IMG/VR virus record: IMGVR_UViG_2698536647_000003
Location: 1 to 8,752 of that record
Direction: 5' to 3' (one strand)
Source of the DNA: a virus
Taxonomy: Duplodnaviria; Heunggongvirae; Uroviricota; Caudoviricetes
Length of the DNA stretch: 8,752 bases
Part shown: one piece after another, positions 1-8,752 of the stretch
Numbering within the stretch: the stretch's first letter is position 1
How the letters are laid out: each line of letters starts with the position of its first letter
Program-made: the position numbers and the translations under genes
The notes under the pieces: model-generated
Databases searched by the model: none
What the model was told of the DNA's origin: nothing
What the model saw: the letters and a program-made list of their open reading frames with translations, nothing else

Positions 1-804
1 CTGCGCCCACGGCACTGATGATTTTGGTGTTTGAGGGTCAGTGGTTGTTAGAAAACGGCTGAATACCGCATTACCGTAAGTAATCCACAGCTGCGCAATT
101 CGATGCCCGGTGTAGGAACTCTGAAACCCACAGCCATACGAAGGAGCCCACAGAGTATTGCCATCAGCATCACTGATGAAGGATGAACTGGCATCTGTGG
201 GCTTATTTTGGAGAACAGCACCAACCCCAAAAGCTCCCACCTGCATAACATTCCCTGCCGCAGTTCCGACATCCTTTGTCGCACTACTTCCTAAACCGAG
301 GTTTGTGCGAACGTCTGCTGCGTTCGTTGCCCCGGTCCCGCCCTGCGCAATAGAAAGCGCAGTAGTGAGTCCTTTCAGCTCCGTGATATCGCTGTTTGCC
401 CCCTTTCTGGCAAGTGCACCAATGCCCGGAATATTCACGGAAGCTCCGTTGATGGTAACGGTGATAGTTTGGTTTGCTGAGGTGGTGGCGAACGTCTCCC
501 ATGCGCCGATATTCTCGTCATACTCTTTGATGAGCTGAGACATGGCCTGCGCCAGGCCGTCGACTGAGATATTGTCTGACACAAGGATTCCATACTTCTG
601 GCCGCTCAGCGCCGGGGAAGCAACTGGCGTAACCGTCAAAGACGTGGCGCTGTTCACGGATGAAATCTGGAACAGCTGCACCGGGTTAGACATCACGATA
701 ATTGTCTGCCCAGCGCGAACCTGGCTGGCGGGAGCTGTCCAGTTTGTGCCGGAGCCGGTTGCGGTATTTCCGTTAATAGAGATAGTTCCTGTGCTATAAA
801 TCAT
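1..804 (-). CDS. Tail fibre protein, N-terminal 268 codons (partial; 3' end lies beyond the window start)
   Basis: Hand translation of the minus strand from ATG 804..802 is open for 268 codons to position 1 (MIYSTGTISINGNTATGSGTNW...), which explains why this frame is absent from the ATG-to-stop ORF track. TAGGAG sits 5 nt upstream of the ATG (811..816 on the minus strand). The translation contains LSIAQGGTGATNAADVRTNLGLG, a motif I recognise as recurrent in phage tail fibres. Position is immediately distal to J. Confidence 0.7.
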   Translation of the reverse strand, partial: MIYSTGTISINGNTATGSGTNWTAPASQVRAGQTIIVMSNPVQLFQISSVNSATSLTVTPVASPALSGQKYGILVSDNISVDGLAQAMSQLIKEYDENIGAWETFATTSANQTITVTINGASVNIPGIGALARKGANSDITELKGLTTALSIAQGGTGATNAADVRTNLGLGSSATKDVGTAAGNVMQVGAFGVGAVLQNKPTDASSSFISDADGNTLWAPSYGCGFQSSYTGHRIAQLWITYGNAVFSRFLTTTDPQTPKSSVPWAQ

Positions 805-881
805 AACAACTCCTAAATTTAGACAACATGAAGCCCGGAGAGGTATATAACCCTCACCAGAAATAATTTCTGAATTGGTTT

Positions 882-1228
882 TTAATACATGTTGGGCAAC
901 GCCAGTGTTGGCATAGCTATAGTTGTATCAAATGCCATTGACCACCCACCCAAATAATAATTGCCGACTACTTTATTCCTTTCTGCTCTGACATTCCCAC
1001 CTGTCATTACAATTCCTTTATACCTAATATTTCCGTAACCACCAACGTGTCGACAGTTAGCCCCGGTATAAACAATCTGGCAAAATTCATCACCAATATT
1101 CAGGTTCGCATTGGCGATATTTATTGTCCCATCAAAAATGAATGGCTTCGTGCAAGTAAGAAGACGTTTGCGTTGACGATTGGTTTATTCAATCCATCAA
1201 CCAAAATACCATGTAAACGAATTGCCAT
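882..1228 (-). pseudogene. Possible frameshifted remnant of a side-tail-fibre (Stf-like) N-terminus
   Basis: Minus-strand ATG at 1228 gives MAIRLHGILVDGLNKPIVNANVFLLARSHSFLMGQ then a stop at 1121..1123. Its first ~27 residues resemble the lambda Stf N-terminus as I recall it (MAVKISGVLKDGTGKPVQNCTIQLKARR). A second frame is open from 1130 to 882 (82 codons). AT-rich, no convincing intact gene. Confidence 0.25.
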
Positions 1229-1309
1229 AACATTTCCCACTTTATTTTACTTACTCAACACAACAAGTATATTAAAATTGAACCTTGTCAACAACACAAA
1301 GGAGTCCCA

Positions 1310-1543
1310 ATGAAACTCGCTCTAATTATGCTGCCATTATGTCTGTCCCTCACTGCATGTGGTAATGGTTTAAATACCGGTAAACCAAATTCCGGTGTCA
1401 TTCCAAAACCTTTGGATCGAGATGGTAACGGTTCTTTAATTTATGATACCGAAAACCTTCCAATGACGGGGCAGTGGTGTCACGAGATTGATCACGAATA
1501 CCGACGAATCGGTAGCCCTTCTAACTGTGTTATTGACTACTAA
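1310..1543 (+). CDS. Small predicted outer-membrane lipoprotein (77 aa), moron convergent with J
   Basis: ORF-track ORF with AAGGAG at 1299..1304, 5 nt before the ATG. N-terminus MKLALIMLPLCLSLTAC has a charged n-region, hydrophobic core and lipobox L-T-A-C (Gly at +2). AT-rich relative to flanking tail genes. A perfect hairpin terminator begins 2 nt after the stop. Confidence 0.6.
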   Translation: MKLALIMLPLCLSLTACGNGLNTGKPNSGVIPKPLDRDGNGSLIYDTENLPMTGQWCHEIDHEYRRIGSPSNCVIDY

Positions 1544-1544
1544 A

Positions 1545-1572
1545 TATTAACCCCTCAAAAGAGGGGTTAATA
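1545..1572. terminator. Bidirectional intrinsic terminator between the convergent lipoprotein gene and J
   Basis: Perfect 12-bp inverted repeat TATTAACCCCTC / GAGGGGTTAATA with a 4-nt AAAA loop. It is followed by TTTT (1573..1576) on the plus strand and flanked by A/T on the minus strand. It lies between the plus-strand stop (1541..1543) and the J stop (1575..1577). Confidence 0.65.
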
Positions 1573-1574
1573 TT

Positions 1575-4500
1575 TTAACCTGTGAATGAACCAGATCCGT
1601 GTGATACTATGACAGTAGGCGAATAAATGGACGCGCCCCTGTTATTTTGAGCGGACACTTTAATACGCACTGTTACGTTTGGACCTGTTACAACCGCAGA
1701 ATGCATGATAAGTCTCTCCATGTCTTGTACGGATGAACCACTCTCATTGCCGTTAATATTGATTAGTCCTGCACCATTACCTTTAACGTTTGCTATAACA
1801 CAGACGTGTCTTGCGTGCCCAGAACTGGATGAATCCGTATAAGTTATTACCTTTTCTAAAAGGCCGTCACTAGACCGACTAACGTCAGTTCCGGTGTGCA
1901 TATTTGCAATGTCCCCGATAAAACTTTGGGCTTCCACAGTCCCTTTGAATTTACCGCTTGTTGCTTGTATCTCACCAGTAAATCTACCGCCACTAGCATA
2001 TACTACACCTCTGACGGTCACATTGTTGAATTCAGCATCTCCAGCTTTATTCAACTTCCAACCAGCAGAACCAGCTGCATAGTTGTTGGACTGGATATAG
2101 TTACCGATTTTTGCGTTCTCAATGGTGCCGTCCTGGATGAAGCTGGCCCGGATGAATGTCTGTCCATTCTGGATCACAAACGGCAAAGCCACGCTATTTC
2201 CGGCTGCCGTGGTGACGGCGAAGCGATCAGCCAGGAAGATAACCTGCGACTGCATGCCGGATGGCGTATTCTCCACGCCGATACCCATCCCCGCGGCGTA
2301 ATACTGCCCGTTGCTGGAGACACCAACTTTGATGTTGTACATCGCGCTGAGGTCGCCGTTTACGTTCGCTATAGCCTGAGCGTTGGTTGTGATGGCTGAG
2401 GTATGCCCGTTCACCGTCGCCGTGATGCTGTTTACCTGCGTGGCCATAGCCTGCTGGTAATCGGAGAACGTCTGGTTCAGGCTGTTGATGGATGCCTTGT
2501 TGCCGTTAACGTCCGTCTGCAGGCTCAGCAGCGAGCGCGCCGTTGCCTCCCTGTCGTTGACAATCACCTCATCAATACGGTCCAGATTCGCGCTGTTGCC
2601 GGCGACCGATGCAGAAAGGGTTTTACGCGTGGCCACCTGAGCGAGGTTGGCCTGGATTATCGCAATTGCAGAGTTCTTCACCCCGCCCGTCATGCCGTCC
2701 ATAGAAACGCTGATGTTGTCGATTCGCTGGCCCAGGGCGGTATCAGCCGTCGCAACGGTCTGCTCAAGCTGACTGAGTGAAGACGAAACATTCCCGACCG
2801 TGCTGGAAAGCTCATTAACGCTGGTCTGAACCTTCCCTACGTCCTGGGCATTTTTGGCGATATCTTTCGCTTGCTGCTCCAGTTCGTCGTTAGCCTGTTT
2901 GATATCGTTAGCCATGCCAGCAATTTTTTCATTGCTGTCCACAGCGTTCTCGATCAGGTCTTTGAACGTATCGGAGCCTTTCATGTCCTCCAGGATCACA
3001 TCTGTGATGTCGGAAACATCGATGCTGGCCTGTCCTCGCACCCATTCTGTGTACCCTGATTCGTTGCCGCTGCGGTCCACCAGCTGAGCGCGGTACCAGA
3101 AAATCTGCCCAGCCTTGAGGCCCATCTGCTGATATTTGCGCTGCGGATAAGGCACATCGGCCAGCAGCATCGCATCGTCCTCGGTTCCGGTCAGGCTGTA
3201 CTGAATTTCCGTCTTCAGCGTGTCGTCGGTATTCGCCGGGAATCCCCAGTTCAGCTCGATGCCGAAAACCACATTTTCAGAAGCGATGAAGCCAACCGGC
3301 TTCGGTGGATTGCCCACTTTACCCGTCAGCGTTTTCTCTTCTGAATAGCCCCATCCGGATGAAATTTCAGCGGCGTTGATGGCACGCACGCGCACCAGGT
3401 ATCGTCCCGCATAAATGCCCGGAACATCGAACGATGTGGTGGAGCTGCGCGGCACGTTAACCCAGTTCCCGTCGTTGCGGCGCCATTGTGCTTCATAGGC
3501 GATAGCGTTCTGCGCCTGGTACCAGCTCACGCGCATTGTTTCGACGCTGATATTTTGCTGAACCACGGAAAACGAGCTGATCACGATATTCGCAGGCGGC
3601 GACTGGTTGCCCGGCGGGATCACGCTCACCGGCCGTTGGTCAATGATGGCTCCGGTATCGATACGGGCATATTTATCCGGGTCGTGCCATGCGCCGGTAA
3701 TCGAGAAAGTGCCATCATTGTTATCGGAAACGCTGACAACTCGATACTGCTGCGCGTAGAGCTCGTCAGATTCAACCACCCAAACAGCTTCGGCCTGTGG
3801 CGTCTCACTGTATGCCGTGGTGACTGTGACTGATTCCCCGTTCACGGCCTGAATGGTCCTGCTCTGCGACGCTCCGGAGGGAAGGTTGAGAATAAGGCGA
3901 TCACCTGGTGCTGCATCAGCTACGCGGTCAAGTTTGATAACGCGACCGTTAACGGCGCTGATGCGGCCGCCCATAACCTTTCCGGAAAGCAGCTCGTCTG
4001 CCACGGCGATGATGTAGCCAGGCTGCGGAATGTTTCCGTCCAGCCCGACATCAAACGAAACAACGCGATCCTTGTTGTTGGTGAGAATGCCCCAGCGCCC
4101 CTTTCGGTTCGCTTCTGACTGCCTGGTGCAGCCGATGGCTGTCATTTCCAGCTGATTGAAGCCGTATCGCGCTACCAGCGCCTGCTCAAATACCGGCTCC
4201 ATCGCGTCGGCATAAGCGTTACCCGGGTCTGACCATGAAACCAGCGCTGTGGTGTAGCGGGTTTTCGTGGTGCTGCTTGAATAGGTGAAGCGACCGCCAA
4301 CAACGTTGGCGCGCGTGTAGCTGTAATCAACATCTCGGGGCATATCGGCCAGAGCAACGATCTGATCGCCTCCCCAGTACGTCATGCCACGGAATATGGC
4401 CGCAAAATCACGCAGGACTGTATAAGCGTCGTTTCGGTCCTGGATGTACACGTTGCAGGTATAACGCGGTTCGGTACCGTTGCCCCCTTTGCCGTCTGGT

Positions 4501-5465
4501 ACCATCTGATCACAATACTGGGCAACCTGATAAAGCGTCCATTTATCAATATTCGCAGCGGTCAAACGGTGCCCGAGGCCGAACCGGTCAGAAACAACCA
4601 GATCGTAAAAAATCCACGCAGGGTTATCCGTCCATGCCCACTTAAACGCACCGGTCCATGTACCGCTATAAGTGCGGGTTTCAGGGTCGTAGGTATCTGG
4701 AACGCGGATAACACGGCCGCGGGGCTCGCAGGAGATCTGCGGGATAGAGCCGTTAAACTGACTTGAATCGAATTCGATGTAGAGTAGCGCTGTGTTTGGA
4801 TATCGTAACTTGGCGTCAATCACCTCGGTGAAGCTCTGCAGCGTCATCGTGTCGCCGATCTTCGCGCTGTTGGCATCAGAGGTAATCTTACGCAGACGTA
4901 TTGTCCAGGTGCTGCCAGCTTGCGGTAAATCGATACGGTGGCTGCGCTCATAACCAGACGTCGTTTTGCCGGTCACGCTGGTATTGAGTACCGTCTGCCA
5001 TGTGCCGCCGTCCGTCTGCAGGTCAATCGCATAATTGACCGAGTAACCCACCAGATCTCCGTCGTCTTCCTGTTTGAAAAGCGAGGGCCATTTCAGACGC
5101 AGACGAACTGCTGAAAGCTGCGTATTGGTAAACGTGCGCGTCCAGGCTGTAGCGCTTGATACCTCAGTTCCCACGCTGATTTCGTTTTCGGTACCGGGAA
5201 TACCCTGAATATATTTTTGAGCCTGCGTCCCCGCGCGAAACTCCCACGTCACGCCGCTGAAGTTTTGGGAACCGTCGGCATTCTCCAGCGCCGTTCCGTC
5301 CAGGTAGATATCTTTGCCGGTTAGCTGCCCTGCGAACTCCCCTTCGCCAAGCGCAACGAGGATTTTTGCCTTCGCTACAGATTGCAGATCATCAGGCTGT
5401 TCGGTAGGAGTTCGTGAACTGGATTTGCCGCCTTTGCGCCCCTTTAATACTTTCTCTGTAGCCAT
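1575..5465 (-). CDS. J: Host specificity protein J (central tail fibre / tail tip), 1296 aa
   Basis: Single 3891-nt ORF. The N-terminal region (KGGKSSSRTPTEQPDDLQS...) and the segment YYAAGMGIGVENTPSGMQSQVIFLADRFAV... resemble lambda gpJ as I recall it. It sits after M-L-K-I in lambda order. Start ATG 5465 has only a weak GGA-type Shine-Dalgarno. Confidence 0.93.
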   Translation of the reverse strand: MATEKVLKGRKGGKSSSRTPTEQPDDLQSVAKAKILVALGEGEFAGQLTGKDIYLDGTALENADGSQNFSGVTWEFRAGTQAQKYIQGIPGTENEISVGTEVSSATAWTRTFTNTQLSAVRLRLKWPSLFKQEDDGDLVGYSVNYAIDLQTDGGTWQTVLNTSVTGKTTSGYERSHRIDLPQAGSTWTIRLRKITSDANSAKIGDTMTLQSFTEVIDAKLRYPNTALLYIEFDSSQFNGSIPQISCEPRGRVIRVPDTYDPETRTYSGTWTGAFKWAWTDNPAWIFYDLVVSDRFGLGHRLTAANIDKWTLYQVAQYCDQMVPDGKGGNGTEPRYTCNVYIQDRNDAYTVLRDFAAIFRGMTYWGGDQIVALADMPRDVDYSYTRANVVGGRFTYSSSTTKTRYTTALVSWSDPGNAYADAMEPVFEQALVARYGFNQLEMTAIGCTRQSEANRKGRWGILTNNKDRVVSFDVGLDGNIPQPGYIIAVADELLSGKVMGGRISAVNGRVIKLDRVADAAPGDRLILNLPSGASQSRTIQAVNGESVTVTTAYSETPQAEAVWVVESDELYAQQYRVVSVSDNNDGTFSITGAWHDPDKYARIDTGAIIDQRPVSVIPPGNQSPPANIVISSFSVVQQNISVETMRVSWYQAQNAIAYEAQWRRNDGNWVNVPRSSTTSFDVPGIYAGRYLVRVRAINAAEISSGWGYSEEKTLTGKVGNPPKPVGFIASENVVFGIELNWGFPANTDDTLKTEIQYSLTGTEDDAMLLADVPYPQRKYQQMGLKAGQIFWYRAQLVDRSGNESGYTEWVRGQASIDVSDITDVILEDMKGSDTFKDLIENAVDSNEKIAGMANDIKQANDELEQQAKDIAKNAQDVGKVQTSVNELSSTVGNVSSSLSQLEQTVATADTALGQRIDNISVSMDGMTGGVKNSAIAIIQANLAQVATRKTLSASVAGNSANLDRIDEVIVNDREATARSLLSLQTDVNGNKASINSLNQTFSDYQQAMATQVNSITATVNGHTSAITTNAQAIANVNGDLSAMYNIKVGVSSNGQYYAAGMGIGVENTPSGMQSQVIFLADRFAVTTAAGNSVALPFVIQNGQTFIRASFIQDGTIENAKIGNYIQSNNYAAGSAGWKLNKAGDAEFNNVTVRGVVYASGGRFTGEIQATSGKFKGTVEAQSFIGDIANMHTGTDVSRSSDGLLEKVITYTDSSSSGHARHVCVIANVKGNGAGLININGNESGSSVQDMERLIMHSAVVTGPNVTVRIKVSAQNNRGASIYSPTVIVSHGSGSFTG

Positions 5466-5476
5466 ATCGCGTCCAT

Positions 5477-5499
5477 AAAAAAAGCCACCCGAAGGCGGC
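5477..5499 (-). terminator. Intrinsic terminator on the minus strand, ending 11 nt upstream of the J start codon
   Basis: Minus-strand RNA reads GCCGCC-UUCG-GGUGGC (6-bp stem with one G.U, UUCG tetraloop) followed by seven U (plus 5477..5483 is A7). Confidence 0.6.
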
Positions 5500-5631
5500 T
5501 ACTGTTTAAATATCAGGCTGTTGGTAACAGGAATCCCTGGTTAATGTGTAAGCTCAGCCCGCCAGTGGTAGGCCTCTGGCGTTAACTGACCGAGGGATGG
5601 CTGAAGTACCCGGTTAAAATGGAGTAATAAG

Positions 5632-5847
5632 ATGATCGAAGAAAAGTTCGTGGATTTTAGATTTACTCTTGACGAAAATATTCCTAGAGAAATCGCTTTA
5701 GAAATTGTGGCTCTAAGACAAGTTACAATGGTATTAACAGCAGCATTGCCAGTAGATACAAGGCAACAAGTTATTGAAATCCTATCAAAGACAAACTCAC
5801 CACAAATTCAAGACATCGTCAAAAATATGAAGCTTATTGACGCCTAA
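5632..5847 (+). CDS. Hypothetical 71-aa protein in the I-J insertion (plus strand)
   Basis: ORF-track ORF with GGAG at 5621..5624, 7 nt before the ATG. AT-rich. Its 3' end overlaps the 3' end of the minus-strand 49-aa ORF by about 50 nt, so at most one of the two may be real. No recognisable motif. Confidence 0.35.
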   Translation: MIEEKFVDFRFTLDENIPREIALEIVALRQVTMVLTAALPVDTRQQVIEILSKTNSPQIQDIVKNMKLIDA

Positions 5848-5946
5848 TGTCATTGAAGCATCGTACTCTACGGTCTCATGCGGGACCGTTTCATTAACTT
5901 CAGATGTTTCATTTTCAGTTTTTTCTACTCGTGACTCAAAAGACAT
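5797..5946 (-). CDS. Hypothetical small acidic protein (49 aa) immediately downstream of I
   Basis: Hand translation: MSFESRVEKTENETSEVNETVPHETVEYDASMTLGVNKLHIFDDVLNLW (11 Asp/Glu against 3 Arg/Lys). AAGGAG at 5958..5953 sits 6 nt before ATG 5946 and 8 nt after the I stop. Below the ORF track's apparent length cut-off. Confidence 0.35.
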   Translation of the reverse strand: MSFESRVEKTENETSEVNETVPHETVEYDASMTLGVNKLHIFDDVLNLW

Positions 5947-5966
5947 ACACATCTCCTTAACTTAGC

Positions 5967-6554
5967 TTACTGCTGATCTTCGACATATATCCCGGCAGAA
6001 ATAATCGCTCCGCCGATTCGACGCTTACCATAAAGCAGAGGCACTGGGTAGCCTTGCGCTGCAGTGTTGGTTACCCCGCCAAACGCATACGATGCACGGT
6101 TATCTGCGCTTTGTTTGCTGGCCAGCCCTGTAGCCTGAGGGGATAACATCTGAACTACCCCCCCCAGCGTTATGGACGCACCAGCAGCAAACATCATATT
6201 GCTGGCAGCTATACTCAGACCTGGCATCCAGATCGATGCAATCACTAATACTGCGCCCAGGATAGTTTGAATCAAACCGGCTTTTTTACTCCCGATGATT
6301 ACCGGAACAATGCGAATAACCTCGCCGGTAATCGGGAAGCCAAGGTCATCCACACCGATGTTTTTTTTACCCTTAAACACGGAGTATGTGAGCCCACGGC
6401 GTTGGCTGGAAATCATAAACTGCTCAAATCCAGGAATGGTTTTTGCGAGTGCAACGCCTGCTTCGCTTACGCGGGATATCAGACGGTAGTGAACTTTGCC
6501 AAACGTTTTTCCAAGAACACTGCCTAATTCAATTCGACTCATGACCTCTTGCAT
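5967..6554 (-). CDS. I: Tail assembly protein I (ubiquitin-like N-terminal domain, hydrophobic C-terminal region)
   Basis: Resembles lambda gpI as I recall it (e.g. ...GYPVPLLYG... near the C-terminus, Gly/Ala-rich hydrophobic stretch). I trimmed the ORF-track start (6641) to ATG 6554, which follows a GGGGGGA run by 4 nt and lies downstream of the 6570..6591 terminator. An in-frame ATG at 6542 is an alternative. Confidence 0.85.
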   Translation of the reverse strand: MQEVMSRIELGSVLGKTFGKVHYRLISRVSEAGVALAKTIPGFEQFMISSQRRGLTYSVFKGKKNIGVDDLGFPITGEVIRIVPVIIGSKKAGLIQTILGAVLVIASIWMPGLSIAASNMMFAAGASITLGGVVQMLSPQATGLASKQSADNRASYAFGGVTNTAAQGYPVPLLYGKRRIGGAIISAGIYVEDQQ

Positions 6555-6569
6555 ATAATCCCCCCACGT

Positions 6570-6591
6570 AAAAAAACCGCCGAAGCGGTTT
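6570..6591 (-). terminator. Intrinsic terminator on the minus strand after the K-I lipoprotein gene
   Basis: Minus-strand RNA reads AAACCGC-UUCG-GCGGUUU followed by a U-run (plus 6570..6576 is A7). Lies between the lipoprotein stop (6616) and the I start (6554). Confidence 0.65.
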
Positions 6592-6615
6592 AATTTGGTT
6601 GATTTATTTAGGTGT

Positions 6616-7011
6616 TTATTTATTAAAATGTTTCTTTTCAATGCTCATTGCTTGATTAAAGAAATTTGTAGCATTAATTACCGCCCTTTCACAATCCTTC
6701 TGCCCATAATGTCGATGGCATTGGAATTCAGCATTTATTGCCGTATCGCCGGACTGTTTAACCTTAGATGCCCGTCCTGCAAGTTGCCTTGTATCAATAG
6801 GTGGGAATGTTGTTATAAATGTATCGTTAGCTGATTCTACTCTCATTTTTGTTGCAAACTCCAAATGCTGAGGAACCTTCGACCAAAGATAACTACATTC
6901 AGCCTCTGATGAACATGTGACAGGCTTAGTATCTAATACCGGCATTGGCCTATTATCAGCACATCCAGCGGTGGCAAGTACCACAAGACCAGAGAACAAT
7001 ATTTTTTTCAC
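6616..7011 (-). CDS. Cys-rich predicted outer-membrane lipoprotein (131 aa), moron between K and I
   Basis: ORF-track ORF starting at GTG 7011..7009 (no in-frame ATG nearby), with GGGAAG 7 nt upstream. N-terminus MKKILFSGLVVLATAGC fits a lipoprotein signal with Cys+1 and Ala at +2. The mature part has 4 further Cys. AT-rich; own terminator downstream. No homolog recognised. Confidence 0.6.
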   Translation of the reverse strand: MKKILFSGLVVLATAGCADNRPMPVLDTKPVTCSSEAECSYLWSKVPQHLEFATKMRVESANDTFITTFPPIDTRQLAGRASKVKQSGDTAINAEFQCHRHYGQKDCERAVINATNFFNQAMSIEKKHFNK

Positions 7012-7098
7012 AATTAAGCTTCCCTTTCATTGAAAATATCAGAGGAATACTAACATGAAGTTATGGAGTGAGTAATTAACAACTTAACCACTATAGAA

Positions 7099-7809
7099 TT
7101 AACAAAATACTTTGTACCGAAGTACTTTCATTGTTCTTTCCTGCCAGTAGCCACCATATGGCACGCGCTGGCTAAGATGACCGTACAAATGATGCAGTAG
7201 CATATTGCCCTCAAGCAGGATCCCCGCGTGATTCCACTTATCGGCCTGGACCTGCATGATGATGAGGTCCCCTTCCTGAGGCGGGCCATCAAACTCCCTG
7301 AATCCGCACTCGTACCAGCACTCCTGATAGAAATTGTCCGGGTAGTCGTTTTCCCACCAGGGATAATCCACCCGGTAATCGTGGAGCTCGATACCGTGGG
7401 TCTGCCGGAAATAGCTCATTACCAGACCCCAGCAATCGAAGTGGCCAAGCACGAACGGACGCTCCAGCAATGGCAGCTCCCCGCGTGGCTGAATGGTACG
7501 TAAATCCCCCTCTGGCCAGCTCACAATATGCCAGGGCAGCAGCGTTGCATCACACTGTGCCTTATCCAGCTCGCTGGCCTGCGTCGTCGCATCAGGATGG
7601 CTGTGAACAATGGCCACCACCGTCCCCCAGTCTTCTGCCGCTGCGTAATCTTCGGGGGACAGGTGAAAATGTTCAGTCGGCTCTGCTGCGAGATTACGAC
7701 AGGGAAAATAGCGCTCAACCCGGCTTTTCTGTGCCACCACGCCGCAGCACTCGCGCGGATATTCCGCTGCAGCGTGTGCCATGATGGCATCAATGGTTTT
7801 CTGGCGCAT
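7099..7809 (-). CDS. K: Tail assembly / tail tip protein K (JAMM/MPN metalloprotease-like N-domain plus NlpC/P60-like C-domain)
   Basis: JAMM motif visible: E in PRECCGVV, then HSHPDATTQASELD, which fits H-x-H-x7-S-x2-D. NlpC/P60-like Cys in GHFDCWGLV and His in WNHAGILL. Start set at ATG 7809 (protein MRQKTIDAIM...) with AGGAG 5 nt upstream; the L stop TGA (7813..7811) is 1 nt before it. The ORF-track start at 7845 is probably an upstream non-ATG artefact. Confidence 0.9.
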   Translation of the reverse strand: MRQKTIDAIMAHAAAEYPRECCGVVAQKSRVERYFPCRNLAAEPTEHFHLSPEDYAAAEDWGTVVAIVHSHPDATTQASELDKAQCDATLLPWHIVSWPEGDLRTIQPRGELPLLERPFVLGHFDCWGLVMSYFRQTHGIELHDYRVDYPWWENDYPDNFYQECWYECGFREFDGPPQEGDLIIMQVQADKWNHAGILLEGNMLLHHLYGHLSQRVPYGGYWQERTMKVLRYKVFC

Positions 7810-7810
7810 A

Positions 7811-8566
7811 TCAACTCCTGATAAGAGATGTACCGGGGAAACCACCGAACGGCAGCTCGTTGCTGTATCCGTGCCGGAGCTTGCAGGCCGTCAGCGTGCC
7901 GTTGCATACATCCAGCGAGGGATCGTCAACCGGATTATTGTTTTTGTCGAAATAGCGCGTTCCGGCATAGTCGCAGCCGTCGCCGGTACGATATTTATTC
8001 CGGATGCACCAGGTACACAGGGAATGAAGCTGTCGCGTCGGGATCATTTGCCCCTGCAGGTCCATCGGGCTGGATAGTGTGAACTCAACAACTTCATTGG
8101 TTTCACTGCTCTTTGCATCGATGTAGAAAACCTTCAGCTTCTCCTGGGTCGGATCGGCTGTCGGATTGCCTCCGGTGAAGTTTCTCGCATCAAGATACTT
8201 ACCAAGGGTGTCATGTATCGTCACCTTCGCCTGCAGCATATCGTCGTAAGCCAGGCAAAGCGCGGTGATCGAACTGTCGAGGTTAGCAACCGAAAGTTTT
8301 GGCTGGGCACTACTTCCCGAGGTTGAAGCTTCGATCCCATCAATCTGGCATGGCCACGCTTTATACTCCTCACCCTGCCACCAGATAGATTTTGCTGGCA
8401 GTTTATTTTCATCACCGCCAGCAGCCTCAATCTCTTCCGGGGTATGCGCGATGTTATGTGCGTGGAAGCGGAGTACATCTGACATACCGAACGCTGTGCC
8501 ATCGACAGAAAAAAGCCGGACTTCATTGCCCGGCTCGAGTTTTTGATAATCAGCATTAAGACTCAT
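7811..8566 (-). CDS. L: Tail tip protein L (251 aa)
   Basis: Position between M and K. C-terminal Cys cluster (LCTWCIRNKYRTGDGCDYAG ... CNGTLTACKLRHG) resembles the conserved Cys pattern of lambda gpL as I recall it. The ATG at 8566..8564 overlaps the M stop in an ATGA arrangement. Confidence 0.9.
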   Translation of the reverse strand: MSLNADYQKLEPGNEVRLFSVDGTAFGMSDVLRFHAHNIAHTPEEIEAAGGDENKLPAKSIWWQGEEYKAWPCQIDGIEASTSGSSAQPKLSVANLDSSITALCLAYDDMLQAKVTIHDTLGKYLDARNFTGGNPTADPTQEKLKVFYIDAKSSETNEVVEFTLSSPMDLQGQMIPTRQLHSLCTWCIRNKYRTGDGCDYAGTRYFDKNNNPVDDPSLDVCNGTLTACKLRHGYSNELPFGGFPGTSLIRS

Positions 8567-8752
8567 GGTGCAAATGCCTGTTCAAACGTTGCGGTTACGG
8601 TTATCACTTTTACGTTTTTAACCACCTTTTTGAGCGTGTCAGCCTCGACACGCCACAGCGCGGTATCGCCGAAAGGCGGTGTGAAAATAAACGACTTCAC
8701 TTTATGCCGCCGAAGGAAAGCGTGAATTTCATTCGCTGTAGTCGGATCCCCT
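8563..8752 (-). CDS. M: Tail tip protein M, C-terminal 62 codons (partial; 5' end lies beyond the window end)
   Basis: Hand translation of the minus strand from 8751 gives ...GDPTTANEIHAFLRRHKVKSFIFTPPFGDTALWRVEADTLKKVVKNVKVITVTATFEQAFAP then a stop at 8565..8563. This resembles the C-terminal half of lambda gpM as I recall it (...WKSFLWTPPYEW...). The stop overlaps the L start. Confidence 0.8.
   Translation of the reverse strand, partial: GDPTTANEIHAFLRRHKVKSFIFTPPFGDTALWRVEADTLKKVVKNVKVITVTATFEQAFAP

Follow-up and report, generated by a model that had tools for sequence, protein, structure and literature searches.

Which DNA fills the AT-rich gaps in a conserved phage tail-tip module, and what may its genes do? 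We analysed a stretch of viral DNA of 8,752 nucleotides (the window), in which three such gaps separate tail genes. The window probably represents a tail-tip module from a lambdoid E. coli prophage akin to HK97/HK022 (Hendrixvirinae-type), with the three AT-rich gaps as the standard moron slots of this module family.

Tail-tip backbone and three low-GC gaps

The backbone DNA was 85-92% identical to that of HK97, HK022, mEp235, HK75, mEp506 and other phages, and individual backbone genes showed 72-94% DNA identity to their HK97 and HK022 counterparts. The original prediction, made from the window sequence, had proposed the lambda gene order M-L-K-I-J-fibre with tight coupling of M/L and L/K. 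Both proposals were borne out: the genes ran M-L-K-I-J-stf on the minus strand, and coupling is tight because M and L overlap by 4 bases (ATGA) and L and K are spaced by 1 base. The backbone genes, the gaps and their hairpins were located as follows.

>8563, minus strand: M, backbone gene cut by the window edge
7811..8566, minus strand: L, minor tail protein (Pfam Phage_tail_L, E 5e-87); start overlaps the M stop codon
7099..7809, minus strand: K, tail tip protein with JAB and NlpC/P60 domains (Pfam Prok-JAB and NLPC_P60)
6555..7098, minus strand: slot 1 (K-I), low-GC island, GC 0.379
6567..6591, minus strand: terminator hairpin upstream of I (AAACCGC-TTCG-GCGGTTT + T7), stem-loop 6591..6574, -12.3 kcal/mol
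5967..6554, minus strand: I, tail assembly protein, 195 aa (phrog_32, E 6.5e-72)
5466..5966, minus strand: slot 2 (I-J), low-GC island, GC 0.407; cargo-specific portion 5582..5966
5476..5500, minus strand: terminator hairpin upstream of J (AGCCGCC-TTCG-GGTGGCT + T7), stem-loop 5500..5483, -12.3 kcal/mol
1575..5465, minus strand: J, tip attachment/host specificity protein of HK97 type, 1296 aa (Pfam FNIII-A_GpJ, Phage-tail_3, Phage_Tail_Tip)
805..1574, no strand assigned: slot 3 (J-fibre), low-GC island, GC 0.391; portion missing from HK97, 886..1573
1546..1570, both strands: bidirectional terminator hairpin common to J and the lipoprotein gene of slot 3, 15-bp arms, -22.0 kcal/mol on the minus strand and -20.9 kcal/mol on the plus strand
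1..804, minus strand: side tail fibre of stf type, of which the window includes just the N-terminal part; 82-88% identity with the N-termini of stf in HK97, HK022 and relatives

The gap boundaries proved to be exactly those predicted. The K start at 7809 agreed with the 711-bp K of HK97 and of the relative L003. I had the length of the annotated I of L003 and was just 72% identical to HK97 I; the whole of J was 92.4% identical to HK97 J in nucleotide sequence. The fibre part had no match in Pfam.

The AT-richness claimed for the gaps was confirmed by their GC content of 0.38-0.41, as compared with 0.50-0.55 for the backbone (L-K, 0.537; I, 0.497; J, 0.539), and by a GC3 of 0.29-0.37 in the cargo versus 0.48-0.65 in the backbone. 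Values were also low in the final 177 codons of J (GC 0.44, GC3 0.36), so the slot-3 GC trough extends to about position 2100.

Each gap had also been predicted to carry small ORFs with Shine-Dalgarno sequences and a terminator hairpin. Intact ORFs and a hairpin were found in each, and the slot-1 and slot-3 genes were each followed by a hairpin with a T-run, but the slot-2 hairpin belonged to the backbone. It falls within 5466..5581, a part common to HK97, where a terminator is annotated, and it was kept in 39 of the 41 relatives with an empty I-J gap; as judged by this conservation, the slot-2 terminator is a backbone feature and not cargo. Homologous hairpins carry terminator annotation in HK97, HK75 and mEp235. 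Since terminator-like sites showed no excess across the window (10, against 8.6 in shuffles), it is the position and strength of the three hairpins that count. Promoter-like sites in the whole window numbered 5, below shuffles (10.7), and among the cargo genes only the slot-3 lipoprotein gene had a sigma-70-like promoter upstream, with consensus and relaxed scans finding none for the other three (131, 71 and 51 aa).

Moron slots and the exchange of their cargo

Three cargo slots in one tail-tip module had been considered unusual. This view did not hold, because the HK97 and HK022 records tag the K-I, I-J and post-J genes as 'moron' or 'reverse moron', and both phages are arranged likewise. HK97 and HK022 are the phages for which the term moron was coined and defined (Juhala et al. 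2000; PMC3594210). Their morons (gp20 at K-I; gp22/gp23 and Srb at I-J; Cor after J) have low GC and occupy the same three junctions, with a forward plus 'reverse moron' geometry at I-J and terminator hairpins upstream of I and J, as in the window. The gene content differed. The K-I gene of HK97 and HK022 encodes a 74-aa YebO-like membrane protein, and HK022 carries p24, p25 and cor after J whereas HK97 carries nothing; the window's cargo at these two junctions was not homologous to any of these. In addition, cor lies on the strand of J, whereas the lipoprotein gene of the window lies on the opposite strand.

We surveyed occupancy in about 70 relatives, each from a different species. The K-I junction was filled in 49 of 70 and empty in 20; the I-J junction was filled in 22 of 73 and empty in 51. 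The gaps of these relatives had a GC content of 0.33-0.48. A conserved backbone with variable or empty gaps is the outcome that had been predicted for relatives, and the prophage of E. coli Nissle 1917 and HK97 illustrate it: in Nissle 1917, K and I overlap, the I-J gap is 42 bp and slot 3 holds the same cassette as the window, while in HK97 slot 3 is empty and the J-stf gap measures 208 bp versus 770 bp in the window. The gaps are thus extra DNA between genes that are adjacent in related phages, with a base composition (GC and GC3) unlike that of the neighbouring genes. By these features, the slots and their cargo are further examples of the known HK97/HK022-type morons. The predicted moron pattern stood in so far as horizontally exchanged accessory DNA of this kind was found at all three gaps; about half of slot 3 (1240..882), however, was debris.

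The three cargos differed in distribution. Slot-1, slot-2 and slot-3 cargo occurred in 2, 4 and 42 of 5426 complete E. coli genomes, respectively, and the backbone in 88. Nissle 1917 had slot 3 filled with slots 1 and 2 empty; a second prophage of MSB1_9D combined the same slot-1 gene with other slot-2 cargo, a J of HK022 type and cor; and mEp506 shared slot 2 with the window but carried gp20 and cor in slots 1 and 3, respectively. As judged by these combinations, the three cargos assort independently. The cargo was 99.6-100% identical even though the backbones carrying it were just 85-92% identical. In mismatch maps against L003, zero-mismatch blocks (4700-5999 and 6100-7300) covered cargo together with neighbouring backbone, and breakpoints were located within I, K and J. 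Cargo would thus be swapped between prophages via homologous recombination in the flanking conserved tail genes, and each slot would therefore assort on its own. Near slot 3, the only strongly diverged block against L003 (1300-2000) comprised the lipoprotein gene and about the last 140 codons of J, so these two were exchanged as one unit.

Cargo of the K-I and I-J slots

The following genes were identified in slots 1 and 2.

6616..7011, minus strand (the tail-gene strand): slot-1 lipoprotein, 131 aa, GTG start with a Shine-Dalgarno sequence; lipobox LATAG/C, Ala at +2, four further conserved Cys
5797..5952, minus strand: slot-2 forward small ORF, acidic, 51 aa (49 aa if the second ATG, at 5946, is the start), AAGGAG Shine-Dalgarno sequence
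5632..5847, plus strand: slot-2 reverse gene, 71-aa helical protein placed in the Srb (HK022 gp23) family by hhalign, GGAG Shine-Dalgarno sequence

In slot 1, the segment 6582..7126 was unique relative to HK97 and HK022, and two E. coli prophages carried the slot at 99.6% identity, although their K or L matched that of the window at just 85-90%. The 131-aa family comprised 67 clusters at 50% identity, in which the lipobox Cys, C33, C39, C98, C107 and T68 were invariant and G16, W43 and F118 nearly so. The protein matched phrog_16082 (unknown function; E 8e-9), and searches of Pfam, NCBIfam, PADLOC and PDB gave no match. Its AlphaFold model (pLDDT 67.5) had structural matches limited to generic alpha/beta folds. 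The slot-1 product would be a periplasm-facing lipoprotein with two predicted disulfides, encoded in sense orientation. Our best guess is that it has another cell-envelope or exclusion role, possibly with expression as part of the late operon.

A heuristic screen of relatives found a forward-strand lipoprotein gene in 32 of the 47 occupied K-I slots of 300-2500 bp. These lipoproteins belonged to several families without mutual BLAST similarity. The K-I junction may, as a tentative suggestion, be a dedicated lipoprotein slot instead of a random cargo site. If so, the K-I lipoproteins could be unrecognised, fast-evolving envelope modifiers, late- or prophage-expressed and fitted to the tail tip, one conceivable action being to block a secondary or periplasmic/inner-membrane entry factor; the four-cysteine 131-aa family, with its 67 clusters lacking annotation, would be one member of such a class. 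Across Enterobacterales, sense-strand lipoproteins made up two thirds of the occupied K-I slots in this heuristic screen.

The unique 385 bp of slot 2 were 99.7-100% identical in four E. coli genomes and phage mEp506. The 3' end of the reverse gene overlaps the forward ORF by 51 bp, and this forward/reverse geometry recurs in HK022, mEp506 and L091. The two genes would form a convergent overlapping pair placed between the I stop codon and the conserved pre-J terminator. The 71-aa protein aligned with the HK022 Srb family over 52 columns (hhalign probability 95.3%, E 2.3e-8) and matched phrog_6806 (E 1.6e-6); by this alignment it is a remote homologue of HK022 Srb, whose position and strand it also shares. 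It was 100% identical in mEp506 and L003 and was not homologous to HK97 gp23. HMMER searches of Pfam (E up to 10) did not recover the 'DUF2594' label of the mEp506 record. The forward ORF, annotated in mEp506 as a 49-aa CDS, had no family match in Pfam, PHROG and other family searches. Its N-terminal motif M-S/T-F/L-E-S/Q-R-V/I-E was also present in the forward ORFs of L091, L012, L034 and L029, whose slot-2 cargo otherwise differs.

The slot-3 lipoprotein and LamB

Slot 3 contained a gene cassette and the remains of older genes.

1170..1577, plus strand: mobile cassette of promoter, lipoprotein gene and bidirectional terminator, 88.5% nucleotide identity to CAjan
1246..1273, plus strand: sigma-70-like promoter, TTTACT-16-TATATT, ahead of the lipoprotein gene and conserved in CAjan (TTGACT-16-TATATT)
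1310..1543, plus strand: lipoprotein, 77 aa, AAGGAG Shine-Dalgarno sequence; lipobox LTA/C, Gly at +2, conserved C57 and C73
882..1240, minus strand: gene debris by three-frame translation, with an Stf-like N-terminus (about 30 codons) followed in a different frame by the end of a DUF6453 gene (final ~90 codons)

The debris matched positions 222-289 of 291 of Pfam DUF6453 (E 1.4e-21) and positions 241-332 of 332 of phrog_1265, and its residues 1-31 matched tail-fibre N-termini. Nissle 1917 and EC23HZZ201 have the identical frameshifted remnant; in L011, the DUF6453 gene at the J-fibre junction is intact (311 aa). By these matches, about half of slot 3 is debris of two older genes and not cargo. 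An 88-aa ORF (1047..1313) runs antisense to the debris, and one annotation fuses it to the lipoprotein ORF.

The 77-aa lipoprotein is the most informative of the cargos. Its signal peptide and lipobox read MKLALIMLPLCLSLTA/C, with the Cys invariant in 22 aligned homologues; it matched phrog_12984 'lipoprotein' (E 1e-56), and tblastn found it in 44 phage records. Its AlphaFold model was poor (pLDDT 58). Slot 3 was present at a minimum of 99.6% identity in 25 of the 42 E. coli carrier genomes, Nissle 1917 among them.

Two groups of phages carry related genes at the same place. In the mEpimmI phages mEp010, mEp044 and mEp554, the type-C Lpp lies directly downstream of J, convergent with it and with a terminator common to both, as in the window, and the mEp044 equivalent of the 1546..1570 hairpin is annotated as terminator T17. 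The 77-aa protein and type-C Lpp have in common the blocks PNSGVIP, DTE.LP.TGQWCHE and RRIGSPSNCV and both cysteines, and differ in the N-terminal third of the mature protein. Identity to mEp044_110, assigned to type-C Lpp by its residues at positions 2, 11, 38 and 40, was 51% overall and 71% (37/52) in the C-terminal 52 residues (BLASTP E 3e-30). These carriers are a non-lambdoid temperate group using LamB, whereas the window is lambdoid. The second group comprises Seuratvirus, Nonagvirus and Dhillonvirus (CAjan gp19, Seurat, 9g, Bas21-24, EP23), whose gpJ-locus lipoproteins were 72-96% identical to the 77-aa protein, reaching 90-96% in the LamB-dependent Seuratvirus/Nonagvirus phages. The CAjan match spans exactly 1170..1577. 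In CAjan, too, this segment is flanked by J and the fibre gene and converges on J, in an arrangement (J minus, lipoprotein plus, fibre minus) identical to that of the window. Unlike the window prophage, the Seuratvirus-type carriers are virulent; the C-terminus of their J is only ~33% identical to that of the window, and the gene is annotated there as 'lipoprotein' or 'hypothetical'.

As judged by sequence similarity, the 77-aa protein is homologous to Lpp type C, a lipoprotein that excludes LamB phages. When expressed from a plasmid, Lpp010 excluded mEp010, mEp044, mEp554 and lambda, all LamB-dependent; it did not exclude mEp013, likewise a LamB phage, and its specificity can therefore be narrow (PMC11893012). 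No lambdoid-phage lipoprotein had been reported to exclude lambda (PMC11893012). HK97 adsorbs to LamB (PMC6832061), and Bas21-24, all four BASEL carriers of the lipoprotein gene, use LamB (PMC8594841, S5 Table); cognate exclusion genes lie downstream of gpJ (PMC8594841). The J of the window prophage, being of HK97 type, would be expected to use LamB as well. Lpp010 is only 51% identical overall to the 77-aa protein, and it may act by blocking either the receptor or injection (PMC11893012).

From these similarities, we infer that the 77-aa lipoprotein acts in exclusion, with LamB as target, and would be expressed in the lysogen. Slot 3 would then be a self-contained reverse-strand cassette of sigma-70-like promoter, outer-membrane lipoprotein gene and a terminator common to J. 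Its product would block or mask LamB or otherwise halt infection there, and a lysogen or infected cell would shut out superinfecting LamB-dependent phages. The same logic applies to Cor and FhuA downstream of the FhuA-type J in HK022. Cor and Llp are receptor-blocking exclusion lipoproteins acting on FhuA. Cor (HK022, phi80, N15, T1) and Llp (T5) are, as in the window, small outer-membrane lipoproteins encoded directly downstream of the tail-tip or receptor-binding gene; Cor likewise has 77 aa, and the target expected is the receptor of the phage's own tip in both cases, FhuA for Cor/Llp and LamB for the window lipoprotein. Membership of the Cor family was rejected, with BLASTP similarity confined to the signal peptide and no tblastn match for Cor in the window.

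Other accounts of the cargo were weighed against this exclusion role. We consider it improbable that the slots are anti-phage defence hotspots with intracellular systems (abortive infection, toxin-antitoxin), in which the slot-2 pair would be toxin and antitoxin or regulators. PADLOC matched none of the four ORFs (E up to 0.1), a search for a toxin-like domain found none, and two of the three main cargo proteins carry lipoprotein signal peptides. Slot 2 of relatives does sometimes hold larger cytoplasmic-looking genes (a 210-aa reverse gene in MSB1_9D; 180-320-aa genes in L025, L056, L067 and L069), and the convergent overlap (51 bp in the window, 18 bp in L091, 81 bp in HK022 by annotated coordinates) would permit antisense control. 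It is less probable still, and in our judgement very unlikely, that the gaps are mostly non-functional, with decaying remnants and spacer from past recombination and small ORFs that are chance frames in AT-rich DNA. The frameshifted Stf-like/DUF6453 debris and its antisense 88-aa ORF fit that description, as does the forward ORF of slot 2, with no family match and no counterpart of at least 45 aa in L048. Yet the 77-, 131- and 71-aa families have diverged members that retain reading frame, lipobox and cysteines, the cargo is nearly identical across diverged backbones, and Lpp010, a homologue of the 77-aa protein, has a phenotype shown by experiment.

A main role in the lytic cycle is possible, though we lean against it. 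The cargo would then be made during infection, its sense-strand genes from the late tail operon, and would spare progeny virions from receptors in lysed-cell debris and prevent secondary infection, like T5 Llp. Consistent with this, the homologues of the 77-aa lipoprotein that are 90-96% identical occur in strictly virulent Seuratvirus/Nonagvirus phages, so the gene is not dedicated to lysogenic conversion; the 131-aa lipoprotein gene and the 51-aa ORF lie on the tail-gene strand without a detected promoter-like site, and the K-I lipoproteins of relatives are as a rule forward-oriented. However, two genes, the Srb-like one and that of slot 3, run antisense to the late operon, and the latter is preceded by a conserved promoter of its own, an arrangement expected for expression while the late genes are silent. 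The exclusion of phages by Lpp010 expressed alone is compatible with either reading. Lytic-cycle and prophage expression are themselves compatible with each other.

Against LamB exclusion by the slot-3 lipoprotein counts its loose coupling to J: HK97 has the same J type but no such lipoprotein, and in CAjan the lipoprotein accompanies a J whose C-terminus is just 33% identical. The lipoprotein of Nissle 1917, identical to that of the window, could be the prophage factor behind the complete lambda resistance of this strain.

Backbone of the tail-tip module and its three gaps

The long genes of the window are all encoded by the minus strand, and their order is that of lambda, in agreement with the original prediction.

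Backbone genes
M, (−): cut by the window end, first of the long genes in lambda order
8566..7811, (−): L
7809..7099, (−): K
6554..5967, (−): I
5465..1575, (−): J
804..1, (−): stf-like side fibre, N-terminal part

M and L overlap by 4 bases and L and K are spaced by 1 base, matching the tight coupling claimed for these pairs. The predicted coordinates of the three gaps, 6555..7098 between K and I (slot 1), 5466..5966 between I and J (slot 2) and 805..1574 between J and the fibre gene (slot 3), were exact. The gaps are also AT-rich, as predicted: their GC contents are 0.379, 0.407 and 0.391, respectively, versus 0.50–0.55 in the backbone, and GC3 is 0.29–0.37 in the cargo (the small accessory genes in the gaps) versus 0.48–0.65 in the backbone. 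A strong hairpin with a T-run was found in each gap (−12.3, −12.3 and about −22 kcal/mol for slots 1, 2 and 3). The predicted hairpin per gap was present in all three, but the slot-2 hairpin belongs to the backbone. Searching the whole window against Rfam (E up to 1) gave no RNA-family match. Beside the cargo ORFs described below, the remaining short ORFs of the gaps were not accepted as genes: they run antisense to gene debris or to real genes and have only near-identical DNA as homologues.

The window DNA is 85–92% identical to HK97, HK022, mEp235, HK75, mEp506 and related coliphages, as well as to prophages of 88 of 5426 complete E. coli genomes. Homology breaks off at the gaps, with HK97-matching blocks at 289..885, 1574..5581, 5967..6581 and 7127..8580. 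Morons, accessory genes inserted between genes that are adjacent in related phages, were first described in HK97 and HK022 (PMC3594210). The records of these two phages give moron products at all three junctions: gp20 (K-I), gp22 and gp23/Srb (I-J) and Cor (after J). gp23/Srb, on the strand opposite to the tail genes, is labelled a 'reverse moron', and the HK97 record annotates terminators ahead of I and of J. Thus, the three slots are archetypal, not odd. The moron reading of the original prediction was broadly right; its view that three cargo slots in one module are unusual was not. The architecture is textbook, already known, and changes no picture, whereas the cargo genes are new, although the kinds to which they belong are already known. 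Tail-moron expression data were not found in the HK022 lysogen paper (PMC6814406). The gp20 of HK022, mEp235, HK75 and mEp506, a 74-aa membrane protein, matches Pfam YebO (PF13974, E 1.8e-12). The 321-bp K-I gap of HK97 is without a gene in the RefSeq table, yet its length and GC are the same as those of the HK022 gap.

Occupancy of the K-I and I-J gaps

We surveyed 80 loci, each from a different species, that encode a relative of protein I, and determined the positions of K, I and J in them. Of 70 loci, 49 had a K-I gap of more than 300 bp and 20 had one of less than 100 bp; for the I-J gap, the corresponding numbers were 22 and 51 of 73. Filled gaps had a GC content of 0.33–0.48. As the original prediction anticipated, the backbone was retained in these relatives, and the two gaps were filled in some loci and near-empty in others.

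A heuristic screen found a sense-strand lipoprotein gene in 32 of the 47 filled K-I gaps of 300–2500 bp, i.e. two thirds (examples among loci L004–L083 are L012, L057, L033, L009 and L058). These lipoproteins fall into several families that are mutually unrelated by BLAST, most of them without a Pfam family; one is YecR-like and one has a PDZ domain. In the version carried by L009, L010 and L037, a domain resembling the 131-aa protein of the window is joined to a C-terminal PDZ domain. The slot-1 gene of the window is of the same kind.

Slot-1 feature
7011..6616: 131-aa lipoprotein gene, lipobox with Ala at +2

According to the lipoprotein +2 rule, Ala at +2 predicts outer-membrane sorting, and the 131-aa protein is predicted to be sorted there. 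Four further Cys residues are invariant across its family (67 clusters at 50% identity). Searches of Pfam, NCBIfam, PADLOC and PDB gave no match for the protein, and fold comparison likewise yielded nothing informative. Because no promoter-like site was found upstream, even in a relaxed scan, the gene may be transcribed from the late operon.

A convergent pair of small ORFs, the forward one of ~50 aa and the reverse one of ~70 aa, is often found in filled I-J gaps, and the window has such a pair.

Slot-2 features
5632..5847: 71-aa reverse gene, identical in mEp506 and in E. coli EC23HZZ201
5946..5914, (−): first ~11 residues of the forward ORF
5476..5500: hairpin ahead of J

The forward ORF is acidic, 49–51 aa long and preceded by a strong ribosome-binding site; at its 3′ end, 51 bp are shared with the reverse gene. 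We suggest that this convergent overlap would permit mutually exclusive expression in the lysogenic versus the lytic state. A relaxed scan found no convincing promoter upstream of the slot-2 ORFs. The 71-aa protein is remotely homologous to HK022 Srb (hhalign probability 95.3%, E 2e-8), for which a literature search found no function; relatives 63–65% identical occur in Kosakonia and metagenomes. Homology to HK97 gp23 and to the other ~70-aa reverse slot-2 ORFs of the relatives was tested and not supported, and HMMER did not reproduce the label 'DUF2594' that the mEp506 record gives to the identical gene. Neither the 71-aa nor the 51-aa protein had a match in Pfam, NCBIfam, PADLOC or a PDB sequence search. 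The opening of the forward ORF recurs in four relatives (L091, L012, L034 and L029) despite differing cargo, with the common form M-T/S-L/F-E-Q/S-R-V/I-E-x-L/T-E; it may be a conserved small protein or a recombination joint beside the I stop codon.

Among 41 loci with an empty I-J gap (35–70 bp), 39 had a gap made up of the same GC-rich hairpin, GGCCACC-UUCG-GGUGGCC-U7, directly ahead of J, indicating that the slot-2 'terminator' is a part of the backbone. The slot-2 cargo lies between the I stop codon and this hairpin. The hairpin is a predicted intrinsic terminator, conserved in the tail operon with or without cargo; it could insulate J in the lysogen or set J dosage. Treating the K-I gap as a lipoprotein slot and the hairpin ahead of J as a backbone feature refines the annotation of such islands.

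A putative exclusion lipoprotein between J and the fibre gene

Slot-3 features
1310..1543, (+): 77-aa lipoprotein gene, AAGGAG ribosome-binding site
1246..1273: promoter-like site of this gene, TTTACT-16-TATATT
Within slot 3: hairpin with 15-bp arms, common to the end of J and the lipoprotein gene
1240..882: gene debris

The 77-aa protein matches phrog_12984 'lipoprotein' (E 1e-56), and an alignment of 22 homologues indicated that its lipobox Cys is invariant and two further Cys residues nearly so. By tblastn, it was found in 44 phage records. Homologues 90–96% identical are present in virulent Seuratvirus and Nonagvirus phages (CAjan, Seurat, 9g and Bas21–24 of the BASEL collection); identity is ~72% in the Dhillonvirus phages EP23 and HH3, and 51% in the mEpimmI phage mEp044. 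Cor homology of the 77-aa or the 131-aa lipoprotein was ruled out by BLASTP and tblastn comparison.

In CAjan, as in the window, J and the fibre gene flank the lipoprotein gene, which is convergent with J. DNA homology spans exactly window 1170..1577, containing the promoter, the gene and the terminator, and CAjan keeps the promoter as TTGACT-16-TATATT. For each of the four BASEL carriers, the terminal receptor given is LamB (S5 Table of PMC8594841), and small siphoviruses place cognate exclusion genes downstream of gpJ (PMC8594841). The mEp044 lipoprotein, mEp044_110, is likewise convergent to J with a terminator in common, and it agrees with the type-C Lpp exclusion lipoproteins at all four positions described in PMC11893012. 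Plasmid-expressed mEp010 Lpp gave exclusion of four LamB-dependent phages (mEp010, mEp044, mEp554 and lambda) and none of mEp013; according to the same study, no such exclusion lipoprotein was known from lambdoid phages (PMC11893012). Of the last 52 residues, 37 are shared with type-C Lpp in the window protein and 44 in the EC23HZZ201 allele. The J of the window is of HK97 type over its full length (92% DNA identity), and HK97 adsorbs to LamB (PMC6832061).

Homology to a tested Lpp, position and LamB association together point to the 77-aa protein being a LamB-cognate exclusion lipoprotein, with the activity of this allele predicted from them. The gene is a lambdoid-prophage member of a lipoprotein family whose exclusion of LamB phages, including lambda, was shown only in a non-lambdoid phage group, and one cargo gene now has a specific, cheaply testable putative function. 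The cassette travels between virulent and temperate siphophages, a mobility useful for predicting receptor use and cross-resistance in phage therapy or engineered phages.

The debris beside the cassette consists of ~30 codons resembling Stf-type fibre N-termini, followed in another frame by the 3′-terminal ~90 codons of a DUF6453 gene (Pfam DUF6453 positions 222–289 of 291, E 1.4e-21; phrog_1265 positions 241–332 of 332). In a Yokenella locus, the DUF6453 gene between J and the fibre gene is intact and encodes 311 aa; E. coli Nissle 1917 and EC23HZZ201 have the same frameshifted remnant. The 88-aa ORF at 1047..1313 (+) was rejected as a gene, being antisense to the debris with homologues that are near-identical DNA only. 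In EC23HZZ201 (L003 2259..2756, (+), WP_244574249.1), RefSeq merges the antisense-to-debris ORF and the lipoprotein ORF into one 'hypothetical protein' of 165 aa; most likely, the real gene there encodes the 77-aa lipoprotein and begins at the internal signal peptide. In a Citrobacter braakii locus (L026, ~10470..10626), J is truncated to 2067 bp and its end is a C-terminal fragment of DUF6453, apparently a further recombination scar like that in slot 3.

Exchange of the cargo and the Nissle 1917 prophage

The slot-1, slot-2 and slot-3 sequences were found in 2, 4 and 42 complete E. coli genomes, respectively, and EC23HZZ201 was the only one with all three. All copies of slots 1 and 2 were at least 99% identical, as were 25 of the 42 slot-3 copies, the others being 80–99% identical; the backbone around the cargo copies was 84–92% identical. 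A second prophage of MSB1_9D shares the slot-1 gene of the window; its slot 2 holds another reverse gene, of 210 aa, and its J is of HK022 type with p24, p25 and cor downstream. Phage mEp506 has slot 2 as in the window, with gp20 as its slot-1 and cor as its slot-3 cargo. Mismatch maps against EC23HZZ201 showed zero-mismatch blocks (4700–5999 and 6100–7300) that cover cargo and adjoining backbone, with breakpoints within J, I and K, indicating that cargo is exchanged by homologous recombination in the flanking genes. Sharp patches of 20–36% divergence interrupt otherwise identical stretches at 6000..6100 and 7300..8000 (versus EC23HZZ201) and at 8000..8400 (versus L085); lying in I, K and L, they represent fine-scale mosaicism inside single tail genes, besides that at gene borders.

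The last 177 codons of J (1575..2105, (−)) are cargo-like in composition, with a GC of 0.44 and a GC3 of 0.36 versus 0.55 and 0.65 in the rest of J. Compared with EC23HZZ201, the J end is ~70% identical and the J middle 88–93%; the end behaves as a separately exchanged receptor-binding cassette. The sole strongly diverged block around slot 3 in this comparison, 1300–2000, contains the lipoprotein gene and the ~140 last J codons, indicating that both were replaced as one unit. In this relative, the cassette was thus swapped together with the receptor-binding end of J.

The slot-3 cassette is also present in Nissle 1917 and its derivatives, at 99.6% DNA identity and with an identical lipoprotein (NZ_CP022686.1 429845..430532, window 886..1573). 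It sits in a lambdoid-type prophage in which slots 1 and 2 are empty, with K and I overlapping and an I-J gap of 42 bp. The prophage repressor accounts for only ~200-fold of the lambda resistance of Nissle, and a contribution of other prophage genes was raised as a question (PMC5987069). The lipoprotein is a candidate link to this partly explained resistance of a probiotic strain, and we consider it the most useful lead.

Follow-up and report, generated by a model that had tools for sequence, protein, structure and literature searches.

A tail fibre stub joined out of frame to a DUF6453 gene remnant: the probable scar of a receptor-cassette exchange in a lambdoid prophage of E. coli

Gene order at the locus

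The stretch of DNA analysed here (the window: 8,752 nucleotides, positions 1 to 8,752 of IMG/VR record IMGVR_UViG_2698536647_000003) contains the tail-tip end of a lambdoid E. coli prophage, with its genes read on the minus strand: L (7811-8566), K (7099-7845), I (5967-6641) and J (1575-5465). By nucleotide comparison over positions 700-1650, prophages of E. coli SZQ1 and QL57EC are 99.4% identical to the window and E. coli Nissle 1917 is 98.8% identical. At its low-numbered end the window holds the 5' part (268 codons, 1..804, minus strand) of a side tail fibre gene of the HK97-Stf type, which runs off the window. This gene is 85.6% identical to HK97 stf at the nucleotide level, matches the tail fibre profile phrog_1591 (E 1e-75) and corresponds to a 422-aa CDS in the near-identical prophage of SZQ1; the N-terminus that it encodes resembles those of the fibres that follow DUF6453 genes in the phages SPN3UB and 29485. 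An earlier reading made from the sequence alone (the sequence-only reading) had the gene starting independently at 804 with its own TAGGAG, and this is what the sequence contains: an ATG at 804 preceded by TAGGAG. The ribosome-binding site lies in an intergenic spacer (805..881, minus strand) that belongs to an old DUF6453-fibre module. The spacer is common to the window and HK97 from window position 885 downward, and to the window and the CX21 prophage from 900 downward.

Between J and this spacer lie, in order from J, a terminator hairpin, a small lipoprotein gene on the plus strand, a divergent intergenic region and the segment 882..1228 that is our main subject. GC content falls from 0.55 in most of J to 0.44 at the J end (1575..2141) and 0.398 in 882..1228.

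A fibre stub and a DUF6453 remnant

A minus-strand ORF of 35 codons begins at an ATG at 1228, reads MAIRLHGILVDGLNKPIVNANVFLLARSHSFLMGQ and stops at a TAA (1123..1121), just as the sequence-only reading had described. Its first part (1145..1228, minus strand; the start codon and 27 further codons) is a stub of a lateral tail fibre gene of the lambda-Stf/phage 9g gp70 type. Residues 1-28 are identical to those of the phage 9g tail fibre protein gp70 at 28/28 positions, with the annotated gp70 start of 9g aligning with the ATG at 1228. An ungapped comparison with lambda Stf (orf-401) gives 12 identities over residues 1-28, so that the sequence-only reading, which put the match at about half the positions, was roughly right. 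Four PHROG tail-fibre families match the stub with profile positions 1-30 on residues 1-30 (E 9e-6 to 9e-4), and the Stf-type N-terminal signature MA-x4-G-x-L-x-DG-xx-KP is present at the protein start. The Pfam profile PF08400 (phage_tail_N) remained below threshold against the stub, at 13.8 bits for a cut-off of 26.6 and over positions 1-30 of 134 only. The similarity of the stub to Stf-type fibres is far beyond chance. In Nissle 1917 the stub carries the substitution G7D.

At the nucleotide level, the alignment of 9g and the window is near-identical through ...CACGAAGC (also given as ...CTTGCACGAAGC) and then collapses, and in the same comparison no identity to gp70 is seen past residue 28 of the 35-codon ORF. 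A continuous ORF with a fibre shaft and receptor-binding tip was not found, the frame stopping after 35 codons. An alignment that is near-perfect and then collapses points to truncation of a genuine Stf-type N-terminus behind codon 28, and on this homology we regard the first 28 codons as a genuine remnant of the N-terminus of a side tail fibre of the lambda-Stf/9g-gp70 type. A consensus scan of the minus strand gave no convincing promoter for the stub.

A second minus-strand frame is open for 100 codons (1184..885) and ends at a stop at 884..882; the sequence-only reading had noted such a frame continuing to 882 but gave its length as 82 codons. From 1145 to 882 (minus strand) it consists of the 3' remnant of a DUF6453 gene: of ~320 codons, the last 87 and the stop are present, and a start codon is lacking. 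The remnant matches Pfam PF20051 (DUF6453) at positions 227-289 of 291 (E 4.4e-20; 72.6 bits, cut-off 25) and phrog_1265 at positions 245-332 of 332 (E 9e-24). We compared it with the ~320-aa DUF6453 proteins of Salmonella phages SPN3UB (gp38) and 29485 and of coliphage DTL, to which it is 46-52% identical over their residues ~232-319; with the LptD-type members cited in the literature the identity is ~37-55%, the remnant being truncated relative to these. Full-length DUF6453 proteins have ~310-325 aa and a start codon of their own, and intact members cover PF20051 positions 1-290, which the remnant fails to do. Like DUF6453 in SPN3UB, it is situated between J and the side fibre gene, but the lipoprotein gene and the fibre stub now intervene between it and J.

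We searched for an intact parent allele of this remnant in several collections. In a word-indexed search of 5.8 billion proteins only a truncated 85-aa form and a 63-aa fragment were recovered. When 1.84 billion representatives were searched exhaustively with HMMER, the top full-length matches reached 49% identity at most; one strong-looking HMMER match (P0004) was rejected as a junk repetitive translation. A scan of one genome per species did not find the allele, and phage records contained no nucleotide-level match to 886..1145. Across the collections searched, the closest full-length relative of this DUF6453 allele is 49-52% identical.

The two remnants meet at 1141..1148 (minus strand), with their frames one base out of register. 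Nucleotide homology to 9g stops abruptly at 1145-1141, whilst homology to DUF6453 begins at the proline codon 1145..1143, the P of PFIFDG, leaving the two frames with an overlap of one base, at 1145. The 35-codon ORF is closed by seven out-of-frame codons and its TAA (HSFLMGQ; 1121..1144, minus strand), which are DUF6453-derived DNA read in the wrong frame: the other frame of the same nucleotides encodes PFIFDGTIN and aligns with DUF6453. The junction sequence is identical and free of indels in all six of the E. coli copies aligned. Positions 1141-1148 are an out-of-frame join of two different genes and not a frameshift inside one.

Further searches covered the surroundings of the junction. 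Rfam gave nothing credible for 600..1800, and none of the four ORFs tested had a match in NCBIfam. Opposite the stub, the plus strand contains an antisense ORF of 88 aa (1047..1313) with no PHROG match. In strain EC23HZZ201, a 165-aa 'hypothetical protein' is a single frame spanning this ORF and the lipoprotein ORF; we rejected it as a gene, and the frame is probably the product of a 1-nt insertion that is visible in the alignment.

The adjoining J tip and lipoprotein gene

Window positions 2141..1142 make up one co-linear block of 1000 nt that is 89.2% identical to the virulent phage 9g (Nonagvirus). In 9g the block runs from the J 3' end through a terminator hairpin, gp69 (the convergent gene) and an intergenic region, and takes in precisely 84 nt of gp70, counted from its start. 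Seuratvirus and other Queuovirinae possess the same block at 85-89% identity, diverging somewhat earlier in the fibre gene.

The J 3' end (1575..2141, minus strand) is common, by nucleotide homology, to the window, 9g and HK97. Positions 1578-1979 encode ~134 C-terminal J residues, a tip domain that is missing from J proteins paired with DUF6453. HK97 J is 88.6% identical to the window at the nucleotide level over 2700..1574, and other lambdoid phages match the window J only down to ~2045. HK97 uses LamB as its receptor. Infection by phage KurtStettler also depends on LamB, and KurtStettler is 77% identical in nucleotide sequence to the tip domain of the window J. From the literature and by analogy, we infer a receptor role for the J tip in the window prophage.

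J and the lipoprotein gene converge on a perfect 15-nt inverted repeat (1542..1575), a bidirectional terminator that is annotated in 9g as the 'H1 loop'. The lipoprotein gene (1310..1543, plus strand; 77 aa) is a homologue of 9g gp69 and matches phrog_12984 'lipoprotein' (E 1e-56). The protein reads MKLALIMLPLCLSLTAC, with a signal peptide and a lipobox, LTAC, that supplies the lipobox cysteine, and has no match at E<=1 to Cor (NCBIfam), PF24052 or other Pfam or NCBIfam families. Its gene adjoins the J tip and, by analogy with Cor, Llp and Rtp45, the lipoprotein is a candidate receptor-masking (superinfection exclusion) partner of that tip. The divergent intergenic region (1229..1309, unstranded) is co-linear with 9g at ~89% identity and would have been imported along with the rest of the cassette. 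On consensus evidence only (a 9/12 match), plus-strand positions 1246-1273 form a promoter-like site for the lipoprotein gene, placed just within the imported edge.

Two receptor architectures in one slot

In the phages examined, an intact DUF6453 gene is a full gene of ~320 codons that always adjoins gpJ. SPN3UB and 29485 have the order J, DUF6453, fibre, and DUF6453 likewise has J on one side and the lateral fibre gene on the other in the Dhillonvirus Oekolampad and the Nonagvirus ChristophMerian. In the Drexlerviridae phages JeanPiccard and DTL it also adjoins J, the order in JeanPiccard being J, then DUF6453, then recombination genes. Some DUF6453 phages pair the gene with a small ORF, and that of JeanPiccard matches Pfam PF24052 (Phage_lipoprotein). 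Even within a single genus the slot is variably filled: 9g has the lipoprotein gene where ChristophMerian has DUF6453, and the J protein of 9g is ~138 residues longer than that of ChristophMerian. The J proteins of SPN3UB and JeanPiccard are alignable to the window J only as far as its residue 1162, that is, they are ~134 residues shorter. As both J length and slot occupancy differ between the DUF6453 phages and the lipoprotein phages, one slot is occupied by two alternative architectures: either J is short and DUF6453 is a separate protein, or J is long, has its own tip domain and is accompanied by the lipoprotein.

In the one paper found to name DUF6453, the name serves as an annotation label. 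An ORF of 930-966 bp was linked by Maffei et al. to LptD-dependent infection as a 'bona fide RBP' (PMC8594841), and the same ORF has been modelled as a two-beta-sandwich protein and putative LptD binder, in which the residues conserved across the family lie mostly at the base (which holds the N-terminus) and on one side, and are linked to tail assembly (PMC13035648). By analogy with these published cases, DUF6453 may be assigned a putative receptor-binding role in the window lineage.

Proposed history of the locus

We propose, with a probability of about 0.85, that 882..1228 is a non-coding recombination scar made up of two unrelated gene remnants and left behind by the swap of a receptor cassette. 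We infer the direction and order of events as follows. The ancestral prophage would have carried J, then DUF6453 as a separate receptor-binding protein, then the side tail fibre gene. The incoming cassette, of the Nonagvirus/Seuratvirus type, would have comprised the C-terminal receptor-binding domain of J, the terminator, the lipoprotein gene and the far 5' end of a fibre gene. Its left crossover may be placed in conserved J sequence at ~2045-2141, since other lambdoid phages match the window down to ~2045, 9g matches it from 2141 and the GC content drops here from 0.55 to 0.44. At the right end, an illegitimate or micro-homology join at ~1141-1148 would have attached the donor fibre gene, broken off at codon 28, to the resident DUF6453 gene at about codon 232, so that the incoming DNA ended 84 nt into the donor gene and DUF6453 was destroyed. 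Receptor recognition would thereby have shifted from the stand-alone protein to the J tip, making DUF6453 redundant, whilst the resident HK97-Stf-type fibre gene at 804 would have been left untouched with its own ribosome-binding site. The recipient state is pieced together from distant relatives, the searches having turned up no close intact counterpart of this DUF6453 allele.

The product of the 28-codon stub is expected to be at most a nonsense-ended peptide of 35 residues, and neither remnant would be expected to have a protein function. We also considered whether DUF6453 is required for an HK97-type fibre and rejected this, the same type of fibre being found after J-cor loci, or directly after J, with no DUF6453 gene present; that it occurs after such J-cor loci indicates that loss of DUF6453 need not disable the fibre.

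Related loci have lost more of DUF6453 than the window has. In five CX strains a larger deletion (1516..901) leaves the last ~96 nt before the fibre gene and the last six DUF6453 codons. In HK97, homology resumes exactly at the DUF6453 stop codon, which is all that is left of the gene. At the level of sequence, SPN3UB (intact), the window, CX21 and HK97 can be read in this order as a decay series.

Set against this history, the sequence-only reading was correct in part. It had described a frameshifted Stf-like remnant, and the first 28 codons are indeed of Stf type, but 1145..882 is DUF6453, with 72.6 bits to PF20051. The profile search that it had proposed bears out the same division, residues 1-30 matching the PHROG fibre families and the second frame matching DUF6453. 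It had allowed that the region might turn out to be part of an intact unrelated gene; there is an unrelated gene, DUF6453, but this is itself not intact. The idea of a scar of module exchange survives, although the module exchanged was most likely not a fibre but the J tip and lipoprotein gene, replacing DUF6453; the fibre 5' end would have formed the margin of the imported DNA and so have come with it. The AT-richness, which had been considered atypical of a decayed fibre gene, fits a low-GC origin of both pieces, the imported J end being at 0.44 against 0.55 for the remainder of J.

Variation among copies and alternative readings

The stretch comprising the stub and the junction is found in 37 of 5,426 complete E. 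coli genomes, Nissle 1917 among them, with a 9g-type cassette in 34 and a JenK1-type cassette in three. In no E. coli genome of this complete set does the stub run into an intact fibre gene. Among the copies compared, the island 1228..805 is the most conserved segment of the locus, being 97-100% identical in all of them. Its flanks vary widely: identity is 43-99% over the J-tip and lipoprotein cassette on the left, and on the right the fibre gene starts at 78-91% and falls to about 45% further on. No fewer than four variants of the cassette adjoin this one junction, in versions of about 99%, 93% and 84% and in the JenK1/HdK1/PD328 type, the last of these in strains ET245, CUPF06 and 21AR0133. 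Similarity between ET245 and the window picks up again precisely at the stub ATG, and homology to phage PD328 (94.5%) again ends at ~1142. The receptor of the JenK1/HdK1/PD328 type could not be assigned by the authors who described these phages, who also noted that conservation of the lateral fibre gene among them is confined to its far 5' end (PMC8594841).

The identical, indel-free junction in six copies points to one founding event. The most economical reading of the variation is that the junction formed once and that homologous recombination exchanged cassettes afterwards, the 84-nt stub serving as the arm on the right. This raises the question of whether the scar has been kept as a homology hinge, 1228..805 allowing cassettes to be swapped repeatedly, including with virulent Queuovirinae. 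Such a role would supplement the scar reading, and we consider the chances to be evenly balanced. In its favour are the contrast between the island and both of its flanks, the several cassettes on a single junction with the edges seen in ET245 and PD328, and lateral fibre genes whose conservation is limited to the 5' extremity. On the other side, clonal descent of the island with imported flanks predicts equal conservation with no selection involved, and an arm of 84 nt is short. An arm of this length is nevertheless enough for RecA or Red-type recombination. A point against the scar reading itself is that selection on some element, instead of clonal descent, could account for the conservation of the island. 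More tentatively, and with the odds somewhat against it, the island may be a crossover site or host-range 'docking sequence' at which temperate prophages, that of Nissle 1917 included, repeatedly exchange DNA with virulent, DNA-hypermodified Queuovirinae.

A functional small protein, whether encoded by the remnant or by a fusion of stub and remnant through ribosomal frameshifting, and acting as a decoy or a tail accessory, is in our view highly unlikely. In its favour, PGAP assigns an 85-aa CDS to the remnant in Nissle 1917 and other genomes, the frame stays open across 100 codons and all aligned copies are free of indels; an internal ATG at 1007 has AAGGA upstream. Yet neither the remnant nor the annotated CDS start has a canonical start codon or a Shine-Dalgarno sequence, and in other genomes RefSeq/PGAP calls the same sequence a pseudogene ('DUF6453 family protein; incomplete; missing N-terminus'). 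Substitutions among the remnant copies comprise seven non-synonymous and four synonymous changes, which are too few for a real dN/dS test; they strike residues that are conserved in intact homologues, C->Y and R->I being examples. The region is moreover deleted in the CX strains and absent from HK97, which is fully viable.

Least probable of all, with hardly any chance of being right, is a single Stf-like fibre gene that decayed by frameshift and was displaced by fibre-module exchange, both frames then being parts of one former gene: the first 28 codons are truly Stf-like, a second open frame directly follows, and lambda, whose side tail fibres were removed by a mutation (PMC8594841), offers a known frameshift case in the stf gene of lambda PaPa, but homology to intact 9g-type fibre genes halts at 1145-1141 with no continuation in a shifted frame, and the second frame, aligned locally with lambda Stf and 9g gp70, scores inside the range of shuffled controls, whereas its DUF6453 match has an E value of 4e-20.

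Implications and comparison with known systems

Reading 882..1228 as a scar corrects its annotation, since neither a fibre gene with a frameshift nor the small 'DUF6453 family protein' of the RefSeq entry for Nissle 1917 lies here. The locus is ordinary phage mosaicism in a tidy example, its DUF6453 half having already been flagged by RefSeq as a pseudogene, and the scar leaves current concepts of phage mosaicism unchanged. What it does provide is a natural example of one receptor architecture replacing another in one slot, DUF6453 on the one hand and the J tip with its lipoprotein on the other. Common cassettes tie the HK97-like/Nissle 1917 prophage family to the virulent Nonagvirus and Seuratvirus groups, pointing to gene flow between them. 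For the prediction of host range from genomes, the functional receptor determinant here would be the J tip and not the DUF6453 match. Should the docking sequence prove to be real, a fragment of a pseudogene would persist as a crossover site for host range.

The window has its upstream context in common with phage 9g: the J end, the terminator, the convergent lipoprotein gene and the intergenic region. In 9g, however, gp70 continues for >1200 codons, whereas the window stub keeps 28 codons and has neither shaft nor tip. The stf gene of lambda PaPa (orf-401/orf-314) encodes the same N-terminal fibre type and is likewise no longer intact. There a single base is missing and the gene is otherwise complete, whereas the window stub breaks off behind codon 28, with foreign DNA attached.

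The intact DUF6453 proteins of Rtp, AugustePiccard, JeanPiccard and Oekolampad, regarded as LptD-type receptor-binding proteins of small siphoviruses, are homologous to the remnant over its C-terminal 87 residues. Lacking the first ~230 residues and a start codon, the remnant cannot form the two-beta-sandwich protein that has been modelled for the family (PMC13035648).

HK97 has the same J C-terminal domain, the same type of stf and the same pre-stf spacer as the window, but an unrelated spacer of 125 nt, with an 18-nt inverted repeat, replaces the window's lipoprotein gene, stub and DUF6453 remnant. Reading the window as a scar accounts for the start of the HK97 pre-stf spacer at a DUF6453 stop codon. 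In the phages of PMC8594841, finally, alternative receptor cassettes occupy one slot flanked by conserved J sequence and a conserved fibre 5' end, as in the window. Those cassettes are intact alleles in virulent phages, whereas the window represents a temperate lambdoid prophage in which the two-gene scar is still visible.

Alternative modules between J and the fibre gene

Within the genus Nonagvirus, comparison of ChristophMerian with 9g reveals alternative receptor architectures in one slot: ChristophMerian has a short J together with DUF6453, whereas 9g has a long J together with the lipoprotein, the lateral fibre gene being the next gene in both. A further variant is seen in the E. coli ET245, CUPF06 and 21AR0133 prophages. 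These have the stub (the first 28 codons of a lateral fibre gene), the remnant (the last 87 codons of the DUF6453 gene) and the fibre gene in common with the window but carry an alternative cassette of J tip and small ORF, located at 634-1418 in ET245 and corresponding to window positions 1912-1229. The small ORF encodes a 92-aa protein matching phrog_2243, and the cassette as a whole is 94.5% identical to that of phage PD328 and 87-90% identical to those of JenK1, HdK1 and HdSG1, a Nonagvirus cassette type without an assigned receptor (PMC8594841).

The E. coli CX21 locus is a deletion derivative. Loss of window positions 1516..901 (junction at ~5990-6010 in CX21) leaves the order J, its terminator, the 3'-terminal part of the lipoprotein gene fused to the final six DUF6453 codons, then the fibre gene, and this deletion is common to five CX strains. 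In phage HK97, J and stf are separated by a 125-nt spacer (1233-1358) that is unrelated to the window sequence and includes an inverted repeat of ~18 nt (GGAAGGTGCGAATAAGT ... ACTTATTCGCACCTTCC); past this spacer, homology to the window picks up again at the DUF6453 stop codon.

For E. coli EC23HZZ201, the RefSeq annotation has one 165-aa 'hypothetical protein' (1102-1599) extending over the lipoprotein ORF as well as the antisense ORF at window 1047-1313. Alignment identifies a 1-nt insertion in this copy that probably fuses the two frames, in which case the 165-aa CDS would be an annotation artefact.

Transcription and downstream genes

J and the lipoprotein gene, which are convergent, are separated by a perfect 15-nt inverted repeat (1542-1575; AAATATTAACCCCTC / GAGGGGTTAATATTT) that works as a bidirectional terminator. 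Late transcription can arrive at the fibre gene (start at 804) only by passing through this repeat. Past the window's left edge, related prophages carry tail-fibre-assembly or fibre-tip genes after the fibre gene and in the opposite orientation to it (L001 5331-6951, L002 4779-6169, CX21 7440-9542), with a 'recombinase family protein' gene also present there in SZQ1 and CX21. This combination suggests an invertible host-range segment similar to those of Gin, Cin and Pin.

Moron-like insertions in the tail operon

Two further ORFs lie between tail genes. Between K and I, a 131-aa ORF (6616-7011, minus strand; phrog_16082, function not assigned, E 8e-9) has a lipoprotein-like signal (MKKILFSGLVVLATAGC) and a GC content of 0.39 against ~0.54 in its neighbours, and looks like a moron placed into the operon. 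The I-J spacer (5466-5966, GC 0.41) is a second moron-like insertion: the lambda I-J gap is only ~60 nt and without an ORF, whereas that of the window is ~500 bp and contains, on the opposite (plus) strand, a 71-aa ORF (5632-5847; phrog_6806, function not assigned, E 1.6e-6).

What the first reader, a model, noticed from the sequence alone, without database searches (positions are those of the whole stretch)
1310..1543. 77-aa lipoprotein in the lom position, convergent with J, candidate Cor/Llp-like exclusion factor
Lambda carries lom immediately distal to J. Here that slot holds an AT-rich cassette with a small lipoprotein gene in the opposite orientation (lipobox LTAC, mature part about 60 aa with two further Cys). 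The size, lipidation and location next to the host-range gene are what I would expect of a receptor-blocking superinfection exclusion protein. I cannot confirm sequence similarity to Cor or Llp from memory.
Basis: partly seen in the sequence, partly recalled or inferred. Interest (0 to 1): 0.55.

Follow-up and report, generated by a model that had tools for sequence, protein, structure and literature searches.

The report
Phage lipoprotein that likely blocks LamB
This small prophage gene next to the host-range gene J is a real, strongly conserved outer-membrane lipoprotein whose tested relative stops other LamB-using phages (including lambda) from infecting, so it is an ordinary but useful new member of a recently recognised family.

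Summary
Window 1310-1543(+) encodes a 77-aa lipoprotein precursor (lipobox LTAC, 61-aa mature part, Cys57 and Cys73) convergent with a 1296-aa J gene. It has its own promoter-like site and a bidirectional terminator, and sits in an AT-rich cassette that phage HK97 lacks.

It is not a Cor/Llp family member. Cor and Llp fall in phrog_1119, while this protein falls in phrog_12984. There is no BLASTP or profile similarity beyond the signal peptide, and the cysteine spacing differs.

The functional guess is supported by homology. The protein is 51% identical to the mEpimmI "type-C" Lpp, which was shown experimentally to exclude LamB-dependent phages and lambda. It is 83-96% identical to the lipoprotein of BASEL phages Bas21-24, all of which use LamB. 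The adjacent J tip is 93.5% identical to that of LamB-using HK97. In 33 of 35 loci the gene lies convergent downstream of a J gene with a homologous tip, across at least four unrelated phage backbones. dN/dS is 0.02-0.10.

Most likely it is an outer-membrane, periplasm-facing lipoprotein that neutralises LamB as a phage receptor. How it does this is unknown. The identical gene sits in the E. coli Nissle 1917 lambdoid prophage, which makes that strain's unexplained lambda resistance testable. Verdict: new member of a known kind, with moderate interest.

The parts
1310..1543 (+). Lipoprotein gene: 77-aa precursor and 61-aa mature protein, of the phrog_12984 / mEpimmI type-C Lpp family
   Evidence: ORF. 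Full-length match to phrog_12984, E=1.3e-56. 51% identity to the experimentally tested Lpp type. dN/dS 0.02-0.10.
1310..1360 (+). Signal peptide (codons 1-16) and lipobox L-T-A-C, with the acylated Cys17 codon at 1358-1360. The +2 residue is Gly, which predicts outer-membrane sorting.
   Evidence: Read from the sequence. C17 is invariant in 21 homologues, and none has Asp at +2. The Lol +2 sorting rule comes from established knowledge.
1385..1540 (+). Conserved core PNSGVIP...DTEKLPMTGQWC(57)HE.DH..RRIGSPSNC(73)V.DY. The invariant Cys pair probably forms a 16-residue disulfide loop.
   Evidence: Invariant columns in alignment A1. The disulfide is inferred, not shown.
1246..1273 (+). Sigma-70 promoter-like site: TTTACT, 16-nt spacer, TATATT
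   Evidence: Consensus scan. TATATT is the same in the Nissle prophage, 9g, Bas21 and Bas22 (its first four bases are invariant across all six aligned loci, mEp044 included), and the -35 hexamer is TTGACT in Bas21 and Bas22. Activity has not been shown.
1299..1304 (+). Shine-Dalgarno AAGGAG, 5 nt upstream of the ATG
   Evidence: Sequence. Conserved in the phage copies.
1542..1575 (.). Bidirectional intrinsic-terminator-like hairpin (15-bp stem, 4-nt loop) that fills the spacer between the two stop codons
   Evidence: z about -5.8 and -5.9. Terminator scan. The equivalent 'H1 loop' is annotated in the phage 9g record.
1575..5465 (-). J (central tail fibre / host specificity protein), 1296 aa
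   Evidence: 32% identity to lambda J over about 885 aa.
1578..2177 (-). J C-terminal 200 aa (receptor-binding tip), HK97/LamB type. It is AT-richer than the rest of J and travels with the lipoprotein gene.
   Evidence: Identity is 93.5% to HK97 J, 89% to 9g, 73.5% to Bas22 and 52-63% to the mEp phages. Phage 9g shares window 1142-2141 at 89% DNA identity. A homologous tip lies convergent to the lipoprotein in 33 of 35 loci.
886..1573 (.). Cassette that replaces a 126-bp J-stf spacer of HK97. The mobile core shared with virulent Queuovirinae is about 1170-1577.
   Evidence: Pairwise blastn boundaries. GC 0.35-0.43.
1121..1228 (-). 35-codon stump of a Queuovirinae-type lateral tail fibre gene (85% identical to the 9g N-terminus, then a stop). 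It is a relic of the cassette transfer.
   Evidence: tblastn and frame translation.

Best explanation
The gene is a moron-like, independently transcribed superinfection-exclusion (lytic/lysogenic conversion) gene.

Proposed pathway:
1. The precursor is exported. It is lipidated on Cys17 and cleaved by signal peptidase II. [quoted passage not shown]
2. The 61-aa mature peptide has a Gly/Asn-rich tether and a conserved core, probably clasped by a Cys57-Cys73 disulfide.
3. This peptide binds the periplasmic side of the maltoporin LamB and makes LamB unusable as a phage receptor or DNA conduit.
4. A lysogen thereby becomes resistant to phages that use LamB: the prophage's own kind, HK97-like phages, LamB-using Queuovirinae and Dhillonvirus-type phages, and probably lambda.
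5. In virulent carriers the same activity would prevent superinfection and stop progeny being wasted on LamB in cell debris.

What is shown here: the gene anatomy, family membership, purifying selection, tight linkage to a LamB-type J tip, and absence from HK97.
What is shown by others for homologues: exclusion of LamB phages by the 51%-identical Lpp010, and LamB dependence of Bas21-24, HK97 and the mEp phages.
What is inferred: that this orthologue has the same activity, that LamB is the direct target, that it acts from the periplasmic face, and whether adsorption or DNA ejection is the blocked step.
For: 1. Homology to a tested excluder. 51% identity and E=3e-30 to mEp044 Lpp, which differs by one residue from Lpp010. 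Lpp010 excluded mEp010, mEp044, mEp554 and lambda (PMC11893012). Those phages need LamB. Both proteins hit phrog_12984.
2. Receptor correlation. The BASEL phages carrying an 83-96% identical copy (Bas21-24) all have LamB as terminal receptor (S5 table). The LptD users Bas19, Bas20 and Bas25 are not among the listed hits.
3. The adjacent J tip is 93.5% identical to HK97 J, and HK97 adsorbs to LamB.
4. Synteny. 33 of 35 loci have a homologous J tip convergent to the gene. The gap is 35-65 nt in most. This holds across lambdoid, Queuovirinae, EP23-like and mEpimmI backbones whose J cores are 23-97% identical or undetectable.
5. Lambda's distal J domain is unrelated in sequence, yet lambda is excluded by Lpp010. 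The known inner-membrane requirements also differ: PtsG for HK97 (title of Cumby 2015, cited) and ManYZ for lambda (my knowledge). So the shared component, LamB, is the likeliest target.
6. Strong purifying selection on the mature part (dN/dS 0.02-0.06), with an invariant lipobox Cys and Cys pair.
7. Moron anatomy. A conserved promoter-like site, a bidirectional terminator, low GC, and absence from HK97 at the same junction.
8. Precedents for periplasmic-face exclusion lipoproteins: Llp-FhuA and Rtp45-LptDE.
9. E. coli Nissle 1917 carries the identical protein and resists lambda through an unidentified prophage-linked block to DNA entry.
Against: - No assay exists for this orthologue. Identity to the tested protein is only 51%, although the C-terminal core is much more conserved.
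- No direct LamB-lipoprotein interaction has been shown for any family member.
- Lpp010 failed to exclude LamB-dependent mEp013, so exclusion is not simply loss of LamB function.
- In Nissle, lambda still binds LamB. If the gene is expressed there, it does not abolish lambda adsorption, unlike Llp and Rtp45.
- LamB has no plug domain or known allostery (a point raised in PMC9586334), so the periplasmic-face mechanism lacks an obvious route.
- AF2 models were low-confidence (pLDDT 58 and 54), so there is no structural support.
- Expression from the predicted promoter in a lysogen is untested.
Confidence: 0.7

Rival explanations
1. Post-adsorption block. The lipoprotein does not stop the phage binding LamB. 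Instead it blocks a later step, such as tail-tip insertion or DNA ejection through or beside the LamB channel, or access to a periplasmic factor. Excluded phages would then adsorb and be wasted.
For: Nissle carries the identical gene, adsorbs lambda in a LamB-dependent way and yet is not infected. The authors infer an unknown factor preventing DNA entry. Lpp010 excludes lambda although lambda's distal J domain is unrelated. LamB has no known allostery to transmit a periplasmic signal to the surface loops.
Against: Both structurally solved precedents (Llp, Rtp45) act by abolishing RBP binding. Nissle has other barriers, and expression of the gene there is unknown. For a virulent phage, letting progeny adsorb irreversibly to debris would be costly, which argues for a block of binding.
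Confidence: 0.2
2. The target is not LamB but another envelope component used after the receptor, such as an inner-membrane sugar transporter or a periplasmic chaperone. This would resemble HK97 gp15 or DicB.
For: No direct LamB interaction is shown. mEp013 is LamB-dependent yet escapes Lpp010.
Against: The known inner-membrane requirements differ between lambda and HK97, yet the family is linked to LamB-type tips in four backbones. The sorting signal predicts an outer-membrane rather than inner-membrane location (+2 rule). There is tight physical linkage to the J tip rather than to the tape-measure gene.
Confidence: 0.07
3. The lipoprotein is surface-exposed and masks the extracellular face of LamB. 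PMC9586334 raised this as a possibility for non-TBDT receptors.
For: That paper suggests surface flipping for LptD-type SE lipoproteins because allostery is absent.
Against: The LptD case was later solved and is periplasmic. A 61-aa monomer would have to mask RBDs as different as those of lambda and HK97-type tips. No surface-export signal is evident.
Confidence: 0.05
4. An unrelated moron function (for example a serum-resistance or adhesion lipoprotein like Bor, or a spanin-like lysis component), or a gene that is inactive in this prophage.
For: Lambda's moron at this position (lom) is a virulence-type gene. The only other weak PHROG hits are signal-peptide-level matches, including an Rz-like spanin at E=0.25.
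Against: The gene is also carried by strictly virulent phages of lab E. coli K-12, where host-virulence functions make little sense. It is not near lysis genes. It has no similarity to Lom. It is intact, identical to the Nissle copy, and under strong purifying selection.
Confidence: 0.03

Closest known systems
mEpimmI type-C Lpp (Lpp010 = mEp010 gp116; mEp044_110), PMC11893012
   Same: Same protein family: phrog_12984, 51% identity, and the same core motif and Cys pair. Same position, convergent just downstream of a J gene with a homologous tip. Lpp010 was shown experimentally to exclude LamB-dependent phages and lambda.
   Different: The N-terminal third of the mature protein and the signal peptide differ. 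The host element here is a lambdoid HK97-like prophage, not an mEpimmI phage. The J tip is only 52-63% identical. The present orthologue is untested.
Unnamed 'lipoprotein' downstream of gpJ in LamB-using Queuovirinae (CAjan, Seurat, 9g gp69, Bas21-24) and EP23-like phages
   Same: Orthologues at 72-96% identity with the same promoter, SD and terminator cassette. Flagged as a likely SE lipoprotein for Bas23 in PMC9586334.
   Different: Those carriers are virulent phages. In Bas21 and CAjan the J tip is only about 40% identical although the lipoprotein is 96% identical. None has been tested experimentally.
T5 Llp and the Cor family (HK022, phi80, T1, N15), phrog_1119
   Same: A 77-aa precursor, about 61-aa mature outer-membrane lipoprotein with one internal Cys pair, encoded beside the receptor-binding gene and serving receptor-level exclusion.
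   Different: No sequence or profile similarity beyond the signal peptide. The Cys spacing differs: mature C11/12 and C58/60 against C41 and C57 here. Their target is the TonB-dependent transporter FhuA, acting through plug-mediated reverse allostery, which LamB cannot offer.
Rtp45 (phage Rtp), the LptD-directed SE lipoprotein
   Same: A 76-aa precursor lipoprotein encoded downstream of J on the opposite strand. It targets a non-TBDT receptor from the periplasmic membrane interface.
   Different: Only a weak hhalign match (prob 85%, low per-column confidence in the mature part) in which the cysteines do not align. It is co-encoded with a separate RBP (rtp44), whereas here the J tip itself is the presumed RBP.
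Lambda Lom
   Same: Occupies the same slot between J and stf and is a moron.
   Different: A 206-aa protein annotated as an outer-membrane protein (by my knowledge an Ail/Lom-family beta-barrel rather than a lipoprotein), co-oriented with J, with no similarity.

Membership tests
phrog_12984 / mEpimmI type-C Lpp (LamB-linked exclusion lipoprotein) | Full-length sequence/profile match | tested here: met
   phrog_12984 E=1.3e-56, positions 1-77 of 77. mEp044 Lpp hits the same PHROG at E=1.8e-26. Pairwise identity 51%, E=3e-30.
phrog_12984 / mEpimmI type-C Lpp (LamB-linked exclusion lipoprotein) | Lipobox with Cys, no Asp at +2, and conserved core PNSGV.P...GQWC...R.G..NC..Y | tested here: met
   Invariant columns of the 21-sequence alignment A1 include C17, C57, C73 and the motif residues.
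phrog_12984 / mEpimmI type-C Lpp (LamB-linked exclusion lipoprotein) | Encoded convergent and immediately downstream of a J gene carrying an HK97/LamB-type C-terminal tip | tested here: met
   In the window the spacer is 31 nt and the tip is 93.5% identical to HK97. The same arrangement is found in 33 of 35 loci.
phrog_12984 / mEpimmI type-C Lpp (LamB-linked exclusion lipoprotein) | Expression excludes LamB-dependent phages | not testable with these tools
   Shown only for Lpp010 (PMC11893012). This needs a plating assay.
Cor/Llp family (phrog_1119) | Sequence/profile similarity of the mature domain | tested here: not met
   BLASTP finds no alignment to HK022 Cor or T5 Llp. The window protein does not hit phrog_1119, whereas Cor and Llp do. 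hhalign aligns only 19-27 signal-peptide columns.
Cor/Llp family (phrog_1119) | Cys pattern: mature Cys1, plus Cys about 11-12 paired with Cys about 58-60 | tested here: not met
   Cor and Llp sequences compared with mature Cys1, Cys41 and Cys57 here.
Cor/Llp family (phrog_1119) | Linked to a FhuA-binding receptor-binding protein | tested here: not met
   The adjacent J tip is HK97-type (LamB), and carriers Bas21-24 use LamB.
Cor/Llp family (phrog_1119) | Shared fold with Llp | tested here: inconclusive
   Two AF2 models had pLDDT 57.9 and 53.8, too low for a fold search. The PDB sequence and profile searches found nothing.
Rtp45-type LptD exclusion lipoproteins | Sequence/profile similarity, including the Cys30-Cys38 pair | tested here: inconclusive
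   hhalign prob 84.7% over 65 columns, with low per-column confidence in the mature part. The cysteines do not align.
Moron (independently transcribed insert in a late operon, in the sense of Juhala/Hendrix) | Own promoter and terminator, deviant GC, absent from a close relative at the same junction | tested here: met
   Conserved promoter-like site, hairpin, GC 0.35-0.43 against 0.55-0.60, and HK97 has a 126-bp spacer instead. Promoter activity itself was not tested.
Lambda Lom (Ail/Lom outer-membrane protein family) | Sequence similarity | tested here: not met
   BLASTP E=33. No Pfam hit.

The most novel reading that the evidence does not exclude
The lipoprotein may work in a way not yet described for exclusion lipoproteins. 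Instead of abolishing binding of the receptor-binding protein, as Llp and Rtp45 do, it would leave LamB able to bind phage but block channel use or DNA ejection from the periplasmic side. The lysogen would then become a phage sink. This would also identify the 'unidentified prophage factor' behind E. coli Nissle 1917's complete lambda resistance and its LamB-dependent inactivation of lambda.
Probability: 0.2. Interest if true: 0.65.

Novelty: new member of a known kind. Interest (0 to 1): 0.4.

Why it matters
LamB is the textbook phage receptor, yet how a small periplasmic lipoprotein could neutralise a plug-less porin is explicitly an open question (PMC9586334). The only experimental evidence for the family is a single plating assay on a 51%-identical protein.

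This locus gives three things:
- A lambdoid-prophage orthologue. The mEpimmI authors state that no lipoprotein from a lambdoid phage is known to exclude lambda.
- A clean natural comparison, because HK97 has the same J tip without the cassette.
- A direct candidate for the unexplained lambda resistance of the probiotic Nissle 1917, which carries the identical protein.

The cassette also moves between virulent and temperate phages together with the J tip or separately from it. This matters for predicting receptor use, and cross-resistance in phage-therapy cocktails, from sequence alone.

Tried and rejected
- Pfam, NCBIfam and PADLOC scans of the protein gave no hits. PDB sequence and profile searches gave only noise.
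- Two AlphaFold2 runs, on the full precursor and on the mature part with a 21-sequence alignment, gave pLDDT 57.9 and 53.8. I therefore ran no fold search, because the matches would be meaningless.
- A profile search of 1.84 billion representatives added only two small relatives. It also hit two giant repeat proteins, which I inspected and rejected as compositional artefacts.
- A scan of one genome per species found no relative, so the family is rare outside phages and some E. coli prophages.
- Megablast of the odd L037 locus against phages gave no match.
- The 9g genome paper and an LPS-profiling paper from the same field do not discuss the gene or 9g's receptor.
- I considered and rejected three readings. 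Rz1/o-spanin: only a signal-peptide-level hit at E=0.25, and the gene is not in a lysis cassette. Lom or Bor-like virulence protein: no similarity, and the gene is present in virulent K-12 phages. Virion component: opposite strand, own terminator, lipoprotein signal.
- The + strand ORF 1047-1313 (88 aa, GTG) has no family hit and overlaps the tail-fibre relics on the other strand, so I treat it as spurious.

Full report
**1. Observation**

The window contains the ORF exactly as described. It runs 1310-1543(+), starts with ATG and has 77 codons. An AAGGAG Shine-Dalgarno lies at 1299-1304.

The product is MKLALIMLPLCLSLTAC|GNGLNTGKPNSGVIPKPLDRDGNGSLIYDTENLPMTGQWCHEIDHEYRRIGSPSNCVIDY. It has a short basic and hydrophobic signal peptide and a canonical lipobox L-T-A-C. 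The mature part is 61 residues and has two further cysteines.

The 1296-aa ORF at 1575-5465(-) is J (phrog_31 and phrog_2589; 32% identity to lambda J over about 885 residues). The two genes are convergent. Their 31-nt spacer is entirely a 15-bp-stem hairpin at 1542-1575, which folds equally well on both strands (-20.9 and -22.0 kcal/mol, z about -5.8 and -5.9).

GC drops to 0.35-0.43 across the cassette, against 0.55-0.60 in the body of J. Lambda has lom in the equivalent slot between J and stf.

**2. It is a real, constrained gene**

The protein matches phrog_12984 ('lipoprotein') over its full length at E=1.3e-56. It has homologues in 44 phage records.

Against the copies in 9g, Bas21, Bas22 and two IMG/VR contigs, dS reaches 0.4-1.9 while dN stays at 0.02-0.19. 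That gives dN/dS of 0.07-0.10 overall and 0.02-0.06 for the mature part.

In a 21-sequence alignment the lipobox Cys, both later Cys and the motifs PNSGV.P, GQWC and R.G..NC..Y are invariant. No member has Asp at +2. By the Lol sorting rule (established knowledge) this predicts an outer-membrane location.

**3. Family and distribution**

The family is very narrow. There are 22 clusters among 5.8 billion proteins. A profile search of 1.84 billion representatives added only two further small relatives. No relative was found in a one-genome-per-species scan.

The cassette is present in 42 of 5426 complete E. coli genomes, and many of those are Nissle 1917 derivatives. Carriers include:
- virulent Seuratvirus and Nonagvirus phages (CAjan, Seurat, 9g, Bas21-24; 83-96% identity);
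- EP23/PNS1-type phages (about 72%);
- an Enterobacter phage (56%);
- temperate mEpimmI phages (51%).

**4. Context and mobility**

Pairwise blastn gives clean boundaries.
- HK97 matches the window at 601-885 (stf 5' end, 96%) and at 1574-2700 (J 3' end, 88.6%). It has a 126-bp spacer where the window has 886-1573.
- Phage 9g shares 1142-2141 at 89%. This covers the upstream region, the gene, the hairpin and the last 189 codons of J.
- Bas21 shares only 1170-1577 at 88.8% (plus a 66-nt match at 1899-1964). This covers the upstream region, the gene and the hairpin.

The conserved upstream block holds a sigma-70-like site: TTTACT, a 16-nt spacer and TATATT at 1246-1273. The TATATT hexamer is the same in the Nissle prophage, 9g, Bas21 and Bas22, its first four bases are invariant in all six aligned loci, and the -35 hexamer is TTGACT in Bas21 and Bas22.

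On the minus strand, 1121-1228 encodes a 35-codon stump. It is 85% identical to the N-terminus of the 9g lateral tail fibre and then hits a stop. This is a scar showing that the block came from, or passed through, a Queuovirinae-type context before landing upstream of an HK97-like stf gene, which starts at 804(-).

Across 35 loci, 33 have a J gene with a homologous C-terminal tip convergent to the lipoprotein gene. The gap is 35-65 nt in most. The rest of J is anywhere from 97% identical to unrecognisable. The lipoprotein is more conserved than the tip: Bas21 has 96% against about 40% identity.

**5. What it does: evidence from relatives**

- mEp044_110 is 51% identical (E=3e-30). It fits the published description of the mEpimmI type-C Lpp residue for residue.
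- The near-identical Lpp010, expressed from a plasmid, excluded mEp010, mEp044, mEp554 and lambda but not mEp013. All four of these mEp phages require LamB (PMC11893012).
- Bas21, 22, 23 and 24 all have LamB as terminal receptor (BASEL S5 table; complementation for Bas22). The LptD users of the same subfamily are not among the listed hits.
- The window's J tip is 93.5% identical to that of HK97, which adsorbs to LamB (PMC6832061).
- Lambda J aligns with this J only up to residue about 1186. The distal ~110 residues show no detectable similarity. Exclusion of lambda by Lpp010 therefore points to the shared receptor rather than to a particular tip.
- PMC9586334 had already remarked that LamB-targeting phages such as Bas23 'likely do have SE lipoproteins', and asked how they could work without allostery.

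**6. Mechanism proposed**

The first steps follow from the sequence and established rules. The LamB target follows from the correlations above. The periplasmic-face topology is by analogy with Llp-FhuA and Rtp45-LptDE.

Which step is blocked is open. Two facts suggest the block may come after adsorption:
- E. coli Nissle 1917 encodes the identical protein next to J in its defective lambdoid prophage between yecD and yecN.
- That strain binds lambda through LamB yet is not infected, and its repressor gives only partial protection. The authors postulate another prophage factor that prevents DNA entry (PMC5987069).

This is circumstantial, because expression of the gene in Nissle is unknown and other barriers exist. 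The escape of mEp013 also shows that the effect is not simple receptor removal.

**7. Comparison with known families**

HK022 Cor, T5 Llp and Rtp45 are all 76-77-aa precursors encoded beside the receptor-recognition gene.

Cor and Llp share phrog_1119, and the window protein does not hit it. BLASTP finds nothing. hhalign aligns only the signal peptide. The cysteine topology also differs.

The Rtp45 alignment is longer but of low confidence, and its cysteines do not align. Lom is unrelated.

So the protein works like Cor, Llp and Rtp45 but belongs to a separate family, which is defined by phrog_12984 and the type-C Lpp.

**8. Structure**

Two AF2 predictions were of low confidence (pLDDT 57.9 and 53.8). 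I therefore ran no fold search. The peptide may only order itself on its target.

**9. Verdict**

The functional interpretation is supported by homology and context, with two corrections: the protein is not a Cor/Llp relative, and its predicted target is LamB.

It is a new member, the lambdoid-prophage orthologue, of a recently recognised and barely characterised kind. Interest is moderate. The mechanism on a plug-less porin and the Nissle link are the parts worth an experiment.

Noticed in passing
window 6616-7011 (-): A second small lipoprotein-like ORF (131 aa, signal peptide ending LATAGC) is inserted in an AT-rich patch between the K gene (NlpC/P60 + JAB, 7099-7845) and the I gene (5967-6641). 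It hits phrog_16082 (unknown function) and has only two weak (~29%) phage matches. The Nissle prophage has K overlapping I with no insert.
   Followed up: partly
window 5466-5966, ORF 5632-5847 (+): An AT-rich gap of about 500 bp between I and J holds a 71-aa ORF on the opposite strand (phrog_6806, unknown function). The Nissle prophage has only 42 nt here. Only 1 of 5426 complete E. coli genomes (EC23HZZ201, pig) carries both this insert and the K-I insert. This tail operon therefore holds three separate inserted small genes.
   Followed up: partly
window 1121-1228 (-) and 882-1139 (-): A 35-codon stump is 85% identical to the N-terminus of the 9g lateral tail fibre and is followed by a stop. 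Next to it is an 85-codon ORF annotated 'DUF6453' in Nissle that begins with ATT and has no canonical start. Both look like relics left by the recombination that brought the cassette in.
   Followed up: partly
L037:2989-3207 and L038 (IMG/VR contigs): A divergent homologue (52%) has an ordinary signal peptide (...NAFA|NT) and no lipobox cysteine, so it is presumably soluble in the periplasm. It is not next to a J gene. It lies among small AT-rich genes of an unidentified phage that has no megablast match in the phage collection.
   Followed up: partly
P0014 (E. coli chromosomes, 29 contigs): A frameshifted variant of the lipoprotein is identical to the window protein up to residue 54 and out of frame after that. 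It is recorded on 29 contigs, so some prophage copies are decaying.
   Followed up: no
window 1310-1543 versus 1578-2177; L001, L013, L014: The lipoprotein is much more conserved than the adjacent J tip. In Bas21, CAjan and slur01 it is 96% identical against about 40% for the tip, and in L013 99% against 51%. HK97 has the tip (93.5%) but no lipoprotein. The two parts therefore recombine independently, as expected if the tip tracks variable LamB surface loops and the lipoprotein tracks a conserved feature.
   Followed up: partly
L039 (E. coli Nissle 1917, yecD-yecN prophage): The Nissle lambdoid prophage carrying the identical lipoprotein has truncated portal and tail-assembly-T genes and a frameshifted DUF968 gene, so it is defective. 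Bury et al. 2018 describe a lambdoid 'prophage 3' that could not be induced and attribute lambda resistance partly to it. Whether that prophage is this one could not be verified by locus tag.
   Followed up: partly
L004:4739-4972, L006:35430-35663, L041:7688-7918, window 1310-1543: Cor (HK022), Llp (T5), Rtp45 and this protein are all 76-77-aa precursors despite lacking detectable homology. This looks like convergence on one size for receptor-blocking lipoproteins.
   Followed up: no

Follow-up and report, generated by a model that had tools for sequence, protein, structure and literature searches.

An HK97-type J protein with a long predicted coiled-coil shaft beside a candidate LamB-directed exclusion lipoprotein

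The window, as we call the whole 8,752-nucleotide stretch of caudoviral DNA analysed here (IMG/VR record IMGVR_UViG_2698536647_000003), carries a gene for the tail tip or central fibre protein J (1575..5465, minus strand), an ORF of 1296 amino acids plus a stop codon. Its product is longer than the 1132-residue J of lambda and ends in a sequence that does not resemble the LamB-binding end of lambda J, which raises two questions: what does the additional length encode, and does the divergent end indicate another receptor? A first-pass annotation, made from the letters alone, had given the two lengths as 1296 and about 1130, correctly, and had proposed an expanded low-complexity segment, a different receptor specificity, and a match between that specificity and an adjacent candidate exclusion gene. 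We consider it highly probable that the window encodes an HK97-type J in which a trimeric coiled-coil shaft carries a LamB-binding tip domain, in a cassette with a LamB-directed exclusion lipoprotein.

J and its relatives

Direct alignment shows that the window J is 96.5% identical to the J protein of HK97 (gp24, NP_037717.1) over 1296 of 1296 residues, with 45 substitutions and no indels. Because 38 of these substitutions fall after residue 800 and only seven before it, their uneven spread suggests that the gene may be of mosaic origin; the shaft segment is 96.6% identical to that of phage Eeyore and 90% identical to that of HK97. The gene order is also that of a lambdoid tail module, with L (Phage_tail_L), K (JAB and NlpC/P60) and I upstream of J on the same strand, and J is flanked by I and stf as in HK97. 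Judged by sequence, the window J is essentially an allele of HK97 gp24 from an HK97-like prophage and thus an already known protein. It therefore carries little weight as a discovery: the sequence of HK97 J dates from 2000, and the solved structures of the lambda and F-pyocin proteins already account for its architecture.

The domain order is that of lambda gpJ (PDB 8iyk, 8xcj, 8xck), a member of the same family: hub, FNIII-1 and FNIII-2, alpha-helical shaft, beta-prism, and receptor-binding domain (domain names from PMC11101478). Residues 13–707 and 1037–1190 of the window protein align with lambda J. A Pfam search finds the families FNIII-A_GpJ, Phage-tail_3, and Phage_Tail_Tip, while against the NCBIfam model lambda_TipJ the protein reaches 531 bits, below the cut-off of 1950. 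Residues 1–813 (3027..5465, minus strand) comprise the hub domains and then two FNIII-type domains (about 612–705 and 712–813). Matches to PF24801 (E 2.5e-50) and PF13550 (E 5.6e-13) indicate that the hub and the J-specific FNIII-A domain are present; within this region there are Pfam matches at residues 92–218 and 344–505 and an FN3con match at 615–699. The window J aligns with lambda J 4–700 at E 9e-128, and its hub and FNIII region also aligns full-length with the F2-pyocin central fibre and with 9l9p. By homology, the tail tip would consist of three copies of J, whose N-terminal hub and FNIII domains would close the tail tube at its end.

Residues 1038–1186 (1908..2354, minus strand) form the central straight fibre, a beta-sheet prism corresponding to Pfam Phage_Tail_Tip (PF09327, residues 1024–1161, E 1.1e-49) and matching lambda J 858–1001. 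The J proteins of HK022, phi80, and mEp213 are co-linear with the window J, whole shaft included, up to approximately residue 1145 (window position ~2031) and diverge beyond it (the HK022 shaft is 97% identical), and this point marks the module junction. Unlike the window J, these proteins stop about 38 residues past the junction; downstream of their genes, where these phages have receptor-binding genes, come two small membrane-protein genes and cor. Antisense ORFs also occur within J on the plus strand, for example at 1896..2399 and 2403..2780, where they face a coding frame that is conserved in many phages.

The helical shaft

The segment singled out by the first-pass annotation begins with DVSDITDVILEDMKG at residue 816 (window position 3020) and runs to just before GQYYAAGMGIG at residue 1053 (2309). 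The estimate of about 240 residues for 2309..3020 is borne out by the measured 237. Using domain boundaries drawn from our alignments and from PMC11101478 and PMC13455828, we assign residues 816–1037 (2355..3020, minus strand) to an extended alpha-helical shaft. Its start maps to approximately residue 808 of lambda J and 818–819 of the F2-pyocin fibre. Compared with lambda, the window protein has 815 versus 807 residues before the shaft, 222 versus 50 in the shaft, 149 versus 140 in the prism, and 110 versus 135 in the receptor-binding domain. The shaft supplies +172 residues where the net difference is +164, bearing out the suggestion that this segment accounts for most of the extra length.

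Could the segment instead lack a defined fold, as a disordered linker of skewed composition or the artefact of a recent expansion? Its composition is indeed biased: Ala, Ser, Thr, Asn, and Gln account for 48.1% of its residues but for 35.8% of those elsewhere in J (Fisher p = 5e-4), as the first reading had noticed; the Pfam search finds no domain above threshold in it; and the entropy of 40-residue windows is 3.51 bits against 3.76 elsewhere. This last difference is only slight, however, and the BLAST low-complexity filter leaves the segment unmasked. Pro, Trp, and Cys are absent (no Pro occurs from 816 to 1052), and autocorrelation computed directly on the segment peaks at lags of 7 and 14 (z 4.1–4.5), a heptad periodicity, as well as at lags of 32 (z 5.0–5.7) and 64 (z 3.7). 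No significant signal emerges from a Fourier test for a single global period of 3.5 residues (p = 0.13), since the phase is shifted wherever one unit meets the next. Those units are five degenerate stretches of 32 residues (residues 890–1049; 2319..2798, minus strand), of which four open with V-(x)-G-N/H (at 890, 954, 986, and 1018) and the second opens at 922, at a Gly-rich break. They are visible at the protein level only; no DNA tandem repeats were found in 2200..3100. Across many phages the shaft is conserved at 54–97% identity with indels in whole units only: tblastn matches to it are 615, 711, or 807 nt long, the J of mEp213 contains an exact 32-residue duplication of one unit, and that of phi80 has a net 32-residue deletion. 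Searches with the shaft give weak matches to coiled-coil and SMC families, and the segment aligns with a solved coiled coil. Taken with the periodicity, the lack of proline, and the conservation, this makes a linker or artefact highly improbable.

That solved structure is the central fibre of the F2 pyocin (PDB 25vf, 25vj, 26ci), the best structural match to J, in which a shaft with a glycine kink is followed by a prism and the chain ends soon afterwards, without the HK97-type receptor-binding domain of the window protein. With phmmer, 25vf aligns to residues 5–1143 of the full-length J at E 0. Residues 816–1296 alone reach E 3e-31, with 886–1143 aligned to pyocin residues 916–1185 and lower confidence before 960. 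Since PMC13455828 describes the corresponding part of the pyocin as an extended coiled coil of three strands, the same is predicted for residues 816–1037, the trimeric state being taken from the lambda and F2-pyocin structures (PMC11101478, PMC13455828) and the heptads being grouped into the 32-residue units. Of the two descriptions in the first-pass annotation, coiled coil thus stands, and low complexity is an overstatement in view of the entropy, the filter result, and the 7- and 32-residue periods. Similarly, the segment is expanded relative to lambda, but the excess of about 170 residues over the lambda shaft is normal for the HK97/HK022/phi80 group and the F-type pyocins, and its length is standard for the J proteins of HK97 and HK022. 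The length of the shaft would determine how far the central fibre reaches, and it evolves through gain or loss of 32-residue units. By analogy with lambda, binding at the tip may send a signal through the prism and shaft, upon which the tube would open.

An alternative is that the long shaft serves mainly to dock side tail fibres in the manner of the F2 pyocin, rather than mainly as a spacer or signal rod. In the pyocin, three side-fibre trimers bind at the G955 kink in the coiled coil (PMC13455828). A glycine-rich break also interrupts the window shaft, SMDGMTGG at residues 921–928 (2682..2705, minus strand; Gly 924, 927, and 928), which phmmer places opposite pyocin residues ~954–958 (DDGNG), beside that kink, although the register of the alignment is approximate and uncertain there. 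The 5′ part of stf, cut by the contig end (1..804, minus strand), encodes a protein whose first 180 residues are 82% identical to HK97 Stf. Lambda Stf has an N-terminal collar domain that in Ur-lambda contacts the tube and gpM; the window Stf shows no similarity to this domain and must therefore attach by other means. However, its N-terminus matches none of the F2-pyocin chains in sequence and resembles instead the N-terminal region of Klebsiella phage depolymerases and the "putative tail fiber" 7z47. Moreover, the FhuA-type phages HK022 and phi80 have the same shaft yet no stf annotated in the stretch examined after J. Docking as the main function is therefore unlikely, and we favor a shaft that acts chiefly as spacer and signal rod.

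The C-terminal domain and its receptor

The remaining residues, 1187–1296 (1578..1907, minus strand), constitute an HK97-type receptor-binding domain, predicted to be a small, compact beta-sandwich. The first-pass annotation had described the last 100 to 175 residues as unlike lambda. Over residues 1122–1296 (1575..2102), the alignment to lambda J 858–1001 extends to ~1190, so the description applies to the last ~106–110 residues, which have no counterpart, and not to those before them. BLASTP of the J C-terminus against lambda J finds no match past the prism. In lambda gpJ the receptor-binding domain is PF12421 (DUF3672), which is carried by all 44 homologues of that domain but has no match in the window J at E <= 0.1. 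Likewise, hhalign comparison of a 12-sequence HK97-type profile with a 44-sequence lambda-type profile (lambda J 998–1132) gives a probability of 0.1–0.2%, and a PHROG search with the HK97-type domain returns no match. The window domain is thus of another type, with no sequence or profile homology to that of lambda detected.

An AlphaFold2 model of the domain (pLDDT 93.7) is a beta-sandwich of 10 strands; alignments for structure prediction were shallow, a search of a large protein collection with the C-terminal 151 residues having yielded nine fragments. Alone, the modeled domain has TM-scores of 0.54 to 8xcj and 0.57 to 9wcb, lambda-type domains whose fold is an Ig-like beta-sandwich at the fibre tip; they rank 42 and 15 among generic beta-sandwiches (E ~2e-2), to which the model is just as similar. 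The lambda chains (8xcj, 8xck) come out on top only if the model keeps the prism stub that both proteins share (E 2e-4).

The same type of C-terminus is found at 35–92% identity in HK97, in the Seuratviruses Bas21–24, and in the mEpimmI phages mEp010, mEp013, mEp044, and mEp554. Over residues 1146–1296 (151 residues) the window protein is 92.7% identical to phage 9g, 92.1% to HK97, 80.8% to Bas22, 58–69% to the mEpimmI LamB phages, and 35–36% to Bas21, Bas23, and Bas24. HK97 adsorbs to LamB (PMC6832061; bioRxiv 10.1101/2025.12.01.691526); Bas21–24 are all typed as LamB-dependent, with the lamB dependence of Bas22 complemented (PMC8594841 main text, S5 Table); and mEp010, mEp013, mEp044, and mEp554 fail to infect a lamB knockout (PMC11893012). 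Because the typed phages with this C-terminal type need LamB, this maltoporin is also the most likely receptor for the window domain, as it is for HK97. The LamB of the contig's own host (GCA_001268505.1) may differ. For annotation, the lesson is that a J C-terminus unlike that of lambda need not mean that the receptor differs. LamB use goes with two or more domain types unrelated in sequence, and receptor predictions should therefore be based on typed relatives rather than on similarity to lambda.

The convergent lipoprotein gene

Convergent with J lies a gene for a 77-residue lipoprotein (1310..1543, plus strand), a homologue of Lpp010 and a candidate for LamB-directed superinfection exclusion. 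The protein has a signal peptide with the lipobox LTAC, matches phrog_12984 ("lipoprotein") at E 1e-56, and is 51% identical to mEp010 gp116, that is, Lpp010 (E 1.7e-30). Its identity is 90% to 9g gp69, 83% to Bas22_0021, and 93.5–96% to its counterparts in Bas21, Bas23, and Bas24. Lpp010 is a tested exclusion protein acting on LamB-dependent phages including lambda, although mEp013 is not excluded (PMC11893012). We also considered homology to Cor, which inactivates FhuA in HK022, N15, and phi80 lysogens (PMC3594210), and rejected it since BLASTP against HK022 and phi80 Cor gives no alignment at E <= 100.

Point mutations, few in number, can give lambda J the use of OmpF, and receptor switches through few changes are known for J-type domains. 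With this in mind, the divergent C-terminal domain might recognize an outer-membrane receptor other than LamB, which the adjacent lipoprotein would block; such a reading would accommodate both the dissimilarity to the LamB-binding PF12421 domain of lambda and the eleven substitutions relative to HK97 within the last 106 residues. On the other hand, every typed phage with this C-terminal type, this lipoprotein, or both requires LamB, and LamB use is retained even at 35–69% identity, well below the 92% shared by the window allele and HK97. The lipoprotein, for its part, is unlike the FhuA-directed Cor and homologous to a protein that excludes lambda itself. A receptor other than LamB is therefore improbable. 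The 96.5% overall identity to the J of a LamB-using phage argues, together with the typed carriers, against the different specificity proposed at first. The accompanying idea that the C-terminus is matched to its neighbor fares better, in that the linkage is conserved and the neighbor is an Lpp010 homologue, but the match points to LamB and not to a new receptor.

Relative to HK97, which lacks a lipoprotein gene after J, the gene lies in a low-GC insert of 688 bp (886..1573; GC 0.38–0.39) that stands in for about 125 bp of HK97 DNA; the HK97 match stops at the J stop codon and resumes at 885. Phage 9g DNA matches window positions 1142–2141, spanning the end of J and the lipoprotein gene, at 89% identity. 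A convergent lipoprotein gene is found directly 3′ of J in 9g, Bas22, and mEp010 as in the window. The lipoprotein occurs in 44 phage records, directly downstream of a matching J end wherever a record is listed in both searches. In 9g (gp68/gp69), Bas21–24, and the mEpimmI phages (mEp010 J and Lpp010), the receptor-binding type is 35–93% identical and the lipoprotein 51–96% identical to that of the window, whereas the remainder of J derives from different lineages and differs in length (987, 1029, and ~1707 residues). Those phages are virulent or non-lambdoid, while in the window the cassette belongs to a lambdoid tail module of HK97 type. These observations, made directly on gene order and sequence, show that the lipoprotein gene and the receptor-binding end of J it faces are one exchangeable cassette, common to virulent Queuovirinae and temperate mEpimmI phages.

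We give roughly even odds to a broader proposal: that a self-contained cassette for LamB recognition and exclusion moves among unrelated lineages, namely lambdoid HK97-like prophages, virulent Queuovirinae, and mEpimmI phages, and that its domain is an independent solution to LamB binding and not a diverged lambda domain. If so, the contig would represent a lambdoid prophage whose lipoprotein can exclude lambda as well as HK97, a kind of exclusion that the authors of the mEpimmI study describe as not reported for lambdoid phages (PMC11893012). By analogy with Lpp010, we predict that a lysogen of this HK97-like prophage, with its Lpp010-type lipoprotein beside J, would be shielded against phages that depend on LamB. 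HK97, which is without the gene, and the window prophage, which has it, form a natural pair for testing the lipoprotein.

J and the lipoprotein gene, whose stop codons face each other, are separated by a short hairpin and a T-rich tract after it (1551..1564, minus strand). This stretch matches a terminator-like consensus, and a stem-loop or terminator is annotated at the equivalent place in 9g and mEp010, although the evidence for a terminator here is weak.

Identity and domain layout of the J protein

The tail tip protein J (1575..5465, minus strand; 1296 aa) is already known as the J protein of HK97. Among 50,697 phage records searched with tblastn, the best match is HK97 J (gp24), 96.5% identical with 100% of the length covered, and a direct comparison of the two gives 45 substitutions and no indels, with 38 of the 45 substitutions after residue 800 and 11 within the last 106 residues. 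About 20 further lambdoid phages (HK022, HK106, HK75, the mEpX1 group, and others) are 88–98% identical to J, but only up to residue ~1145. A recombination junction lies there in the beta-prism (window ~2031), after AGSAGWKL(N/D)K(A/G)G. Past it, LamB-type J proteins carry a fused receptor-binding domain, whereas those of HK022, phi80, and mEp213 extend for only another ~38 residues, with two genes for small membrane proteins and cor lying downstream. In alignment, HK022 J is co-linear with the window J across the entire central segment before its unrelated ~38-residue tail.

Pfam places FNIII-A_GpJ at J residues 92–218, Phage-tail_3 at 344–505, and Phage_Tail_Tip at 1024–1161. A PDB sequence search matches the F2-pyocin central fibre 25vf (1204 aa; E 0) to residues 5–1143 and also recovers 9l9p (1172 aa) and 23gd (1148 aa); lambda J (1132 aa) aligns only with residues 13–707 and 1037–1190, the latter against lambda 858–1001. 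Lambda J consists, in order, of hub domains, FNIII-1/2, an alpha-helical shaft, a beta-prism straight fibre, and a receptor-binding domain (PMC11101478); the shaft starts at ~808 in lambda and ~819 in F2-pyocin (PMC13455828). With boundaries drawn from these published ones, the window J divides into a pre-shaft region (1–815; 815 aa versus 807 aa in lambda), a shaft (816–1037; 222 versus 50 aa), a prism (1038–1186; 149 versus 140 aa), and a receptor-binding domain (1187–1296; 110 versus 135 aa). Of the net +164 residues, the shaft thus contributes +172, confirming the first-pass annotation, which had ascribed most of the extra length to a central segment. The motifs it quoted are also where it placed them, at residues 816–830 (window 2976..3020) and 1053–1063 (2277..2309).

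A shaft built of 32-residue units

This segment had been described as low-complexity and probably coiled coil. The coiled coil holds, but low complexity does not in the usual sense, as 40-aa window entropy is 3.51 bits versus 3.76 bits and the BLAST low-complexity filter leaves the segment unmasked. A/S/T/N/Q make up 48.1% of the segment but 35.8% of J outside it, an enrichment at p = 5e-4, and Pro, Trp, and Cys are absent. Against a background of 300 shuffles, the autocorrelation of substitution scores has maxima at lags 7 and 14 (z 4.1–4.5), at lag 32 (z 5.0–5.7) with satellites at 25 and 39 (z 3.2–4.3), and at lag 64 (z 3.7). Five degenerate 32-residue units, each equal to four heptads plus four residues, occupy J 890–1049 (window 2319..2798, minus strand), and four of the five open with V-(x)-G-N/H. 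Across the whole segment the 3.5-residue Fourier component is non-significant (p = 0.13); local 42-aa windows peak at 3.5–3.55. The pattern fits heptads whose phase is reset at every unit boundary, and residues 815–1035 weakly match SMC and other coiled-coil families.

Two relatives differ by exactly one unit: mEp213 J has an exact duplication of ATARSLLSLQTDVNGNKASINSLNQTFSDYQQ in the shaft, and phi80 J a net 32-residue deletion in another part of it. Fibre length thus evolves in unit steps; in tblastn, the matches span 807, 711, and 615 nt, in keeping with whole-unit differences, and no tandem repeat remains at the DNA level in the shaft-coding region. Because the shaft is shared with relatives and varies by whole units, it is the standard shaft of its own lineage and no expansion specific to the window. 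Among J proteins that share the C-terminal domain of the window J, length varies between 987 aa (Bas22) and ~1707 aa (mEp010). Enterobacter hormaechei is the source of many closely related shafts.

By homology with lambda, the hub and FNIII domains of a J trimer would close the tail tube, with the receptor-binding domains displayed at the tip of a shaft-plus-prism fibre. If HK97-type J works as lambda J does, LamB binding would spread the tips, twist the prism, flip the shaft, and open the tube. A longer shaft would give a longer fibre, whose reach may be under selection, as the variation of the shaft by whole units suggests. The shaft might have a second role, that of docking the side fibres, which the F2-pyocin shaft does: a glycine-rich break at J residues 921–928 lies near the aligned F2-pyocin kink, and the Stf of the window is without lambda's collar domain. 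We consider this role improbable, however, because the Stf N-terminus (window 1..804, minus strand) resembles depolymerase N-termini and no pyocin chain. With 82% identity it belongs to the HK97 type, and it has no relationship to the lambda collar domain; its residues 12–97 match the N-terminal part of depolymerases from Klebsiella phages (7lzj, 7vyv), and its residues 92–196 the repeats in a 'putative tail fiber' (7z47).

The C-terminal domain and its expected receptor

As the first-pass annotation had observed, the J C-terminus (receptor-binding domain, window 1578..1907) is unlike the LamB-binding C-terminus of lambda J, with no similarity past the shared prism by BLASTP, Pfam, or hhalign. 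The BLASTP alignment is confined to NVTVRG...IGDI; PF12421, present in 44 of 44 homologues of lambda's domain, is absent from the window J; and domain-only hhalign profiles, HK97-type versus lambda-type, give 0.1–0.2% probability. AlphaFold2 predicts a compact ten-strand beta-sandwich (pLDDT 93.7). With the prism stub attached, lambda 8xcj and 8xck rank first in Foldseek (E 2e-4); the domain alone best matches generic carbohydrate-binding and jelly-roll modules (E 2e-3 to 1e-2), below which lambda-type domains appear at TM 0.54–0.57 (ranks 42 and 15). Judged by predicted fold and Foldseek matches, both tips are small beta-sandwiches, a likeness that fits common ancestry and convergence alike.

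A different receptor specificity had been proposed from this divergence. Identity to the C-terminal 151 residues of J is 92.7% in 9g, 92.1% in HK97, 80.8% in KurtStettler (Bas22), 69% in mEp010, 58–59% in mEp013, mEp044, and mEp554, and 35–36% in Bas21, Bas23, Bas24, and other Seuratviruses. LamB is the adsorption receptor of HK97 (bioRxiv 10.1101/2025.12.01.691526, and a passage of PMC6832061 citing Dhillon 1980 and Cumby 2015) and the listed terminal receptor of Bas21–24, the lamB dependence of Bas22 having been complemented (PMC8594841); a lamB knockout is not infected by mEp010, mEp013, mEp044, or mEp554 (PMC11893012). Every phage with this module and a typed receptor thus uses LamB and none uses another, so the proposal is unsupported, and by analogy LamB is the expected receptor of the window J allele.

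A linked lipoprotein gene and the tail gene block

The suggestion that the C-terminus is matched to the adjacent exclusion candidate was a good one, with LamB as the predicted target. The candidate is a 77-aa lipoprotein precursor (1310..1543, plus strand, converging on J; lipobox LTAC; phrog_12984) that is 90% identical to 9g gp69, 83% to Bas22_0021, 93.5–96% to the Bas21, Bas23, and Bas24 homologues, and 51% (E 2e-30) to mEp010 gp116 (Lpp010). In 9g, Bas22, and mEp010 the gene directly follows J in the same orientation, and plasmid-expressed Lpp010 excluded mEp010, mEp044, mEp554, and lambda (PMC11893012). Homology to Lpp010, its exclusion of lambda, and the linked position point to LamB, and the lipoprotein of this HK97-like prophage is, by analogy, a candidate lambda-excluding protein. 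Considered as a homologue of Cor, the FhuA-directed exclusion protein of HK022 and phi80, it proved unrelated.

DNA of 9g matches window 1142–2141 at 89%, a stretch that takes in J from residue ~1109 to its terminus, the lipoprotein gene, and the region upstream of that gene. Similarity to HK97 DNA breaks off at the J stop codon and returns only at 885, so that window 886..1573 (688 bp, low-GC) stands in place of ~125 bp of HK97. The receptor-binding domain and lipoprotein gene therefore act as one exchangeable cassette. The lipoprotein is held in 44 phage records, HK97 not among them, and according to the mEpimmI authors no lambdoid-phage lipoprotein excluding lambda has been reported (PMC11893012). 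An Lpp010-type lipoprotein in an HK97-like lambdoid prophage is the sole, mildly new element here.

The window is the complete 8752-bp contig CXWW01000047.1 (assembly GCA_001268505.1), present in 4 samples and cutting genes at both ends. On its minus strand lie distal tail genes from a lambdoid prophage, namely the end of M, L (7811..8566), K (7099..7845 as mechanical ORF; JAB and NlpC/P60 domains), I (5967..6641), J, and the start of stf, the side tail fibre gene. The public record starts I and K further downstream than the mechanical ORFs do, giving proteins of 195 and 236 aa, the lengths annotated in HK97 and E. coli, in place of 224 aa (I, TTG start) and 248 aa (K, GTG start). The prophage most similar to the whole window, in the nearest complete E. 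coli genome, has only 91% DNA identity.

Small low-GC inserts separate the tail genes. The insert between K and I (GC ~0.40) holds a 131-aa ORF (6616..7011, minus strand) whose signal peptide (MKKILFSGLVVLATAGC...) resembles that of a lipoprotein. This ORF matches phrog_16082, of unknown function, and nothing in Pfam; HK022 has moron gp20 at this site, and HK97 a terminator. The I-J gap (GC 0.37) holds a 71-aa ORF opposite to the tail genes (5632..5847, plus strand; phrog_6806, unknown function), which the annotation of an E. coli prophage lists as hypothetical and which occupies the position of the gp22/gp23 morons in HK97 and in HK022.

Follow-up and report, generated by a model that had tools for sequence, protein, structure and literature searches.

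The insert between tail genes I and J of an HK97-like prophage is probably one copy of a modular accessory-gene cassette with a conserved leader

The window analysed here is a stretch of 8,752 nucleotides (positions 1 to 8,752 of the IMG/VR virus record IMGVR_UViG_2698536647_000003) from a lambdoid prophage of the HK97/HK022 type and spans the tail-tip region. Its tail genes lie on the minus strand (Table 1) and are about 90% identical to those of HK97, HK022 and mEp506, as judged from a comparison of the window with these phages. We placed the start of I where PGAP places it in an identical E. coli prophage; the mechanically listed ORF (5967-6641) instead runs from TTG 6641 and overlaps a lipoprotein ORF. 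In lambda, I and J are adjacent. Here they are separated by 501 bp (5466-5966), in agreement with an earlier note, made from the sequence alone, that had recognized an insertion of about 500 bp relative to the lambda order. The insert is AT-rich compared with its neighbours (GC 0.41, falling to 0.36 in the part that holds the cargo gene and the opposing ORF, versus 0.50 for I and 0.54 for J). The locus thus shows two of the features expected of a moron, namely additional sequence that separates genes lying side by side in related phages and a base composition unlike that of the flanking genes. Two complete E. coli chromosomes carry the insert at 100% identity.

The anatomy given in the earlier note was right. 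It comprises a 71-aa plus-strand ORF with its own GGAG (7 nt before the ATG), a 49-aa acidic minus-strand ORF coupled to the stop codon of I, an overlap of the 3' ends of these convergent ORFs across 5797-5847 (51 nt), and a strong minus-strand terminator that closes the insert before J. Its interpretation is partly supported, as detailed below.

Table 1. Features of the I-J insert and positions of the flanking tail genes in the window
Feature	Coordinates	Strand	Details
L	8566..7811	-	
K	7845..7099	-	
I	5967..6554	-	ATG 6554, 195 aa
49-aa acidic ORF	5946..5797 (stop 5799..5797)	-	ATG 5946; Shine-Dalgarno AAGGAG 5958..5953; pI 4.3
Hairpin (8 bp, 5870-5889) followed by UUUCAUU	5870..5896	+	after the plus-strand ORF, inside the minus-strand ORF; candidate terminator
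71-aa cargo gene	5632-5847	+	GGAG 5621-5624; pI 4.7; phrog_6806 family
Predicted structured 5' leader RNA	5554..5631	+	P1, P2, P3 and Shine-Dalgarno GGAG 5621-5624
P1	5554-5559 with 5599-5604	+	TCAGCC with GGCTGA
P2	5560-5567 with 5574-5581	+	
P3	5590-5596 with 5609-5613	+	loop holds the 3' strand of P1
-10-like TAATGT (TAnnGT)	5542-5547	+	invariant; for most sequences, the motif formed part of the search pattern
-35-like TGTTGG/TTGGTA	5519-5526	+	poor: TGTTGG at 17-bp, TTGGTA at 15-bp spacing
Promoter-like region	5501..5553	+	CTACTG / T.TCAGG.TGTT block; per-position conservation over 96 unique sequences
Intrinsic terminator, late-operon strand	5476..5500	-	stem 5500..5483, U-run 5482..5476
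J	5465..1575	-	

Comparison with deposited phages indicates that the insert is an already annotated kind of element, of which a near-identical copy exists. Indeed, mEp506 (PV340542) carries an I-J insert that is 98.8% identical over 501 bp, with both ORFs annotated; the six nucleotide differences all lie in 5468-5620 and none falls inside either ORF. At I|J, HK97 (NC_002167) has the convergent genes gp22 ('moron product') and gp23 ('reverse moron product'), which overlap by 123 bp and are accompanied by annotated terminators, and HK022 (NC_002166) has gp22 and gp23 ('srb'), with an overlap of 81 bp. Both phages share the late-strand terminator and the region upstream of the reverse gene with the window, and HK022 gp23 is of the same family as the 71-aa ORF, whereas HK97 gp23 and the gp22 proteins of both phages are unrelated to the window's ORFs. 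The same layout occurs at M|L in ES18 (genes 24/25, 'possible morons') and SPN3UB, after Rz in HK633 and mEp213, and between holin and endolysin (S|R) in Evi, Perceval and many E. coli Qin/DLP12-like prophages (YdfR, DUF1327). Like the window, the ES18 and Qin/DLP12-like cassettes combine the leader module, a reverse small gene and a forward small ORF inside the late operon; unlike it, they sit at other junctions and their forward ORF is a DUF1327 protein, which the window's minus-strand ORF is not. That the arrangement had already been annotated in HK97, HK022, ES18 and mEp506 went unrecognized in the earlier note. The moron concept reportedly goes back to Juhala and colleagues in 2000, a paper cited in PMC3594210. 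We found no paper on HK97 gp22/gp23, HK022 srb or a 'reverse moron', and a literature search that fell short of the key 2000 and 2005 papers returned no description of the structured leader or of the multi-site, modular character of the cassette.

On the sequence evidence, the 71-aa ORF is a real gene. Residues 19-67 match the PHROGs profile phrog_6806 with an E-value of 1.6e-6, HK022 gp23 matches the same profile (E 3.9e-8), and proteins in the family alignment keep to 65-76 aa. Homologues span 11-69% identity with a conserved length: those that are 63-69% identical occupy the same I|J place in Kosakonia-like prophages, and those that are 49% identical sit between M and L. A profile search with the family retrieved 64 clusters across Enterobacterales, nearly all of 65-76 aa; a first profile scan of genome contigs yielded no confirmed relative. 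Comparison of the gene with its Kosakonia homologue gave pN 0.24 and pS 0.81, a value at which synonymous sites are saturated. PGAP annotates it as the sole ORF of the insert in the identical E. coli prophage.

The function of the protein was approached through structure and profile comparisons. AlphaFold2 (AF2) models it as three helices that follow a less ordered N-terminus (pLDDT 79). A Foldseek search of the PDB with this model returned nothing below E 2, both ORFs gave only noise against Pfam, and no functional clue to the 71-aa protein came from the PDB, Pfam or PADLOC. The mEp506 record labels the ORF 'DUF2594 containing protein', which Pfam does not reproduce: DUF2594 (YecF, PF10769) matched neither the window protein at E up to 1 nor HK022 gp23 at E up to 10. 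A profile-profile comparison of the family with YecF (hhalign) gave a probability of 44% over 34 columns, and the label may reflect, at best, a weak profile resemblance to YecF; a distant relation is possible. When run against the PDB, the family profile matched the neck repeat of human DC-SIGNR (3jqh) with an E-value of 3e-15 over about 40 residues, through the pattern E..ELT.LK..VG.LP. We did not accept this as homology and take it as a coiled-coil pattern resemblance, probably a convergent periodicity, which hints that the 71-aa protein may oligomerize. Rip1, the prophage pore-forming sensor of the small terminase, was likewise discarded as a relative (Foldseek match to 9oox at only E 6.4, TM 0.35), and neither the family profile nor the three other cargo families tested showed sequence similarity to it.

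The minus-strand terminator has the GC-rich stem and U-run of a rho-independent terminator: a terminator scan returned a 7-bp stem with five GC pairs, a GNRA-like loop (UUCG) and seven U, with a folding energy of -12.3 kcal/mol (z -2.8). It ends 10 nt ahead of the J start codon. The same position is labelled 'terminator' in the HK97 and ES18 records, and an A-run that fits a late-strand terminator is present in 76 of the 96 unique upstream sequences. On the other strand, the hairpin that follows the 71-aa gene has a weak U tract and is a weak candidate for the terminator of that gene; the 56-nt segment that contains it folds at -12.1 kcal/mol (z -1.5). At the aligned place, a GC stem and U-run are clear in the Kosakonia homologue, and the HK97 and ES18 records annotate a terminator there.

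Going beyond the earlier note, we found that the most conserved part of the insert is neither ORF but the 130 nt between the late-strand terminator and the plus-strand ORF. This stretch, which the earlier note passes over, is probably the conserved functional core of the cassette. Positions 5501-5631 are 95% identical to HK97 and 84% identical to HK022 over 116-139 nt, while the proteins encoded behind the matching leader in these phages are unrelated, or only 23% identical, to the 71-aa protein. The first part of this core (5501-5553) may function as a promoter, to judge from its conserved blocks, although a scan of the plus strand for the sigma-70 consensus found no match. Several regulator sites were checked by hand and dismissed: a LexA site upstream of the cargo gene (CTG-N9-CAG has the wrong spacing) and sites for CRP, PhoP, lambda CII (TTGC-N6-TTGC) and IHF, for which there was no fit or a loose one (IHF-like WATCAR-N4-TTR).

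The second part of the core would be transcribed as a leader with three helices, P1 to P3. The loop of P3 contains the 3' strand of P1, which implies either a pseudoknot or two alternative states. Among 91 distinct leaders, P2 is paired in 97% of cases with double changes in five of its eight pairs, and P3 is paired in 83% with double changes in five of its six pairs; none of 500 shuffles and no slid register reached the observed values. RNAalifold predicts P1 and P2 unaided. Because G-U pairs are allowed only in one orientation, the helices of the plus strand are more completely paired than those of the minus strand (97.1 vs 87.1% for P2, 83.0 vs 74.5% for P3), and the structure therefore belongs to the transcript of the reverse gene rather than to the late mRNA. 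Note that P1 was part of the search pattern and could not vary among the 91 leaders. Scans in which a change in its 3' strand was forced lend the helix modest support. They recovered one compensated pair (TCAACC/GGTTGA) and one G-U wobble, along with two contigs with an uncompensated A-C and variants in which a C-A mismatch is accompanied by a CAUC:GAUG extension of the helix; three kinds of variants had mismatches of the A-C type. The window's own leader is not an ideal representative, as P2 contains a U-U mismatch (U-G in mEp506), P3 needs a bulge, and the predicted fold is not better than that of shuffled sequences (z -0.8). No Rfam 15 family matched anywhere in the window at E up to 1. A conserved upstream mini-ORF in the leader (ATGGCTGA...) was considered and dropped, since the Shine-Dalgarno-like GGAGG abuts its ATG and the peptides vary in length and sequence.

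High nucleotide identity of 5501-5631 across phages could have a simpler origin. The region might have no RNA function and be a recently spread recombination linker joined to a late-strand terminator module; conserved ends around a variable middle are what linker-mediated exchange should produce, and P1 and most loop residues are indeed invariant. We consider this very unlikely, because 10 of the 14 pairs of P2 and P3 show compensatory double changes, above all 500 shuffles and the slid controls, and because the wobble pairs fit the plus-strand transcript only. Furthermore, the leader is kept across unrelated cargoes at a fixed distance from their Shine-Dalgarno sequence and start codon, which points to a function in expression.

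The distribution of the leader was assessed with a pattern derived from the alignment, which was found in more than 119 viral contigs and also in Citrobacter, Enterobacter, Kluyvera, Dryocola, Phytobacter, Buttiauxella and Pseudocitrobacter genomes. A BLAST search with the HK633 copy yielded hits in 225 of 5,426 complete E. coli genomes (about 4%), always in the chromosome. In each of the 151 instances surveyed, a small ORF came directly after the element. The products of these ORFs, 88 distinct cargo proteins, fell into 20 unrelated clusters, mostly of 56-97 aa. A late gene on the opposite strand matched at least one flank in 116 of the 151 instances, a count that is no proof of exclusivity as flank matching covered the opposite strand only. 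The junctions were M|L (44), the glycosyltransferase / HK633_068 site (31), I|J (18), the position upstream of M (6) and the position after Rz (5). Relatives differ in the presence of the cassette at a given site: M and L are adjacent in locus L004 and separated by a cassette in locus L012. One cargo family can be found at several sites, and one site can hold many families; the family of the window's 71-aa gene occupies three different sites. The presence of two leader copies in some genomes indicates that several cassettes can share a late operon. Such copies lie a few kb apart in L076 (295-366 and 4419-4491), in L160 and L165 (the same Enterobacter bugandensis contig) and in SPN3UB (two places).

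As for the cargo proteins, every match to PHROGs was to a family of unknown function, PADLOC gave no defence match for the ten families submitted, and no cargo family corresponded to a solved structure. The only Pfam matches among the cargo families were a retropepsin-like aspartyl protease (PF13650, E 8e-6; 154 aa) and DUF1883 (E 2e-26). Other larger cargoes behind the leader include a 210-aa family, found at I|J only, and a 169-aa protein.

The right-hand end of the cassette also recurs. A forward ORF, i.e. one read with the late operon, whose product begins like MTLEQRVEALE follows directly after a Shine-Dalgarno sequence at this position in at least 107 of 146 cassettes. In the codons of the MTLEQRV N-terminus, third positions are the least conserved (0.94 bits, vs 1.40 and 1.60 for positions 1 and 2), which indicates selection on the protein, and in two close Kosakonia cassettes pN/pS of the forward ORF is 0.46 in its own frame vs 0.82-1.25 in the other five. 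Past the shared N-terminus the forward ORFs diverge into HK97 gp22-like proteins (phrog_11851), DUF1327 proteins and pieces weakly like the tip domain of J. In L012 (1703-1966) and L017 (1843-2049), for example, the MTLEQRV-type ORFs show a short, weak similarity to the J tail-tip family PF09327 (E about 1e-3), as if they derived from tail-fibre fragments. Forward ORFs that match DUF1327 (PF07041) are found in ES18 (gp24) and in the YdfR-like ORFs of E. coli, and DUF1327/YdfR proteins are also encoded at holin|endolysin and M|L junctions in L173 (1842-2156), L174 (1906-2124) and L016 (1947-2207). E. coli YdfR has been found to bind the catalytic half of RNase E and to co-purify with RNA (2026, PMC13232886). 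This link may bear on the structured leader of the opposing gene.

Whether the window's own 49-aa ORF belongs to this forward class is a finer question. The ORF listing gives it as 5952..5797 (51 aa), but AAGGAG abuts that ATG; we prefer the start at ATG 5946, which lies 6 nt from it. An HMMER search of 1.84 billion representative proteins returned one copy with 98% identity and no other homologue, Pfam and PHROGs gave no match, and PGAP does not call the ORF in the identical E. coli prophage. Its identification as DUF1327/YdfR was rejected as there was no PF07041 match. In view of these results, of the low-complexity, acidic character of the product, and of the fact that the ORF carries the cargo gene's hairpin and overlaps its 3' end, there is a substantial chance, somewhat short of even, that only the plus-strand gene is real and that the minus-strand ORF, a leftover of the conserved right-hand junction, is not translated or has no function and has stayed open by chance in AT-rich DNA. 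In close relatives, moreover, this region diverges five times faster than the plus-strand ORF (19 changes per 162 nt vs 4 per 216 nt). By contrast, a ribosome-binding site at ideal spacing only 8 nt past the I stop codon is not what one would expect of a leftover, nor is the N-terminus MSFESRVEKTE, which agrees with MTLEQRVEALE at 6 of 11 residues through different codons, nor the 66-nt indel that separates the ORF from its Kosakonia counterpart in frame; the forward-ORF family at the same position, too, shows coding-type selection. On balance, the odds that the 49-aa ORF is translated seem to us a little better than even. In position and Shine-Dalgarno sequence it corresponds to the MTLEQRVEALE forward ORFs, to whose family it may belong.

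The earlier note had argued that, given their antisense overlap, both ORFs could not easily be real, and had proposed comparing the conservation and synonymous substitutions of each ORF across homologous inserts. The argument is not supported: overlap of the 3' ends is usual in these cassettes, the plus-strand ORF is under purifying selection, and the minus-strand ORF of relatives shows coding-type selection. The comparison came out in favour of the plus-strand ORF and of the minus-strand ORF of relatives (pN and pS or their ratio as given above); for the window's own 49-aa ORF the evidence is indirect.

Convergence might itself be the purpose of the arrangement. The two genes could form a regulatory pair in which converging transcription or antisense RNA makes expression of the late operon and of the cargo mutually exclusive, or which acts in a toxin-antitoxin-like manner. 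Over its whole length, the cargo mRNA would be complementary to the late transcript; a forward ORF accompanies a reverse gene at one site after another, and the layout is convergent in 136 of 146 related cassettes, most of which have overlapping 3' ends (median overlap 22 nt). Nevertheless, the extent of the overlap varies widely, from 3' ends 120 nt apart to ends overlapping by 225 nt in these 146 cassettes, and forward and reverse families assort freely instead of forming fixed pairs. PADLOC found no match, and neither product resembles a type I toxin (GRAVY 0.14 for the 71-aa protein and -0.53 for the 49-aa product, neither with a hydrophobic stretch). A type I toxin-antitoxin system proper was rejected, as both products are acidic and not hydrophobic and the AF2 model is that of a soluble three-helix protein. 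A regulatory pair thus appears unlikely.

The reading that we favour, with a probability of roughly 0.65, is that the insert represents a modular cassette for accessory genes, the 'moron plus reverse moron' of HK97-like lambdoid phages, with conserved ends and a swappable middle, which forms its own expression unit against the late operon. The data above show the anatomy and homology of the insert, selection on the 71-aa gene, covariation in the RNA and the spread of the module over different sites and cargo families. Promoter activity and its timing, a role for the leader, translation of the 49-aa ORF and any function of the proteins are inferred, and the cassette might work as follows. The left end (5476-5631) would combine the late-strand terminator, the opposite-strand promoter-like region and the leader of about 80 nt, and would drive the 71-aa gene against the tail operon. 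The leader would begin at about the predicted transcription start and end in a Shine-Dalgarno sequence that could serve any small gene carried. Production of the cargo would not depend on late transcription and would most plausibly take place in the repressed prophage, and the 5'-terminal helices may stabilize the mRNA, gate its translation, or both. The hairpin at 5870-5889 would end the plus-strand transcript after the cargo gene. The late-strand terminator, for its part, would block unscheduled transcription into J. In lambdoid phages, late transcription is carried out by Q-modified polymerase, which overrides terminators; during lytic growth it would presumably read through this one. The right end would provide a short ORF in the direction of the late operon, together with its ribosome-binding site; here this is the 49-aa ORF, whose own end falls within the 3'-terminal part of the cargo gene. 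Finally, the conserved ends would permit exchange of the cargo by homologous recombination.

The leader may be compared with that of ompA, a 5'-terminal stem-loop that stabilizes its mRNA. As in stabilizers of the ompA type, a helix would be located at or within a few nt of the 5' end, here a predicted one, and be followed by an accessible Shine-Dalgarno sequence. The two have no sequence relation. Unlike the ompA type, the leader described here has invariant loops and a possible pseudoknot, which suggest more than passive protection. A bolder proposal, which we put forward as speculative and rather doubtful, is that the leader (P1-P2-P3, with invariant loops containing GGA motifs) represents an undescribed class of cis-regulatory RNA that controls hypervariable prophage accessory genes, for instance via CsrA or by sensing the state of infection, and that the cassettes form a hotspot in the late operons of Enterobacterales lambdoid phages at which small proteins with anti-phage or host-modifying roles are swapped as cargo. 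That cassette proteins benefit the prophage or act against other phages is a guess made only from their position, their orientation and the diversity of the cargo.

The window contains further small genes around the tail operon. A second AT-rich insert lies between K and I (6555-7098, GC 0.38); it holds a minus-strand 131-aa ORF (7011..6616) with a lipoprotein-like N-terminus (LATAGC) and a match to phrog_16082 (E 8e-9), a family of unknown function. This ORF is followed by a hairpin (6574-6591) with a terminator score on either strand. At the K-I junction, different small genes are found in HK022, HK97 and mEp506. Just downstream of J, on the opposite strand, a 77-aa lipoprotein ORF with an LTAC lipobox (1310-1543, plus strand) matches phrog_12984 ('lipoprotein') over its full length with an E-value of 1e-56, in an AT-rich surrounding (800-1550, GC 0.35-0.43). 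Among the features that the HK022 record lists within the match to the whole window is a Cor superinfection exclusion protein.

Temperate phages carry their host-altering genes in morons, most of which are uncharacterized. What appears worth carrying forward from this locus is the combination of a conserved structured leader with a modular, multi-site cassette, a system in which fixed ends would enclose some 20 interchangeable families of small proteins and which occupies a number of junctions in the operons for tail and lysis genes. HK97, HK022 and mEp506, which carry it, grow on E. coli K-12. As the leader precedes unrelated genes, it would offer a handle for finding such genes in the absence of protein similarity, and since a single regulatory element is shared by all of them, studying the leader would explain the expression of the whole gene set.

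Follow-up and report, generated by a model that had tools for sequence, protein, structure and literature searches.

The two hairpins that stand in front of the tail genes I and J in the analysed stretch of viral DNA (8,752 nt, hereafter the window), designated T2 and T1, are probably intrinsic (Rho-independent) terminators of an HK97/HK022-type moron architecture in a lambda-like tail operon, at which transcription would end in vivo. The feature as such is already known: putative terminators are annotated at the same positions in phage HK97, and since the HK97 record marks terminators at both, the hairpin finding has already been described. Juhala et al. 2000 reportedly set out the moron model for HK97 and HK022, with accessory genes that carry their own terminators and lie in a late operon read through by Q-modified polymerase. 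A moron denotes extra DNA with deviant GC content and its own promoter and terminator, a concept derived from the comparison of HK97 with HK022 (PMC3594210).

The window comprises a tail module of the lambda/HK97 type with the genes L, K, a lipoprotein cargo, I, a forward and a reverse small ORF, and J. The minus strand encodes L (PF05100), K (7099..7809), a tail tip protein with JAB and NlpC/P60 domains (PF14464, PF00877) corresponding to a 711-nt RefSeq CDS in the E. coli locus L001, I (5967..6554), a tail assembly protein of 195 aa from the ATG at 6554 (phrog_32, E 6.5e-72) matched in length by a RefSeq 'tail assembly protein' of L001, and J (1575..5465), the tail tip or host specificity protein of 1296 aa (PF24801, PF09327, PF13550, covering FNIII-A_GpJ and Phage_Tail_Tip; phrog_31). 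These Pfam and PHROG identities bear out the placement of the hairpins directly before the tail genes I and J. Between K and I, a minus-strand ORF of 131 aa (6616..7011, 39% GC) carries a lipoprotein-type signal, MKKILFSGLVVLATAGC, and belongs to phrog_16082, a family of unknown function, forming a moron closed by T2. Between I and J, a forward ORF of 51 aa (5797..5952, minus strand) with a strong Shine-Dalgarno sequence, AAGGAG, takes the position of HK97 gp22, recorded there as 'moron product'; it has no Pfam or PHROG family match and is unannotated by RefSeq in L001 and in a second E. coli locus, L003. The reverse ORF of 71 aa (5632..5847, plus strand, 35% GC; phrog_6806, WP_053263845) takes the position of HK97 gp23, recorded as 'reverse moron product'. 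It diverges from J and is convergent with the 51-aa ORF, overlapping it by 51 nt; the two transcripts would be largely complementary, so that mutual antisense interference is possible. A weak plus-strand hairpin, ACGGTCTCATGCGGGACCGT followed by TTCATT (5870..5889), lies 3' of the 71-aa ORF stop and inside the 51-aa ORF, at the position of the 'terminator, putative' of HK97 gene 23. The region 3' of J (1..1574) has 46% GC and contains several small ORFs in both orientations; a weak hairpin (1564..1551) immediately follows the stop codon of J, and the annotation of relatives assigns a DUF6453 protein and tail-fibre-domain proteins to it.

T1 and T2 were delineated by sequence reading, terminator scanning and RNA folding. 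T1 (5477..5500, minus strand) consists of the stem-loop AGCCGCC-UUCG-GGUGGCU at 5500..5483 and a U7 tract at 5483..5477, reading in context AACAGU-AGCCGCC-UUCG-GGUGGCU-UUUUUU-AUGGACGCGAU-AUG(J), with an 11-nt spacer, ATGGACGCGAT, leading from the T run to the J ATG (5465..5463). T2 (6570..6591, minus strand) consists of AAACCGC-UUCG-GCGGUUU at 6591..6574 and a T run at 6576..6570, reading UAA(25 nt)-AAACCGC-UUCG-GCGGUUU-UUUU-ACGUGGGGGGAUUAU-AUG(I); it lies 25 nt 3' of the lipoprotein TAA (6618..6616) and 15 nt 5' of the I start (ATG 6554..6552), and the Shine-Dalgarno sequence of I, GGGGGG, directly follows its T run. Each hairpin combines a 7-bp GC-rich stem containing 4-5 G-C pairs and a UUCG loop with an uninterrupted U7 directly after the stem, displaying both the stem and the U tract of an intrinsic terminator. 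Folding in a 41-nt context gave -12.3 kcal/mol for each, with z = -2.1 for T1 and -2.2 for T2 against shuffles. The coordinates, stems, loops, tails and 11-nt distance from T1 to J given in an earlier note on this DNA are all correct on sequence reading.

T1 and T2 rank second and third among the terminator-like sites of the window in a consensus scan, and they are located in its only sizeable intergenic gaps. With stricter thresholds (6 bp or more in the stem, four or more G-C pairs, and six or more T within the 8 bases that follow), a scan retained four distinct sites: T1, T2 on each of the two strands, and a site within L. Applied to 300 dinucleotide shuffles, this strict scan returned 0.22 sites on average, sites of such strength being about 20-fold rarer there. 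On the plus strand (6574..6591) T2 reads AAACCGCCGAAGCGGUUU followed by UUUAAUUU, and since this arrangement has the properties of a plus-strand terminator, it could stop antisense transcripts from the reverse ORF running through I. The window's strongest terminator-like hairpin (-16 kcal/mol) is located within the coding sequence of L (8513..8536, minus strand, codons EPG..VRL), where GAGCCGGGC-AAUGAA-GUCCGGCUU is followed by U6; some L variants preserve it, in one case by two synonymous changes (CCG/CGG to CCU/AGG), and others lack it.

Relative to compact relatives, both junctions of the window contain extra DNA, with a K-I gap of 544 nt (6555..7098) and an I-J gap of 501 nt, and the inserted cargo has the deviant base composition of morons, at 38-41% GC versus 50-55% in the tail genes I, J, K and L. 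The lipoprotein cassette possesses its own terminator in T2 and supplies a new Shine-Dalgarno sequence for I. T1 is the first terminator 3' of the forward 51-aa ORF; as the terminator of the I-J cargo it is the resident hairpin of that junction, not a cassette-specific one, and the same cassette type ends in such a hairpin at other sites. Consensus and weight-matrix scans found no promoter for the three cargo ORFs above the window background, the best candidates being TGnTAGTAT near 7055..7047 (minus strand) and TTGGTA-15-TAATGT at 5521..5547 (plus strand), neither scoring above background. Duplexes with the 16S 3' end reach -9.3 kcal/mol for I and -9.2 kcal/mol for the 51-aa ORF versus -3.0 kcal/mol for J, in agreement with the weak Shine-Dalgarno sequence claimed for J.

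Comparison with HK97 establishes homology to the I-J moron locus of HK97 and HK022, comprising the J-proximal block and the hairpin. HK97 15027..15166 is 95.8% identical to window 5440..5640, T1 hairpin included, and the corresponding values are 85% for HK022 and 95.5% for mEp506. The HK97 GenBank record (AF069529) lists 'terminator, putative' at 13799..13824, before I, and at 15107..15129, before J, the former being the counterpart of T2's position and the latter the homologue of T1; gp23 has a putative terminator of its own. Both genomes share the order K, insert, terminator, I, forward ORF, reverse ORF, conserved block, terminator and J, and in both a T run follows each hairpin, with about 11-15 nt to the start codon. 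They differ in detail: the T1 counterpart of HK97 is GCCACC-UUUG-GGUGGC, the stem at the T2 position is ACCACC in HK97 and ACCGC in the window, the K-I insert of HK97 is 321 nt without an annotated CDS whereas that of the window encodes the 131-aa lipoprotein, and the 51-aa and 71-aa ORFs are not gp22 (120 aa) and gp23 (86 aa). The records of ES18, HK75, mEpX1 and mEp234 also place terminator features on a J-type hairpin. Literature searches returned nothing usable on transcript mapping of terminators inside the lambda or HK97 tail operons and no occurrence of the phrase 'reverse moron', and the literature on the HK022 lysogen yielded torS only.

Lambda carries a homologous hairpin in the same position as T1, at 15470..15487 within its 60-nt I-J gap, where ACCGCC-UGCG-GGCGGU has the same 6-bp GC stem and tetraloop and is followed by a T-rich stretch and ATGGAGCG, comparable with ATGGRCGC in the window. 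In lambda, however, the U tract is interrupted (UUUUGUCAUUU), no cargo adjoins the hairpin and the J Shine-Dalgarno sequence is GAGG; the site was not among the hits of a terminator scan of lambda. The lambda genes lom and bor resemble the window cargo as accessory genes in or beside the late operon that are bounded by a GC hairpin and a T run, as exemplified by the terminator after lom (19612..19633), but they occupy other sites (lom after J, bor after Rz), encode other proteins and lack the reverse-moron leader described below. These lambda morons are active in the prophage state, and transcription in lytic growth passes through them (PMC3594210, PMC7067206). Other GC hairpins in the lambda late region, besides the one after lom, occur at 18920..18935 between J and lom and at 7163..7180 after the capsid gene E, the latter, AUGGCCC-UUCG-GGGCCAU, having a UUCG loop and a poor U tract.

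Natural alleles from complete E. coli genomes (L001-L004) separate the hairpins from the cargo. L001 is a prophage with the same layout as the window; L002 keeps the lipoprotein and has a different I-J cargo with a 210-aa reverse ORF; L003 keeps the I-J insert and has a different K-I cargo, a 171-aa lipoprotein; and L004 has no insert, with K overlapping I and an I-J gap of 53 nt. All four have T1 or a variant of its stem, even the cargo-free L004, whose J hairpin reads GCCACC-UUCG-GGUGGC-U7-AUGGGCGCGAU-AUG. T2 was found only alongside the 131-aa lipoprotein cassette, in L049, the one IMG/VR locus with that cargo, and in L001 and L002, and not where the K-I cargo differs or is missing, as in L003 and L004.

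The J side was surveyed in 80 IMG/VR loci with an HK97-type J N-terminus (L011-L090) and in 80 loci with a lambda-type J. Among the HK97-type loci the hairpin occurs in 78 of 80, comprising 66 of 68 cargo-free junctions, all 10 with cargo and both with an unmeasurable gap; the I-J gap is 46-56 nt in 68 of the 78 measurable loci, and cargo of 317-879 nt is present in the other 10. In the two exceptions without a hairpin, L033 and L084, one T in the 3' arm is replaced by G (GGGGGGC), which disrupts the J stem about 20-30 nt before J (locus position ~2975). All 80 lambda-type loci have ACCGCC-NNNN-GGCGGU, or GCCGCC/GGCGGC, at the same I-J place, combined with an interrupted U tract, UUUUGUCRUUU, and the J Shine-Dalgarno sequence GAGG, whereas in the HK97-type loci an unbroken U7 goes with a weak Shine-Dalgarno sequence for J. 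The spacing between the T run and the ATG of J hardly varies. Over 28 distinct J-hairpin variants the six stem pairs are 98.2% paired, against 31-55% in slid controls, with compensatory double changes at two of the six (G-C to A-U and A-U to G-C) and a freely variable loop.

The K-I junction behaves differently, its hairpin being present at none of the 5 bare junctions versus 56 of the 73 cargo-bearing ones among 78 loci. The bare junctions (5/78) have a gap of 47 nt, and in cargo-free relatives I either overlaps K or lies 47 nt 3' of K. Each K-I cargo cluster has its own hairpin type or none, and because 17 of the 73 cargos lack a hairpin, a terminator is not obligatory for such inserts. In K-I cassettes the closing T run is followed immediately by a GGAG- or GGGG-type Shine-Dalgarno sequence for I. 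The site (6555..7098 in the window) is an insertion hotspot, holding at least 20 cargo clusters in 80 loci, mostly small proteins with a lipoprotein signal (..L[AS]GC..). Given their adjacency to J, we presume that these lipoproteins may be receptor-masking or superinfection-exclusion proteins of the Cor/Llp type. The CCACC/GGUGG stem of the J hairpin recurs in 31 of the 56 K-I terminal hairpins, in at least three lipoprotein cargo families, and the loop found most often is UUCG, in 61 of 78 hairpins on the J side and 29 of 56 on the I side.

Judged from these sequence comparisons, T1 is an old, structurally selected resident of the I-J junction from lambda to HK97 and is not cargo-borne, because cargo-free loci keep the hairpin and its stem pairs compensate. 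The earlier note had taken the likeness of T1 and T2 as a sign that the two cargo cassettes share an origin or a common insertion design. A shared origin does not hold: the likeness is real but extends no further than hairpin and T run, the flanks upstream are unrelated (156 of 500 shuffles score as well), and T2 is cassette-specific while T1 is kept at 66 of 68 cargo-free junctions. Common descent of T1 and T2 was rejected on account of these dissimilar flanks and their differing distribution among loci, and since the flanks are unrelated, the twin look is a trait of this terminator population. The idea of a common insertion design survives in a weaker form at the level of that population, where most cassettes end in a hairpin, a T run and a fresh Shine-Dalgarno sequence. 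The conserved role of the J-side hairpin may not be confined to termination, since it persists at junctions that have no cargo to insulate and, in lambda-type phages, joins an invariant stem to a broken U tract at a site missing from the terminator scan of lambda.

With terminators preceding the tail genes I and J behind inserted cargo, late transcription has to pass both hairpins. The claim that it must read through them is sustained by terminator-type signals before I and J and by cargo that is absent from relatives. Q-type processive antitermination is the established way in which lambdoid phages pass terminators, and Q-loaded polymerase disregards terminators for thousands of bp because it keeps hairpins from forming (PMC9388147). 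That Q-modified polymerase reads through both sites is the standard interpretation, and Q would be the factor in this prophage. The window itself contains neither Q nor the Q-binding element nor PR'. In the closest E. coli prophage, 91% identical over 97% of the window, the genes for holin, lysozyme, terminase, head and tail are immediately preceded by one for a Q protein (PF03589, E 5.7e-47).

In the mechanism proposed here, the cargo genes would be expressed from promoters of their own. T2 would form the 3' end of the lipoprotein gene inserted between K and I, and in the lysogen transcripts of that gene would stop at T2 before entering I. Minus-strand transcripts originating in I or the 51-aa ORF would stop at T1, leaving J unexpressed in the lysogen, and the transcripts ending at T1 would run antisense across the 71-aa reverse gene. 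In lytic growth, the late transcript would start far upstream at a PR'-type promoter, and the Q nozzle on the late polymerase would prevent hairpin formation, so that both sites would be ignored and I and J made.

Beside T1, between the hairpin and the 71-aa ORF, lies a conserved plus-strand leader, the head of the reverse moron (5501..5631), delineated by alignments and pair counts. It contains the weak candidate promoter TTGGTA-15-TAATGT at 5521..5547, a Shine-Dalgarno sequence GGAG at 5621..5624, the invariant helix P0 (5554..5559 with 5599..5604, UCAGCC/GGCUGA) and, enclosed by it, helix P1 (5560..5565 with 5576..5581, CGYCAGYG/CRCUGRCG). This block of about 130-165 nt is conserved beside quite different reverse ORFs at the I-J site of HK97, HK022 and several IMG/VR and E. 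coli loci, and copies also lie elsewhere, ahead of L in ES18 and close to the right end of the HK633 genome. An IMG/VR scan with a pattern covering one P1 arm returned at least 120 stretches (L172-L291), with further copies in L006-L009. About 100 true leader instances are found among the matches listed; they precede at least 24 blastp clusters of 42-210-aa ORFs, and among these listed matches the reverse-ORF start always falls 70-81 nt after the UCAGCC motif. In an alignment of 49 distinct copies among the matches listed, which are related by descent, P1 is 98.5% paired on the reverse-ORF strand, with 40 G.U versus 0 A.C cells; one of its pairs splits into U-A 34, C-G 10 and U-G 4, and RNAalifold gives -16.5 kcal/mol for the alignment. 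Helices P2 and P3, about 82% paired with many non-pairs, are not claimed. A tail-strand terminator-type hairpin follows 50 of the 74 distinct leader copies among the matches listed. The leader is present in 222 of 5426 complete E. coli genomes, where RefSeq gives it no annotation. Rfam searches at permissive E values up to 1 gave no match in the window or the ES18, HK633 and HK97 loci, and the leader is absent from lambda, for example ahead of bor, with a single 3-mismatch match at chance level inside J. The wobble pairs of P1 suit the plus strand and so favour a 5' leader RNA belonging to the reverse genes over a small RNA on the tail strand. We tentatively consider T1 the outer end of a portable, unannotated expression module providing a promoter and a structured 5' leader RNA for reverse ORFs, a reading that we hold as possible but somewhat short of even probability.

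Several other readings of the hairpins bear on this picture. T1 could mainly be an mRNA element, serving as a barrier to 3' exonucleases that stabilises the message upstream once it has been cleaved, or as a structure that, together with its U tract, keeps the weak J ribosome-binding site open and recruits ribosomes via protein S1, with termination of stray lysogenic transcripts as a side effect. Conservation of the J hairpin at 66 of 68 cargo-free junctions and in all 80 lambda-type loci, the near-fixed spacing to the J ATG and the weak J Shine-Dalgarno sequence (-3.0 kcal/mol) are consistent with such a role. A role in mRNA stability or J translation is a live and non-exclusive rival because lambda keeps the stem with a broken U tract, at a site missed by the terminator scan, and has GAGG, whereas HK97-type loci pair a perfect U7 with a weak Shine-Dalgarno sequence. 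The geometry of T1, however, is that of a textbook intrinsic terminator, a T-rich tract needless for a pure stability hairpin is kept in both lineages, and a J-type hairpin with a T run ends mobile cassettes before other genes (L in ES18, among others), where no J start is involved. As the main function of T1 the mRNA role is unlikely, and because Q-modified polymerase blocks hairpins only at the exit channel, the two roles are compatible. Quite improbable is the reading that the hairpins act as short shared DNA junctions at which homologous or Red/RecT-type recombination swaps cassettes between phages. The CCACC/GGTGG stem that 31 of 56 K-I hairpins from at least three cargo families share with the J hairpin, the at least 20 cargo clusters at the K-I site, the end of ES18 and HK633 homology to the window's I-J block right after the T run, and the RecE/RecT encoded by the closest prophage would all suit it. 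Yet the loop varies and the stem compensates, so selection acts on structure and not on sequence identity; direct hairpin repeats flanking the essential gene I would favour lethal deletions, and the shared stretch is merely about 25-30 bp.

A tail-strand small RNA encoded by the block of about 130 nt at 5631..5501 (minus strand), with T1 as its terminator, would account for conservation of the block beside unrelated ORFs and for the terminator-type end of 50 of 74 distinct instances among the matches listed. The 40 G.U cells of P1, however, fit the plus strand with no A.C cells and would be mispaired on the tail-gene strand, the position where a promoter would be needed has no promoter-like site, 24 of the 74 distinct instances among the matches listed have no terminator, and Rfam gave no match. 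This reading is very improbable, and a small RNA ending at T1 was rejected because the P1 wobble pairs fit only the opposite strand and no promoter is in place. That the hairpins are functionless chance inverted repeats might be argued from a lenient scan, which found 10 terminator-like sites in the window versus 8.6 expected from shuffles, but the strict scan (4 versus 0.22), the location in the only sizeable gaps and the conservation in about 160 loci with compensatory changes leave this reading almost no probability, and the conservation data effectively refute it.

For the terminator reading of T1 and T2, the finding of the earlier note amounts to the moron model restated and adds no new biology. 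Being a fixture of the I-J junction from lambda to HK97, the hairpin before J is unsuitable as a marker of cargo insertion. Small lipoprotein and reverse-strand genes accumulate at the K-I and I-J junctions, and these rich hotspots could be mined for superinfection-exclusion or other lysogenic-conversion functions. The leader is the only part that might be new and the only element that might repay experiments. If the module reading is true, many prophage accessory genes whose transcription opposes that of the late operon would be under the control of one shared cis-regulatory RNA, the leader, and the hairpin on the tail strand would protect the next essential gene from the two convergent transcripts.

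What the first reader, a model, noticed from the sequence alone, without database searches (positions are those of the whole stretch)
5797..5946. Strongly acidic 49-aa ORF translationally coupled to the end of I
Its AAGGAG starts 8 nt after the I stop and sits 6 nt before the ATG, so it would be translated with the late operon. The product has 11 acidic against 3 basic residues. Small very acidic phage proteins are often DNA mimics or inhibitors of host defence (Ocr-like anti-restriction, some anti-CRISPRs). It could alternatively be a small assembly chaperone. This is a hypothesis from composition and context only.
Basis: inference. Interest (0 to 1): 0.5.

Follow-up and report, generated by a model that had tools for sequence, protein, structure and literature searches.

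The report
Small late-operon ORF in moron cassette
The 49-codon acidic ORF after tail gene I is real and probably translated, but it is a diverged member of a variable small-ORF family in an accessory-gene cassette found in many lambda-like prophages, and nothing supports a DNA-mimic or anti-defence role.

Summary
On the minus strand, AAGGAG (5958-5953) lies 8 nt after the stop of I and 6 nt before the ATG at 5946. The ORF runs to 5797 and has 11 acidic and 3 basic residues.

The ORF converges on a + strand 71-aa gene (5632-5847) and overlaps it by 51 nt. Codons 19-26 are the complement of that gene's terminator hairpin (5870-5889). The whole low-GC I-J insert is a two-gene "moron" cassette like HK97 gp22/gp23.

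Relatives exist in Kosakonia-type prophages (59 aa), a post-Q locus (47 aa) and Salmonella phage SPN3UB (gp32, 68 aa, between M and L). More than 100 IMG/VR contigs carry a small forward ORF at the same spot. Most of these ORFs start MTLEQRVExLE (window: MSFESRVEKTE), and each is paired with a convergent reverse ORF.

The start site, the open frame and the N-terminal codons show coding selection. The middle of the ORF is hypervariable. Net charge across the family runs from -8 (this copy, an outlier) to +4. AlphaFold2 predicts no fold (pLDDT 53), and no family model matches.

Translation with the late operon is therefore supported. A DNA-mimic or anti-defence role is not. The peptide's function is unknown, and it looks weakly constrained.

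The parts
5953..5958 (-). Shine-Dalgarno AAGGAG of the small forward ORF. It lies 8 nt after the I stop (5967-5969) and 6 nt before the ATG.
   Evidence: unique in the window, 0.03 expected by chance. The TAAGGAGAT core is conserved in Kosakonia-type loci despite a neighbouring 12-nt indel.
5797..5946 (-). The 49-aa forward ORF that is the subject of the finding. Codons 1-11 are a diverged MTLEQRVExLE-type motif. Codons 12-18 are low-complexity filler. Codons 19-26 are encoded by the hairpin. Codons 27-37 form a Y..LGVN-type C-terminal motif. Codons 38-49 are a read-through extension.
   Evidence: The exact protein occurs on 287 public contigs, where it is named 'hypothetical protein'. It is annotated in phage mEp506 but not by PGAP.
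5914..5946 (-). N-terminal motif codons MSFESRVEKTE, with 6 of 11 residues identical to the family consensus MTLEQRVEALE.
5870..5889 (+). Hairpin ACGGTCTC-ATGC-GGGACCGT followed by TTCATT. It is the putative intrinsic terminator of the + strand 71-aa gene and lies inside the forward ORF.
   Evidence: the + strand RNA segment folds at -21.3 kcal/mol (z = -4.0), against z = -1.5 for the - strand. The homologous hairpin plus U-run is present in Kosakonia, SPN3UB and L137 loci. One pair changes from A-T to G-C, a compensatory change.
5632..5847 (+). Reverse 'moron' gene of 71 aa (WP_053263845), with a predicted three-helix bundle. Its last 51 nt overlap the forward ORF.
   Evidence: homologues at 63-65% identity; phrog_6806, E = 1.6e-6; pLDDT 79.5; 67% identity to the L137 copy.
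5473..5604 (+). Conserved non-coding block of about 130 nt. It is the presumed promoter and 5' leader of the reverse gene and is shared by cassettes whose ORFs are unrelated.
   Evidence: (86 of 106 cassettes, 71-95% identity).
5476..5500 (-). Intrinsic terminator on the late-operon strand (AGCCGCCTTCGGGTGGC followed by eight T), immediately upstream of the J start at 5465. It marks the 3' end of the cassette.
   Evidence: The same element is annotated as a putative terminator in HK97 and is conserved in many cassettes.
5466..5966 (-). The whole two-gene cassette inserted between I and J. GC is 35-40% over the two ORFs (5600-5999), against 50-55% in the flanking tail genes.

Best explanation
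**What it is.** The ORF is the 'forward' gene of a two-gene accessory (moron) cassette of the HK97 gp22/gp23 type, inserted between tail genes I and J.

**Proposed expression (inferred from orientation, not measured).**
- During lytic growth, the Q-antiterminated late transcript runs through the cassette.
- Ribosomes start at AAGGAG-N6-ATG, 20 nt after the I stop.
- They translate 49 codons across the complement of the opposite gene's terminator hairpin and 51 nt into the antisense of that gene's 3' end.
- RNA polymerase then reads through the terminator at 5500-5476 into J.
- In the lysogen, the + strand 71-aa gene would be expressed instead, from the conserved 130-nt leader block, and terminated at the 5870-5889 hairpin. 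The two genes would therefore be expressed at different times.

**The peptide.** It is a diverged, shortened member of a family of small forward ORFs. These typically have an N-terminal heptad motif MTLEQRVExLE, a hypervariable middle, and a C-terminal ..Y...LG[VI]N motif.
- In this copy only about 18 codons are free of constraints from the other strand.
- The last 12 residues exist only because a synonymous Leu codon in the opposite gene (CTT instead of TTA) removed the usual forward stop.
- The strong acidity is a lineage-specific by-product.
- I commit to this reading: a translated but weakly constrained small accessory peptide without a stable fold of its own, not a DNA mimic.

**Shown:** the anatomy, the homology of the cassette, the coding signatures in the family, and the non-conservation of charge.
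**Inferred:** the timing of expression and the lack of a specific function.
For: **Anatomy:**

**Same site, different cargo.** HK97 carries gp22 ('moron product') and gp23 ('reverse moron product') at the same site, with a conserved 3' flank.

**Relatives found through the reverse gene, not through the ORF itself.**
- Kosakonia-type loci have a 59-aa ORF with the same SD, ATG and N-terminus.
- They also show an in-frame 66-nt indel and the same hairpin.

**Coding tests in the Kosakonia lineage.**
- The forward frame is the only one of six without stops.
- pN/pS is 0.33-0.48, against 0.6-1.5 in the other five frames.
- The binomial P is 0.02-0.15.

**SPN3UB gp32/gp33** is the same arrangement between M and L.
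- In codons 2-11, SPN3UB versus the Kosakonia loci shows 4-5 synonymous and 0-1 non-synonymous changes.
- Shifted frames give 0-1 synonymous and 4-7 non-synonymous.

**IMG/VR scans.**
- 118 loci have such ORFs of 38-129 aa after M or I, almost always converging on a reverse ORF.
- In all 34 sequence groups the forward frame is the longest.
- A shuffled ORF body stays open with mean probability 0.03.

**A third close lineage (L137):** a 47-aa forward ORF and a reverse gene 67% identical to the window's, located after a Q gene.

**Charge** is not conserved.
**No fold** is predicted.
**No family hits**.
**Within the window lineage,** the frame is intact in all five protein variants on record.
Against: - There is no direct expression evidence for this ORF or any relative.
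- PGAP does not call it.
- BLASTP finds no overall similarity between the 49-aa and 59-aa products. Homology therefore rests on position, the SD and start, 6 of 11 N-terminal residues and the C-terminal motif.
- The window's N-terminal motif is degenerate. One variant (P0021) changes it further (S5T, E8D, K9E), which fits relaxed constraint.
- The pN/pS signal comes from essentially one deep split and is only marginally significant.
- The motif-based scan is biased towards preserved peptides. The block-anchored scan shows that 54 of 86 unique pairs do not begin exactly MTLE[QE]RVE (many of these begin with close variants of it).
- Frameshifted or truncated natural variants of SPN3UB gp32 exist (54 and 28 aa).
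- No sigma-70 promoter was detected for the reverse gene, so lysogenic expression is assumed, not shown.
Confidence: 0.55

Rival explanations
1. The ORF is not a functional gene. The region is the 3' UTR and terminator of the + strand 71-aa gene. The open frame, with its SD and ATG, is a decaying remnant of an ancestral forward ORF. It may be translated incidentally, but the product has no role.
For: - PGAP omits it.
- No HMM hit.
- AlphaFold2 pLDDT is 53.
- Codons 19-49 are dictated by the opposite gene's hairpin and 3' end.
- The N-terminal motif is degenerate relative to the family and drifts further in variant P0021.
- The forward region diverges about 5 times faster than the reverse gene in the Kosakonia lineage: 19 changes in 162 nt against 5 in 219 nt.
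- The C-terminal extension arose from a synonymous change in the other gene.
Against: - The SD and ATG are conserved next to an indel-ridden spacer.
- The frame is intact on more than 300 contigs and in all five protein variants.
- An in-frame 66-nt length difference separates it from the Kosakonia copy.
- Family-wide, the ORF is maintained in 34 of 34 groups.
- Purifying selection acts in this frame in relatives.
Confidence: 0.2
2. The peptide acts on the tail tip. Family members look like miniature copies of the J central-fibre junction, a coiled coil followed by the A.Y.LNLG[VI] strand, and some also carry FAV..G.VFI..AFIQ. The peptide could co-assemble with J trimerisation, template it or modulate it.
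For: - SPN3UB gp32 residues 22-50 hit J proteins by tblastn.
- A 66-aa member passes the Pfam gathering score for PF09327 Phage_Tail_Tip (26.6 bits against 22).
- Short matches to J segments have E = 6e-5 to 2e-3, and the motifs were located in J sequences.
- The C-terminal Y...LG[VI]N motif is kept with varied codons, and lies outside the reverse ORF in L125 and L060.
- The gene is co-expressed with the tail-tip genes I and J.
Against: - The window copy lacks the FAV/FI motif and has only a weak, 2-residue-longer version of the Y..LGVN motif.
- The same cassette also sits after Q, far from the tail genes.
- The forward ORF is absent from most lambdoid phages, so it is not needed for assembly.
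- Some members instead carry a snippet like the tape-measure C-terminus, or unrelated sequence. That fits mosaic recombination debris equally well.
Confidence: 0.12
3. The forward ORF and the reverse gene form a functional pair. The convergent overlap would couple them, either by antisense or transcriptional interference, or by the lytic-phase peptide neutralising the lysogen-expressed 71-aa protein.
For: A convergent 3' overlap of 4-62 nt is present in almost every cassette, whatever the gene families involved. The reverse gene's terminator is always embedded in the forward ORF.
Against: Forward and reverse families assort independently. gp22-like forward ORFs pair with at least 7 different reverse genes, and the 71-aa family pairs with at least 12 different forward ORFs. 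This argues against a specific protein-protein partnership. Overlap could simply reflect compaction. No PADLOC hit.
Confidence: 0.1
4. The acidic peptide is a DNA mimic or an inhibitor of host defence (Ocr-like or ArdA-like anti-restriction, or an acidic anti-CRISPR).
For: Composition only: 11 acidic against 3 basic residues, net charge -8.
Against: - Acidity is not conserved in homologues, which range from -3 to +4.
- No confident fold is predicted.
- No match to any Pfam, PHROG, NCBIfam or PADLOC model at E <= 1.
- Several of the acidic residues fall in segments encoded by the opposite gene's hairpin and 3' end.
- The late tail-operon position is the wrong timing for a protein that must act when DNA enters the cell.
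Confidence: 0.03

Closest known systems
HK97 gp22 / gp23 ('moron product' / 'reverse moron product', NC_002167)
   Same: - Same insertion site between I and J.
- Same layout: a forward ORF with its own SD just after I, a convergent overlapping reverse ORF, the conserved block of about 130 nt, and a terminator just before J.
- gp22 belongs to phrog_11851, whose other members begin with MTLEQRVE.
   Different: The ORF sequences are unrelated to the window's. gp22 is 120 aa and looks like a real domain protein. gp23 (86 aa) is not detectably related to the 71-aa protein. Neither HK97 gene has a known function.
Salmonella phage SPN3UB gp32 / gp33 (phrog_9873 / phrog_6806)
   Same: The same two-gene convergent cassette with the same 3' block. 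gp33 is a distant relative of the window's 71-aa protein: 32% identity, and both hit phrog_6806. gp32 shares the SD, ATG and N-terminal motif.
   Different: The cassette sits between M and L, not between I and J. gp32 is 68 aa, has net charge +1, and contains a fragment like J's tail-tip domain that the window ORF lacks.
Kosakonia-type prophage 59-aa ORF and the L137 47-aa ORF (unnamed)
   Same: These are the closest true relatives. The reverse gene is 63-67% identical. They share the SD, ATG, N-terminal motif, hairpin and C-terminal ..Y....GVN end.
   Different: The middle segment differs completely in length and sequence (7, 16 and 27 residues). Net charge is -1 to -3. They stop at GVN, where the window copy reads on for 12 codons. 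The L137 cassette sits after the Q antiterminator gene.
HK97 gp15 moron (superinfection exclusion; Cumby et al., reviewed in PMC3594210)
   Same: A small accessory gene inserted in the tail operon of an HK97-like phage, with atypical base composition.
   Different: gp15 is an inner-membrane protein expressed from the prophage with its own promoter (PMC3594210). The window ORF has no membrane segment and no detectable promoter.
Ocr / ArdA DNA-mimic anti-restriction proteins
   Same: Only the excess of acidic residues.
   Different: From general knowledge, those are folded dimers of at least 116 aa that display a conserved charge pattern, and Ocr is expressed first on entry. Here the protein is 49 aa with no predicted fold, the charge is not conserved, and expression is late.

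Membership tests
DNA-mimic anti-restriction / acidic anti-CRISPR proteins | Sequence or profile similarity to a known family (Ocr, ArdA, known Acr families) | tested here: not met
   No Pfam, NCBIfam, PHROG or PADLOC family at E <= 1. No dedicated anti-defence library was available.
DNA-mimic anti-restriction / acidic anti-CRISPR proteins | Stable fold displaying an ordered array of carboxylates | tested here: not met
   AlphaFold2 with the available 4-sequence alignment gives mean pLDDT 53.1 and pTM 0.17. Residues 1-29 have no secondary structure. A shallow alignment limits the weight of this result.
DNA-mimic anti-restriction / acidic anti-CRISPR proteins | Negative charge conserved among homologues | tested here: not met
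   Net charge is -8 in the window. The closest relatives have -1, -2 and -3, and the family ranges up to +4.
DNA-mimic anti-restriction / acidic anti-CRISPR proteins | Binding to, or inhibition of, a defence enzyme | not testable with these tools
   Needs biochemistry or plating assays.
Moron (accessory insert in a phage operon, sensu Juhala/Hendrix) | Extra DNA between two genes that are adjacent in related phages | tested here: met
   About 500 bp lie between I and J. HK97 has different cargo at the same junction. The other HK/mEp phages listed in the best rows match only the I end of the query and not the cassette. I and J are adjacent in lambda (general knowledge).
Moron (accessory insert in a phage operon, sensu Juhala/Hendrix) | Base composition different from the neighbouring genes | tested here: met
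   GC is 0.355-0.395 across 5600-5999, against 0.50-0.555 in the flanking I and J genes.
Moron (accessory insert in a phage operon, sensu Juhala/Hendrix) | Own promoter and terminator | tested here: inconclusive
   Terminators are present: 5500-5483 on the - strand and the hairpin at 5870-5889 on the + strand. No sigma-70-like promoter was found for either gene by the consensus scan.
Moron (accessory insert in a phage operon, sensu Juhala/Hendrix) | Expression from the repressed prophage | not testable with these tools
   Needs RNA-seq of a lysogen.
MTLEQRVExLE-type forward small ORFs (phrog_9873 / phrog_38241 and relatives) | Position: own SD and ATG 13-35 nt after the stop of tail gene M or I, in late-operon orientation | tested here: met
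   The ATG is 20 nt after the I stop. Compare.
MTLEQRVExLE-type forward small ORFs (phrog_9873 / phrog_38241 and relatives) | N-terminal motif or profile match | tested here: inconclusive
   MSFESRVEKTE shares 6 of 11 residues (M1, E4, R6, V7, E8, E11), and the DNA aligns with the Kosakonia copy. However, no PHROG hit appears at E <= 1 and BLASTP against the 59-aa relative finds nothing.
MTLEQRVExLE-type forward small ORFs (phrog_9873 / phrog_38241 and relatives) | 3' end converges on and overlaps a reverse-strand small ORF whose terminator hairpin lies inside the forward ORF | tested here: met
   51-nt overlap with the ORF at 5632-5847, and the hairpin at 5870-5889.
MTLEQRVExLE-type forward small ORFs (phrog_9873 / phrog_38241 and relatives) | Cassette ends in the conserved block of about 130 nt plus a terminator before the next tail gene | tested here: met
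   Window 5473-5604. The block is 71-95% identical in 86 of 106 cassettes.
DUF2594 / YecF family (label given to the neighbouring 71-aa gene in mEp506) | Profile similarity to PF10769 / E. coli YecF | tested here: not met
   No Pfam hit at E <= 1. hhalign of the 7-sequence alignment against YecF gives probability 0.55% and E = 0.1. Foldseek of the model against PDB and BFVD finds nothing at E <= 0.001. AFDB was not available.

The most novel reading that the evidence does not exclude
The ORF would be one face of an undescribed cassette platform in enterobacterial lambdoid prophages.

**The platform.** A conserved leader of about 130 nt plus a terminator, and often a conserved 5' module (SD plus MTLEQRVExLE codons), bracket a hypervariable pair of convergent, overlapping small genes. 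The platform occupies several late-operon junctions: M/L, I/J and post-Q.

**The two genes.** The forward peptides, built from snippets of J and tape-measure proteins, would be made in the lytic phase. The reverse small helical proteins would be made in the lysogen. Both would be fast-evolving players in phage-phage or phage-host conflict, for example superinfection exclusion acting on incoming tails. The shared leader would be a common regulatory RNA.
Probability: 0.2. Interest if true: 0.6.

Novelty: new member of a known kind. Interest (0 to 1): 0.35.

Why it matters
Taken alone, the ORF is a minor, probably translated accessory peptide, and the DNA-mimic idea can be set aside.

The context is more useful. 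The I-J insert is one instance of a recurrent two-gene cassette with conserved flanks and highly variable cargo. The best-known example, HK97 gp22/gp23, is more than 20 years old and still has no known function.

Recognising the shared architecture gives a way to annotate hundreds of 'hypothetical' small genes in Salmonella, Enterobacter, Klebsiella-type and E. coli prophages. That architecture is a forward ORF, an embedded terminator, a reverse gene, a conserved leader and a late-strand terminator.

It also points to a tractable system, phage mEp506 on E. coli MG1655, for testing what such cassettes do.

Tried and rejected
- **Protein searches with the 49-aa ORF.** The word-indexed search of 5.8 billion proteins found only a 98% identical copy. 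tblastn on phages found only mEp506. A full HMMER scan of 1.84 billion representatives added one 47-aa relative and several false coiled-coil hits.
- **Pairwise comparison.** BLASTP of the 49-aa against the 59-aa relative found no alignment. Homology had to be argued from DNA alignment and context.
- **Family libraries.** Pfam, PHROGs, NCBIfam and PADLOC gave nothing for the ORF.
- **Structure.** The AlphaFold2 model is too poor for a fold search. A search for DNA-mimic folds would therefore be meaningless and was not run.
- **The 71-aa neighbour.** Foldseek against PDB and BFVD found nothing significant. AFDB was unavailable. The 'DUF2594' label from mEp506 was not reproduced.
- **Other scans.** The search for related loci in genome contigs found nothing. 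Rfam found nothing in the cassette. A fixed-spacing pattern for the conserved block found nothing and had to be rewritten with a variable gap.
- **Leads considered and rejected.** CTG-N9-CAG in the block is not a LexA box, because the spacing is one base short of CTG-N10-CAG. CGCCAGTGGTA in the block resembles a lambda operator half-site, but I took this as coincidence. Both judgements rest on general knowledge.
- **Literature.** I found no paper on gp22/gp23 function or on mEp506. STMMW_26411 and STMMW_20121 in PMC7067206 are prophage genes with transcription signatures taken to indicate accessory or regulatory roles; STMMW_20121 is encoded antisense to the lytic genes. I could not link either to this cassette.
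- **Blocked look-up.** The DNA of variant P0021 could not be fetched.
Full report
**1. The observation**

On the minus strand the sequence reads GATCAGCAG-TAA (I stop, 5969-5967), GCTAAGTT, AAGGAG (5958-5953), ATGTGT, ATG (5946). It then runs 49 codons to the TGA at 5799-5797.

The product is MSFESRVEKTENETSEVNETVPHETVEYDASMTLGVNKLHIFDDVLNLW. It has 11 acidic and 3 basic residues. AAGGAG-N6-ATG occurs once in the window on both strands, against 0.03 expected from shuffles. The description is correct.

- An in-frame ATG at 5952 abuts the SD, which is why ORF listing reports 51 aa.
- A + strand ORF of 71 aa (5632-5847, GGAG 7 nt upstream) converges on the ORF and overlaps its last 51 nt.
- A hairpin at 5870-5889 lies inside the ORF.
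- A strong minus-strand terminator sits at 5500-5483, just before the J start at 5465.

**2. The surroundings**

The window is the tail operon of an HK97-like lambdoid prophage on the minus strand: L, K, I, J.

The closest records are phage mEp506 (97% identity) and four of 5426 complete E. coli genomes.
- mEp506 annotates both small ORFs: a 49-aa 'hypothetical protein' and a 71-aa 'DUF2594 containing protein'.
- PGAP annotates only the 71-aa gene.
- The exact 49-aa protein is present on 287 public contigs as 'hypothetical protein'.

HK97 has different cargo at the same I/J junction: gp22 ('moron product', 120 aa, forward) and gp23 ('reverse moron product', 86 aa). The last 150 nt or so before J are nearly identical to the window.

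GC falls to 0.355-0.395 across 5600-5999, against 0.50-0.555 in I and J. The insert therefore has the classical signature of a moron.

**3. Is the frame kept in relatives?**

Direct searches with the 49-aa sequence found only near-identical copies. The neighbouring 71-aa protein has homologues at 63-65% identity in Kosakonia-type prophages.

In every such locus a 59-aa ORF follows I on the late strand and overlaps the reverse gene by 18 nt. The DNA alignment shows:
- a conserved TAAGGAGAT...ATG next to a 12-nt indel;
- similar first codons (MSFESRVEKTE against MTLEQRVETLE);
- a length difference of exactly 66 nt, which is in frame;
- a conserved hairpin;
- a shared ..Y....GVN end.

Within the Kosakonia lineage, the ORF's frame is the only one of six without stops. 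Its pN/pS is 0.33-0.48, against 0.6-1.5 in the other five frames. The binomial P is 0.02-0.15, and the signal comes from essentially one deep split. The region diverges about five times faster than the reverse gene, with 19 changes in 162 nt against 5 in 219 nt.

**4. A wider family**

A weak tblastn hit of the 71-aa protein led to Salmonella phage SPN3UB. There, gp32 (68 aa, forward, MTLEQRVEALEK...) and gp33 (71 aa, reverse) form the same convergent pair, but between M and L. Both reverse proteins hit phrog_6806, and gp32 is phrog_9873.

In codons 2-11, SPN3UB and the Kosakonia loci differ by 4-5 synonymous and 0-1 non-synonymous changes. Shifted frames give the opposite pattern. These loci were found through the other gene, so this comparison is not biased by how they were collected.

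Scanning IMG/VR for the back-translated motif gave 118 loci.
- Nearly all are 38-129-aa ORFs placed 13-35 nt after M or I.
- They are hypervariable after residue 11.
- Almost all converge on a reverse ORF of 65-119 aa from several families.
- In all 34 sequence groups the forward frame is the longest. Shuffled ORF bodies stay open with mean probability 0.03.

The exhaustive HMMER search added a 47-aa member whose reverse partner is 67% identical to the window's. That cassette sits after a Q antiterminator gene and a terminator.

A scan anchored on the conserved 3' block, which is independent of the forward ORF, returned at least 119 loci and 86 unique ORF pairs.
- 32 begin exactly MTLE[QE]RVE.
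- Many others begin with variants, such as MTLEERIEALE, MSLDNKVELLN and MDLAKRVDTQR.
- Some, like HK97 gp22, lack the motif altogether.

The window's MSFESRVEKTE lies at the diverged edge of this range.

**5. What shapes the 49 residues**

- **Codons 1-11:** the diverged N-terminal motif.
- **Codons 12-18 (NETSEVN):** low-complexity filler containing a short duplication (AATGAAAC occurs twice).
- **Codons 19-26 (ETVPHETV):** the complement of the hairpin ACGGTCTC-ATGC-GGGACCGT.
- **Codons 27-37 (EYDASMTLGVN):** correspond to the family's C-terminal motif. That motif is kept with varied codons and lies outside the reverse ORF in L125 and L060.
- **Codons 38-49:** exist only because the reverse gene uses CTT rather than TTA for Leu, which removes the TAA that ends the relatives at ...GVN.

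The hairpin folds better as + strand RNA (8 bp, segment z = -4.0) than as - strand RNA (z = -1.5). In the Kosakonia, SPN3UB and L137 copies it is followed by a U-run in the reverse gene's sense. One pair changes from A-T to G-C. It is therefore the terminator of the opposite gene. In relatives the same hairpin encodes 'KAARQK', which is where their basic residues come from.

Net charge across the family runs from +4 to -4, and the window, at -8, is the outlier.

**6. Structure and families**

AlphaFold2 on the ORF with the four available sequences gives pLDDT 53 and pTM 0.17. I ran no fold search on that model. Pfam, PHROGs, NCBIfam and PADLOC have no hit.

The 71-aa neighbour is predicted to be a three-helix bundle (pLDDT 79.5). 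It has no significant match in PDB or BFVD. The DUF2594/YecF label was not reproduced.

**7. Interpretation**

The data support translation of this ORF with the late operon. They identify it as the forward gene of an HK97 gp22/gp23-type cassette.

They do not support a DNA-mimic or anti-defence role. The charge is not conserved, there is no predicted fold, expression would be late, and half the sequence is dictated by the other strand.

I commit, at about 0.55, to a translated but weakly constrained accessory peptide. The main rival, at 0.2, is that it is a functionless remnant.

A tail-related role is possible, at about 0.12.
- SPN3UB gp32 and a 66-aa relative carry a fragment like J's Phage_Tail_Tip domain. 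The relative scores 26.6 bits against a gathering score of 22.
- Several members end in the J-like A.Y.LNLG[VI] strand.
- The window copy shows these motifs only faintly.

A specific partnership with the reverse gene is unlikely, because forward and reverse families assort independently.

**8. Beyond the finding**

The most interesting feature is the block of about 130 nt at 5473-5604. It is 71-95% identical in 86 of 106 cassettes, whatever their genes and whether L or J follows. It has a predicted nested-helix structure, but few pairs covary. It has no Rfam match.

Together with the late-strand terminator, this block defines a cassette platform found at M/L, I/J and post-Q junctions. The platform is rare in E. 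coli, in 13 of 5426 genomes. Its forward ORFs are common in Salmonella and Enterobacter.

Expression timing, promoter activity and function of either gene were not measured here. What is said about them is inference.

Noticed in passing
window 5473-5604 (+ strand sense); also L002 (HK97), L017 (SPN3UB), L019-L216: A non-coding block of about 130 nt lies between the reverse gene's start and the J-proximal terminator. It is 71-95% identical in 86 of 106 cassettes whose ORFs are unrelated.
- RNAalifold predicts nested helices TCAGCC[CGYCAGTG..CACTGGCG]..GGCTGA, with few covarying pairs.
- It contains a pseudo-SD AGGAGGG followed by a 5-6 codon mini-ORF (MADYL*; MAEVPG* in the window) just upstream of the reverse gene's SD.
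- It has no Rfam match, and the consensus scan finds no sigma-70 promoter.
   Followed up: partly
window 6616-7011 (-), terminator 6574-6591: A second low-GC insert lies between K and I. It encodes a 131-aa ORF with a lipoprotein-like N-terminus (MKKILFSGLVVLATAGC), which hits phrog_16082 (E = 8e-9, unknown function), and is followed by a bidirectional-looking hairpin. HK97 and mEp506 carry a different small gene at this junction (gp20, YebO family).
   Followed up: partly
window 1310-1543 (+): A 77-aa lipoprotein-like ORF (lipobox LTAC) lies downstream of J on the opposite strand. It matches phrog_12984 'lipoprotein' over its full length (E = 1e-56).
- It is not related to the Cor exclusion lipoprotein found at the equivalent place in a sister prophage.
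- In the near-identical E. coli locus L003, PGAP calls a 165-aa ORF spanning this ORF and the upstream 88-aa ORF. This hints at a frameshift difference or a miscall.
   Followed up: partly
L137 2435-3003: The same forward and reverse pair (47 aa and 72 aa; the reverse protein is 67% identical to the window's) sits just after a Q-type antiterminator gene. It is bracketed by two intrinsic terminators, so the cassette is not tied to the tail operon.
   Followed up: partly
L017 2652-2858, L134, L081, L072 and others: Forward small ORFs contain short stretches nearly identical to parts of large tail proteins. These include J's FAVxDGxVFIxxAFIQ and A.YxLNLG[IV]xRN segments and what appears to be a tape-measure C-terminus. 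They may be mosaic debris or mimics of tail proteins.
   Followed up: partly
L018 (phage PhiR5_1) 2522-3365: Between holin S and lysozyme R there is another forward gene (DUF1327) that converges on and overlaps a reverse gene (DUF1823). The reverse gene gave a weak tblastn hit to the 71-aa protein (E = 0.8). The same architecture may therefore recur in the lysis cassette.
   Followed up: no
L012 4413-7136: In one Logan contig the Kosakonia-type cassette is preceded by a 907-aa open frame rather than a 199-aa I gene. It is followed by a 511-aa J-like fragment. This suggests a rearranged or chimeric tail region.
   Followed up: no
window 6570-6611 (-): A weak sub-threshold Rfam match to isrK (17.3 bits against a gathering score of 50, E = 0.79) overlies the K/I-insert terminator hairpin. 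It is most likely chance.
   Followed up: no

Follow-up and report, generated by a model that had tools for sequence, protein, structure and literature searches.

The question raised by this locus is whether a 71-aa ORF, which an earlier note made from the letters alone had placed on the plus strand antisense to a late operon, is a genuine gene with a transcription unit of its own, and whether it could be expressed in the lysogen. The window, i.e., the whole stretch of 8,752 nucleotides that was analyzed (positions 1 to 8,752 of IMG/VR record IMGVR_UViG_2698536647_000003), covers the tail tip of a lambdoid, HK97-like prophage of E. coli and is written opposite to late transcription. Over positions 5440-6000 it matches three complete E. 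coli chromosomes at 99.6-99.8% identity and phage mEp506 at 98.2%. The ORF is indeed present at 5632..5847, with L, K, I and J all on the minus strand; the well-spaced GGAG was located at 5621-5624, 7 nt ahead of the ATG, and the same ORF is annotated in RefSeq and in phage mEp506. The genes and the insert are arranged as follows:

8566..7811, minus strand, tail gene L (ORF listing)
7845..7099, minus strand, tail gene K (ORF listing)
6641..5967, minus strand, tail gene I (ORF listing)
5465..1575, minus strand, tail gene J, 1296 aa (ORF listing)
5466..5966, no strand assigned, moron block that separates the I stop codon from the J start codon, 501 bp, AT-rich
5632..5847, plus strand, 71-aa reverse moron cargo gene with ATG start, product identical to RefSeq WP_053263845.1, 'hypothetical protein'
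5621..5624, plus strand, Shine-Dalgarno (SD) sequence GGAG, 7-nt spacer to the ATG (5632-5634), read from the sequence

The I-J gap comprises 501 bp in the window, where lambda has 60 bp and N15 has 51 bp. It has a GC content of 35-41% between flanks of 50-57%, and contains two convergent small ORFs together with control elements. Morons were defined by Juhala et al. 2000 (quoted in PMC3594210) as extra DNA of different GC content with its own promoter and terminator. Since the gap holds a surplus of about 450 bp, it represents 'more DNA' and thus a moron in the original sense (PMC3594210): additional DNA lies between genes that are adjacent in related phages, and its base composition deviates from that of its surroundings.

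Ahead of the ATG, the 165 bp at 5466-5631 are conserved non-coding DNA, which forms a conserved and portable cassette. Its identity amounts to 74-96% across 23 phage records, including HK97, HK022, ES18, Oslo, SPN3UB, HK633 and mEp213/043, with the window copy being 89-95% identical to that of HK97 and 84% to that of HK022. Using a consensus query, the cassette was found in 224 of 5426 complete E. coli genomes (~4%), and an IMG/VR pattern scan detected it in at least 119 viral contigs, resulting in 89 unique copies. In every one of these 89 a start codon follows 85-102 nt 3' of the CCTGGTTA box, and the ORFs behind them, 62-154 aa in length, belong to 16 unrelated families, among which the 71-aa family is the second commonest cargo (21 of 89 copies). 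Cassettes are located at I/J, M/L and TMP/M as well as after the lysis genes. A second copy was found in the same prophage 15 kb away (L258 2001-2392, E. coli 1008S13; leader 93 bits), between the lysis genes and HNH/terminase, where it precedes an 81-aa ORF that is unrelated and has a separate convergent partner. Moreover, two copies reached independently via the protein, one in Serratia (56 bits) and one in Yersinia (39 bits), retain the hairpin P2 described below with a different sequence. Prophages of E. coli, Salmonella, Serratia, Yersinia and Kosakonia carry the cassette, a taxonomic range that rests on protein matches and four fetched loci. The 120 loci listed by a 15-base pattern scan of genome contigs were all chance matches, and none of them matched the covariance model. 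Among the E. coli records listed, no annotated feature lies beneath the cassette match, and the sole annotation touching it in 24 phage records is 'terminator'. In one contig (L048, IMGVR_UViG_2808606654_000010) an IS3-family transposase gene (MPMSGKRYPEEFKTEAVKQ...) stands behind the leader instead of a cargo ORF. Two further loci, L021 and L063, retain CCTGGTTAnnnT and the leader RNA next to different upstream DNA, which has neither the terminator nor the ATATCAGG motif, and the conserved unit may therefore begin near CCTGG. The elements of the cassette and of the region downstream of the 71-aa gene are:

5483..5500, minus strand, intrinsic terminator at the left end of the cassette, 7-bp stem with 5 GC pairs and a T7 tail
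5521..5547, plus strand, promoter-like region with TTGGTA (5521-5526), a 15-nt spacer and a -10-like TAATGT (5542-5547)
5548..5630, plus strand, conserved structured 5' leader with a ~78-nt fold, based on covariance model, RNAalifold and covariation
5554-5559 with 5599-5604, helix P1, TCAGCC with GGCTGA, enclosing P2
5560-5581, plus strand, hairpin P2
~5592-5596 with ~5609-5611, P3, a possible helix or pseudoknot of GAGGG with CCC
5870..5889, plus strand, hairpin and likely terminator of the plus transcript, 8-bp stem, 22 nt past the stop codon
5797..5952, minus strand, convergent small ORF of 51 aa (ORF listing), annotated in mEp506

The leader is a structure of the plus-strand RNA, in which P2 is followed by a linker, GGCTGA, an ACCUC-like segment, the SD sequence and the ATG. 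A covariance model built from the leaders (R1) scored the window copy with 60.7 bits (E=7e-16) and found no second copy in the window. P1 (UCAGC/GCUGA) around P2 was predicted independently by RNAalifold from 87 leaders. P2 is paired in 98% and 4-5 of its 8 pairs covary, for instance one occurring as UG (49), CG (19) and UA (19) and another as UA (65), CG (17) and UG (6); none of 500 shuffles attained its covariation score, and in a control in which the P2 partners were slid by 1-3 columns pairing reached just 27-53%. Read as plus-strand RNA, P2 pairs in 98.2% versus 88.5% as minus-strand RNA, owing to its many G-U pairs. In Serratia, Yersinia, L021 and L042 the P2 position holds a hairpin of other sequence. 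P1 is invariant, and covariation consequently neither supports nor contradicts it. P3 (GGAGG/CCUC(YG)) is paired in 81% with 3 of 6 pairs covarying and would be pseudoknotted with P1. Folded alone, the window leader is no more stable than shuffled sequences (z -0.93), and Rfam 15 gave 0 matches with E<=1 on both strands of the whole window. As a covarying 5' UTR of ~80 nt before the RBS, with an SD-like GGAGG and an anti-SD-like CCUC, the leader resembles the cis-regulatory leaders collected in Rfam; unlike those, it precedes many unrelated genes and not one gene family. Selection for a plus-strand fold just before the RBS is the strongest indirect evidence that this strand is transcribed from within the cassette.

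Two simple modes of action of the leader were discarded. Consistent sequestration of the SD sequence was rejected because its pairing probability with the ACCC/ACCUC segment, 0.72 in the window, has a median of 0.5 in the family, with heterogeneous partners. A uORF starting from the AUG inside the invariant leader motif GGGAUGGCUGA (equivalent to ~5597-5599) is not general, as HK97-type leaders have no AUG at this site, which renders a leader peptide unlikely. This AUG is used by some gene calls (P0009, P0011), and calls of this type carry spurious N-terminal extensions of the form MAD(N/Y)L...

Investigating the DNA upstream of the leader, we observed a fixed order of motifs in the cassette, with ATATCAGG (5510-5517) and TGTT invariant, followed by ~13 variable nt, CCTGG, TAATGT, a 6-nt spacer and TCAGCC. 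CCTGG (5536-5540) is invariant in all cassette copies and lies within the 15-nt spacer, just 5' of TAATGT. In the -10-like hexamer, all of 14 elements collected by BLAST, the divergent Kosakonia one among them, have the T, the A and the last T, and the protein-found Yersinia copy has TATTGT in the same TAnnnT-N6-TCAGCC layout. This spacing fits a -10 box with a start at the 5' arm of P1, the transcript start being predicted at ~5553-5556. The -35 region is poor (TTGGTA, 15-nt spacer) and the -10 box has 3 of 6 consensus matches. In line with this, the statement of the earlier note that it saw no convincing sigma-70 promoter was borne out by a consensus scan of the plus strand, which found none, and the best score of a position-weight scan on this strand was 6.3 versus a background mean of 6.0. 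With regard to the 'own promoter' of morons, the observation is thus a TAnnnT box 6 nt 5' of the leader with a consensus score no better than background, and from the conservation of this layout we infer promoter activity of the cassette. CCTGG is also a Dcm methylation site. Farther 5', CTG-N9-CAG (5502-5516) and CAGG (5514-5517) resemble protein-binding sites. A LexA box has the form CTG-N10-CAG, and this identity was rejected for the upstream motif, the spacing of which is one base too short.

Both ends of the unit carry terminator-like hairpins. The one at 5483-5500 (dG -12.3, z -3.0) lies immediately 5' of the J ribosome-binding site, one of its stem pairs covaries between GC (49) and AU (36), and a 'terminator, putative' is annotated at the equivalent site in HK97 and ES18. 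The hairpin at 5870-5889 has a dG of -12.0 and a z of -3.3, with none of 200 shuffles being equally stable; its U tail is weak (TTCATT) and the terminator scan did not call it. Relatives have a similar hairpin at the same place (e.g., GCGGCC...GGCCGC), in several cases followed by a T run; the Kosakonia counterpart is a clean terminator, and those of HK97 and ES18 are annotated. Consequently, the block has an own terminator in the sense of the moron definition, with a weak U tail in the window and a canonical form in Kosakonia, HK97 and ES18.

Together, the TAnnnT box, the structured plus-strand leader and the downstream hairpin are the hallmarks of a separate transcription unit, and the autonomous opposite-strand unit that the earlier note had proposed is well supported as far as sequence comparison can tell. 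The reading we favor, and consider likely, is that 5632..5847 is a genuine reverse moron, independently transcribed via a cassette with a folded leader. According to this reading, a small accessory gene would have entered an HK97-like prophage between I and J within an AT-rich block of ~450 bp. Its transcription would run against the late operon from the cassette promoter, with the -10-like TAATGT at 5542-5547 and a start near 5554, giving an mRNA of ~340 nt that begins with the ~78-nt leader (P1 around P2, possibly with the P3 pseudoknot), is translated from GGAG-N7-ATG and ends at the hairpin 5870-5889. On the other strand, the terminator 5483-5500 would halt late-strand transcripts without Q antitermination before J, so that the block would be insulated in the lysogen and read through in lytic growth. 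We further infer that the 71-aa gene is expressed in the lysogen.

This last step is where the strongest competing explanation departs, which accepts gene and cassette as real and makes the promoter dependent on an activator or on the phage cycle, with expression on infection or induction and not constitutively in the lysogen. Such a dependence would account for the poor -35 region with its 15-nt spacer, for the invariant CTG-N9-CAG and CAGG...CCTGG 5' of the -10 box that resemble protein sites, and for the presence of two cassette copies in one prophage, which could be co-regulated. Nevertheless, we regard it as rather unlikely, considering that it comes without a named regulator, that a late-strand terminator pointing at the cassette would be most readily understood for a block that works without Q, and that morons in general are described as being expressed from the repressed prophage (PMC3594210).

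The reverse moron is accompanied by the convergent ORF 5797..5952, which probably starts at its second ATG (5946) and then encodes 49 aa; an AGGAG is situated 6 nt 5' of this ATG, and the ORF begins 14-20 nt past the I stop codon. The hairpin 5870-5889 sits within this ORF (5952/5946..5797), meaning that the same DNA segment would act as the plus-strand terminator and also code for part of the minus-strand ORF product. A convergent minus-strand ORF abuts the cargo stop codon in 90 of 91 related loci. The N-terminus encoded in the window resembles the MTLEQRVE of Kosakonia and SPN3UB, and BLASTP of the window ORF against the Kosakonia partner ORF gave no significant match. We thus treat 5797..5952 as a candidate coding ORF, which may belong to the late operon as a forward moron. 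The convergent ORFs of related loci often start with M-(T/S)-(L/F)-E-x-R-V-E, and the hairpin segment encodes AARQKTA or AARKQAA in Kosakonia and SPN3UB and TVPHETV in the window.

This arrangement might suggest that the two convergent ORFs (71 aa on the plus strand, 49/51 aa on the minus strand) form a two-gene module, e.g., of a toxin-antitoxin-like or mutually antisense-regulated type, as the minus ORF abuts or overlaps the cargo stop in nearly all of these loci and has the plus-strand terminator hairpin embedded in it. We consider such a module improbable: the partners are heterogeneous, those of the window and Kosakonia having no BLASTP similarity at a cargo identity of 63%, no toxin, antitoxin or defense profile matched, and the minus ORF might be nothing more than a forward moron that belongs to the late operon.

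Whether the protein itself is what selection maintains was addressed by comparison of homologs. The exact 71-aa protein is present on 302 contigs, and Kosakonia relatives share ~63-65% identity with it. Its homologs comprise 8 close clusters and 61 profile-level clusters, all annotated as 'hypothetical protein', with no Pfam domain among the 61; together they stem from Escherichia, Kosakonia, Enterobacter, Salmonella, Klebsiella, Serratia, Yersinia, Atlantibacter and Pseudescherichia. In an exhaustive search relatives reached down to 35% identity, and the homolog searches limited the family to Enterobacterales prophages. Protein-found homologs are likewise oriented within tail operons (I/J in Kosakonia and Serratia, M/L in Yersinia), with a gap of ~165-175 nt 5' of the gene and a small convergent ORF 3' of it. 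Between the window and the Kosakonia gene, pN is 0.24 and pS 0.82, with 21, 11 and 46 differences at codon positions 1, 2 and 3, respectively. Summed over eleven close family pairs the corresponding differences are 88, 31 and 183, and dN/dS ranges from 0.03 to 0.13. The five alternative frames of the 216 bp contain 4-7 stops each, and the ORF listing contains no minus-strand ORF of at least 40 aa covering 5466..5796. At 35% GC about 7% of random codons are stops, and by this arithmetic a 71-codon open frame has a probability of ~0.005 per start. Overall, 5632..5847 is a real protein-coding gene under purifying selection. The earlier note had named conservation of the minus-strand ORF alone as an outcome that would speak against it; the conserved ORF turned out to be the one on the plus strand.

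These results also bear on the idea that the main product is an antisense RNA, which would pair with the late mRNA over the 51-aa ORF and the I-J junction and thereby modulate late expression or exclude related phages, with coding being secondary. The transcript would be fully complementary to the late mRNA, including a 51-bp overlap with the convergent ORF, and there is a precedent in STnc6030 of the BTP1 prophage, an RNA opposite structural genes that gives superinfection exclusion (PMC7067206). However, the protein frame is under strong purifying selection, the protein family persists at 17-30% identity, where nucleotide differences are saturated, and the leader is common to sixteen unrelated cargos, so that what is conserved with the cassette cannot be the sequence of the cargo; we consequently judge this explanation to be very improbable. 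A chance open frame in a non-coding spacer, which the shortness of the ORF and its missing domain match and consensus promoter could have suggested, is refuted by the conserved family, a dN/dS well below 1, the third-position excess and the five closed frames, and retains next to no credibility.

Concerning the nature of the protein, an AF2 model from 11 sequences (pLDDT 80.8) shows helices at residues 19-37, 41-52 and 57-66, residues 1-18 without secondary structure and residues 1-4 with a pLDDT below 50; the N-terminus, MIEEKFVDFRF, is charged. The product is thus predicted to be a small soluble three-helix protein, and E24, A27, Q30 and R44 are invariant in its close relatives. It matches phrog_6806 (function unassigned) with E=1.6e-6, hhalign of its family gave P=96.5% and E=8e-10 for SPN3UB gp33 and P=62.7% and E=7e-5 for HK022 gp23, and one BLASTP-linked cluster of 23 cargos takes in HK022 gp23. 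With this similarity extending over most of its length, the protein belongs to the family of HK022 gp23, SPN3UB gp33 and phrog_6806, in which HK022 gp23 is a distant relative, 20% identical to the 71-aa subfamily in the family alignment. The family extends to an identity of 17-30%, a range in which nucleotide differences are saturated.

The earlier note had recognized no motif in the protein, and searches of Pfam, NCBIfam and PADLOC agree in giving no match, with weak Pfam hits to WNK CCTL2 and RPN13_C far under the cutoffs. The profile and structure searches it had asked for yielded the 61 homolog clusters and phrog_6806, and they returned no functional clue. Defense profiles (PADLOC) did not match the 71-aa protein, the 51-aa protein or seven other cargos, and in Foldseek searches of the AF2 model against PDB and BFVD every match had an E above 1. 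Several identities were tried and discarded. The only strong PDB profile match, to the repetitive coiled-coil neck of DC-SIGNR, was taken as compositional because no single stretch passed. The label DUF2594, used in mEp506, is not supported for the window protein, which has no PF10769 match: the best relative scored 14 bits versus a cutoff of 24, hhalign of the family against YecF gave P=10.7%, and no DUF2594 protein is among the 61 profile matches. The likeness to E. coli YecF/DUF2594 consists of a comparable size (74 aa) and a first-helix motif, ELANEVSCLK versus EIALEIVALR. HK97 gp23 was rejected as a homolog, since it has no sequence similarity to the 71-aa protein. Likewise, signal peptide, lipobox and cysteine are all missing from the 71-aa protein, which is therefore not a Bor/Cor-type lipoprotein. 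By analogy with other morons, our best guess is that it acts in the cytoplasm via binding another protein, in lysogenic conversion or inter-phage competition.

Genes of the same slot are known from HK97 and HK022, the labels of which stem from the annotation of Juhala et al. 2000 (AF069529, AF069308). HK97 has gp22, 'moron product', on the late strand and gp23, 'reverse moron product', on the opposite strand, together with annotated terminators; in HK022 the pair consists of gp22 and gp23, the latter labeled 'srb protein; moron gene product'. For the meaning of 'srb' in HK022 we found no explanation in the literature. Both gp23 genes share with the 71-aa gene the I-J slot, the opposite strand, a convergent small forward ORF, flanking terminators and the cassette. 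In terms of sequence, HK97 gp23 (86 aa) differs in that it shares only the cassette with the 71-aa gene. A further moron of this phage, HK97 gp15, mediates superinfection exclusion (PMC3594210) and is comparable in that it, too, is a short accessory gene placed within a tail operon of this phage group and fits the general moron definition.

The comparison with lambda bor drawn by the earlier note holds for the orientation and fails for the protein. Like bor, the 71-aa gene is small, belongs to a lambdoid prophage and runs against late transcription. The bor gene lies near the lysis genes, is expressed in the lysogen and encodes an outer-membrane lipoprotein; the 71-aa product, in contrast, is predicted to be soluble, helical and cysteine-free. 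The Bor/Cor-like gene of the window is another one, namely the 77-aa ORF at 1310..1543 on the plus strand, which is located just 3' of J on the opposite strand, has a lipoprotein signal (MKLALIMLPLCLSLTAC), matches phrog_12984 'lipoprotein' (E=1e-56) and is 95-96% identical to lipoproteins of Seurat/CAjan-type phages; its product may be a receptor-blocking exclusion protein. In addition, a 131-aa ORF at 6616..7011 on the minus strand, between K and I, has a GC content of 27-46% and a lipobox-like N-terminus (MKKILFSGLVVLATAGC), matches phrog_16082 (function unassigned) and has the appearance of a second moron, in forward orientation. There is an overlap with the longest possible I ORF; the RefSeq version of I comprises 591 nt, and the real I start is probably farther downstream than that of the longest ORF.

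As an accessory gene, the 71-aa ORF adds one more member to the reverse morons described in HK97 and HK022, which have been known as a class since 2000. More novel, and worth follow-up, are the leader and the shared control cassette. No examined record annotates the cassette. In the literature on 'reverse moron', HK022 srb, HK97 gp23 and ES18 morons we found neither a description of the cassette, of which an earlier mention in Juhala et al. 2000 or the ES18 paper is possible, nor an account of the leader RNA structure or of the breadth of the cassette. Tentatively, and with less than even confidence, we propose that the ~165-bp cassette, consisting of the terminator, the TAnnnT promoter and the ~78-nt pseudoknotted leader, is a portable, previously undescribed module for expressing reverse morons. 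If this is true, the leader would count as a cis-regulatory RNA of a new class, and many unrelated accessory genes, sometimes two per prophage, would be under one signal or factor. The leader could act by switching its CCUC segment between P3 and the ribosome-binding site, or alternatively via a host or phage protein bound at the invariant GGA-containing loops. In addition, leader and terminator hairpin would serve as recombination anchors, between which cargos are swapped like cassettes.

In conclusion, a working promoter with a regulatory leader would provide a sequence handle for prophage accessory genes on the 'wrong' strand of late operons, which are often unannotated or have wrong start codons. 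It would also offer a single testable explanation for the expression, and perhaps the co-regulation, of many unrelated morons in lysogens.

Follow-up and report, generated by a model that had tools for sequence, protein, structure and literature searches.

The question raised by this locus is what a gene for a predicted lipoprotein does between two tail genes, K and I, of a prophage: whether its product acts on incoming phages, on the host envelope, or within the virion. The gene, here called ORF131, lies in a window (the whole stretch of DNA analyzed) of 8,752 nucleotides. This window covers the tail tip of a prophage of the HK97/HK022 type, whose tail genes are all on the minus strand. K belongs to a PHROG of minor tail proteins, and its RefSeq homologue is annotated as 711 nt; the RefSeq homologue of I is 98% identical. 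A first-pass annotation, made from the letters alone, had proposed ORF131 as a candidate superinfection-exclusion or conversion factor. The features on which the present analysis is based are reported in Table 1.

Table 1. Localization of the features discussed, numbered along the window
Feature	Position	Strand	Remarks
L	7811-8566	-	tail gene
K	7099-7809	-	JAB/MPN (Prok-JAB, PF14464) + NlpC/P60 (PF00877); phrog_30
Whole inserted cassette (moron)	6557..7108	-	AT-rich leader, lipoprotein gene, terminator
AT-rich upstream region	7012..7098	-	87 nt; read from sequence
Possible extended -10 element	7041..7033	-	TGaTATTTT; read from sequence
Shine-Dalgarno sequence	7026..7019	-	AAGGGAAG; ahead of the GTG start of ORF131
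ORF131 lipoprotein gene	6616-7011	-	131-aa precursor, between K and I
Signal peptide codons	6964..7011	-	residues 1-16, MKKILFSGLVVLATAG; PROSITE PS51257 rule passed
Lipid-modified Cys17 codon (predicted)	6961..6963	-	lipid Cys shared by 57 of the 58 aligned members
Intrinsic terminator	6567..6591	-	7-bp GC-rich stem (6591..6574), tetraloop, T7
I	5967-6554	-	ATG at 6554; phrog_32 (tail assembly protein), E = 6.5e-72
Second AT-rich gap	5466-5966		between I and J; 40.7% GC
71-aa ORF in I-J gap	5632-5847	+	opposite strand; phrog_6806, unknown function
Terminator-like site	5500-5483	-	just upstream of J
J	1575-5465	-	tail-tip region
Last 146 residues of J	about 1575-2012	-	80% identical to KurtStettler J
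77-aa lipoprotein gene	1310-1543	+	directly after J, opposite to J
GC-rich end of the window	1-800		precedes the AT-rich post-J region; no long complete ORF in the ORF list

The extent of the insertion was established by comparison with a prophage of E. coli ECCRA-119, where the homologues of K and I overlap by 13 nt and nothing is inserted between them. Homology between this prophage and the window stops after the K codons ending in ...RYK, and restarts at the start region of I; because the ECCRA-119 junction is empty, the insertion, of ~550 bp, can be placed at about the positions given in Table 1. The inserted DNA also provides the last codons and the stop of K. Its GC content is 37.5%, compared to 55% for K and 50% for I, and its terminator stands directly upstream of the ribosome-binding site and ATG of I. 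Three features of a moron, in the sense of Juhala and Hendrix, are found: extra DNA at a conserved junction, deviant base composition and a terminator of its own. The ORF131 gene is an accessory cassette of an HK97/HK022-like prophage; of 5,426 complete E. coli genomes, only 2 contain this cassette. The first-pass annotation had described an AT-rich gene, with its own terminator, between two tail genes which otherwise overlap; each of these points holds, and the overlap is seen directly in the empty site.

The region upstream of ORF131, conserved in the cassettes of three other contigs (L017, L020 and L021), contains the ribosome-binding sequence and the possible -10 element listed in Table 1. 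A scan of 7012-7098 for a consensus sigma-70 promoter found none, and any lysogen expression of the window copy is putative.

Other parts of the window differ in composition or content from the tail genes. Positions 1-800, when compared to HK97, match the stf side-tail-fibre region. The gap between I and J is the slot where the 'reverse moron' genes gp22/gp23 of HK97 and gp22/srb of HK022 are located; the 71-aa ORF found there is 100% identical to WP_053263845.1, annotated in two E. coli genomes.

ORF131 is read from a GTG start, and its N-terminus, MKKILFSGLVVLATAGC, agrees with the lipoprotein signal peptide recognized at first reading. The PROSITE PS51257 rule is passed: the n-region contains two Lys, the h-region has no charged residue, and A-T-A-G is followed by C17; the G+LPP-type lipoprotein pattern is matched as well. 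The Thr at -3 is atypical: close and distant relatives feature L or I at this position, and the lipobox consensus of the family is L-[ASVT]-G-C. By sequence, ORF131 is predicted to be a bacterial lipoprotein, substrate of SPase II and Lgt. The residue at +2 is Ala, which, by the Lol rule of E. coli, would direct the protein to the outer membrane; in 57 family members this residue is never Asp, but A, V, S, G, L, N or T (Ala in 41 of the 57).

The mature protein (115 aa, ~13 kDa, pI 8.3) is composed of a 15-residue Pro-rich tether followed by a globular beta-alpha-beta4-alpha domain; a tether of 12-23 residues is found in 55 of 57 members. The four further cysteines, already counted in the first-pass annotation, are located at positions 33, 39, 98 and 107. 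C33, C39 and C98 are invariant in the 58 family members, and C107 is conserved in at least 90% of them. In the same alignment the motif C-x5-C-x3-W is essentially invariant, while the second Cys pair is spaced by a variable loop of 2-8 residues. Four conserved cysteines, with a fixed C-x5-C spacing, point to an oxidising compartment. The ratio dN/dS, calculated versus an 89%-identical homologue, is 0.075; together with the confident predicted fold described below, this value indicates a real coding gene, and ORF131 is under strong purifying selection.

Relatives were searched for at two levels. Close ones form only five clusters, from E. coli, Enterobacter and Citrobacter, in a word-indexed search of 5.8 billion proteins; the exact protein is recorded, on 125 contigs, as 'MULTISPECIES hypothetical protein [Enterobacteriaceae]'. 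A family profile, run exhaustively against 1.84 billion representatives, identified 67 proteins, nearly all of 110-180 aa, and the family alignment used here includes 58 members. One match of 4,104 aa (P0008) was discarded as a repeat-protein artefact, composed of eight partial stretches, all aligned against residues 29-63. The taxa represented also include Burkholderiales and metagenome phages. With three family members as tblastn queries, just 2 of 50,697 phage records were seen to carry the family, the E. coli lambdoid phages 689R5 and 606R7.

The Pfam search suggested by the first-pass annotation produced no match at E <= 1 for ORF131, nor any for the 58 family members. Within the same threshold, ORF131 matches no NCBIfam model and no anti-phage defence model of PADLOC-DB 2.0, and NCBIfam holds no family model for three other members scanned. 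The only library match is to phrog_16082, labelled 'unknown function', and no mention of the family was found in the literature searched by accession numbers and PHROG id. By these sequence and literature searches the family is a previously undescribed one, as the first-pass annotation had supposed.

A structure prediction followed by a fold search, also proposed at that stage, gave a confident result. The AlphaFold2 model, built on the 58-sequence alignment, features pLDDT 93.7 and pTM 0.82; strand beta1 (31-33) is followed by helix alpha1 (36-54), four strands (58-98) and helix alpha2 (104-130). Cysteines 33/39 and 98/107 would pair into disulfides, each of which, judged by position, would tie a strand to the beginning of the helix after it. 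In structure, the closest neighbours are helix-grip domains, those of BamC, a lipoprotein of the outer membrane, which is at the top of the Foldseek comparison with PDB (E = 3e-3, TM about 0.46); among the viral structures of BFVD, Foldseek had no match at E <= 0.001. When the sequences of all PDB chains were searched with a profile (E <= 10), neither BamC nor any homologue was retrieved. The matches to TrwH, beta-lactamase and carbonic anhydrase produced by this search were rejected as noise at the level of the signal peptide. As far as the model goes, the likeness of ORF131 to BamC is at the fold level only.

The junction between K and I carries different genes in related phages. In HK97 and HK022 an unrelated 74-aa cargo is present, followed at the corresponding place by a terminator of its own. 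This cargo is a YebO-family protein (PF13974, E = 1.8e-12), and a gene of the same family occupies the slot in another prophage of E. coli. Given this varied cargo, the K-I junction is a cargo hotspot, where the ORF131 gene is one of the alternatives. The YebO family includes HK97 gp15, a demonstrated superinfection-exclusion protein (PMC3594210). In the Pfam scan the YebO model, PF13974, matches gp20 of HK022 and not ORF131.

Family members belonging to tail modules are found in three slots, co-oriented with the tail genes and mostly beside the tape measure gene (TMP). The K-I slot is used in the window, in E. coli, in Citrobacter and in five viral contigs; a 66%-identical copy, along with more distant ones, is located between TMP and M; distant members occupy the slot between the tail chaperone and TMP, the one which hosts gp15 in HK97. 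In some distant phages the gene is closely packed within the late tail operon, with short intergenic gaps. A different localization is observed in five independent lineages, where the gene immediately follows that of a CI-type repressor (HTH_3 + Peptidase_S24) or shares its operon, divergent from cro and replication genes. This is the same position as that of rexAB in lambda, and it speaks, at the family level, for expression in the lysogen.

Some single contexts are described here for their neighbouring genes. In three viral contigs, L022 (9931-13152), L023 and L024, where the lipoprotein homologue itself is in the TMP-M slot, the K-I slot contains a 3.2-kb repressor/antirepressor island, coding for a repressor-like protein with HTH_3 and Peptidase_S24 domains, a Bro-N/P22_AR_C antirepressor and an ORF6N protein. 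In a phage from a Burkholderiales MAG (L031, 5001-5937), the gene of family member P0025 adjoins the tape measure gene, runs opposite to the tail genes and overlaps by 11 nt a downstream gene of the Mrr_cat restriction-endonuclease-like type, which suggests a two-gene accessory or defence islet. The gene of P0013, a distant member of 180 aa with a C-terminal extension, immediately follows a BamE-family lipoprotein gene; the context is that of a single short contig (L030, 242-1130). A 40%-identical homologue, P0006, is chromosomal, on a 4.7-Mb contig (L009, 6001-6408) with no intact prophage around it; it is flanked by PTS/MurQ-like genes and by integrase fragments, and T6SS genes (TssE, ImpA_N/VasL) are ~3 kb away. 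In phage vB_EcoS-689R5 (L001, 4645-5393) the gene is part of the early right operon, upstream of the nin/Q region, and, according to the annotation of this phage, adjoins a hok-like 'host killer' gene.

Small outer-membrane lipoproteins of phages, namely T5 Llp, Cor and lambda Bor, had been taken as models in the first-pass annotation, which saw no similarity between their sequences and ORF131. This is confirmed by family models and profile alignments, where nothing is shared beyond the signal peptide. The Cor model NF047972 recognizes Cor of HK022 at E = 4e-41 and does not match ORF131 at E <= 1; when the family profile is aligned to Cor by hhalign, the signal peptide alone aligns. Against T5 Llp (the sequence used is 100% identical to X75922) the alignment is limited to residues 1-23. 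The Bor/Iss family, PF06291, is not matched in Pfam at E <= 1, and hhalign to Bor again aligns the signal peptide alone. Homology to Cor, Llp and Bor was therefore rejected, the alignments being confined to signal peptides.

A functional analogy with these proteins was evaluated separately. The known exclusion lipoproteins are of ~6-7 kDa, contain one disulfide and are encoded beside the receptor-binding gene (PMC12685063, PMC8594841). For the family described here, lipoprotein alleles 98-100% identical are found paired with J C-termini which are 92%, 64% or ~48% identical to that of the window, or undetectable; nor does lipoprotein identity track that of the tape measure protein. Since the allele co-varies with neither the J tip nor TMP, no cognate phage partner is indicated. 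This comparison disfavours a mask for the receptor of the phage's own J, and ORF131 probably does not act on this receptor as Llp and Cor do.

A second lipoprotein gene of the window, located next to J, encodes a 77-aa protein (MKLALIMLPLCLSLTAC..., mature ~6.6 kDa, 2 Cys), 83-96% identical to the product of a gene found in the same arrangement in virulent Queuovirinae, among them CAjan, Seurat, 9g and KurtStettler. By sequence, it is neither Cor nor Llp. The last 146 residues of the window J are 80% identical to the J of KurtStettler, while the rest of the protein is 22-45% identical; KurtStettler targets LamB (PMC8594841). The J tip and the 77-aa lipoprotein look like a horizontally exchanged module, formed by a receptor-binding domain and its cognate exclusion lipoprotein. 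Being linked to J as in KurtStettler, the 77-aa lipoprotein appears a better candidate than ORF131 for receptor-cognate exclusion, and its presence makes it unlikely that ORF131 duplicates this role. The analogy drawn in the first-pass annotation is weakened on both grounds, the pairing of almost identical alleles with unrelated J C-termini and the existence of a separate J-linked lipoprotein. ORF131 is also twice the size of the known exclusion lipoproteins, and differently folded.

Of the original proposal, the general part is preserved: the contexts described fit a lysogen-expressed accessory or exclusion role, while the masking of the phage's own receptor is disfavoured and no consensus promoter accompanies the gene. 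With a confidence slightly short of even, we favour the reading of ORF131 as an envelope-level superinfection exclusion factor, probably directed to a target other than the phage's own receptor. In its favour are the lipoprotein signal, the insertion itself, the use of the K-I slot by the YebO family, to which the exclusion protein gp15 belongs, the contexts of the family, from the tail slots to the Mrr_cat pairing and the repressor operon, and the purifying selection. A horizontally mobile cassette, carried by the HK97/HK022-like prophage, would encode a lipoprotein which the lysogen would produce and which late transcription would supply in either case; we infer lysogen expression for the window copy as well. 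Its disulfide-stapled, helix-grip-like domain of 13 kDa would hang into the periplasm on a tether of ~15 residues, and would shield the cell, at the envelope level, from incoming phages. The binding target might be an outer-membrane or periplasmic component, or else the penetrating tail tip or tape-measure protein. A more specific form of this reading, in which the stapled domain acts after adsorption and independently of the receptor, on the penetrating tail tip or on a lambda-type tape measure protein, as part of an exclusion class widespread in Proteobacteria, is a rather improbable one; it would account for the association of the gene with tape measure genes and with repressor operons, and not with receptor-binding domains. 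Several observations count against exclusion: the negative scan for a consensus sigma-70 promoter in the window, the packing into late tail operons of some distant phages, which would give late and not lysogenic expression, the lack of co-variation with the J tip or TMP, and the chromosomal homologue outside any intact prophage. The moron architecture and the repressor-operon positions would fit equally well a lysogenic-conversion factor, altering host envelope physiology apart from phage exclusion, for example by Bor/Iss-like serum or complement resistance, by immunity to bacteriocins or T6SS effectors, by tolerance to envelope stress, or by modulation of BAM through the BamC-like domain. We consider conversion possible, though on the unlikely side. 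The helix-grip domains of BamC as best structural neighbours, the member located beside a BamE-family gene, the same chromosomal homologue and the lack of coupling to J or TMP alleles are in its favour; yet no sequence relationship is found to Bor, nor, in the PDB profile search, to BamC, a role in host serum is unlikely for the Burkholderiales and metagenome phages which carry the family, and the recurrent placement beside tape measure genes, along with the pairing to an Mrr nuclease, is better suited to a conflict between phages.

Known exclusion lipoproteins inactivate the receptor so that progeny virions are not lost (PMC12685063), and ORF131 could likewise be a helper of the lytic cycle, made late, like T5 Llp, to inactivate the receptor on the cell and on debris and save progeny virions, any expression in the lysogen being incidental. 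The shared orientation of gene and tail operon, seen in almost every tail-module context, the short gaps observed in distant phages and the lack of a strong promoter of its own in the window agree with such a role. It is nevertheless assigned a low probability: in five lineages the gene is in the repressor operon, active in lysogens and off during lytic growth, and in one it is inverted relative to the tail genes; the gene is uncoupled from the receptor-binding domain of J, the Llp-like position being occupied by the J-linked 77-aa lipoprotein, and hardly any sequenced phage isolates carry the family, 2 of 50,697 records in the tblastn searches. As for a structural or assembly protein of the tail, located between K and I by chance, the only element in favour is the position of the gene, inside the tail-tip block and co-oriented with it. 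Of the 58 members, 57 preserve the export signal; the functional relatives HK97, HK022 and the empty-site prophage lack the gene, and at least three tail slots are used in addition to non-tail positions. The match to a structural tail protein which, for the first-pass annotation, would have spoken against its proposal was looked for among tail PHROGs and Pfam families, and none was found. Tail assembly being cytoplasmic, an exported lipoprotein cannot contribute to it, and the gene has no fixed position in the tail module; a virion role is unlikely, and we regard a tail protein as hardly credible. The reading of ORF131 as an o-spanin was rejected on the basis of context, size and globular fold. 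Exclusion at the envelope, away from the phage's own receptor, is the preferred reading.

ORF131 represents a new protein family within a familiar category, that of prophage envelope morons. Accessory lipoproteins of prophages influence which phages may infect a lysogen, and therefore bear on phage therapy and on competition between phages. The family recurs at classic lysogen-expressed positions, in phages of both gamma- and beta-proteobacteria. Should it exclude phages, it would represent a mechanistically different envelope-level defence, and the C-x5-C-x3-W lipoprotein motif would be a marker to annotate hundreds of 'hypothetical' prophage genes; should its function be another one, it would still be a well-defined and readily testable conversion gene.

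Several known systems share part of these features. The N-terminal helix-grip domain of BamC is similar in fold, as are KA1 and START/Bet v 1-like domains; identity to BamC is only 10-17%, ORF131 is a smaller, single domain and, to our knowledge, conserved disulfides are not a feature of BamC. Lambda Bor, of the Bor/Iss serum resistance family, is also a small prophage-encoded outer-membrane lipoprotein and the product of an accessory gene, but its gene is located by the lysis genes, and only the signal peptide aligns. The exclusion lipoprotein Ltp, from Streptococcus phage TP-J34, acts on the tape measure protein, is reported to block DNA entry and not adsorption, and has a helical repeat fold. 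The mechanism is of the kind favoured here, and the likeness to ORF131 is one of description; Ltp, in contrast, is surface-exposed in a Gram-positive host. Its gene, carried by a prophage, belongs to the lysogeny module (PMC3952083).

T5 Llp, Rtp45 and the Cor proteins of phi80, N15 and HK022 are, like ORF131, phage-encoded, feature a SPase II signal, and are located in or near the tail module; a predicted outer-membrane anchor, in the inner leaflet, and a periplasmic domain containing disulfides, predicted ones in the case of ORF131, are also common to them. They are, however, of ~6-7 kDa with one disulfide (PMC12685063), compared to ~13 kDa and two Cys pairs for ORF131, which is predicted to adopt a compact alpha/beta helix-grip-like fold, and whose gene is neither adjacent to the receptor-binding gene nor co-inherited with it. 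Compared to these tiny, receptor-specific proteins, linked to the receptor gene, the ORF131 family is larger, confidently predicted to fold, and unlinked. HK97 gp15 and HK022 gp20 are similar in genomic terms: both occupy moron slots, gp20 that between K and I, and gp15 that between chaperone and TMP, also used by distant members of the ORF131 family, and every cassette is provided with its own terminator. The products differ, gp15 and gp20 being inner-membrane proteins of ~70 aa with a transmembrane helix, and ORF131 a predicted lipoprotein.
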